Positions 1 through 36,385 of a DNA stretch of 36,385 nt are shown here, piece by piece. Origin of the DNA: a candidate division WS6 bacterium GW2011_GWE2_33_157 (GTDB taxonomy: Bacteria; Patescibacteriota; Dojkabacteria; SC72); NCBI GenBank assembly GCA_000989675.1, contig LBOT01000002.1, positions 1-36,385 on the forward strand, written 5' to 3'. The notes beneath the pieces are model-generated. The model saw only the letters and a program-made list of their open reading frames with translations. It was not told where the DNA came from and did not search any database. A program made the position numbers and the translations under genes. Every line of letters begins with the position of its first letter. Position 1 is the stretch's first letter.

Positions 1-2
1 TA

Positions 3-800
3 TATTACTCTGCCACACCTGATATATGGGAGATACAGGATAGTAACAATACTGTAATTGAACTTCTTACTAGACCTACAGGATTACTTGATCCAAGTAT
101 TGATGTTAGAAAGATAGAGAATCAAATTGATGATGTAATAAACGAAGTAAGAAAGAATACTGAGAAAGGTGAAAGGGTCTTAATTACTACTTTAACAAAG
201 AGAATGGCTGAAGATTTAACTACATATCTTCAAGATTTTGGGATTAAGGTTGCATATTTACACTCTGATATAGACACTGTAGAAAGGGTTGAGATACTCA
301 GAAACCTAAGACTGGGTGAATATGATGTTTTGGTAGGAATAAACCTTTTAAGAGAGGGTATAGACCTTCCTGAAGTATCACTTGTTGTAATACTAGATGC
401 AGATAAGGAAGGATTCTTAAGATCTAAGACTAGTTTAGTCCAAACTATTGGAAGAGCTGCAAGACATCTTAATGGTAGAGTCATTATGTATGCAGATAAG
501 ATTACAGAGAGTATGAAATACGCTATTGATGAAACAAACAGAAGAAGAGAATATCAAAACAATTACAACAAGAAACATGGTATTACACCTGCAAGTATAC
601 AAAAAGCAATAAGGGATTCATTAGTTGAACAAGAGAACCAAGAAAAGAAAGAATTAGATATTGAAGTAGAGAAACTATCCGAAAAACAGAAGAAACTCCT
701 TATTAAAGACTTAAGATCCAAAATGTTACTTGCTGCAGAGAATCTCCAATTTGAAAAAGCAGCAGATATAAGGGATAAAATAAAAGAGCTGAGTATTTAA
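3..800 (+). CDS. uvrB: Excinuclease ABC subunit B, C-terminal part (5' truncated by the window)
   Basis: The frame is open from position 3 (YYSATP...RPTGLLDP...[16 protein letters not shown]). Motifs [27 protein letters not shown] and QTIGRAARH, plus a C-terminal UVR coil ([15 protein letters not shown]). Confidence 0.97.
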
Positions 801-812
801 ACCCAGCTCTTT
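783..812 (-). terminator. Intrinsic terminator hairpin between convergent uvrB and RRM genes (possibly bidirectional)
   Basis: Inverted repeat AAAGAGCTG (783-791) / CAGCTCTTT (804-812). On the minus strand it extends to a 12-bp stem with one G-U pair and ends in a U-run. Confidence 0.7.
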
Positions 813-837
813 ACAATTTCATTAATAATGAAAAAGA

Positions 838-1146
838 TTACCTATAGAAGTTATCTCTCCTATTCTCTCCTCTATCAGTACTTCTGAAACCATCCTCTCT
901 AGGAGGTTTAGCAATAGAAACGTTGATAGCTCTGCCATCAAGTTCTTTGCCGTTTAGCTCTGCAATTGCTTGCTCTGCTAATTCATCTGTAGCCATAGTA
1001 ACAAAACCAAATCCCTTGGATCTGTTCTTGAACTTGTCTACAATAACCTTTGCCTCAGTTACTTCTCCAATTGTGGAGAATAACTCTGTCAAAGACTGAT
1101 CTGTGGTATCCCATGAAAGGTTCCCTACAAAAAGTTTGTTTTGCAT
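838..1146 (-). CDS. RRM (RNP-1) RNA-binding protein
   Basis: RNP2 KLFVGNL, RNP1 KGFGFVTM and a charged R/D/G-rich tail. Confidence 0.95.
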   Translation of the reverse strand: MQNKLFVGNLSWDTTDQSLTELFSTIGEVTEAKVIVDKFKNRSKGFGFVTMATDELAEQAIAELNGKELDGRAINVSIAKPPREDGFRSTDRGENRRDNFYR

Positions 1147-1276
1147 TTATATAAAATAAATAAAAAATAAATAAACTACGGATAAGCACACTTTGTAAAG
1201 TAACCTACACAGGGCATTAAGAACTTAATACCTTTCTTAACATAGATAACACATTATATCATAATTTTAATATATA

Positions 1277-2035
1277 ATGTCAATTATGCGAATAAGGTAC
1301 CTTTTAAACACAGATAAACGAGTTAGTAAATTTGATAGGCTAATAAGGGAGAAATTCCCTTCTCTGTTAACTGAAAACAGACCCGAGCTATACCTAGTAG
1401 CCGGAGGTGATGGTGCTATGCTTAGGGCAATTCATGACACTATAGATACTGGGATACCATATTTTGGAAAAGCTATGGGGACATTTAACTTCCTACTTAA
1501 TTCCTTTGATAATGATGAAGACATAATTCAATCATTAATTGAAGATACAATAAAGATTGATACATTCAAATCCCACGCTATTGAAGCAAGATTGGATAAC
1601 AAAAAACTTGGAGAAGCTGTTAATGATGTAATACTTGGTGAAAAGATAACTGGATACCATACTTTCAATATCTCAACTGAGAATGGTGATTTAAAAAATT
1701 TTGAAATGAAAGGCTCTGGTATATGCATAAGTACTGCAATAGGATCTACAGCTTTTAATTTCAATAACAACGGAAGAATATTACCACTAGATTCTAATTT
1801 TCTCTCTATAACAGGTATTGTATGTAATAGATTTCTTAATGATATAATTCCTTTTCAAGAAATACGAATAACCGCTAATGGAGCTAAAACATATCTTACT
1901 AATGTTGAATCTGAAATATTAAAAAATAACCAAGAGCTGATCTTAAGAAAAGGTTCACAAATAGAGATAGGGTTTTTAAATAAGAAAGAATTCTTAGAAA
2001 GAAGAATTGATATAGCACATAGATTTAGGAAATAA
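1277..2035 (+). CDS. nadK: NAD(+) kinase, divergent
   Basis: GGDG motif, G-T-F-N-FL, the short ND motif (AVND), and GICISTAIGSTAFN corresponding to the canonical STPTGSTAY. Confidence 0.85.
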   Translation: MSIMRIRYLLNTDKRVSKFDRLIREKFPSLLTENRPELYLVAGGDGAMLRAIHDTIDTGIPYFGKAMGTFNFLLNSFDNDEDIIQSLIEDTIKIDTFKSHAIEARLDNKKLGEAVNDVILGEKITGYHTFNISTENGDLKNFEMKGSGICISTAIGSTAFNFNNNGRILPLDSNFLSITGIVCNRFLNDIIPFQEIRITANGAKTYLTNVESEILKNNQELILRKGSQIEIGFLNKKEFLERRIDIAHRFRK

Positions 2036-2037
2036 AT

Positions 2038-3036
2038 CTAAAATATCTTTGTCAAAAGATATATTACATAGAAAGCAACTATCACTAATCCTGATACCCA
2101 ATTAAACGACTTACTTTTACCAAGTAGTTTCATTTCAATCAACAATCCAAAGATAACTAGAATATTTAATATATTGAATGTATAGATATCTGAGATAGCT
2201 TCTTTGTTAAACAGTAATGGAACAAAAATTGCAGTTAATCCTATACCAAGAGCAATGTTTGCAATTGTACTACCAAAAACATTACCCACTATGATATCTA
2301 CATATCCTTTTTTAGCAGATTTAATAGAAGTCACTATCATCGGTACAGAAGTTCCAATACCAATAATGGTTAATCCTAGTATGTATTCAGATATATTAAA
2401 ATCTTGTGATAACCTACCAGTCATACTAACCAAAGCTATTGCAAAGACAATTAATACAACAAATCCCATAAATAGGTACAAAAGTGATTTTTTAATGGAT
2501 AGATTATTTGTAATAGTTTCTGATATTGTACTAGTATCAACATCTACCTCCTTGTTATCCACTTCTCTAAGTTGTTCCCTTAAAGAGTACTGATAAATGA
2601 TAATTAAAGTAATAACATATGCTAACATGATAATTATCCCCTCTACTCTAGTTATTACTCCATCAAATGCAAAACTTGTAAGTAGTGCCGTAATAGCAAG
2701 ATATATGGGAATTTCTTTTTCAAATACCTGATACTTAGGAATAATGGTAAGCATAAATGCAGGTATACCTAAACCCAAACCAATATTAACAAAATTTGTA
2801 CCAAGAGCATTCCCTACTGCAACATCCATACCATTCTTTCCCATTATTACTAAAAAGATATTAACAGCAATAGTAGGTAAGCCAGTACCTAAGGCTATTA
2901 ATGTAGAAGCAATAACTAATTTACTGATATGAAACCTTTGAGCAAGTGCAACAGAGCCCTTCATTACCCATTCAGAACCTTTTATTAAAAAGAATAAACA
3001 GATAAATACAATTGTTAAATCTACTAAAATATTCAT
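2038..3036 (-). CDS. Calcium/sodium antiporter (CaCA, YrbG-like)
   Basis: Two alpha-repeats (ALGTGLPT...GNALGTNFVNI and GIGTSVPM...GNVFGSTIANI) and about 10 TM helices. Start moved to ATG 3036 because the longer ORF runs through tRNA-Gln. Confidence 0.88.
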   Translation of the reverse strand: MNILVDLTIVFICLFFLIKGSEWVMKGSVALAQRFHISKLVIASTLIALGTGLPTIAVNIFLVIMGKNGMDVAVGNALGTNFVNIGLGLGIPAFMLTIIPKYQVFEKEIPIYLAITALLTSFAFDGVITRVEGIIIMLAYVITLIIIYQYSLREQLREVDNKEVDVDTSTISETITNNLSIKKSLLYLFMGFVVLIVFAIALVSMTGRLSQDFNISEYILGLTIIGIGTSVPMIVTSIKSAKKGYVDIIVGNVFGSTIANIALGIGLTAIFVPLLFNKEAISDIYTFNILNILVIFGLLIEMKLLGKSKSFNWVSGLVIVAFYVIYLLTKIF

Positions 3037-3057
3037 ATTAATTGTTAACTTTGAGGA

Positions 3058-3131
3058 TGGTTGCGGGACATAGACTCGAACTATGATTCTCGGCTTCAAA
3101 GGCCGGTGTCCTACCGTTAGACGATCCCGCA
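3058..3131 (-). tRNA. tRNA-Gln(UUG), CCA encoded
   Basis: Cloverleaf with acceptor TGCGGGA/TCCCGCA, anticodon loop CT-TTG-AA, T-loop TTCGAGT and 3' ACCA. TATAAT box just upstream on the minus strand. Confidence 0.95.
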
Positions 3132-3200
3132 AAAGCAAATCATTATACTACACCATATATATTAATTGAAATATTAACCTATTCATATTATCTTGTATAG

Positions 3201-4292
3201 ATGAAAAGACCACGAAGTAGTAAAAAACATGCGAACCCTATTAGAATGCCTAAAAGTAATGGTAAGGCCTCAATCGTTAAAAGAAAAAAGAAATTTCAAT
3301 TTAATAACATATTTAAGAAAAAGAAAAACACTCAGATAAGGAGGAAGAAAACAAGTGCTAAATATATTGTTATACCAATTGCATTAATACTATTATCTGC
3401 ACTCGTGTACTTCTCTGTAAAATATATTCTCTTTTTAAGAGAAAATGCATACGGTAATAAAACGTATGAAATAAATGATCTTGTAGGATTAGAAGGAATA
3501 CCTCAATATCCAGGTTCTGAATATATGTTTATAAATGAGAGTGAAGATTTAATTGTAAAAGAATTTATTTCAAATGGGAATTCTGCATACAAAATACCAG
3601 ATGGGATATCTATTGCAGATATTGAGAAATACTATGACAAAGAACTAAAGAAAAGAGGATGGGAATATATTCAAACTGTCCCATTAGGAGCAGAAGATAA
3701 GAAATATGGACAGTACTGGTTAAAAGATGGTAAAGGGCTAAGAATATACTCTAAATTCAGGGATATATGGTACGAAACTATCTCAGAGGAAGATGCCCGT
3801 ACTGCCTTGTCGCGTATTGTTACTGAAGAGATAGAAAGAGAAATGTTAATAGCTAGTAGTGATAACCAAGATTTGTTACCTGATTACCCATGGAGAATTA
3901 AAATTCCTAAAGAGTATTTAATAAAATATTTTCCTACAGATATTAAAGATCAGAGAGCTGTATCATTCCAAAAACTTGGAACTTCTGAAATAGTTGAGAT
4001 ATATCCTATTGGTACATGGAAAACAAAAGAATTAGATTACATGCTTGAAGATTACTGTAAATTAAAAAGTACAGATGAAGTTACATACAGTGTTTTTAAT
4101 AGTGTACCAATAAGTTTTAGAGATTCTTTAGGATTAAGGGCAACATTGAAAAAGAATTCTGATACTGTTATAGCATTGGTAATACCAAACAGTTTTAATA
4201 ATCTAGTATATATACTTTCTACAACACAACTAGATGATCCATTCTTTGAGTATATAATTGAGAATATAAAACCTCTTGGAGCTAAAGATTAG
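3201..4292 (+). CDS. Hypothetical membrane-anchored protein
   Basis: 363-aa ORF with a very Lys/Arg-rich N-terminus, one TM (YIVIPIALILLSALVYFSV) and a large C-terminal region containing a PQYPGS...YYDKELKKRGWE segment. Confidence 0.75.
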   Translation: MKRPRSSKKHANPIRMPKSNGKASIVKRKKKFQFNNIFKKKKNTQIRRKKTSAKYIVIPIALILLSALVYFSVKYILFLRENAYGNKTYEINDLVGLEGIPQYPGSEYMFINESEDLIVKEFISNGNSAYKIPDGISIADIEKYYDKELKKRGWEYIQTVPLGAEDKKYGQYWLKDGKGLRIYSKFRDIWYETISEEDARTALSRIVTEEIEREMLIASSDNQDLLPDYPWRIKIPKEYLIKYFPTDIKDQRAVSFQKLGTSEIVEIYPIGTWKTKELDYMLEDYCKLKSTDEVTYSVFNSVPISFRDSLGLRATLKKNSDTVIALVIPNSFNNLVYILSTTQLDDPFFEYIIENIKPLGAKD

Positions 4293-5763
4293 TTAGTTTT
4301 TCAATTATTTTTTTAACAACCACCCTATTCTTTATTACTTCATAAATTTCATCTTCTTTAGCTTTTTTAATACCATCTACACTCTTAAATTTTGTTAATA
4401 GCTCTTTTCTTCTTTTTGTACCAATACCATCAATTTCATCTAATATAGACATCTTAGATTGTTTTATACTTTGTTTTCTGTAATGAGTTATTGCAAATCT
4501 ATGTGCTTCGTTTCTTAAATCAATTAATATCTCAGGATTAAGAATTTCTGTTTGAAGTATTTCTCCATCTTTTACAAACCAAAACTCATCTTTAAGTAAC
4601 AGGCCTGCTCTTTTAAAATGTTTACCCTTAGAAATACCCATTAAATATATACTATTTGGAATGTATTCCTTAACTACTGAAAGTTGTCCTTTACCACCAT
4701 CTATTAGAAGAAGGTCGGGAATACTTGAAAGGCTTTCGTCATATGTTTTTTGTAAATTATTAAATCTCCTCTGTAATACCTCCGTTAACATAGCTGGATC
4801 GTTTGGATTATCACCACCCCTTATCTTAAATATTCTGTAATGGGATCTTTCTAATTTACCATCAACAGCTACTACCATTGAACCATATGCATGTTTACCT
4901 TGTATATTTGAAATGTCATAGCACTCTATTCTTTTTAAATTCTCCATTCCCAACTCTGTAGCTAAGTACTCAAAACTTTTCTTTCTTGCACTCTCTCTTT
5001 TGGTTTCGTATGACAAAGCTTCGTCATAGTAGGTAAAATCTATACTCTCTCCAATATATCTTAAATCCTTAATCCTATCTCTTAGTTGAGAAGCTTTTTC
5101 ATATTCTTGATGTCTCGAATATATATTCATCTCTTTCTCTAATCTTTTAATATGATTCTCTTTTTTACCTTGAAGAAATTTAATAATGCTATTTATGTTT
5201 TTTCTATAATCTTCCTCTGATATTGCTCCAATATACGGTCCAGGACAAAGACCTATATGAAAGTATAGGGAGGAGGCACAATCTTTGTTTTTACATGTAC
5301 AAAACGGATAAAGTTTACGAAGGTATGTATATACTCTTTTTATTGTAAAACCACTTGGATATGGACCAAACAACTTTCCATTTTTATACTCTCCTTTCTC
5401 TGTACTTCTAACGATTTTAACTGTTGGAAATTTTTCTTTTGTTGATATATATATCCATGCATACGATTTATCATCTTTTAATGCTGAGTTAAATTGTGGT
5501 TGAAGCCTTCTAATTAGTGCAGATTCTAAAATCAATGCTTCAATCTCATTGTTTGCCTCCGTGATTGATATATCCTTAACCAATGGCATCATCTGCCTTA
5601 TACGAGGTCTATCATTTAGTTCTTTACTGAAATATGAGGTTACTCTTTTCCTAAGATTAATAGCCTTACCTATATACAGGATCTCACCTTTACTATCTAA
5701 GAACTTATATACTCCTGGTAACTCAGGAAGTACTTCTATTTTTCTTTCTAAACTACTATTCAT
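4282..5763 (-). CDS. uvrC: Excinuclease ABC subunit C
   Basis: GIY-YIG domain (PGVYKF...LYIGKAINLRKRV), Cys-rich region, UVR coil, RNase H-like domain (RIECYDISN, LLLIDGGKGQL, RNEAHRFAI) and HhH (IDGIGTKRR). Confidence 0.96.
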   Translation of the reverse strand: MNSSLERKIEVLPELPGVYKFLDSKGEILYIGKAINLRKRVTSYFSKELNDRPRIRQMMPLVKDISITEANNEIEALILESALIRRLQPQFNSALKDDKSYAWIYISTKEKFPTVKIVRSTEKGEYKNGKLFGPYPSGFTIKRVYTYLRKLYPFCTCKNKDCASSLYFHIGLCPGPYIGAISEEDYRKNINSIIKFLQGKKENHIKRLEKEMNIYSRHQEYEKASQLRDRIKDLRYIGESIDFTYYDEALSYETKRESARKKSFEYLATELGMENLKRIECYDISNIQGKHAYGSMVVAVDGKLERSHYRIFKIRGGDNPNDPAMLTEVLQRRFNNLQKTYDESLSSIPDLLLIDGGKGQLSVVKEYIPNSIYLMGISKGKHFKRAGLLLKDEFWFVKDGEILQTEILNPEILIDLRNEAHRFAITHYRKQSIKQSKMSILDEIDGIGTKRRKELLTKFKSVDGIKKAKEDEIYEVIKNRVVVKKIIEKLTNL

Positions 5764-5776
5764 CCCCTATTATACC

Positions 5777-8700
5777 TTAGAATTTCCTTAACCACTTCTT
5801 AGTTTCACTATTCATCTCAATCTTTTTCTCAAGTACAACACTTTTATTTTCTTTAGAGGAACTCACTATTATCCTCACAGGAACATCTCCATTTGAAGTT
5901 GAAATATATTCCTTAAGAAGCTTAATCTCTTTTGGGGAGTGTTTCTCCCTTATTCTAAAAGTTACACCTTCAAAGCTATCTCCATGCTCTGCTTCATCTA
6001 TGTACTTAGCTCTTTCCATTACAATACTCTTGTCGTTGTTCTTTACTGATATTTTTGCAGCAATGAGTATGGGTTTTCCTACAACAAGAGAATCTTTAAT
6101 ATCTTGATATGTCCTTGGGAAAACAATAACGTCTGCTAATCCGGATTTATCTTCTACTGTTAAGAATGCCATCATCTCTCCTTTCTTAGTTGTTATCTTT
6201 CTAATTTTGTTAACCATGACGCCAAGTACAATTAAAGAATTATTTCTTTTCTCTAATGCATCTTTAACAGAAACTACCTTTTTAGATTCAAAAAAGTCTT
6301 GTAAATGATCCAATGGATGACTAGAGAAATATAGACCAAGAAGATCTTTTTCCCATTGTAATATTTGATATCTAGGTGCTTTTTCAATATTCGGGAGTTG
6401 GGTTACCTGTGTTTCAGTTGAAATATTTCCATTTTCTGTTGAAAGAGAAAATATATCAATTTGACCAAGGCTTTGAGATGAATTGCTCTTTTTTGCTCTT
6501 TCAAATATTAATGGAGAGATTGAAAGTAATGCGTTTCTTTCACCAAATTCATCCATGGTACCTGCCATTATCAAATACTCAATTGCTCTTTTTTGTACTC
6601 CCTTTTTAATTGTTCTAACAACAAAGTCATCTAAATTTTTGTATATACCATTTTCTTTCCTTTCTTTTACAATAGCTTGAACAACATCACTCCCAATATT
6701 TTTAATACCTCCTAAACCAAATCTGATACTGTCTTCATCTTCAATTGTAAAGAAGACTTTGCTTTGATTAATAGTTGGAGGTAGTACATCTATACCTAAT
6801 CTCTCACATTCATTTAAATCAATTATTACTCTATCAAAATTATCTAAATCACCCTCAAGTAAAGCTGCCATGAATTCTAATGGGTAATGAGCTTTAAGAT
6901 ATGCTGTCCAATATGCTATGGTTGCATATGATGCACTATGTGCTTTATTAAATCCGTAGTTAGCAAATTGAACTAACTTGTCCCACAATCTTTCTGATTG
7001 AGCAACATCAAATCCGTTCTCTTTAGATCCAGCTAAAAACTTAGGTTTCTCCTTATCCATAATCTCCATCTTTTTCTTACCCATTGCTCTTCTTAGCAAA
7101 TCTGCAGCACCTAGAGTATAGCCTGCAATAACTTGAGCGATTTTCATTACCTGCTCTTGGTACGTTATTACACCATTTGTAACTTCTAGTACTGGTTGAA
7201 GCTCTGGGAACACATAGTCCGGTTCTTGTTTTCCTTTCTTTACCGCGGCATATTCTGATATATATTGCATTGGTCCAGGCCTATATGCAGCAAGAATATA
7301 GCAAATATCTTCCTGTGTTTCTGGTTGAAGTGCTTTAATAGTTCTCTTCATCCCTTCACTTTCCATTTGAAATACACCTACAGTATGTCCACTTTTTATT
7401 ACTTCATACGTTTCCTTATCATTAGCATCTAATGAAAGTAAATCTAAATCTACATCTCTATTAACCTTTATCTTTGTTACTGCCTCACCAATTACATTAA
7501 GATTTCGCAGTCCAAGAAAATCAAACTTCATTAATCCAACATACTCTATATCTGACATCTCAAATTGTGTCATACCCATACCACCCCCATGTGAATCTCT
7601 TTGTATTGCACAGTAATTTACTACTGGCTCTGGTGTAACAATAATGCCACATGCATGAGTTGATGTTCCCCTACATATACCAGAAACTTTTCTAACAATA
7701 CTTGCAAGCTCTTTTGTAATATCAGAAGAGTTGATAATTTCTGCAAACTCAGGATTATGTTCAATCATATAGTCGATATCTTTAGATTTACCAAAAACAA
7801 TCTCAACCATTTTTGCTAATCTATCCGTAGTTGCCAACTCAATACCCAAAACTCTTCCAACATCTTTAATAGCTTGCCTAGTCTGAAGTTTACTAAATGT
7901 CCCTATCTGCTTCACATTATCAATTCCATATTTCTCTACCGTATATTCTAAAAGTTCATTTCTTCTTTTATCTGCAATATCAATATCAAAATCGGGAGGG
8001 GAATCTCTTTCAGGGTTTAAGAATCTCTCAAAATACAATTCCCAATTTATAGGTTCAATATTAGTAATCTCAGTACAGTATGCAACAACAGAACCACATC
8101 CAGAGCCTCTCATACCAACAACAATTCCATTCTTTATACAAAATGTAACAAAGTCTCTAACAACTAAAAAGTAATCATTGTATCCCTTACTGTTAATTAT
8201 CTCTAATTCATAGTTTAATCTTTCTCTCAATTCTTTGTTTACTTTTCCATATTTAACCTTTGCACCCTCAAATGCTAATTTTCTTAAATATGATTCAGAG
8301 GTCTCTCCTTCTGGTAAATCAAGAAATTTAGGTTCTACCCTTCCAAATGTAATATCAAAATCCTCAGTCATTTCCACTATCTTTTGTGTATTCTCAATAG
8401 CCTCTGGTATATCCTTGAACAGTTTCTCCATCTCTTCTGGTGTTTTAACATAGAATTCATTTGTAGGCATCTTCCTTCTCAAAGGATCTTCCCAAGTCTT
8501 ACCATCACTAATACACCAAAGAATTTCCTGAATATTTGCATCCTCCCTATTTAAATAGTGAGAATCACATGTAGCTACAATTGGTAATTTAAGTTCCTTT
8601 GAAATTTTTAACAACCCTTCATTAACGGTATCCTGTTCTTCCATACCATTTCTTTGGATTTCAATATAGAAGTTATCCTTAAAAAGTTTAGAATACTCCT

Positions 8701-9172
8701 TTGCTCGTTCCAATGCTAAATCATAGTGACCTTCAAGTATTGGTTTAGAGATGGGACCTGCTAGACATGCAGAGAGAGCAATTAAACCAGATGAATACTT
8801 AGACAAAGTTTCAAAATCTATTCTAGGTTTGTAATAAAAGCCCTCCATATGAGCTATTGAAACAATCTTTACTAAATTTTTGTAACCCTCTAAATTCTTT
8901 GCAAGTAATACTAAATGGAAATATTTATTATCAATCCCAAAATCTTTTTGATCCATACCTCTTGGAGCAATATATATCTCACATCCAAGTATAGGTTTAA
9001 GACCAGCTTCTTTCATTGCACTTTTAAACTTCAAAACACCATACATGTTCCCGTGGTCTGTAATTGCACATGCATTCATTCCACTCTCTGAAAGCTTTTT
9101 AACAAGATCAGGTAATCTAATTGTAGCATCCAACAGAGAATACTCTGTATGGAGATGCAAATGAGTAAACAT
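5777..9172 (-). CDS. dnaE: DNA polymerase III alpha subunit
   Basis: PHP domain (HLHLHTEYSLLD, AITDH), FERFLNPER, PDFDID catalytic Asp residues, YGFNKAHS and a C-terminal OB fold. Confidence 0.98.
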   Translation of the reverse strand: MFTHLHLHTEYSLLDATIRLPDLVKKLSESGMNACAITDHGNMYGVLKFKSAMKEAGLKPILGCEIYIAPRGMDQKDFGIDNKYFHLVLLAKNLEGYKNLVKIVSIAHMEGFYYKPRIDFETLSKYSSGLIALSACLAGPISKPILEGHYDLALERAKEYSKLFKDNFYIEIQRNGMEEQDTVNEGLLKISKELKLPIVATCDSHYLNREDANIQEILWCISDGKTWEDPLRRKMPTNEFYVKTPEEMEKLFKDIPEAIENTQKIVEMTEDFDITFGRVEPKFLDLPEGETSESYLRKLAFEGAKVKYGKVNKELRERLNYELEIINSKGYNDYFLVVRDFVTFCIKNGIVVGMRGSGCGSVVAYCTEITNIEPINWELYFERFLNPERDSPPDFDIDIADKRRNELLEYTVEKYGIDNVKQIGTFSKLQTRQAIKDVGRVLGIELATTDRLAKMVEIVFGKSKDIDYMIEHNPEFAEIINSSDITKELASIVRKVSGICRGTSTHACGIIVTPEPVVNYCAIQRDSHGGGMGMTQFEMSDIEYVGLMKFDFLGLRNLNVIGEAVTKIKVNRDVDLDLLSLDANDKETYEVIKSGHTVGVFQMESEGMKRTIKALQPETQEDICYILAAYRPGPMQYISEYAAVKKGKQEPDYVFPELQPVLEVTNGVITYQEQVMKIAQVIAGYTLGAADLLRRAMGKKKMEIMDKEKPKFLAGSKENGFDVAQSERLWDKLVQFANYGFNKAHSASYATIAYWTAYLKAHYPLEFMAALLEGDLDNFDRVIIDLNECERLGIDVLPPTINQSKVFFTIEDEDSIRFGLGGIKNIGSDVVQAIVKERKENGIYKNLDDFVVRTIKKGVQKRAIEYLIMAGTMDEFGERNALLSISPLIFERAKKSNSSQSLGQIDIFSLSTENGNISTETQVTQLPNIEKAPRYQILQWEKDLLGLYFSSHPLDHLQDFFESKKVVSVKDALEKRNNSLIVLGVMVNKIRKITTKKGEMMAFLTVEDKSGLADVIVFPRTYQDIKDSLVVGKPILIAAKISVKNNDKSIVMERAKYIDEAEHGDSFEGVTFRIREKHSPKEIKLLKEYISTSNGDVPVRIIVSSSKENKSVVLEKKIEMNSETKKWLRKF

Positions 9173-9212
9173 AAATTCAATAGCTCATCTAGTTCTGATA
9201 TACTAGATTAGT

Positions 9213-9941
9213 ATGGATCAATCATATATTTCAAGTATATACAAAAAAACCTTTTCTAGAGATACTTTTTGGAAGTCTAACATAGTAAGACTCTTCTCTC
9301 TCCTCCTACTCTTTTTGATATATTTCTTCCTACTATCTCCCTATGTAGAAAGAGGAATATCAAAATATATGTTAAATGAATTAAGAAACAGTAGAACACT
9401 TACACTTAACTATCTCACTCCACTGAATACACCTGCAGTATATGCGAATGTTTACAATCTTAATACCCTTTCTGCCTCCAAAAACAAAGAGGTTCAAGCT
9501 GGAAATACAGAAATAAAGAGCGAAGATCCAAGAGTAATTGCTATGCAAAAATTCTTACTAGACTACAACTCTCCCCTTTACCAATCCTCCAAAGTAATAG
9601 TTGAAGAAGCAGATAAATTTGGCTTAGATTGGAGATTAGTTGTATCTATTTCTGGAGTAGAATCTTCCTTCTGCAAAACTATTCCAAGAGGAACATACAA
9701 CGGATGGGGATGGAGAGGTATAAATAAAACGGCAGATGGATGGAGTCAATTTAACAGTTGGGATCATGGAATATCAGTTGTAACAAGTGGACTAGCAATC
9801 GGATACGGTGTCCGCTTAACTCCATTTCAGATTGAACCTTATTATTGTCCTCCATGTGCTGCAAATCCAGCTCATGCTTGGGCAAATGGTGTAACAAGAT
9901 ATATGAGAGAATTAAAATACTATCTTGACAATTTAAATTAA
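9213..9941 (+). CDS. Membrane-anchored lysozyme-like / glucosaminidase-like protein
   Basis: N-terminal TM, then GLDWRLVVSISGVESSF (candidate catalytic Glu in ESS) and YNGWGW, typical of lysozyme-superfamily peptidoglycan hydrolases. Confidence 0.6.
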   Translation: MDQSYISSIYKKTFSRDTFWKSNIVRLFSLLLLFLIYFFLLSPYVERGISKYMLNELRNSRTLTLNYLTPLNTPAVYANVYNLNTLSASKNKEVQAGNTEIKSEDPRVIAMQKFLLDYNSPLYQSSKVIVEEADKFGLDWRLVVSISGVESSFCKTIPRGTYNGWGWRGINKTADGWSQFNSWDHGISVVTSGLAIGYGVRLTPFQIEPYYCPPCAANPAHAWANGVTRYMRELKYYLDNLN

Positions 9942-9961
9942 AATATACTATCTTTGGATAT

Positions 9962-10249
9962 ATGGGCTTTATATTTAAAATACTGTATGTATTAGTAACA
10001 TTTGTAGAGACATTAGTTATCTTTAGAATTGTTTTAAAGATAATAAATGCTGATGTTAATAACTCAATTGTAAGTTGGGTATACAACCTTTCGGATCAAC
10101 TTATAAAACCATTTGAAGGTATCCTATCTGAAAGTATTTCAATAGACAGATTTACGATTGAACTTACCCCTATAGTTGCATTACTGTTTTATGCCATAAT
10201 TGGTTTTGTACTTTCAGAACTCTCAAAAGCGTTTAAACAAGCAGATTAA
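9962..10249 (+). CDS. YggT family membrane protein
   Basis: Small 2-TM protein with the N..V.W.Y.LSD.LIKPF..I and IELTPIVA pattern. Confidence 0.85.
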   Translation: MGFIFKILYVLVTFVETLVIFRIVLKIINADVNNSIVSWVYNLSDQLIKPFEGILSESISIDRFTIELTPIVALLFYAIIGFVLSELSKAFKQAD

Positions 10250-10275
10250 TTGCATATGTGATATAATAACAACAT

Positions 10276-11013
10276 ATGGCAAGAATAGACTTAAAGCAAT
10301 CCAGTGGATTGCCTATTTTTTACAGTGGAGAGGATCTTCAGCCCCAAGGATTATCTGTATCAAGCATATCAACAATATGCATTGATGAAATACGCTCCCA
10401 ACTACTTAATGAAGACCTCAATTGTCCAGAAGTTTTCTATAAAAAATATAAGGATTTAGATAAAGATAGTGTTTTCAAGGACAAAAACCTAAGAATTAAT
10501 GTTTATCTTATTTTCCCAAATCTAGCAGGAATTGAATATTCAAAAACATTTGCTACAAGATGTAAAAACTACCCTCGTATCTTTGAAATAATTTATGGAG
10601 GGGGTGTTATTCTATTACAAAAATATGACTCCCCTATCAAGAACAGAGTGATAAAGATGGTTGTTAAGAAAGGACAAAAAGTAATAGTACCACAAGGATA
10701 TACAAGCACTATAGTAAACTCAAGACAAAATTCGAACCTTATTGTACTTGAATTACACTCAAGAGATGCTTCCCCAAGAATTGTCCTTGATGAGCATAAG
10801 GGAATGTCCTATTATATAATCAGAAAGAATGCTAAACAGGAAACTGTACGTAACCCAGAATACAAAATAGTTAACGAACCAGAAAAACTCAACTCTGATA
10901 CCATTCTATCCAAATACGGTGTTACACCAAAAACACCAATCGTAAAACAAGTAATGAGAAAATATGAGAAATTTGAATGGCTTTTTAAAGATACTCCTCC
11001 TATCGATATATAG
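10276..11013 (+). CDS. Cupin-type (archaeal-like) glucose-6-phosphate isomerase homolog, metal ligands degenerate
   Basis: LRINVYLIFPNLAGIEYSKT...IFEIIYGGGVILLQ...GQKVIVPQGY..TIVN follows the cupin PGI pattern but has no His ligands. Confidence 0.65.
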   Translation: MARIDLKQSSGLPIFYSGEDLQPQGLSVSSISTICIDEIRSQLLNEDLNCPEVFYKKYKDLDKDSVFKDKNLRINVYLIFPNLAGIEYSKTFATRCKNYPRIFEIIYGGGVILLQKYDSPIKNRVIKMVVKKGQKVIVPQGYTSTIVNSRQNSNLIVLELHSRDASPRIVLDEHKGMSYYIIRKNAKQETVRNPEYKIVNEPEKLNSDTILSKYGVTPKTPIVKQVMRKYEKFEWLFKDTPPIDI

Positions 11014-12841
11014 CATACTCTTTTCAACCTTTTTCTTTTCTAATTCAGTATTTGCTCAACAAGGATTTCAAGTATACTCAGACTTTTACTATATATGGCA
11101 TGAAGATTATGTCGATTCAACTATATATCTCACAATTACAACAGATGGTAGTTCTAGAGCAATCACCTACTATACAATAACTATACCCGATGAAAATATT
11201 GTCCCTGAGATATATTCAATAAACAGAGATACAAAATTAGATCCAACTATTCATAGAAGAACTTCTGCAACGGATATTGTTGTCGACCTTGATAATTTAC
11301 TCTTAACAAATTCTAAACCTATTACATTAAAAATAACATTTAAAACTCCAGTAAGTGACAAACAGCTCTCTTTAATATCCTCTGTTACAAACACCACTAC
11401 TAGGACATTTAGTTTTACATATCCAAGTTCCAAAGGAGAAATTACTTGGATCTCTGCTCCAATACAAAATATTAAGAGTGTTGGTGATAGTACAGAAGTA
11501 ATTACAACACCTCAAGAAACAAATAGGGTTAATCTGGCATTTGGAGAAGAAATTTTATATAAATTTCAAATAAATAGAAATTTAACAAATAGTGGTGATC
11601 AAATCATATCCTCTGAAATATCTCTTCCACTTAATAATAATAAACAACACATTGTAATTGAGAAAGTGTTACCACAACCAGATAAAAGTTATAAAGATAG
11701 GGATGATAATTACATACTACAATATGAAGTAGCACCACAAAGTAATATAGAGGTGTCTGTTGAAGGGTATCTACTAATGAGTAAATCAACATACGATATT
11801 TCATATCCAGATATAGAAAATTTTGCCCTTTGGGAAATTAAGGATGATTCGTTAAAAAGACACATAAATAGATACTTAAAAGAATATGGTTTAAATATTT
11901 CCGAAAGTTTTTCAAAAATTGATGAATTAACAACAGAAGCAGAGTATGAAGTACTTTATAAAGGTATTTACCAGTATGTAATTACAAATCTAGAACCAAA
12001 CACTCTTACACTAGGCTCTCTTTCAGGTTCTGAACGAATTGGTGGACAACAGGTATTAATAAATCAATCTGTATCTACAAGTGAAGACTATGCAGATGCA
12101 ATAATCTCTCTATATAGATATCACAATATTCCAGCAAGATTAGTAATTGGGTATGTAACTAACATATCACAACACAACTCAGAGGATATATACCACTACT
12201 GGGCAGAATACTATGATAAAACAAAGAAAGATTGGATTCTTGTAGATCCTTTCTTAGAAGATTTCTCTAAAATATCACTCTGGGGTAGAGATATGCCAGA
12301 CCATATATCACTAATATATAGGAATAGTAACCCTAATTCACCAAAGCTCTTCTATTTTACTAAGGAAGATTTTAGCGTAGAAATAGAGAAAGGGATACCA
12401 GAAATAACATATGAATTTGATGCCGATTTCTCATTTACTCCATATAAATTACTTGACCCTTACCTTCAGGGTTCCATTACATTATCAAATAAAGGAAATA
12501 CAATCCTAGACTCATTCTTAATAACAAAATCTAATCCTGAAATAGATAAATATATTGACTATATTGAAAATAACAACCAAGTTGCACTATTACCTGGTCA
12601 GACATATCAAATAAAATTCAATATACCTTCAAATAAAGTTGAGTCAAATATCTTTGCTGTGATAGAAGCATCTAGTGGTACAGAGGTAACTGAAGGAAAA
12701 TATATTGAAAAAGAGATATCATTAATAGATGATAATAACAATCTTAAAATATTCTCAAAATTACTCTCAATATTATTATTCTTCATATCTGCAATTCCTA
12801 TATATTACCTTATAAGGAAATTAGAAAAAAAGAATGGATAA
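10964..12841 (+). CDS. Secreted, C-terminally anchored transglutaminase-like domain protein
   Basis: Signal peptide (SVFA-QQ), core TSEDYADAIISLYRYHNIPARLVIGY...HYWAEYY...WILVDP and a C-terminal TM. Confidence 0.85.
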   Translation: MRNLNGFLKILLLSIYSILFSTFFFSNSVFAQQGFQVYSDFYYIWHEDYVDSTIYLTITTDGSSRAITYYTITIPDENIVPEIYSINRDTKLDPTIHRRTSATDIVVDLDNLLLTNSKPITLKITFKTPVSDKQLSLISSVTNTTTRTFSFTYPSSKGEITWISAPIQNIKSVGDSTEVITTPQETNRVNLAFGEEILYKFQINRNLTNSGDQIISSEISLPLNNNKQHIVIEKVLPQPDKSYKDRDDNYILQYEVAPQSNIEVSVEGYLLMSKSTYDISYPDIENFALWEIKDDSLKRHINRYLKEYGLNISESFSKIDELTTEAEYEVLYKGIYQYVITNLEPNTLTLGSLSGSERIGGQQVLINQSVSTSEDYADAIISLYRYHNIPARLVIGYVTNISQHNSEDIYHYWAEYYDKTKKDWILVDPFLEDFSKISLWGRDMPDHISLIYRNSNPNSPKLFYFTKEDFSVEIEKGIPEITYEFDADFSFTPYKLLDPYLQGSITLSNKGNTILDSFLITKSNPEIDKYIDYIENNNQVALLPGQTYQIKFNIPSNKVESNIFAVIEASSGTEVTEGKYIEKEISLIDDNNNLKIFSKLLSILLFFISAIPIYYLIRKLEKKNG

Positions 12842-13250
12842 CCAAGTAATAATCACAATTATAATTCTCCTTTTAGTATCCCTACTCTTTGTTGTCGCCT
12901 ACATTAACAGTAAACGGATACCTGAAAAGAGAAAAGATAGAATATTTAAAAAATTAGATGATTTAAAAGATCAAATAAAGGATGGGGATACATTTGCAAT
13001 GAGAGATGCTGTAATTAGATTAGACAATTTACTTAGTAAGGCATTACAGATAAAATACAGAAATGAAAATAGCTGTGGAGATAATCTTAAATTAGCTCGT
13101 AAGCTTTTCAATAAAACAAACTATCAACAACTCTGGGATGTACATAAGTTAAGAAACGATATCGTACATAGCGATAAGAGTGTAACAGAACAAGATGCTT
13201 CAGAAGCATATGATATATATAAAATGGGAATAAACAAGATATTAAGATGA
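12834..13250 (+). CDS. N-terminal TM + HEPN/DUF4145-like helical protein
   Basis: Hydrophobic N-terminal helix, all-alpha body and R-x4-H motif (LRNDIVH). Overlaps the upstream gene by 8 nt. Confidence 0.65.
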   Translation: MDNQVIITIIILLLVSLLFVVAYINSKRIPEKRKDRIFKKLDDLKDQIKDGDTFAMRDAVIRLDNLLSKALQIKYRNENSCGDNLKLARKLFNKTNYQQLWDVHKLRNDIVHSDKSVTEQDASEAYDIYKMGINKILR

Positions 13251-13858
13251 AAATGTTAAAAACAATTACCTTACTAATAACGATAATAATATTTGTATCT
13301 CCAGTTTATGCACAAGAGTTTGAGATTGAAGATGTTACTCAAAGTACTGTAGTTGAAGATGAAGATAATAATACTGTTAAGAGTACCAATAGTTACTTTG
13401 AGTTAGAATTAAAGAGAGGGGTACAAAATCCACTAAATAAGGAAATTCCTCTTACTTTGTATATAACTCCTAAAATTGACTCCCCAAAGACACAAATACT
13501 TTGGAACATACCTTCAACATTTGGTGTAGATATTAAACACAGCGAATTTGTTGATTTAAATAAGGATCAAACATACTCTTTTTCAATCGATGTTAAACCT
13601 GAAAGAACAGGCTCATATGGAATCTCTGTAAACGTAATATCATGGCAATTTGATACAAATTTAACAAATACTGTTAGCTCGACAATAACATTAAGTAAAA
13701 GTCTAATTGTACAACCAGTAGATCCAGAATTTACACTAATCTCATTATTACTTCTACTTGCATTCCTATTAGTTTCAGGAATAGGAATATACCTTTTAGT
13801 AAAAATATCTAAGAAATTATTAATAAAATTGAAAATATGGCTTACTCCTCCCGTTTAA
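13247..13858 (+). CDS. Hypothetical surface protein (signal peptide, beta-rich Ig-like domain, C-terminal TM)
   Basis: Signal peptide (VYA-QE), beta-strand pattern, C-terminal TM followed by a Lys-rich tail. ATGA overlap with the upstream gene. Confidence 0.75.
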   Translation: MKMLKTITLLITIIIFVSPVYAQEFEIEDVTQSTVVEDEDNNTVKSTNSYFELELKRGVQNPLNKEIPLTLYITPKIDSPKTQILWNIPSTFGVDIKHSEFVDLNKDQTYSFSIDVKPERTGSYGISVNVISWQFDTNLTNTVSSTITLSKSLIVQPVDPEFTLISLLLLLAFLLVSGIGIYLLVKISKKLLIKLKIWLTPPV

Positions 13859-14153
13859 GGAGTGATAGTAGCTCTTTTATATCTCTTTCTAATTCATTTT
13901 GCTTACTTTGAATTTTTTCTAAATACTCCTGTGTTAAACTATCTTTTGTTGGAGAAGATATAAAGTAATCAATAGGTCTACCAAGTACATCTCCTAATCT
14001 TTTTAGTAATTCTAGATTGGGATATGATCTTCCAGTCTCATATGAACTAATTGTCTTATCTGATAACCCAACACTTAAACCGAGACCTCTTTGAGATAAC
14101 CTCTTTTCTTCTCTAAGTTTCTTTAATTTTAACCCAAATTCTTTAATAGACAT
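13842..14153 (-). CDS. XRE-family HTH transcriptional regulator
   Basis: KLKKLREEKRLSQRGLG...TISSYETGRSYP and a C-terminal coiled coil. Confidence 0.92.
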   Translation of the reverse strand: MSIKEFGLKLKKLREEKRLSQRGLGLSVGLSDKTISSYETGRSYPNLELLKRLGDVLGRPIDYFISSPTKDSLTQEYLEKIQSKQNELERDIKELLSLLKREE

Positions 14154-14702
14154 CTACTTTACAAACAGTTCAATTAAATCCTTAATACTTTCCTTTAATC
14201 CCTTTCTCTTTTCACTCTGAGATCTTTTCTCCATATTTGAATTGAAAACATCAAACCCTGCTTCATACTTCTCAATCTTAGATGGTAAATCATATGGATT
14301 TTTAACTTGTTCTCTTAGCTCTAAGATAATGGCATTCTTTTCATTTAACAGATTTTGAGATTGACTAATTTCAGATTTGTAATCATCTATACCTTGTACT
14401 AACTTTTTTTCCGTTATCCTTAAATCTCTTAATTCAGATTCAAGACCAGGTACCTTAGAGGAATTTTCAATAATCTTCTTGTGCTCTTCTGATTTAAGCA
14501 ATTTAATTCTAATTTCATTCTCCTCTAAAACACCATACTTGTAATATGCTAATTCTCTACTACTAGGCTTTCTACCTAATACCTCGTCATATACAGCCTC
14601 AATCATTGGAACTCTTTCTGATGGAGAATCTCTAAATGAACGACTTTGTCCACTACTAAAATCGTCACTCTTTTCTTTAAAAATATCCTCTGCATTTAAC
14701 AT
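14154..14702 (-). CDS. Hypothetical coiled-coil protein with a DUF4214-like motif
   Basis: AVYDEVLGRKPSSRELAYY...LLKSEEH followed by heptad repeats. Its stop codon abuts the XRE ATG. Confidence 0.65.
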   Translation of the reverse strand: MLNAEDIFKEKSDDFSSGQSRSFRDSPSERVPMIEAVYDEVLGRKPSSRELAYYKYGVLEENEIRIKLLKSEEHKKIIENSSKVPGLESELRDLRITEKKLVQGIDDYKSEISQSQNLLNEKNAIILELREQVKNPYDLPSKIEKYEAGFDVFNSNMEKRSQSEKRKGLKESIKDLIELFVK

Positions 14703-14741
14703 ATCTAATTATACCGTAAATACAAGGAAAAATCAGTAAAA

Positions 14742-14814
14742 AGCGGGAGACGGGACTCGAACCCGCAACCCTCTGTTTGGAAAACAGACATTCTAACCAT
14801 TGAACTACTCCCGC
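14742..14814 (-). tRNA. tRNA-Gly(UCC)
   Basis: Acceptor GCGGGAG/CTCCCGC, anticodon arm TCTGT-TT-TCC-AA-ACAGA, T-loop TTCGAGT. No encoded CCA. Confidence 0.95.
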
Positions 14815-14826
14815 AATTAGTTAATT

Positions 14827-15246
14827 CTACTCTGCACTATCCTCTTTTTCAACAGCCTCTCCCTCTACAGGAACTTCTATTTCATCAGTCATATATACAT
14901 CCTTAATATTGTCTATCTTTAATGCTCTTCTTCCAATTCTCTCTCTAAGGAAGAACAATTTAGATTTCTTTACTGTACCTCTTTTAACAATCTCGATCTT
15001 TTCTAACAGATTTGAGTTAAAAGGAACTATTCTTTCTACACCTACTCCGTAAGATATCTTTCTTACTGTTAAGGTTTTACCTAAGCCAGATCCTTTAATA
15101 GAGATAACTACACCAGTAAAAATCTGTATTCTCTCTTTGTTACCCTCTTTAATTTTTAAATGTAACTTCACAGTATCCCCAACCCTTACTAAAGGTCTTT
15201 TTTTGTACTGATCCTTTTCAACTGTGTTAATAATGTTAATATCCAT
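14827..15246 (-). CDS. rplS: 50S ribosomal protein L19
   Basis: VRVGDTVKLH.KIKEGNKERIQIFTGVVI...TLTVRKISYGVGVERI. Confidence 0.97.
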   Translation of the reverse strand: MDINIINTVEKDQYKKRPLVRVGDTVKLHLKIKEGNKERIQIFTGVVISIKGSGLGKTLTVRKISYGVGVERIVPFNSNLLEKIEIVKRGTVKKSKLFFLRERIGRRALKIDNIKDVYMTDEIEVPVEGEAVEKEDSAE

Positions 15247-15332
15247 AGCTATTCTTTTAAAATATAATATCTGCAGTCCGTATTATAGAATAAATTCTTA
15301 AAATATGCCACAATATACAATCAAAAACTGCC

Positions 15333-16868
15333 ATGGACAATAAAAGAAAGGTATTACTCATAATATTAGATGGACTTGGTGCTGCACCTGCAAGTAAAGG
15401 AAATGCTGTAGTTTTGTCTAATCCACAACATTTATCCAAACTTTGGAGTACATGCCCTCATACATATTTACTAGCATCTGGTGAGGCTGTAGGACTTCCA
15501 AACAACGTAAAAGGTAACAGTGAAGTAGGTCATATGAATATTGGAGCAGGAAGAGTTGTAATGCAAACCTTACCAAGAATAAATCATAATATTAAAAGTG
15601 GTCTTTTCTTTAACAACAATATTCTACTTAACGCATTACAATACTCTAAAAAAGCTAATTCCAGAGTACATCTAATAGCTCTTGCTAGTGATGGAGGCGT
15701 ACATTCCCATATTAATCACATACTTTCAACTGTAGAATTCTTTTCTAAAAACAACTTTCAAGGAGAACTTTTTATACATGCTCTTACTGATGGAAGAGAT
15801 ACTCCAACGAATGATGCCATTAGAAACTTAGATATTTTACAAAACTGCTTAAATCAAAATGGTATTGGGAAGATTGCAACTCTCTGTGGAAGAGTATGGG
15901 GTATGGATAGAAACAAAAATTGGGAAAGAACAAAGAAAGCATATGACCTTCTTACACAAAATATTGGAAATAGATGCAGTTCATACAAAGAGTGTTTACT
16001 TGACTCTTACTCAAGAAAGATATCGGATGAATTTATATCACCGACTGTATTAGTAGAAGACAGTAATATAAAGAAAGGAGATACCGTACTTTTTCTAAAT
16101 TTTAGACCAGATAGGGCTTTACAACTAACACAAGCTTTAATTGATACTGAGTTTGATGAATTCCAAAGACAAGATATATACCCAATATATTTTGCAAGTA
16201 TGGTTGAATATAGAAAGAACTTCCCACAAAAAGTACTATTCCCTAAACAATATATATCTCTACCACTAGGAAACATTATTGCATCACACGGTATGAGACA
16301 GTTAAGAATAGCCGAATCAGAAAAATTCCCTCATGTAACATACTTCTTTAATGGTGGAACAAATGTAAAGTACAGTGGAGAAGATAGGATAGAGATACAA
16401 TCTCCTCAAGTACCAACATATGATTTACAACCAGAAATGAGTGCACTTAAAATGACAGATACCCTTATTAAAAGAATACAAGAAAACATATATGACTTTA
16501 CTGTTGTTAATTTTGCAAATCCTGATATGGTTGGACATACAGGAAATATAGAAGCCACGATAAGGGCTGTATCAACAGTAGACGAGTGTGTAAACAGGTT
16601 GGTACAGGAGTTTACAGCAAGAGGGGGAGTCGTAATCATTACTGCAGATCATGGAAATGCAGAAGAGCTAATAAATATTGATACTGATGAAATGGATACT
16701 GAACATTCATATAACCCAGTGCCCTTAATAATTGCAGGTATACAAATGAACTCCATAAAACTCAAATATGGCTCTCTAAGAGATATAAGTCCAACAATAC
16801 TAGACTTAATTGGAATACCAACTACGCCTGAAATGACTGGATCTTCCTTACTTGGTACCTTTTCTTAA
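15333..16868 (+). CDS. gpmI: 2,3-bisphosphoglycerate-independent phosphoglycerate mutase
   Basis: LIILDGLG, GNSEVGHMNIGAGR, DGGVHSH, TDGRDT, NPDMVGHTG and TADHGNAE. Confidence 0.97.
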   Translation: MDNKRKVLLIILDGLGAAPASKGNAVVLSNPQHLSKLWSTCPHTYLLASGEAVGLPNNVKGNSEVGHMNIGAGRVVMQTLPRINHNIKSGLFFNNNILLNALQYSKKANSRVHLIALASDGGVHSHINHILSTVEFFSKNNFQGELFIHALTDGRDTPTNDAIRNLDILQNCLNQNGIGKIATLCGRVWGMDRNKNWERTKKAYDLLTQNIGNRCSSYKECLLDSYSRKISDEFISPTVLVEDSNIKKGDTVLFLNFRPDRALQLTQALIDTEFDEFQRQDIYPIYFASMVEYRKNFPQKVLFPKQYISLPLGNIIASHGMRQLRIAESEKFPHVTYFFNGGTNVKYSGEDRIEIQSPQVPTYDLQPEMSALKMTDTLIKRIQENIYDFTVVNFANPDMVGHTGNIEATIRAVSTVDECVNRLVQEFTARGGVVIITADHGNAEELINIDTDEMDTEHSYNPVPLIIAGIQMNSIKLKYGSLRDISPTILDLIGIPTTPEMTGSSLLGTFS

Positions 16869-17474
16869 CCTTTTGTATATTCCTCTCCCTATATATAAAA
16901 CTACTACAGCTATTAATAATACTAATATTGCATCTTCATACTTTGATACCCATTGACCAACTACTTCCCAACTCCCACCTAGCACATACCCCGTATATGC
17001 CAGAACAGAATTCCATACTAAAGACCCTAGTAAGGTATATATACTAAATATTCCAAAATGCATTTTTGAAACTCCTGCTGGAAAAGATATTAATGTTCTC
17101 ACTATTGGTATTAACCTACCTAAGAACACAATACTATTTCCTCTCTTTTCGAATAGTTTAAATGTATTATCTACATGTGATTTCTCAATGAAAAGATACT
17201 TACCATACCTATTCAAAAACTTAACAAAAAAATCCTCACCTAACCTTCCAATTAAATAAAATGGTAAAGAACCTAAATATGCAGCTACAGTAGCTACAAC
17301 TATTACCACATATATATTCATATGACCAAGTGATGCTACAAAACCAGAGAATGGTAATATTATCTCGCTAGGAATAGGAGCAAAGAAACTCTCAATAAAC
17401 ACAGAGATAAATACTCCCGTATATCCAAATCTTGTAATAATATCTACGAGCCAATCAATAAAAATGGTAATCAT
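16848..17474 (-). CDS. DedA family membrane protein
   Basis: IESFFAPIPSEIILPFSG and GRLIPIVRTLISFPAG. Confidence 0.93.
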   Translation of the reverse strand: MITIFIDWLVDIITRFGYTGVFISVFIESFFAPIPSEIILPFSGFVASLGHMNIYVVIVVATVAAYLGSLPFYLIGRLGEDFFVKFLNRYGKYLFIEKSHVDNTFKLFEKRGNSIVFLGRLIPIVRTLISFPAGVSKMHFGIFSIYTLLGSLVWNSVLAYTGYVLGGSWEVVGQWVSKYEDAILVLLIAVVVLYIGRGIYKRLRKGTK

Positions 17475-17491
17475 AAGTGTTTAGTTAAATA

Positions 17492-18025
17492 TTACTCTTC
17501 AGATGATATATTAAATATTACTGTATTACCAACCCCCACCCTATTACTTAAACAGAAATTACCATTTACTTCTAATACATATTTAAATGGTTTCTCAGAT
17601 AATATATTAAGACAGTAATCAGATTCACAAATAGAAAGATTCTCTTTAATATCAACAACATAACCTCTTGAATCTATAAATATCATATCTAATGTAATAT
17701 ACATATCTTTCATCCAAAAAGGTGAAATATCCTCCTCATCCATTATAAACAACATACCATTGTACTCTCCCAGTTCTTTTCTCCCAGATAGCCCATTACT
17801 TCTTGCAAGTACTGTATCAGCAAGTTCAACATTTACAATAATAGTTTTACCATCACTATTAAATATCTCTACTGTATTATCTTTGTTAATCACTTCTTCC
17901 TCGTTCTGCTCTTTGTTCACATCATCTGAAAGCTTAATATCGAATATAGAGAATTTGTTTTGTATAAAGTAGAAAATTGATACTACTAAGAGTATGTATA
18001 AAATCAATTTTAATTGGCTATTCAT
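17492..18025 (-). CDS. DUF192 family protein with N-terminal anchor
   Basis: VELADT..ARSNGLSGR, GMLF, FWMKDMYITLDMIFID and YVLEVNG. Confidence 0.9.
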   Translation of the reverse strand: MNSQLKLILYILLVVSIFYFIQNKFSIFDIKLSDDVNKEQNEEEVINKDNTVEIFNSDGKTIIVNVELADTVLARSNGLSGRKELGEYNGMLFIMDEEDISPFWMKDMYITLDMIFIDSRGYVVDIKENLSICESDYCLNILSEKPFKYVLEVNGNFCLSNRVGVGNTVIFNISSEE

Positions 18026-18075
18026 ATTAATAAATAATATATAAATAAAATAGTATTCTCAAGCTACATAAGGTA

Positions 18076-18104
18076 TTGCTTAAATAGAATAGTAGTAATA
18101 TAAT
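18076..18104 (+). promoter_or_regulatory. Sigma70-type promoter for the small-peptide locus
   Basis: TTGCTT (18076-18081), 17-nt spacer, TATAAT (18099-18104). Confidence 0.7.
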
Positions 18105-18201
18105 GCTCAGTTCTTTCAAAAGACAATGTGATAAGGATTTTTTTATCATTCACACTGCTTAAAATAGCGTGTTTTAGAATTCATTCCTAAAGGAGGATGA
18201 A

Positions 18202-18312
18202 ATGGGAATACCAAGAATAAGTGATATTGAGAAAAAAGCTTTTGTAGTTTTACTAAAGATGTTCGCAGGTTCATTTCTACTTATACTGTTCCTTAAGGTT
18301 CTTTTCGGTTAG
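18202..18312 (+). CDS. 36-aa hydrophobic peptide (type I toxin-like), not in the ORF track
   Basis: AGGAGG at 18191-18196, 5 nt before the ATG. MGIPRISDIEKKAFVVLLKMFAGSFLLILFLKVLFG* has one TM-length hydrophobic stretch. Confidence 0.7.
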   Translation: MGIPRISDIEKKAFVVLLKMFAGSFLLILFLKVLFG

Positions 18313-18324
18313 TTTCTTTCAAAT

Positions 18325-18365
18325 CCAAGTCTGGTAACTAGACAATCTATTTTTACCAGACTTGG
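18325..18365. other. Strong stem-loop downstream of the small ORF
   Basis: Perfect 13-bp inverted repeat CCAAGTCTGGTAA (18325-18337) / TTACCAGACTTGG (18353-18365), with an inner TAGA/TCTA stem. Confidence 0.75.
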
Positions 18366-18399
18366 TACCTCTTTAAAACACGCTATATTTTTCCAATAA

Positions 18400-18428
18400 T
18401 AGACAATCAAAAATATATAATGTACAAT
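18400..18428 (+). promoter_or_regulatory. Sigma70-type promoter for the helicase gene
   Basis: TAGACA (18400-18405), 17-nt spacer, TACAAT (18423-18428). Confidence 0.55.
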
Positions 18429-18459
18429 GCAGACGCCATAAATTTGCATTTTAAAATAT

Positions 18460-20664
18460 ATGCAAACCTTTGAGAAAGAATTAAACCCCATATATACAAG
18501 AATTGATGAAATCAATAACTTTAAAGAGGTTTTTTCTCAAAATAATACTGAAAAAGAAGAATATCCCCATCTAGAAAAAGTAACAAATATTAATGCATTA
18601 ACTGCTAAAAGAATGCTCTCTAGATTAAAAACCTTAGAAAAAGATTTAGAAGAGCAAGCAAAAACAATACAAAGAGAAACTGATATGGATTCTAAGAAAG
18701 ATGCAGTAGGGATATATAACAAGATATTAAAAGAAATAGAGGACTGTGTAGAAAGAATAAATAGGGAATTAATTAAACTAGATACTCCATATTTTGGAAA
18801 GATACTCTTTAAAACAAAGATAAGGGAGAAATCAAGAGAGCTACCAATATATATAGGGAAGTTTGCATTAATGGATCCAGATACATATCAACCATTAATT
18901 AGTGATTGGAGAGCACCCATTGCAAACATATACTATGAAAACAGTGGTCCTACAAAAGCCTTAAAATATGATACCCCCTCTGGAATAAAGGAAGGAGATT
19001 TAATACAAAAGAGGCAATTTAATATTTCAGAAGCTCGATTTAAACATATATATGATGCTAAGAGTGGTAATACGGCTGCTGATGAATTTTTACTTGCTCA
19101 ATTAACAGAAAGATTAGGACAAAAACTTAAAGATATTGTTGCTACAATACAGGAGCAACAAAACAAAATAATAAGGGAAGAAATAAATAAACCAGTAATA
19201 ATACAAGGGGTTGCTGGTAGTGGTAAAACAACAATATTACTACATAAATTAGCATATCTGTTCTACTCACATCAAAATAATATTCATCCAGAAAAGACAT
19301 TAATAATAGCTCCCAATAAAATGTTTCTTGATTACATCTCTGATGTATTGCCTAGTTTGGGCGTAGAGAAAGTAGAAAGTAATACATATATTTTCTGGGC
19401 AAAAAACATCTTAGGTTGGAATGATTCATATACCATATTCCCTGGAGATGAAGATTTAAATATAAAGGAATATAAAGGTACAAATGAATATATTGAAATA
19501 TTGGATTCCTACTTTGAAGAATTTGAATCTAACTTACTCGAAAACATCCCCTATGCAAGAAAAGATGTTCTAAGAAGAAGATATTACGAACTTAAAGAAC
19601 AAAATCCTAAAATAACAATGACAGAGAGATTAACTCTCTCATTAGAATATGCATTTGCTCAAAAGCAATTTAAGGATAAAAATATTAGAAATGTATATGG
19701 TACTTTTGAAACAGATAATTTAAAAAAGAAAGAAATATTAAAATATTTCTCAAGTAATACTATCTCTATGGAAGTATATCGAGATATGTTTAAAAAGGGA
19801 TACCTAAAAAAAGAAATAGCTACATATACATTAGAAGGAGTGTCCAGAAGAGGAAAACAAAAAACATATAGAATGGAAGACCTAGCACCAATTCTTTACC
19901 TTCATCTTAAGATACATGGCCATTCTGAATTTGATAAGGAGTATGTAATGGTTGATGAAGCACAAGATTTAAGTCTAGTACAGATATTAACGCTTCTTCA
20001 AATATCTAAAAATCAGAATATTACATTCGCAGGTGATTTAGCACAATCCATTATCCCCCCATTCTATATTAAAGATTGGAATGGAGTAATAACACTCTTT
20101 GAAAAACTCGGTCTTACAAAATACTCATATCACCAATTAAATAGATGTTACAGAACTACATTAGAAGTGATAGATTTCGCGAATAAAATATTTAGAGATC
20201 GTTTTCCTAAAAGCTATAAATTACCTGAAGCTATACTTAGACATGGAGAAGAGATAAGGATCTTTAAACATGAGAAAGAGGTTAAAGATATAACAGAGAA
20301 GGATTTAAAAATATTAGTAAATGAAATAAAGAAACAATTTGAAAAAGGTTCTGTTACATGTGCACTAATATGTAGAGATAAGGCGCATGCAAAAATAGCA
20401 TATGAGAGATTAATTAAATATGAGAAATATTTAGAAAGAGATATTGTTGATTACTCTATTAATGACTATAAAACAGGATTACTAATACTACCTGTTGAAG
20501 ATGCAAAAGGGTTAGAATTTGATACCGTTATGTTACTTGATGTTAACAGTAGTACATATCCAGATACAGAGCTTTCTACTAGGCTTTTGTATGTAGCAAT
20601 AACAAGGGCTTTACATAGGTTAGTAATAATTGAAAATAATAATAAATCACCAATAATGAAATGA
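18460..20664 (+). CDS. helD: HelD-like SF1 helicase / RNA polymerase recycling factor
   Basis: PYFGKI, LISDWRAPIANIYYE, LKDIVATIQEQQNKIIR, Walker A GVAGSGKTT, VDEAQD, AKGLEFD and LYVAITRA. Confidence 0.82.
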   Translation: MQTFEKELNPIYTRIDEINNFKEVFSQNNTEKEEYPHLEKVTNINALTAKRMLSRLKTLEKDLEEQAKTIQRETDMDSKKDAVGIYNKILKEIEDCVERINRELIKLDTPYFGKILFKTKIREKSRELPIYIGKFALMDPDTYQPLISDWRAPIANIYYENSGPTKALKYDTPSGIKEGDLIQKRQFNISEARFKHIYDAKSGNTAADEFLLAQLTERLGQKLKDIVATIQEQQNKIIREEINKPVIIQGVAGSGKTTILLHKLAYLFYSHQNNIHPEKTLIIAPNKMFLDYISDVLPSLGVEKVESNTYIFWAKNILGWNDSYTIFPGDEDLNIKEYKGTNEYIEILDSYFEEFESNLLENIPYARKDVLRRRYYELKEQNPKITMTERLTLSLEYAFAQKQFKDKNIRNVYGTFETDNLKKKEILKYFSSNTISMEVYRDMFKKGYLKKEIATYTLEGVSRRGKQKTYRMEDLAPILYLHLKIHGHSEFDKEYVMVDEAQDLSLVQILTLLQISKNQNITFAGDLAQSIIPPFYIKDWNGVITLFEKLGLTKYSYHQLNRCYRTTLEVIDFANKIFRDRFPKSYKLPEAILRHGEEIRIFKHEKEVKDITEKDLKILVNEIKKQFEKGSVTCALICRDKAHAKIAYERLIKYEKYLERDIVDYSINDYKTGLLILPVEDAKGLEFDTVMLLDVNSSTYPDTELSTRLLYVAITRALHRLVIIENNNKSPIMK

Positions 20665-21929
20665 GTATATATGGTGCTTTAATCGGAATAGGAATAATAA
20701 TTGGTATTGAACTAATACGTAAGTATTACAAGCAGATATCATATACAGACATACTTATAATCCTCGTATCTGCATTAATTGGAGCAAGAGGACTTTTTCT
20801 TTTGCATAACATCCGTGAAATACAAATTGGAATAATAAATCCAATAGCAGTATGGGATGGTGGTTTAGCATTCTTTGGAGGATTAATAGGTATACTTCTT
20901 TCAATATATATCATTAGTAAAAAGAAAAAGCTCTCATTTCTAAACATCTTGGATTCTACCCTACTCTTCTTACCTTTAATTCAATCAATTGGAAGAATTG
21001 GAAACTTTTTTAATCATGAATTGTATGGTAAACCCACCTCTCTTCCATGGGGTGTGTATGTACCAGAGCAGTACAGAGATCAACAGTACATATCATTTAC
21101 TCATTTTCATCCCGTATTTTTCTATGAATCTATCCTCAATATCCTTAATTTTGCTATCCTTCTCCTATTAAGAAAAAAGTTTAAAAAGGAAGGATATATA
21201 ACTGCAATATATTTTATCAATTACTCATTAATACGATTACTAATGAATGTGATAAGAATAGACAAAGAGTATATACTTAATTTAGAGACTTCAGATATCT
21301 TTTCTGGTATATTTTTAGCTATAGGGGTCTTAATCCTATTAAATACAATGGAAAATAATAATATAAAAGATTTAATAGCAAAATTCTTTTCAAGAATTCT
21401 TACAATATCCTTAATTATCCTTGCAATTGTTTCAATTCTCTTAAAAACAACATTACCATTTGAAACTGAATTAATAATTGCAACACTTACATTTGTTGTA
21501 CCAATATTAACAATAGTTCTTTTCAAAAAGTTAGGTATAACTTCTGATTTTAATGTAAGTAAAAGGAGTGAAAGACCAAGACTCTTTGCAGTAATGGCAA
21601 TATCTTTTGCAATAGCACTTTACATAGCTATTAACTCTTCTAGTACTCTTTTAATAGTAATATTCTCTACACTTAATATCACTTTCTTTTTAGGCTTTGT
21701 AATTACACTTTTTTGGAAGATAAGTTTTCATATGATCTGGAGTATACTTGCAACCTTCTTTATCATTTACTCATTACAAACACCTCAATCATATCTTTTA
21801 ATACTTTTCATTCCTTTAATTGCATGGTCTAGATTACAATTAAAAAGGCACTCCCTTTTACAGGTAGTAGCAGGTACTCTTTTAACTCTTACATGTATTT
21901 TTCTAGTTTTAACCTTTATTAAATTCTGA
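20661..21929 (+). CDS. lgt: Prolipoprotein diacylglyceryl transferase fused to a PAP2-like membrane domain
   Basis: Residues ~1-229 carry WDGGLAFFGG, GRIGNFFNHELYG and HP..FYES. The C-terminal ~190 aa carry WKISFH and WSRLQLKRHSLLQV (PAP2 C2/C3-like). Confidence 0.85.
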   Translation: MSIYGALIGIGIIIGIELIRKYYKQISYTDILIILVSALIGARGLFLLHNIREIQIGIINPIAVWDGGLAFFGGLIGILLSIYIISKKKKLSFLNILDSTLLFLPLIQSIGRIGNFFNHELYGKPTSLPWGVYVPEQYRDQQYISFTHFHPVFFYESILNILNFAILLLLRKKFKKEGYITAIYFINYSLIRLLMNVIRIDKEYILNLETSDIFSGIFLAIGVLILLNTMENNNIKDLIAKFFSRILTISLIILAIVSILLKTTLPFETELIIATLTFVVPILTIVLFKKLGITSDFNVSKRSERPRLFAVMAISFAIALYIAINSSSTLLIVIFSTLNITFFLGFVITLFWKISFHMIWSILATFFIIYSLQTPQSYLLILFIPLIAWSRLQLKRHSLLQVVAGTLLTLTCIFLVLTFIKF

Positions 21930-21945
21930 TAGAATTCACTTGTTT

Positions 21946-23370
21946 ATGGAAAATCTAACAATTACACAAATAAGGGAAAAACTACTTAAAAAGGAATTCT
22001 CTGCAGAAGAACTCTTAAACTACTATCTTAGAAAGATTGAGCAAGAAGATAGTAAGTTAAATGCATATATAACAGTAGCAAGTGAGCAAGCTTTAAAAAG
22101 TGCTAAACACTTTGATAACAATTTTGAAACAGAGAAAGATAAGAAATTAGGTGGAGTACCATTGGCAATTAAAGATGTGTTTTCTACCAAAGATATACTT
22201 ACTACATGTGCGTCACATATATTAGATGAATACAAACCTGTATATGAATCAACCGTTACATCAAGATTAATATCTGAAGGGGCTATAATACTTGGTAAAA
22301 CAAACTTAGATCAATTCTGTCATGGATCATCAACTGTAACTTCCTACTATGGACCTACTAGAAACCCCTTTGATATGGAAAGGTTACCGGGAGGTTCCAG
22401 TGGTGGTTCAGCAGCTGCAACAGCAGCAGATCTTTGTGCAGGTTCACTTGGTACAGAAACTGCAGGTTCTCTTAGATTACCAGCCTCATGGTGTGGAATT
22501 GTAGGTTTAAAACCGACATATGGAAGAGTATCAAGATATGGAGTACTTGCAATGGGTTCATCTCTAGATTGTCCTGGTCCATTAACAAAGTCAGTAGAAG
22601 ATTCTGCACTAATACTTTCCGTAATAGCTGGATATGATCCTAAAGATTTTACATCTTACAAAGATGATACTTCTGATTACCTTCTAAATCTTAATCCATC
22701 TCTAGTTAAAGGAATGAGAATTGCAATACCTAAGGAGTATCTAGAATTAGAAATTGAAGAAGGTGTACTAAGAAATTTTGAGAAAGATATTGAGATATTA
22801 AAAAGATTGGGAGCTGATATACAGTATGTAAATATATTAAATCCAAGCTTTGGGATGGCAGTATACACTGTAACATGTAGGAGTGAGGTATCATCCAATC
22901 TTGCTAGGTATGATGGTACAAGATATGGATTAGAAGGAAAAGACAAGAGTAGTATTAAAAAATATTACGAATCTACAAGAGGAGAAGGATTTGGACAGGA
23001 ACCAAAAAGAAGAGTCATGACAGGAACATATTCCCTTTCTGCAGGATATGCAGATGAATATTTTAAAAAGTCAGAACAGGTTAGACAATTAATAAAGGAA
23101 AACCTTAATGAGATACTCAAAGAGTATGATTGTATAACGTCACCTACTACACCTACGATTGCCTTAAAAGATAAAGATGCCGATAATCCTCTCTTTGGAG
23201 AAATGGCTGATATATTAGCAGAGGGAAGCTCAGAAGCAGGATTACCCGCAATATCTATTCCAAATGGTAAATCAGAAAATATGCCAACTGGTATACAGTT
23301 TATAGGAAAAACATTAGACGAACAAACAGTACTCAATGTAGCAAAAGCCTTAGAAGGAAACCTTAATTAA
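21946..23370 (+). CDS. gatA: Asp-tRNA(Asn)/Glu-tRNA(Gln) amidotransferase subunit A
   Basis: Amidase signature GKTNLDQF, PGGSSGGSAAA, TETAGSLRLPA and SSNLARYDG. The start may be TTG 21940 or ATG 21946. Confidence 0.95.
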   Translation: MENLTITQIREKLLKKEFSAEELLNYYLRKIEQEDSKLNAYITVASEQALKSAKHFDNNFETEKDKKLGGVPLAIKDVFSTKDILTTCASHILDEYKPVYESTVTSRLISEGAIILGKTNLDQFCHGSSTVTSYYGPTRNPFDMERLPGGSSGGSAAATAADLCAGSLGTETAGSLRLPASWCGIVGLKPTYGRVSRYGVLAMGSSLDCPGPLTKSVEDSALILSVIAGYDPKDFTSYKDDTSDYLLNLNPSLVKGMRIAIPKEYLELEIEEGVLRNFEKDIEILKRLGADIQYVNILNPSFGMAVYTVTCRSEVSSNLARYDGTRYGLEGKDKSSIKKYYESTRGEGFGQEPKRRVMTGTYSLSAGYADEYFKKSEQVRQLIKENLNEILKEYDCITSPTTPTIALKDKDADNPLFGEMADILAEGSSEAGLPAISIPNGKSENMPTGIQFIGKTLDEQTVLNVAKALEGNLN

Positions 23371-24281
23371 GGTTGCAATATATCCTCAGTTCTACCATCT
23401 ATTGAAATAACTACAGAATCAACTGTACTAAACTGTTTTAACGTTTCGGTTATTGATGCCCTTATACTTGTAACCTTACAACTACCACCGACCCCCTCTT
23501 CTAATTCTTTACTTAAGTCTACCTTAGCTATACCATTTTTAATTTCTAAACTCTGTATTATTACTCCATCATTAATGTTAGTAAAATACCCTTGATTCTC
23601 CTCTTCCTCTGTAGTTCCTTTAAAAAGTTCTTCCAGTGACGCCCTACCTACTGCTACTGTTTTCTCTACAACCCTGTTTACTGGAAATACTAAACTACAA
23701 TCGTCTGTAGATCCCATATCCATATTTGGTAAATATACCTTTAGAGTCATAGTTTCTGGTAATGGTTTAACAAGTAGTTTAATATCTGCAGAATCTTCAT
23801 TCTGAACTAAACCTGAAGGATTACTTTTTTCAAATCTTAAAATTACCTCCATATCCGAATCAATATCAAGACTCAATACAAATTCGAATGGTACCTCCCC
23901 TTCCTGTGTCCATTCCTCTTGTGCCATAGCATTTAATGTACTAAACACCTCCCCCTTACTATTTAATACTCTTACAGGGAAATCTCCTTCAAAATACCAA
24001 CTACTGTCTACACTCCCACTTATTGTATCCCCAACAGTAACAGTATCATTGTTCTTAACATTAAGCATAGATATTCTAGTTCCTTTTACAGAGAGTACTT
24101 CTTCTTGTACTTCCTCGTTTTCGTTGTTGTTTTCTGAATTCTCTTCAGTACAAATATCTGTAATTTGTTTACATATTGAAAATTGACAACAGATGTCCTT
24201 GTTCTTAAAAATATATGCAGTACCAACTAAGAATATTGAGAGTAATAATATGCTAAGTATTAATACGATATTCTTTATCAT
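23367..24281 (-). CDS. Gmad2 Ig-like + GerMN domain membrane-anchored protein
   Basis: N-terminal anchor, WYFEGDFPVRV...EKSNPSGL (Gmad2-like), and VFPVNRVV...GGSCKVTSIRASITETLKQFSTVDSVVISIDG (GerMN). Confidence 0.85.
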   Translation of the reverse strand: MIKNIVLILSILLLSIFLVGTAYIFKNKDICCQFSICKQITDICTEENSENNNENEEVQEEVLSVKGTRISMLNVKNNDTVTVGDTISGSVDSSWYFEGDFPVRVLNSKGEVFSTLNAMAQEEWTQEGEVPFEFVLSLDIDSDMEVILRFEKSNPSGLVQNEDSADIKLLVKPLPETMTLKVYLPNMDMGSTDDCSLVFPVNRVVEKTVAVGRASLEELFKGTTEEEENQGYFTNINDGVIIQSLEIKNGIAKVDLSKELEEGVGGSCKVTSIRASITETLKQFSTVDSVVISIDGRTEDILQP

Positions 24282-24360
24282 TGATATGTATATTTAAGTA
24301 ATTTACCTTACATTCATAGTATACCTTTTTAAAAAGGAATTTCAATATACATAATTTAAA

Positions 24361-24804
24361 TCAAAACTCCCTTTTGTATCTCCCAACTAATTCAGCATAT
24401 CCAATAATATGCTTTTCTATTACTCCCTCTAAAATCTGTATTGTTGTTTTCTCAGGATCAGTATCAATCATTTTATCTAGAGCATATATTTTAAAAAAAT
24501 ATCTATGTTCTCCATTTGGTGGACAAATTGGATCCCACTCCCTGTTTCCACTTGAGTTCTTTCCTACGACACTAGATTCAATAGAGGATTTAGATGTAAT
24601 ATTCCCTGATGGACGTATATTCCATACCATCCAATGAATCCAAAGACCTGCAGGGGCATCAGGGTCTTCTACTATTAATACAAAACTTTTAGTTTCTTCA
24701 GGAGGCTCTAAAACCGTTATAGTGGGTACTTCTCCTTCTCCATCACAGGTATATTTAGAGGGTATATATCCTTCATTTTCAAATCCTGTACTACCAATTA
24801 TCAT
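24361..24804 (-). CDS. YbhB/YbcL family PEBP (Raf kinase inhibitor-like) protein
   Basis: IPSKYTCDG, LIVEDPDAP, WIHWMVWNI and CPPNGEHRYFFKIYALD. Confidence 0.93.
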   Translation of the reverse strand: MIIGSTGFENEGYIPSKYTCDGEGEVPTITVLEPPEETKSFVLIVEDPDAPAGLWIHWMVWNIRPSGNITSKSSIESSVVGKNSSGNREWDPICPPNGEHRYFFKIYALDKMIDTDPEKTTIQILEGVIEKHIIGYAELVGRYKREF

Positions 24805-24863
24805 TTATAAATGTTTTTTAATTTAGATATTGAATTAAAGGTATGTTTTGTCGTAATATCATG

Positions 24864-24896
24864 TATCAGAAGTGAGAAAGCTCATCACTTCTGATA
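24864..24896. terminator. Hairpin overlapping the sipW stop codon
   Basis: Perfect 12-bp inverted repeat TATCAGAAGTGA (24864-24875) / TCACTTCTGATA (24885-24896). Confidence 0.55.
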
Positions 24897-25445
24897 TTTT
24901 TTATTCCAAGAGATTTCTTTAATCGTATTTCTATCTCTTCTTTTTGAAACGATAATGTTCTTTATTTTCTTAGCTTCCTCATAACTTATTATTACCGAAG
25001 GTATTAGTATTACTAGTAGAAATCCTATTGGGGTTTTTACAAAGTTAATGGGATATCCTAAGAGAGGAATTCTAAATACATACTTACCTACAATTTCTTC
25101 TTTATCAACAGAAGCAACATCAGACACATTATTAAAATCACCCTTTGTTTTAAATGTATTATCTTCATTAATTCCTACTATCCTATGTGTAACAGTTACT
25201 AAAGATTTTCCACTTCCACTTTCAAAAGCAATAACATCATTTACTTTGTATTCTTCCTGTTCTTTAACGAATATTAAATCACCAACTTTAATTGTTGGTT
25301 TCATTGATCCACTTTTAACAGAATATAGCCTGAATGGTAATTCTACATTTAATGTAGATAACGTTGATATTAATGCAATAAATATTATAAATACAATTAA
25401 AAACCAATATATTATTTTTAATATTTTTTTATTTAATTTTTTCAA
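24885..25445 (-). CDS. sipW: Signal peptidase I, SipW/ER-type (S26B)
   Basis: VKSGSMKPTI.VGDLI, VTHRIV (Ser-His type), TKGDFNNVSD, and TM helices at both ends. Confidence 0.9.
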   Translation of the reverse strand: MKKLNKKILKIIYWFLIVFIIFIALISTLSTLNVELPFRLYSVKSGSMKPTIKVGDLIFVKEQEEYKVNDVIAFESGSGKSLVTVTHRIVGINEDNTFKTKGDFNNVSDVASVDKEEIVGKYVFRIPLLGYPINFVKTPIGFLLVILIPSVIISYEEAKKIKNIIVSKRRDRNTIKEISWNKKYQK

Positions 25446-25471
25446 ATTTTTTTACTAAAAAATAATACAGA

Positions 25472-25495
25472 AGGCTGCACCTTTCGATGCAGCCT
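25472..25495 (-). terminator. GC-rich GNRA hairpin between tasA and sipW
   Basis: The minus strand reads AGGCTGCATC-GAAA-GGTGCAGCCT, followed by the U-rich TCTGTATTATTTTTT. Confidence 0.7.
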
Positions 25496-25505
25496 AATTT
25501 AAGAG

Positions 25506-26096
25506 TTAATCATTATCTTGCATTGCATCAACGATCTCAGAAAAGGTTACGGACTCTCCCATAATCTCATTTCCTGCTTCGCTATCAATACTTAATTTTT
25601 GACATACTCTCATTGTCCATCCTGCTCTAATATTGTCTGCTGGTGATCCAGAGGCATCCTCCTCATTAGCATGTTGCCACAAATGGCTTACTAATGTCTG
25701 TGGTGCGAAATCCTTTACAAACCCATTGTAAATAGGATTCTCTCCGAAGTCATTCGTATTACATACACTATCTCCTCCAGCTTCCTCCATTTCCATTTTT
25801 AAGGCATTGTACAAATCTGTACTTCCACCTGTTTTCTCAAATGAAACATACCCCTCAAATGGCATTAACCCTGAGTTGAAAATATCCATATATTCCCAAC
25901 CGTCTTCAAATCCTGGATAAGCATTTTGTATGTCATATGGTTTACCTGCAGTATGATTAAGAGTCAATGCAAGTTCTCCTGTAGCAACAGTATTACCTGC
26001 AATGATCTCTTGATCAGTAAATAGTGCAAATGTTGAATTCACCACTAAAGCTCCTAAAGCGGCGATTATCATCGCACTTGTTAGAATTTGTCTCAT
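25506..26096 (-). CDS. TasA/CalY (camelysin) family protein with SipW-type signal peptide
   Basis: Signal motif STFALFTDQE...GNTVATGELAL, acidic beta-rich body, directly upstream of sipW. Confidence 0.85.
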   Translation of the reverse strand: MRQILTSAMIIAALGALVVNSTFALFTDQEIIAGNTVATGELALTLNHTAGKPYDIQNAYPGFEDGWEYMDIFNSGLMPFEGYVSFEKTGGSTDLYNALKMEMEEAGGDSVCNTNDFGENPIYNGFVKDFAPQTLVSHLWQHANEEDASGSPADNIRAGWTMRVCQKLSIDSEAGNEIMGESVTFSEIVDAMQDND

Positions 26097-26504
26097 ATTT
26101 AATTTTTAAACAAATTAAATAAGGCACTTAGTGCATATCTACCTTATGCTTTTTATCCTTAAAATTTATATATTCTCTTAAGGGTTTATTCGAACATAAA
26201 AAGATAGAACTATTTCTAAGCAAGGTTTTTTGTTTTTGTTGATAATTTCGGAACGCGTTTATTAAAACTTCACTACACTATATATTTTTCTATATATATT
26301 TATATATGTCAATAGTTAGTCAGATGAAAGATTCGTTTCTGTTGTTAATAAAAGGTTTGTTAAAACAAAAAATTTGCAACTTATCACAGAAAAGCTCCTG
26401 TCCTTAGGTTCTTTACTAAAACGTTTAAGTATAAACCCCTTCGGAGTTAAATACTAATACAGTATGGGAATAGAAATATAATTATGTAAAATGTATAATT
26501 AAAT

Positions 26505-26684
26505 ATGAACAAGCAAAAAAAACTTAATAGTACATTAAAAGTTTTTTATAAAAAAAATCCAGAGATTGTTAAAGCTTTAGAATTATTAGAGATATCAGGC
26601 AATTTATATCAGAATAAAATTAAAACACAAACCAAAATTACGACTTTAAACAAAACAACTCACAAAACTTTTTATACTACTTAG
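26505..26684 (+). CDS. 59-aa basic small protein upstream of the SDH protease (not in the ORF track)
   Basis: MNKQKKLNSTLKVFYKKNPEIVKALELLEISGNLYQNKIKTQTKITTLNKTTHKTFYTT*. TATAAT (26494-26499) lies 5 nt before the ATG, and the stop is 4 nt before the next ATG. Confidence 0.6.
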   Translation: MNKQKKLNSTLKVFYKKNPEIVKALELLEISGNLYQNKIKTQTKITTLNKTTHKTFYTT

Positions 26685-26688
26685 CAAA

Positions 26689-27612
26689 ATGACGACTTGG
26701 CAAGAAATTCAAAAAGAAATGCAAACTACTCATCCTGATATAGTTAGAAGAGGCAAGTATCAGAAATTAGTAGAAATCACTAAAAGACCCTTAATAGTCT
26801 ACGCCTCCGCATTTACACAACCAACAAAGAATCAATACCAAAATTTAATGGCCTTAGACCTATCAGATAAGGATGGCTTTGAAGAGGTTACAAGAAGAAT
26901 TGATAGTCCTTCAATTGATATTTTATTACACAGCCCAGGAGGTTCTGCAGAAGCTACTGAATCTATCGTTAGAACTTTAAGAAGTCGATTTTCTAATATT
27001 CGATTTATTATTACAGGGGTTGCAAAAAGTGCAGCCACAATGTTAGCACTCTCCGGCGACTCAATAATTCTAACTAGAGCTGCAGAATTAGGACCAATTG
27101 ACCCTCAAATCAGAGTAAGAAACAGGTTTTCTGCAGCAGGTTCTATAATCGAACAATTTGAGACAGCTACTAAACAAATAAAAAGCAATCCCGAGTCACT
27201 TCCAGCATGGATTCCAATCTTACAAGAATATGCTCCATGTTTGTTAGTCGATTGTAAAAATTATACAGAATTAGCAGAGAGCCTAGTTAGGACTTGGATG
27301 AAAGACTATATGTTCAAGGGAGAGTCTACCAAAGCAACAAAAGCAAAAATTAAGAATATAGCCCATTTTTTAACAAATGAAAAGCAAAATCTCTCTCATG
27401 CAAGGAGAATTGGGTATGACGAGTTATATGAGATAGGAGTAAAAGTCTCTTTAGCAGAGGAAGTGGGTACAGACTTTGCAGATGCACTAAATGACGTTCA
27501 TTTATCTCTAGTACAGACATTACACTTTAGTGATGCTGTAAAAATATTTGAGAATTCAAACAACGAAGCACTTATCTATAACATTCAAACTGCTTCCTTG
27601 CCGTTAGAATAG
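26689..27612 (+). CDS. SDH-family ClpP-fold serine protease (S49-like)
   Basis: LLHSPGGSAEA, AKSAATMLAL (Ser), LGPIDPQ (Asp) and LSHARRI (His). Confidence 0.88.
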   Translation: MTTWQEIQKEMQTTHPDIVRRGKYQKLVEITKRPLIVYASAFTQPTKNQYQNLMALDLSDKDGFEEVTRRIDSPSIDILLHSPGGSAEATESIVRTLRSRFSNIRFIITGVAKSAATMLALSGDSIILTRAAELGPIDPQIRVRNRFSAAGSIIEQFETATKQIKSNPESLPAWIPILQEYAPCLLVDCKNYTELAESLVRTWMKDYMFKGESTKATKAKIKNIAHFLTNEKQNLSHARRIGYDELYEIGVKVSLAEEVGTDFADALNDVHLSLVQTLHFSDAVKIFENSNNEALIYNIQTASLPLE

Positions 27613-27686
27613 ATAAATTGGGTTATAAAATATACTTAGCTATTATTTATAATACCTAGGTTAAAGTTATTATTACATACCGGTAA

Positions 27687-28124
27687 ATGAAAATAATCTC
27701 GTTCCTTATAGAAAACAAATCTGCTATCTCGGATTTATTTACTGCAATCGGTACTCTGTTTATCCCAGTAGTAATATTTATTTTCGAAAAGAAGAGGACT
27801 GAGCGAGCCAAAAGAATAGAACAAACTGAGATAATCGCAGAGCTACTAGCTACATGGGGAAGATACCCCAATTCCAATGTAATAAGTAAAAATCTATCCC
27901 CAAAAGAAGAAAGAGAGTTTTTTAGCTTACTCAATTATCTCTCTTACAAAGCCTACGTCTGGGTACCTAATAAGAAACTCCTTGATGAGTTACAAAAAAC
28001 ACTAACCAATACTGAAGGCGCTCTTACTTCTAGAGAGTTAATTGTAAAAATTCGTCAAGAAATACAAGGAGACAAGTGTGGGAAAATATCACCCAGTGAT
28101 ATCGTAACATTTCCGAAAAGATAA
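27687..28124 (+). CDS. Hypothetical single-TM protein (island cargo)
   Basis: 145-aa ORF with an N-terminal TM (LFTAIGTLFIPVVIFIF) followed by basic residues and a helical domain. Confidence 0.7.
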   Translation: MKIISFLIENKSAISDLFTAIGTLFIPVVIFIFEKKRTERAKRIEQTEIIAELLATWGRYPNSNVISKNLSPKEEREFFSLLNYLSYKAYVWVPNKKLLDELQKTLTNTEGALTSRELIVKIRQEIQGDKCGKISPSDIVTFPKR

Positions 28125-28212
28125 AGCTTTATTAAAACATTGTTTTCTAATTCAGTTAATATTATATTAGGATAAGAATTTAAGAAAAAACGAGAATTAT
28201 AGGATAACCATC

Positions 28213-29499
28213 ATGAGCAAAAAAACTTATAGAATAATTGATTTATTTGCTGGGGTCGGAGGATTTAGAGTAGCTTTTAACCAAGCTAATGATGCAATTG
28301 GCAAGGAATTATTTAAAGTAATTTGGGGCAACCAGTGGGAACCAGGAAGAAAAGTACAATATGCAGCTGAAATTTACAAGAAAGCTTTTGGTGAAGATGG
28401 TTTTGTAAATGAGGATATTGCAAAAGTAAAAACCGCTGATATTCCAAATCATGACATAGTAGTTGGAGGTTTCCCTTGTCAAGATTACTCAGTTGCAACA
28501 ACCAAAAAGCTTTCAAATGGAATTGAAGGAAAGAAGGGAGTTTTATGGTGGCAAATAGAACGAATTATTAGAGAAAAAGCTGAAAGTGGAGACCATCCAG
28601 AAATTCTTATTTTTGAAAACGTTGATAGGTTAATTAGTTCTCCTGCAAAACAAAGAGGAAGAGATTTTGCAATTATGCTTACCTGTTTGGATTTACTTGG
28701 TTATATGGTTGAATGGAGAGTTATTGATGCAAGTGAATATGGATATCCACAAAGACGAAAACGTATCTACTTTGTAGGTTATAGAAAAGATTCTAAAATT
28801 TACAAATCATTTAAGGGCGATTTCGAATCGTGGCTAACTAAAGATGGATTATTTGCATCGGGATTTCCAGTAAATAAGAAATCTGACAAGGCTATTACAA
28901 AGTTACATCTTTATGAAGGAATTCGTTGCAAGAAAAGATCCTCAATTATTAAAGAAGTTAGTGATAACTTCAATCAAGCAGGAACAAGTACTCCATTTAA
29001 AAAAGCCGGGCTATTATTTAATGGACATGTAGTTACACTTGACGTAGAAACTAATTACCAGGGTGAGAAGAAAACTTTAGGGGAGATATTGATAACTGAT
29101 GAAAAAGAGATTCCAGATGAATTCTTCATACCTAAAGAAGAATACGATAAGTGGAGATATCTTAAGGGAGCTAAAAAAGAAAAACGTATTCAAAAATCTA
29201 CAGGATACGAGTACCAATATGCAGAAGGCGCAATTACCTACCCTGATGCTTTAGACAGACCCTCAAGGACTATTATTACAGGAGAAGGAGGTAAAGCACC
29301 ATCTCGATTCAAACATGTCGTGAGAACCGAATCTGGAAGGCTACGAAGACTTACACCTGTTGAGCTAGAAAGATTAGATATGTTTCCTGATAATCACACT
29401 GTGGGATACTCTTCTCAAACAAGAGCTTTTCTAATGGGTAATGCACTTGTCGTAGGTGTAATTCAAAAAATTGCAGAAACACTCTATGAAAAATTGTAA
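28213..29499 (+). CDS. DNA (cytosine-5)-methyltransferase, M.Sau3AI-like
   Basis: Motif I DLFAGVGG, motif IV GGFPCQDYSVA, motif VI ENV, motif VIII QRRKRIY, RRLTPVELERL and MGNALVV. GIEGKKGVLWW is typical of Sau3AI-type MTases. Confidence 0.95.
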   Translation: MSKKTYRIIDLFAGVGGFRVAFNQANDAIGKELFKVIWGNQWEPGRKVQYAAEIYKKAFGEDGFVNEDIAKVKTADIPNHDIVVGGFPCQDYSVATTKKLSNGIEGKKGVLWWQIERIIREKAESGDHPEILIFENVDRLISSPAKQRGRDFAIMLTCLDLLGYMVEWRVIDASEYGYPQRRKRIYFVGYRKDSKIYKSFKGDFESWLTKDGLFASGFPVNKKSDKAITKLHLYEGIRCKKRSSIIKEVSDNFNQAGTSTPFKKAGLLFNGHVVTLDVETNYQGEKKTLGEILITDEKEIPDEFFIPKEEYDKWRYLKGAKKEKRIQKSTGYEYQYAEGAITYPDALDRPSRTIITGEGGKAPSRFKHVVRTESGRLRRLTPVELERLDMFPDNHTVGYSSQTRAFLMGNALVVGVIQKIAETLYEKL

Positions 29500-30850
29500 A
29501 TTTGGACAATATGACGAAACCACTAAAGACTCTATTTATGAGTATGCTCAGATTCTTTTAAACAAATCCCTAATCGACTTATATTTTGAAGAAATTGGTA
29601 AACTTCCTCCGGATTTTTTTAATCCTCGCAAGAAGGGGTCGTTGGGATGTCTGGTAGAAAAGTTACATTTCAACTATGAACCAAATGAGAGACCTGAACC
29701 AGATTTTGAAGTTGCAAAACTTGAATTAAAAACCACTCCACTCAAAGTTGTAGATAACAAGTATGTTTCAAAAGAAAGATTAGTCTTAGGAATGATTGAT
29801 TATTTCGAAATGGATATGGAAACTTTCGAGCAGTCTAAGTTCTTAAAGAAAAACGCTTCACTATTACTTTTGTTCTATTTATATGAGAAAAACAAGGTAG
29901 TAGAACAGGTGTTTAAAATAATCAAACTGTGGGAAATACCCTCTAAGGACATACCAGTCCTTAAAAGAGACTGGGAAACTATTCATCAAAAAATCAGGGA
30001 GGGCAAAGCTCATGAATTATCGGGAGGTGACACATTTTACCTTGAGGCCGCAAGGAAGGGTGCAGGTGGAGTTAGAGATTTAAGAAAACAACCACAATCA
30101 GATATCAAAGCAAATAGCAGAGCTTTAGCTTTTAAAAGTAAATATGTAAATATAATAATTGGAGGTGAACAAGGTCTACAAAAAGCACTGGGTGAAGATT
30201 TCTCTATCAGTAATCTTTCAATAGAAGAATACCTAACAAGTAAGTTTACCCCTCACCTGGGAAAGTCAATTTCAGACATCATGAAAGAATACCATTTAGA
30301 GTATTCACCAAAGAAAAAAGATCTCGCAGCCTCTGTTTCAAAAGCGATATTAGGTATTAAACAAGATAATAAAATCGAGGAGTTTGAGAAGGCTAATATA
30401 AAGATAAAAACAATACCATTGGATATGAATGGCAAGCCTGAAGAAAGTATGTCTTTTAAACAAATTGACTTTGATAAGATTGTCGAGGAGAAGTGGTTGG
30501 AATCGGATTTCTATAATGAAGTAGTAAACTGCAAATATCTATTCGTTTCTTTCCGAAAAGATTCTTTAGGCAACAAGCATTTACACAAAGTTTTCTTCTG
30601 GACTATGCCAAAGAAAATGCGCCAACAAGCCAAAGCTTATTGGATAGATACCAAGAAGAAAATATGCAATAGAGATTTTGGTTATTTCTGGAAAATATCT
30701 GATAAAAAAACATTCCATGTTCGTCCGAAAGCGAGAGTTGCAAGTGACACTACTACACTTCATGATGGAACAATAACGAAAAAGATGGCGTACTGGATAA
30801 ACCAAGATGTAATCTATAGAATAATCAATAATAATGGCAAGACCAACTAA
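29486..30850 (+). CDS. Type II restriction endonuclease, MutH/Sau3AI family
   Basis: KG.LG..VE..HF.Y..N....PDF....LELKTTP..., KERL, duplicated MutH-like halves (EEFEKANIKIKTI...ESMSF) and FHVRPKA. Overlaps the MTase stop. Confidence 0.92.
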   Translation: MKNCKFGQYDETTKDSIYEYAQILLNKSLIDLYFEEIGKLPPDFFNPRKKGSLGCLVEKLHFNYEPNERPEPDFEVAKLELKTTPLKVVDNKYVSKERLVLGMIDYFEMDMETFEQSKFLKKNASLLLLFYLYEKNKVVEQVFKIIKLWEIPSKDIPVLKRDWETIHQKIREGKAHELSGGDTFYLEAARKGAGGVRDLRKQPQSDIKANSRALAFKSKYVNIIIGGEQGLQKALGEDFSISNLSIEEYLTSKFTPHLGKSISDIMKEYHLEYSPKKKDLAASVSKAILGIKQDNKIEEFEKANIKIKTIPLDMNGKPEESMSFKQIDFDKIVEEKWLESDFYNEVVNCKYLFVSFRKDSLGNKHLHKVFFWTMPKKMRQQAKAYWIDTKKKICNRDFGYFWKISDKKTFHVRPKARVASDTTTLHDGTITKKMAYWINQDVIYRIINNNGKTN

Positions 30851-31217
30851 ATTAGATTCCCTCACAGTCCATAAACTAGAAGAAGCTTTTGTACTTGGCG
30901 CAAGTGTTAACGAAGCTTGTTTTAACGCAAATATTTCGAAACAAACTTACTATAATTGGAAAGATGATAATCCAGAGTTATTTGACCGTTTTGAGCAACT
31001 ACGACAAGCACCTATTCTCAAAGCTCGAAAGTGTGTAGTAAATGCATTAGAAAAGAACCCTACCCTAGCTATGAGATATTTAGAAAGAAAACTCAAATCT
31101 GAATTCGGAAATGTTACCACTGACGACAAAACAGACAAGAATGAAATTCTGGAGATGATAATGACAAGCTTTCAAAATCCTAACCAATTAGAATATGTTG
31201 ACACCCTCTCTGCCTGA
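30834..31217 (+). CDS. Phage terminase-small-subunit-like HTH protein
   Basis: MARPTKL...LEEAF.LGA...EAC..ANISKQTYYNW...PEL...A.RYLER resembles phage TerS HTH proteins (recognition from memory). Confidence 0.6.
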   Translation: MARPTKLDSLTVHKLEEAFVLGASVNEACFNANISKQTYYNWKDDNPELFDRFEQLRQAPILKARKCVVNALEKNPTLAMRYLERKLKSEFGNVTTDDKTDKNEILEMIMTSFQNPNQLEYVDTLSA

Positions 31218-31287
31218 TAGTATATTTTACTAAGGTATTCCTAAAGACTACCCATAAATTAAACAAACAGCTAACTAATATTGGTTA

Positions 31288-31497
31288 TTGTTTATTGTGG
31301 GTTGTACAAAACGGGATGTTTTCTTAATTCCAACAGAACGACAAAAGCAGCTATACGAAAAGCTTGTTAAGAAAGCCTTAACGCTTGGTCTATCAAAAGA
31401 AGATGCCCAGACAATTGCTTATCATGTTGATAAACTTTCAAGCATCATTATAAACTCATATATTAATACTAAGGGTACAAATGTATGCAAAACGTAA
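31288..31497 (+). CDS. Small helical protein coupled to the recombinase (start codon uncertain)
   Basis: The ORF overlaps the recombinase start by 13 nt and contains a GLSKEDAQTIA helix. Only TTG/GTG starts are in frame. Confidence 0.45.
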   Translation: MFIVGCTKRDVFLIPTERQKQLYEKLVKKALTLGLSKEDAQTIAYHVDKLSSIIINSYINTKGTNVCKT

Positions 31498-33008
31498 TAA
31501 TCTATTGTAGGGTTTCTACGAAAGAGCAAGCTGAGAACGGTTTAAGCCTAATTACACAGCAGAAGATGTGTGAAGAGTTTGCATCTAAAAACAATTTACA
31601 TATTGTTACAAACCCATTTATTGAGCAAGGTGAAAGCGCAAAGACACTAGACAGGACAAAGCTCAAAGAGATGCTAGAGTTTGTAGCTTCTAATAAGGGC
31701 AATGTGGATACGTTACTAATCTACAAGATTGATAGACTCTCAAGGCAGACTTTGGACTATCAAAGTATTAAAGTATTATTGGCAAAATACGGAGTATCAA
31801 TACACTCTTTGAGTGAAAATATCGAAGATTCTCCATCTGGACGTATGTTGGAAACTATAATGGCTGCCTCAGCTCAATGGGATAATGAGGTTCGAGGAGA
31901 AAGAGCTCGAAATGGCACAATGGAAGCTCTAAAACAGGGAAGATGGGTGTATGCCGCACCATATGGATATATACAAACAGGAGGCAGAGGTAAAGCAAAC
32001 CTTATTACCGATAGGGAAACAGCACCCATTGTTAAAAAGATTTTTCAATACTTATCCGAGGGTGGACACACAATAGAGGATGCTCGAAGATATGCTTTTG
32101 GGCTAGGGTTGAAAGATAATAATGGGAAAATGTACAATAAAGCCAGTTTCCACCGACTAGTTCGAAGACCTCTTTACAAGGGTTTTATTAACATACCTAA
32201 TATGAATTTATATATAAGGGGAACTTTCGAACCAATTGTAGAACCAAAAGTTTTTGATATTGTACAAGATATAATTGATGGTAAGAACCATAACCCTCCA
32301 GTCTACCGTAAAATCCACCCCGATTTTCCTCTTCGGGGTACAATCTTATGCCCTAAGTGCAATAGGAAAATGACTGCCAATTGGAGTAGGAAAAAGTATC
32401 CATATTACAAATGTTGCTACTGCAAAAATGTAAATCTGAGAAAAGCAGATGTACACAATGCATTCCAAGAGTACTTAGAGAAAATAAAGCTCTCAGATAC
32501 GCTTCTAGAGCTTACCAAGTATGCTATTGAACTCAATTGGGAAGAAAGAAATAAAGCATATGAATCAAACCTTAAAGAGCTAAGAAAAAGACAAGAACAA
32601 ATTTCTAAAGAGGAGAACTCAATAGCTGAACAAAATCGTCAAGGGATATTACCACCAAGAGTAACTAAAGAACTATTAGATAAACTAGAAGAGGAGTATG
32701 CGCAAATAGGGTACGAGCTGTCTCAACACAAACCTACAGAAGAAGTAGATAAGGACTTACTTAAGTATGCGACCTACTTTTTAGAGAACATTTGCTCAGT
32801 TTGGAAAGAACTGGAACCTACATCCCAAAACGAGTTGCAAAAATTTCTATTTTCGGATGGATTACAATTTAATGGAGAGAAATTTGCAACTAATCAAAAA
32901 ACTACTCTTGAAGAAATAAGAGGATACATCACTATTGGAAAAGTCTCTGAAAATGAGTCGCCTGGGACTCGAACCCAGCACCTACTGCTTAAAAGGCAGT
33001 TGCTCTAA
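31485..33008 (+). CDS. Large serine recombinase (integrase)
   Basis: Catalytic YCRVSTKEQ, IYKIDRLSR, recombinase domain (APYGY), zinc ribbon (CPKC...YYKCCYC) and coiled coil. Confidence 0.95.
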   Translation: MQNVIIYCRVSTKEQAENGLSLITQQKMCEEFASKNNLHIVTNPFIEQGESAKTLDRTKLKEMLEFVASNKGNVDTLLIYKIDRLSRQTLDYQSIKVLLAKYGVSIHSLSENIEDSPSGRMLETIMAASAQWDNEVRGERARNGTMEALKQGRWVYAAPYGYIQTGGRGKANLITDRETAPIVKKIFQYLSEGGHTIEDARRYAFGLGLKDNNGKMYNKASFHRLVRRPLYKGFINIPNMNLYIRGTFEPIVEPKVFDIVQDIIDGKNHNPPVYRKIHPDFPLRGTILCPKCNRKMTANWSRKKYPYYKCCYCKNVNLRKADVHNAFQEYLEKIKLSDTLLELTKYAIELNWEERNKAYESNLKELRKRQEQISKEENSIAEQNRQGILPPRVTKELLDKLEEEYAQIGYELSQHKPTEEVDKDLLKYATYFLENICSVWKELEPTSQNELQKFLFSDGLQFNGEKFATNQKTTLEEIRGYITIGKVSENESPGTRTQHLLLKRQLL

Positions 33009-33027
33009 CCTGATGAGCTAGCGACCC
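32954..33027 (-). tRNA. tRNA-Lys(UUU)
   Basis: Acceptor GGGTCGC/GCGACTC (one G-U pair), anticodon arm ACTGC-CT-TTT-AA-GCAGT, T-loop TTCGAGT. TATAAT upstream, no encoded CCA. Confidence 0.95.
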
Positions 33028-33652
33028 AACGAATATGATTATAACCTCTTAAAGATCTCCTATGTATATCACAAATACCATATTCATATATCCTTTCCAT
33101 ATGCATTTTAGTACCATACCCAACATGTTTTTCAAAACCATATTCTGGATACTTAGTACTAATCTCTTTCATATACCTATCCCTTGTTACCTTAGCTAGA
33201 ATAGATGCACAAGAAATTGAGTAATGCTTTAAATCTCCACCCTTAATCTTTTCCATACTGTAACCAAGAATAGATTCAACATTGTTACCATCTACAATTA
33301 AGTACCCTGCTTTTTTACCAAGTTTTTCTTCTACCTGACCTAACGCTCCCTCCATTGCTATCCTTACAGCCTCTTGAATACCCACCCTATCTATTACCTT
33401 TGCATCAATCATGCACACTCCCCAAGCCACACAATTCTTTTTAATATATTCGAATACCTCTTCTCTTCTTTTAGCCGTCATCTTTTTACTATCAGTAATT
33501 AACGGATTTAATACAGAATCCTTATTAATAACTACTGCCCCAGCAGATACAGGACCTGCTAAAGGGCCTCTACCAGCCTCATCTATACCAACTATATATT
33601 TGAAACCTTTCTTCCAAAGACTCTTTTCTAATTCAATATCAGGATATTGCAT
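33005..33652 (-). CDS. rnhB: Ribonuclease HII
   Basis: GIDEAGRGPLAGPV, DSKK, LIVDGN, ASILAKVTRD, HVGYGT and HRRS. Confidence 0.96.
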   Translation of the reverse strand: MQYPDIELEKSLWKKGFKYIVGIDEAGRGPLAGPVSAGAVVINKDSVLNPLITDSKKMTAKRREEVFEYIKKNCVAWGVCMIDAKVIDRVGIQEAVRIAMEGALGQVEEKLGKKAGYLIVDGNNVESILGYSMEKIKGGDLKHYSISCASILAKVTRDRYMKEISTKYPEYGFEKHVGYGTKMHMERIYEYGICDIHRRSLRGYNHIRWVASSSG

Positions 33653-33751
33653 ATATGCAATATTACAACATCAAAATACAAAACTCTAGAAATATATTAA
33701 CTGGTAGTGTAATATTAAAGTATATATATAAATTGTTCATAACTAATAAAT

Positions 33752-34111
33752 ATGAGTTCCTCAGATGATTTTTTTAAAGGATTAGTATTTGGTGCAGTAA
33801 TTGGTGCTGCTGCAGGTTTAATGTTAGCTCCAAAATCAGGTGTAGAAACAAGAGAGGATATTAAGAAACTCTCTATGGAGTTAACTGACAAAGGAGAATT
33901 GCTTTACAAAAATGCAAGAAAAGATGTAGAGAAAAAGATTAGAGAGATAAAAGCTGCTGGAAAAAGATTAGACTTTGATTCATATAAAGAGTTAGTTGCA
34001 AAAGTAATAGATGAATTAAAGAATGATTCAGAAGTAGCATCTACAACCGCAAAGAAAATTGGTATTAAACTCAATGAAGATTGGGAAGATATCAAATCTG
34101 CTGTAGTTTAA
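33752..34111 (+). CDS. YtxH domain protein
   Basis: FFKGLVFGAVIGAAAGLMLAPKSGVETREDI. Confidence 0.9.
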   Translation: MSSSDDFFKGLVFGAVIGAAAGLMLAPKSGVETREDIKKLSMELTDKGELLYKNARKDVEKKIREIKAAGKRLDFDSYKELVAKVIDELKNDSEVASTTAKKIGIKLNEDWEDIKSAVV

Positions 34112-34151
34112 GATTGAAATAAATCCTGTTTAATACTAAAATCAACCAATT

Positions 34152-34224
34152 GCGAGAGTAATTCAATTGGTAGAATGTCTCCTTCCCAAGGAGAATGTCG
34201 CGGGTTCGAGTCCCGTCTCTCGCT
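34152..34224 (+). tRNA. tRNA-Gly(CCC)
   Basis: Acceptor GCGAGAG/CTCTCGC, anticodon arm TCTCC-TT-CCC-AA-GGAGA. Promoter TTGAAA-17-TAAAAT at 34114-34142. Confidence 0.95.
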
Positions 34225-34231
34225 TTTGTAG

Positions 34232-34260
34232 TTGAATATATATTCCCCCTCTGTTACAAT
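34232..34260 (+). promoter_or_regulatory. Sigma70 promoter for tRNA-Thr and the Fic-like gene
   Basis: TTGAAT (34232-34237), 17-nt spacer, TACAAT (34255-34260) with an extended TG. Confidence 0.6.
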
Positions 34261-34274
34261 TCTTGTTACGAAAT

Positions 34275-34347
34275 GCTGGTGTAGCTCAGTTGGTAGAGCA
34301 TTCCCTTCGTAAGGGAGAGGTCGTCGGTTCAAAGCCGCCCACCAGCT
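34275..34347 (+). tRNA. tRNA-Thr(CGU)
   Basis: Acceptor GCTGGTG/CACCAGC, anticodon loop TT-CGT-AA, T-loop TTCAAAG with one T-stem mismatch. Confidence 0.92.
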
Positions 34348-34358
34348 TTTTAAAGAAT

Positions 34359-35441
34359 ATGATTACGCCAAAATTTACAATTACAAACCTAATTCTTAAC
34401 TATATTGTTAAGTACGAATTAGCAATACAGTCAATAAAGGACACACAGGTCCCTAGTCCTTTGCTTCAACAGCTTAGAGAACAATTAAGAACAGAGGAGA
34501 TAGATAAATTGGGGGAATTGATAGCATTTCCAATTGGATACAGTAAAGCTCTTACAGTAGAAAGAGGACAAGTATTACCTTCATACAAAAACAAATTAAA
34601 AATATTTACTAATTACAAAAATACCCAAGACTATATAGACGTATACACCCCTAAAAGTGCACTTAAACCATCTATTGAGCTATCAACCCATTTAAACAAA
34701 ATATTAATGAAAAATATTGTTGAAGAGTGGGATTTAGCTAGAATAAAGAATTTCTCAGAAAAACCATACGACCTTTATGATACATGGTACAAACTAAGAG
34801 ATTACTACCCGAGTATAGAAATGAGATCACATTTCAATGAACTGTTTGGATGGATAACAAATTCATCCTCTGGTACTCACAAATTAATACAGCTGTGTAT
34901 ATTGCTGTATGAATTTATAGATAAAGCACCCTTCTATGCAGGTAACCAAATAACCGCAATATCTACAATAAAGATACTAACCAAAATATATGGATACAAT
35001 CCATACAATGTAATACCCTTTTCTAAAGCATTCTTTTCCATAAGTGAAGACATTGTATCAGCATTTAAGATATCTAAAGGTAAAAGAGATCTCACCATTT
35101 TCATAGAAGCAGTACTCTACACCCTTTCTCTTACAGTAATGGACTCTTCAAAGAAATTAACACAGATATACAACGAAAAAGTACAATTAAGACAACAGAT
35201 AGGGAAAGATTTAAACCCAAGACAAGTAAGGATAATTGAATACCTAAACAGTAATTCAAGAATAACTAGACAACAATATACAAAAATGATGGGTATTTCC
35301 TTTATGACCTCATACAGAGATCTACAAGAATTACTTGATAAAGAATATATATCACAAAAAGGTAAAGGAAGAGGAACATTCTATGTAATTCCAGATCAAG
35401 ATGATGAACAAGCAACAGAAGGTATAACCATCTTCAGTTAG
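34359..35441 (+). CDS. Fic-fold protein with degenerate active site and C-terminal winged HTH
   Basis: N-terminus MITPKFTITN, KAPFYAGNQITA in place of HPFxDGNGRxxR, and C-terminal LNPRQ...ITRQQY..MMGISFMTSYRDLQEL...GKGRGTFY. Start corrected to exclude tRNA-Thr. Confidence 0.8.
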   Translation: MITPKFTITNLILNYIVKYELAIQSIKDTQVPSPLLQQLREQLRTEEIDKLGELIAFPIGYSKALTVERGQVLPSYKNKLKIFTNYKNTQDYIDVYTPKSALKPSIELSTHLNKILMKNIVEEWDLARIKNFSEKPYDLYDTWYKLRDYYPSIEMRSHFNELFGWITNSSSGTHKLIQLCILLYEFIDKAPFYAGNQITAISTIKILTKIYGYNPYNVIPFSKAFFSISEDIVSAFKISKGKRDLTIFIEAVLYTLSLTVMDSSKKLTQIYNEKVQLRQQIGKDLNPRQVRIIEYLNSNSRITRQQYTKMMGISFMTSYRDLQELLDKEYISQKGKGRGTFYVIPDQDDEQATEGITIFS

Positions 35442-35501
35442 ATTGCGATATCACTGTATAATTGATATCATTTTACCGATTAATTAAAGCATAGAATATC
35501 T

Positions 35502-36385
35502 GTGAACACATCTAAATACGATGTAATAATAGGTTTAGAAATACACATACAAAGCAAAACAGAAAGTAAGATGTTTTGTAGTTGTTCAACAAACTACTTT
35601 TCAAAAGAGCCAAATATAAATGTATGCCCTGTATGTTTAGGATTACCAGGAGCATTACCAGTACCAAATAAAAGAGCAATAGAGCTATGTATACTACTTG
35701 GATTAGCAACAAATTGTGATATAGACAATGAGATACACTTTGATAGAAAACATTACTTCTACCCAGATCTTCCAAAGGGATATCAGATAAGTCAGTATAA
35801 GAAACCAATATGCTCAGATGGATATGTAGATATTAAAGATGAAAACAATGAAACATACCGTATTGAAATTGAAAGAATACATCAAGAGGAAGATGTAGCA
35901 AAATCTACACACCACATTGAACAATCTACAGGTATGGAATACTCACTAATTGATTACAACAAATCTGGTATACCATTAATTGAAATTGTCACTAAACCAA
36001 ACATAACAAGTGCATATCAAGCAAGGGAGTACGCAAACAAGATAAGACAGATTGTACGATATCTTGGTATATCTGACGCTGATATGGAAAAAGGACAGAT
36101 GAGGTGTGAACCAAATATATCACTTCAGGAGAAAGGTAAATGGGAATACAAAGATGGAAAGATATTGGCTATAGGAGAGTATCAATTAAATCCTAAATCT
36201 GAAGTAAAAAATATTGGCTCTATCTCTGCAGTAGAGAAATCAATACTGTATGAAATAGAAAGAATAGAGAAAGAATTAGAAGAAGGCAAAAAGATAATAC
36301 AACAAACAAGAGGTTGGAATGCAGATAAAGGTATTACAGAGTTCCAAAGATCAAAAGAAACTGCAGATGATTACAGATATATGCC
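35502..36385 (+). CDS. gatB: Asp-tRNA(Asn)/Glu-tRNA(Gln) amidotransferase subunit B (3' truncated; absent from the ORF track)
   Basis: GTG start, YDVIIGLEIHIQ, CPVCLGLPGALPVPN, FDRKHYFYPDLPKGYQISQ, MEKGQMRCEPNIS, EVKNI and RSKETADDYRY. Confidence 0.96.
   Translation, partial: MNTSKYDVIIGLEIHIQSKTESKMFCSCSTNYFSKEPNINVCPVCLGLPGALPVPNKRAIELCILLGLATNCDIDNEIHFDRKHYFYPDLPKGYQISQYKKPICSDGYVDIKDENNETYRIEIERIHQEEDVAKSTHHIEQSTGMEYSLIDYNKSGIPLIEIVTKPNITSAYQAREYANKIRQIVRYLGISDADMEKGQMRCEPNISLQEKGKWEYKDGKILAIGEYQLNPKSEVKNIGSISAVEKSILYEIERIEKELEEGKKIIQQTRGWNADKGITEFQRSKETADDYRYM

What the first reader, a model, noticed from the sequence alone, without database searches (positions are those of the whole stretch)
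18076..18390. Hidden type I toxin-antitoxin-like locus: 36-aa membrane peptide in a self-folding mRNA
Seen in the apparently empty gap between DUF192 and helD: (i) a near-consensus promoter (TTGCTT-17-TATAAT); (ii) a ~90-nt leader with a TGATAA/TTATCA hairpin; (iii) the only textbook AGGAGG SD I noticed in the window, which can pair with the TTCATTCC just upstream; (iv) a 36-aa ORF with a single hydrophobic helix; (v) a 13-bp perfect hairpin after the stop; (vi) 15-bp long-range complementarity between the 5' leader ATAGCGTGTTTTAGA (18164-18178) and the 3' end TTTAAAACACGCTAT (18372-18386), with one G-U. Established: a sequestered SD, 5'-3' fold-back and a small TM peptide are the architecture of type I toxin mRNAs (hok, ldr, aapA). 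Inference: an undescribed type I TA or tightly controlled small-protein system in a CPR-like bacterium. I could not identify a convincing antisense promoter.
Basis: partly seen in the sequence, partly recalled or inferred. Interest (0 to 1): 0.75.

Follow-up and report, generated by a model that had tools for sequence, protein, structure and literature searches.

The report
Orphan 36-residue membrane-peptide gene cassette
A 330-base stretch found only in this tiny groundwater bacterium looks like a complete mini-gene for a 36-residue membrane peptide in a tightly folded messenger RNA; it resembles a type I toxin gene, but no antitoxin, extra copy or relative was found, so that label is unproven.

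Summary
Together they exceed chance. The RNA fold has z = -4.4. The 13-bp hairpin is the longest perfect hairpin in the 612-kb genome. The ribosome-binding site matches the 16S tail over 8 bases. Some wording was too strong: the -35 box matches only TTG, AGGAGG occurs 14 times in the window, and the ribosome site is only partly masked.

The unit is a ~330-nt species-specific insert (about 18063-18395). It sits between the back-to-back promoters of DUF192 and helD. In 18 of 20 related loci that gap is only 70-107 nt.

The peptide has no relative among 1.84 billion representative proteins. The locus is single-copy. I found no antisense promoter or complementary RNA gene. No RNA data exist, and the population data show no informative variation.

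Two other small genes in this genome, neither with a membrane segment, share the same design: strong ribosome site, highly folded mRNA and a 13-bp hairpin after the stop. One of them is conserved in other genera.

Most likely this is a real orphan gene for a small membrane peptide. A type I toxin remains possible (about 0.15-0.2). Interest is modest.

The parts
18063..18395 (.). Species-specific insert between the DUF192 and helD promoters (boundaries within about 5 nt)
   Evidence: The window gap is 434 nt. In 18 of 20 related loci holding both genes it is 70-107 nt. DNA conservation with relatives resumes at about 18395-18399.
18076..18104 (+). Promoter-like site TTGCTT-17-TATAAT; predicted transcript start near 18111
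   Evidence: It is the only TTG-N20-TATAAT in the window, but 1.59 are expected by chance. Function is inferred.
18111..18201 (+). Predicted ~90-nt leader, with a 5' stem-loop that includes TGATAA 18129-18134 / TTATCA 18143-18148
   Evidence: The transcript start is inferred from the -10 box.
18164..18178 (+). 5' arm of the 15-bp long-range helix
   Evidence: Pair probabilities are 0.80-1.00.
18180..18201 (+). Local hairpin (-8.1 kcal/mol) that partly covers the ribosome-binding site AAAGGAGG (18189-18196)
   Evidence: The site is complementary to the 16S 3' tail CCUCCUUU.
18202..18312 (+). ORF for a 36-aa peptide: polar N-terminus (residues 1-13), then a hydrophobic helix running to the C-terminus
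   Evidence: The best 19-residue Kyte-Doolittle window scores 2.49, reached by 2.7% of 826 ATG ORFs of 30-45 aa. AlphaFold2 from the single sequence gives a helix over residues 7-35, mean pLDDT 89.
18325..18365 (.). Perfect 13-bp hairpin with a 4-bp inner extension (-21.8 kcal/mol); no U-tract follows it
   Evidence: It is the longest perfect hairpin in the genome.
18372..18386 (+). 3' arm of the long-range helix
18388..18392 (+). U5 tract one base after the long-range helix; possible transcript end 8 nt before the helD -35 box
   Evidence: A terminator role is inferred.
18034..18062 (-). Context: DUF192 promoter-like site (TTGAGA-17-TATTAT) that marks the left edge of the insert
   Evidence: Equivalent position in relatives.
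18400..18428 (+). Context: the conserved helD promoter (TAGACA-17-TACAAT) that marks the right edge of the insert
   Evidence: TAGACA is present in 15 of 19 aligned loci.

Best explanation
This is a real, species-specific, self-contained small gene that sits in the gap between the divergent DUF192 and helD promoters.

Proposed working, each step marked:
- A sigma-70-type promoter at 18076-18104 starts an RNA of about 280 nt near 18111 (inferred).
- A ribosome-binding site with 8 bases complementary to the 16S tail drives translation of a 36-residue peptide (ORF and site shown; translation inferred).
- The polar N-terminus of the peptide stays in the cytoplasm, and its 23-residue C-terminal helix sits in the membrane (inferred from hydrophobicity and the predicted helix).
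- A 15-bp helix between the leader and the 3' end closes the RNA. A U5 tract follows this helix, and a very stable 13-bp hairpin lies inside it.
- I read these structures as ending and stabilising the transcript and insulating the helD promoter 8 nt downstream. A weak local hairpin gives only mild damping of translation (inferred).

What the peptide does in the membrane is unknown. A toxin role is neither shown nor excluded.
For: The insert is a unit:
- 18 of 20 related loci have a 70-107-nt gap where the window has 434 nt.
- The insert's edges fall 13 nt before the promoter-like site and 3 nt after the U5 tract.

Translation signals:
- AAAGGAGG is complementary to the 16S tail.
- Among intergenic ORFs of 20-89 aa, only 11 genome-wide carry a site of 6 nt or more at the right spacing. 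This one (8 nt) ranks joint second, behind a 66-aa gene that I read as ribosomal protein S21.
- Strong sites of this kind precede genes I read as RpoC, HU and S21 (names from my reading of the sequences, not tested).
- The hydrophobic window score of 2.49 is reached by 2.7% of 826 ORFs of 30-45 aa.
- The predicted structure is a single helix, residues 7-35.

Internal control:
- Perfect hairpins with a stem of 13 bp or more and a loop of 50 nt or less number exactly three in the genome.
- Each starts 8-19 nt after the stop of a small ORF that has a strong ribosome site (C2 36 aa, C1 43 aa, C4 89 aa).
- The 89-aa gene has homologs in the same position between the L1 and L10 genes in two other genera (E 5e-11 and 1e-7), so this signature marks real genes here.
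- All three RNAs are strongly folded (z -4.4, -5.4, -4.4).

Presence in the field:
- Contigs from 4 of 4 runs laid, from 4 studies, cover the insert.
- 20 DNA runs of 8 studies hold the locus.
- A strain 0.8% diverged carries only two 1-nt deletions, at 18069 and 18138. Both lie outside the ORF, the ribosome site and the stems.
Against: - No relative of the peptide was found. Among 1.84 billion representative proteins the only real match is the peptide itself; the one other listed hit is a 991-aa protein with no aligned stretch. The peptide forms a one-member cluster. Across 40 related genomes there are two weak hits with stops inside, E 0.04 and 0.12.
- Selection on the reading frame therefore cannot be tested.
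- There is no expression evidence.
- The promoter motif occurs at chance frequency.
- AT-rich DNA readily yields hydrophobic ORFs: 23% of 826 small ORFs pass a hydrophobicity score of 1.6.
- Both strands fold about equally well, as a DNA palindrome would.
- My hand estimate is about 0.08 chance cases genome-wide of an 8-nt site plus a start plus 36 open codons in intergenic DNA. That is suggestive, not decisive.
Confidence: 0.5

Rival explanations
1. Type I toxin-antitoxin module. The 36-aa peptide is a membrane-damaging toxin, and its mRNA is kept quiet by folding. An undetected antisense RNA blocks or destroys the mRNA. One candidate would start at the weak minus-strand promoter-like site 18476-18448 and overlap the mRNA 3' end through the two-way 13-bp hairpin. 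The Bacillus txpA/RatA and bsrG/SR4 pairs overlap at their 3' ends in this way (recalled, not checked here).
For: - The peptide is small and hydrophobic.
- The mRNA has a 5' stem-loop, a local anti-ribosome-site hairpin, a 5'-3' long-range helix with pair probability 0.8-1.0, and a stable 3' hairpin. These are the descriptors T1TAdb used (PMC8594479, passages).
- The one mismatch in the long helix is G-U on the plus strand and C-A on the minus strand.
- The unit is a young, self-contained insert in an intergenic region.
- A 9-of-12 promoter-like site on the minus strand at 18476-18448 points into the 3' end of the unit.
Against: - No minus-strand promoter-like site lies between 18130 and 18447. 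The one at 18476-18448 sits in the helD start region.
- No terminator-like site on the minus strand.
- The only complementary stretch longer than 13 nt elsewhere in the genome is 19 of 20 nt inside a coding region, at BLAST E 0.4.
- Single copy.
- 0 families in Pfam, NCBIfam and PADLOC, and nothing in Rfam.
- The ribosome site is no more masked than in ordinary genes.
- The same mRNA design occurs on a basic 43-aa protein gene and a Cys-rich 89-aa protein gene, and an HU-like gene's mRNA is as folded, z -3.7.
Confidence: 0.17
2. Non-coding palindromic element. The insert would be a remnant of a small mobile DNA (MITE-like or hairpin element), or a gene for a structured small RNA, and the ORF with its ribosome site would be fortuitous.
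For: - Nested inverted repeats: 16-nt arms at 18161-18176 / 18374-18389 around a 13-bp hairpin.
- Both strands fold about equally well.
- The insert is young and lineage-specific.
- The same intergenic slot holds a different ~1-kb insert in another genus.
- Earlier notes of this scan report hairpin mobile elements in other CPR genomes (unchecked leads).
Against: - One copy in the genome, even allowing 2 mismatches per arm.
- 0 exact two-arm matches for either repeat in 185,579 species genomes, and 0 for the hairpin in viral contigs.
- I saw no target-site duplication at the junctions.
- The only GIY-YIG match lies in a 494-aa frame, which I read as UvrC.
- No Rfam family matches.
- The 8-nt ribosome site at ideal spacing before a 36-codon strongly hydrophobic frame, and the matching design of two other small genes, are hard to explain as accident.
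Confidence: 0.2
3. Leader peptide or upstream ORF that controls helD. Transcripts from the upstream promoter would read through into helD, and translation of the 36-codon ORF would set which hairpins form.
For: - Same strand as helD, and the 13-bp hairpin lacks a U-tract.
- A short alternative hairpin, 18329-18343, followed by a T-run competes with the long one.
Against: - helD keeps its own promoter and 5' UTR downstream of the insert. These are conserved in relatives that lack the insert (TAGACA in 15 of 19 loci).
- 18 of 20 related loci manage without any such leader.
- The long helix plus U5 just before the helD -35 box looks like an insulator.
Confidence: 0.05

Closest known systems
Type I toxin mRNAs with 5'-3' fold-back (hok/Sok, AapA1/IsoA1) and 3'-overlapping Bacillus pairs (txpA/RatA, bsrG/SR4)
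   Same: - Hydrophobic peptide under 60 aa.
- Long structured leader and a 5' stem-loop.
- Anti-ribosome-site pairing, a 5'-3' long-distance helix and a stable 3' hairpin. These descriptors are from PMC8594479 (passages read). The system names and details are recalled.
   Different: - No antisense RNA gene found.
- Single copy.
- No sequence or profile match to any toxin or antitoxin family.
- The ribosome site is only partly masked, and the long helix does not cover it.
- Toxicity untested.
Non-toxic small membrane proteins of bacteria (reviewed in PMC10730256; only the search listing and abstract were seen)
   Same: A single-helix peptide of about 30-50 aa, made from its own small transcript with a strong ribosome-binding site.
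   Different: Known examples are usually conserved across related species and tied to a partner gene. This one is an orphan inserted between unrelated genes.
Self-contained single-gene cassettes ('moron'-like units) and variable small-gene slots noted earlier in this scan in other CPR genomes (e1-1105058, e1-1144987; unchecked AI notes)
   Same: - Own promoter, strong ribosome site, small ORF and terminal hairpin.
- A genomic slot that holds different genes in related lineages. Here the slot is DUF192-helD: 36 aa in this genome and 275-281 aa in genus g7.
   Different: Here the GC content is ordinary (31% against 33% for the genome), and there is no link to a tRNA gene or a phage.
Two other small genes of this same genome (C1 12379-12510, 43 aa; C4 9243-9512, 89 aa)
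   Same: - Strong ribosome site.
- RNA fold z of -5.4 and -4.4.
- A perfect 13-bp hairpin 8-19 nt after the stop codon.
   Different: - Their products are basic or Cys-rich and have no membrane segment.
- They share a 20-nt upstream palindrome, ATATCCCTTTnCAAnAGGAT, which is absent from the focal locus.
- The 89-aa gene is conserved in two other genera.

Membership tests
Type I toxin-antitoxin system | Small (under ~60 aa) hydrophobic, membrane-active toxin ORF | tested here: met
   36 aa; best 19-residue Kyte-Doolittle window 2.49; predicted single helix over residues 7-35. Membrane activity itself was not tested.
Type I toxin-antitoxin system | Antisense RNA antitoxin, with its own promoter, that base-pairs with the toxin mRNA | tested here: inconclusive
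   None found. No minus-strand promoter-like site at 18130-18447 and no minus-strand terminator. Only a 9-of-12 site at 18476-18448, inside the helD start. No trans complement better than 19 of 20 nt at E 0.4, and that one lies inside a coding region. Sequence scans cannot exclude an RNA.
Type I toxin-antitoxin system | Toxin mRNA held inactive by ribosome-site masking and/or a 5'-3' long-distance interaction (T1TAdb descriptors, PMC8594479) | tested here: inconclusive
   The long helix is predicted with probability 0.8-1.0, but it does not include the ribosome site. The site is 36-59% unpaired, like ordinary genes at 30-62%, and removing the 3' arm does not change this.
Type I toxin-antitoxin system | Growth arrest or killing when the peptide is over-produced, relieved by the antitoxin RNA | not testable with these tools
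   Needs an expression experiment.
Type I toxin-antitoxin system | Match to a described toxin or antitoxin family | tested here: not met
   0 families in Pfam, NCBIfam and PADLOC at E up to 10. Rfam: 8 sub-threshold matches, best E 0.78, none of them a TA RNA.
MITE-like or hairpin mobile element | Several copies with conserved terminal inverted repeats and a target-site duplication | tested here: not met
   One copy in the genome at up to 2 mismatches per arm. 0 two-arm matches in genome contigs or viral contigs. No duplication seen at the junctions. No small GIY-YIG nuclease.
Intrinsic (rho-independent) terminator | Compact GC-rich hairpin followed at once by a U-tract | tested here: inconclusive
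   The 13-bp hairpin is followed by UACCUCUUUA, with no U-tract. The 15-bp long-range helix is followed by A + U5, but it encloses 193 nt. Canonical terminators of this genome have 10-12-bp stems, 3-9-nt loops and T-runs.
Ribosome-mediated attenuator or leader peptide of the downstream gene | The downstream gene depends on read-through from the leader's promoter | tested here: not met
   helD keeps a conserved promoter of its own after the insert (15 of 19 loci). 18 of 20 related loci have no leader unit.

The most novel reading that the evidence does not exclude
The cassette is a new, family-less type I toxin-antitoxin module in an ultra-small groundwater (CPR-type) bacterium. I found no paper that pairs 'type I toxin-antitoxin' with 'candidate phyla radiation' (0 papers).

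The peptide would depolarise the membrane. An antisense RNA would start in the helD start region and overlap the mRNA 3' end through the two-way 13-bp hairpin. The 5'-3' helix would keep the full-length mRNA inert.

A wider version: this genome carries a class of 'closed-loop' small-gene mRNAs (three loci) that mark tightly controlled peptides.
Probability: 0.15. Interest if true: 0.6.

Novelty: new member of a known kind. Interest (0 to 1): 0.3.

Why it matters
If the peptide is made, it is an example of a very young orphan gene. It carries a full set of expression signals and was added to one of the smallest and most streamlined bacterial genomes, at a spot where a sister genus has added a different gene. 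That bears on how reduced symbiont-like genomes still gain new membrane functions.

If it proved to be a type I toxin, it would extend these RNA-controlled modules to a major uncultured lineage, and it would give a toxin with no known family.

As it stands the case rests on one sequence, with no relatives and no expression data, so its value is as a candidate for experiment.

Tried and rejected
- **RNA evidence.** No RNA holder is listed among the 21 runs, so expression could not be examined.
- **Population variation.** The four runs laid cover the insert. The 0.8%-diverged contig of X20 has none of its 25 listed substitutions (of 26 in all) between 17895 and 18496, only 1-nt deletions at 18069 and 18138. 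The positions of the few differences in X13 and X11 pieces over the insert were not printed. No covariation or dN/dS test was possible. A 509-nt stretch of helD is equally free of changes, so the clean stretch says little.
- **Peptide searches.**
I did not pad it.
  - I used the representative library, the exact cluster look-up, six-frame search of 40 relatives and the ESM Atlas instead. The Atlas's best score, 0.86, is below its lead threshold.
- **DNA search of relatives.**
  - The hits at E below 1e-3 in G022, G006, G002, G021 (373026) and G001 all fall on the helD promoter and 5' UTR (18395-18459).
  - One in G023 lies inside a 465-aa coding frame.
  - One in G021 is a 28-nt A-rich stretch. 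I read both as chance.
- **Remnant of the genus-g7 gene at the same slot.** No similarity better than E 0.28.
- **Mobile-element reading.** See the rival explanation.
- **Trans-acting antisense.** See the rival explanation.
- **Rfam.** Nothing on the focal region, and nothing on the two sister loci.
- **Literature.** 0 papers hold both 'type I toxin-antitoxin' and 'candidate phyla radiation'.

Full report
**The sequence**

The window stretch 18026-18459 lies between two genes that point away from each other.
- On the minus strand is a DUF192 gene (17492-18025; Pfam PF02643, E 1.3e-25).
- On the plus strand is a UvrD/HelD-type helicase gene (18460-20664).

- TTGCTT 18076-18081, a 17-nt spacer, then TATAAT 18099-18104.
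- A small hairpin, TGATAA 18129-18134 / TTATCA 18143-18148.
- AAAGGAGG 18189-18196, 5 nt before the ATG at 18202.
- A 36-codon ORF, 18202-18312.
- A perfect 13-bp hairpin, 18325-18337 / 18353-18365.
- A 15-bp pairing with one G-U, between 18164-18178 and 18372-18386.

**Is it more than chance?**

As a whole, yes.
- The plus-strand RNA 18110-18395 folds to -73.1 kcal/mol, z = -4.36, and none of 200 dinucleotide shuffles folds as well.
- In my own control, 30 random 286-nt pieces of the genome gave mean z -0.09 (sd 1.12, minimum -2.9).
- The 13-bp hairpin is the longest perfect hairpin in the whole 612,802-bp genome, among hairpins with loops of 3-20 nt and at least 3 GC pairs.
- The 16S rRNA ends in ...ACCUCCUUUC, so AAAGGAGG is an 8-base perfect ribosome-binding site.

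- The -35 box shares only TTG with the consensus. TTG-N20-TATAAT is found once in the window, where 1.59 are expected.
- AGGAGG occurs 14 times in the window, against 12.3 expected. This copy is the only one in the window set before an ORF of 30 aa or more.
- Exact 13-nt inverted repeats 20-400 nt apart occur at 6 places in the genome. My hand estimate of the chance number is about 14.
- The minus strand folds nearly as well (z -4.01).
- The 'sequestered' ribosome site is only partly paired. P(unpaired) is 0.36 for GGAGG and 0.59 for the 8-mer. Three ordinary genes with strong sites give 0.30, 0.51 and 0.62. Cutting off the 3' arm does not change the value.

**It is a young insert**

The genome is 0.61 Mb, 33% GC and 96.85% complete. 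The DNA is held by groundwater, soil, aquatic and sediment metagenome runs. This fits a CPR-type bacterium.

The locus is single-copy. I looked at 40 related genomes from 34 other genera and 22 metagenome loci found with the DUF192 protein. Twenty of these loci hold both DUF192 and helD.
- In 18 of the 20 the gap is 70-107 nt, against 434 nt here.
- DNA similarity to relatives begins again at about 18395, at the conserved helD promoter. Contigs of related organisms in the laid runs break at 18399.
- The left edge lies just past the DUF192 -35 box, at about 18063.

The insert is therefore about 330 nt. It starts 13 nt before the promoter-like site and ends 3 nt after a U5 tract (18388-18392) that follows the long helix. 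That is the footprint of one complete transcription unit.

The other 2 of the 20 loci (genus g7) carry a different insert of about 1 kb at the same spot. It holds a 275-281-aa membrane-anchored protein on the other strand. That protein has no Pfam family and no similarity to the focal insert.

**The peptide**
- It has a polar N-terminus (residues 1-13, net charge +1), followed by a hydrophobic stretch that runs to the C-terminus.
- The best 19-residue hydrophobicity window scores 2.49. Only 2.7% of 826 ATG ORFs of 30-45 aa from all frames of the genome reach this, although 23% pass the usual 1.6 threshold.
- AlphaFold2 from the single sequence gives one helix, residues 7-35, mean pLDDT 89.
- The peptide has no relatives:
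  - Among 1.84 billion representatives there are two hits. One is itself; the other is a 991-aa protein with no aligned stretch.
  - It forms a one-member cluster, seen on 3 contigs.
  - The Atlas gives nothing above 0.86.
  - In 40 relatives there are two weak hits with internal stops.
  - There are no Pfam, NCBIfam or PADLOC families.

**Is the ORF translated? An internal control**

Most genes in this genome lack a Shine-Dalgarno site. GGAG lies upstream of 4.1% of 461 long ORFs, against 5.4% of random 20-mers. AGGAGG is enriched, 1.1% against 0.31%. It precedes genes whose products I read as RpoC, HU and S21 (names from my reading, not tested).

In DNA not covered by long ORFs, only 11 ORFs of 20-89 aa have a site of 6 nt or more at the right spacing. 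The focal ORF has one of the four longest.

The most telling result concerns long hairpins. Perfect hairpins with a stem of 13 bp or more and a loop of 50 nt or less number exactly three in the genome. Each begins 8-19 nt after the stop codon of one of those 11 ORFs:

| Locus | Product | Fold z |
|---|---|---|
| C2 18202-18312 (focal) | 36 aa, hydrophobic | -4.4 |
| C1 12379-12510 | 43 aa, basic | -5.4 |
| C4 9243-9512 | 89 aa, Cys-rich | -4.4 |

- In the 89-aa gene's predicted fold, a 10-bp long-range helix pairs the ribosome site with the end of the ORF.
- The 89-aa gene lies between the L1 and L10 genes. It has homologs at that same position in two other genera (E 5e-11 and 1e-7), so it is a real gene.
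- The mRNA of the HU-like gene is also strongly folded (z -3.7), while that of the S21-like gene is not (z -0.8).

This cuts two ways.
- It raises my confidence that the 36-aa ORF is a real, expressed gene.
- It also shows that a strong ribosome site, a closed and highly folded mRNA and a long 3' hairpin form a house style of small genes in this genome. They are not a mark of toxins.

**Testing the type I toxin-antitoxin reading**

T1TAdb built its searches on these descriptors: ribosome-site and anti-ribosome-site pairing, 5' stem-loops, 3' terminator stem-loops and 5'-3' long-distance interactions (PMC8594479, passages read). The resemblance is therefore real.

The defining partner, however, is missing.
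- No promoter-like site lies on the minus strand between 18130 and 18447, and there is no minus-strand terminator.
- The only candidate is a 9-of-12 site at 18476-18448, inside the helD start.
- The best complementary stretch elsewhere in the genome is 19 of 20 nt inside a coding region, at E 0.4.
- No Rfam family matches; the best E is 0.78.
- One small point favours a plus-strand RNA: the single mismatch in the long helix is G-U on the plus strand and C-A on the minus strand.
- Toxicity cannot be tested here.

**Other readings**

*Mobile palindromic element.* This is not supported.
- There is one copy in the genome, even allowing two mismatches per arm.
- No two-arm match was found in 185,579 species genomes or in viral contigs.
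- I saw no target duplication.
- The only GIY-YIG domain lies in a 494-aa frame.

*Leader peptide for helD.* This is unlikely, because helD keeps its own conserved promoter after the insert.

**Field data**
- 20 DNA runs from 8 studies hold the locus; none is on record as RNA.
- Contigs of 4 of 4 laid runs cover the insert.
- In the most diverged run (X20), one 29-kb contig differs at 26 bases and 2 gaps over 17506-20800.
- None of the 25 listed substitutions falls between 17895 and 18496. The two gaps are 1-nt deletions at 18069 (before the -35 box) and 18138 (in the loop of the leader hairpin).
- This is compatible with constraint but proves nothing, because changes are clumped elsewhere too.

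**Verdict**

The most likely reading (about 0.5) is a real, orphan, recently gained gene cassette for a 36-residue single-helix membrane peptide. Its RNA structures would end and stabilise the transcript and insulate the neighbouring helD promoter.

| Alternative reading | Confidence |
|---|---|
| Type I toxin with an undetected antitoxin | about 0.17 |
| Non-coding palindromic remnant or small RNA | about 0.2 |
| helD leader | about 0.05 |

The remainder covers pure coincidence. Because nothing is conserved outside one species and there is no expression evidence, interest is modest (0.3).

Noticed in passing
window 18396-18475; alignment A1 (L002-L029): The helD promoter and short 5' UTR are conserved at the DNA level across genera. 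TAGACA-17-TGTAAAAT is present in 15 of 19 loci, followed by TAAATTTGCAT-N9/10-ATGCAAAC. The 7-nt inverted repeat TTTGCAT/ATGCAAA places the helD start codon in a stem or in a palindromic operator. L024 has TTTGCGT/ATGCGAA, where both changes keep pairing only as G-U, a weak hint of an RNA hairpin. helD has no Shine-Dalgarno site.
   Followed up: partly
G000 C1 12326-12576 (L035 227-477) and C4 9156-9596 (L036 257-697): Two further small genes (43 aa basic; 89 aa Cys-rich, lying between the L1 and L10 genes) have strong ribosome sites, very folded mRNAs (z -5.4 and -4.4) and 13-bp hairpins after the stop. They share a 20-nt near-palindrome, ATATCCCTTTnCAAnAGGAT, just upstream. It occurs only at these two places in the genome, which suggests a common regulator site.
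   Followed up: partly
L002 619-1446 (-) and L003 1641-2486 (+): In genus g7 the same DUF192-helD slot holds a 275-281-aa protein with an N-terminal membrane anchor and no Pfam family, on the DUF192 strand. The slot appears to take up new genes repeatedly.
   Followed up: partly
window 18023-18062 (-) and the equivalent place in L004-L029: The DUF192 -10-like box sits only 5-8 nt before its ATG, both here and in relatives, and there is no ribosome-binding site. This suggests a leaderless or nearly leaderless mRNA.
   Followed up: no
whole genome G000: Shine-Dalgarno motifs are not enriched before most genes: GGAG 4.1% of 461 long ORFs against 5.4% of random 20-mers. Full AGGAGG is enriched about 3.5-fold and marks a small set of genes, although the 16S tail keeps CCUCCUUU. 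Gene starts were called crudely, as the first ATG of each long ORF.
   Followed up: partly
window 24864-24896: A 12-bp perfect hairpin with a 9-nt loop followed by TTTTTT, in an intergenic stretch. It looks like a canonical terminator.
   Followed up: no
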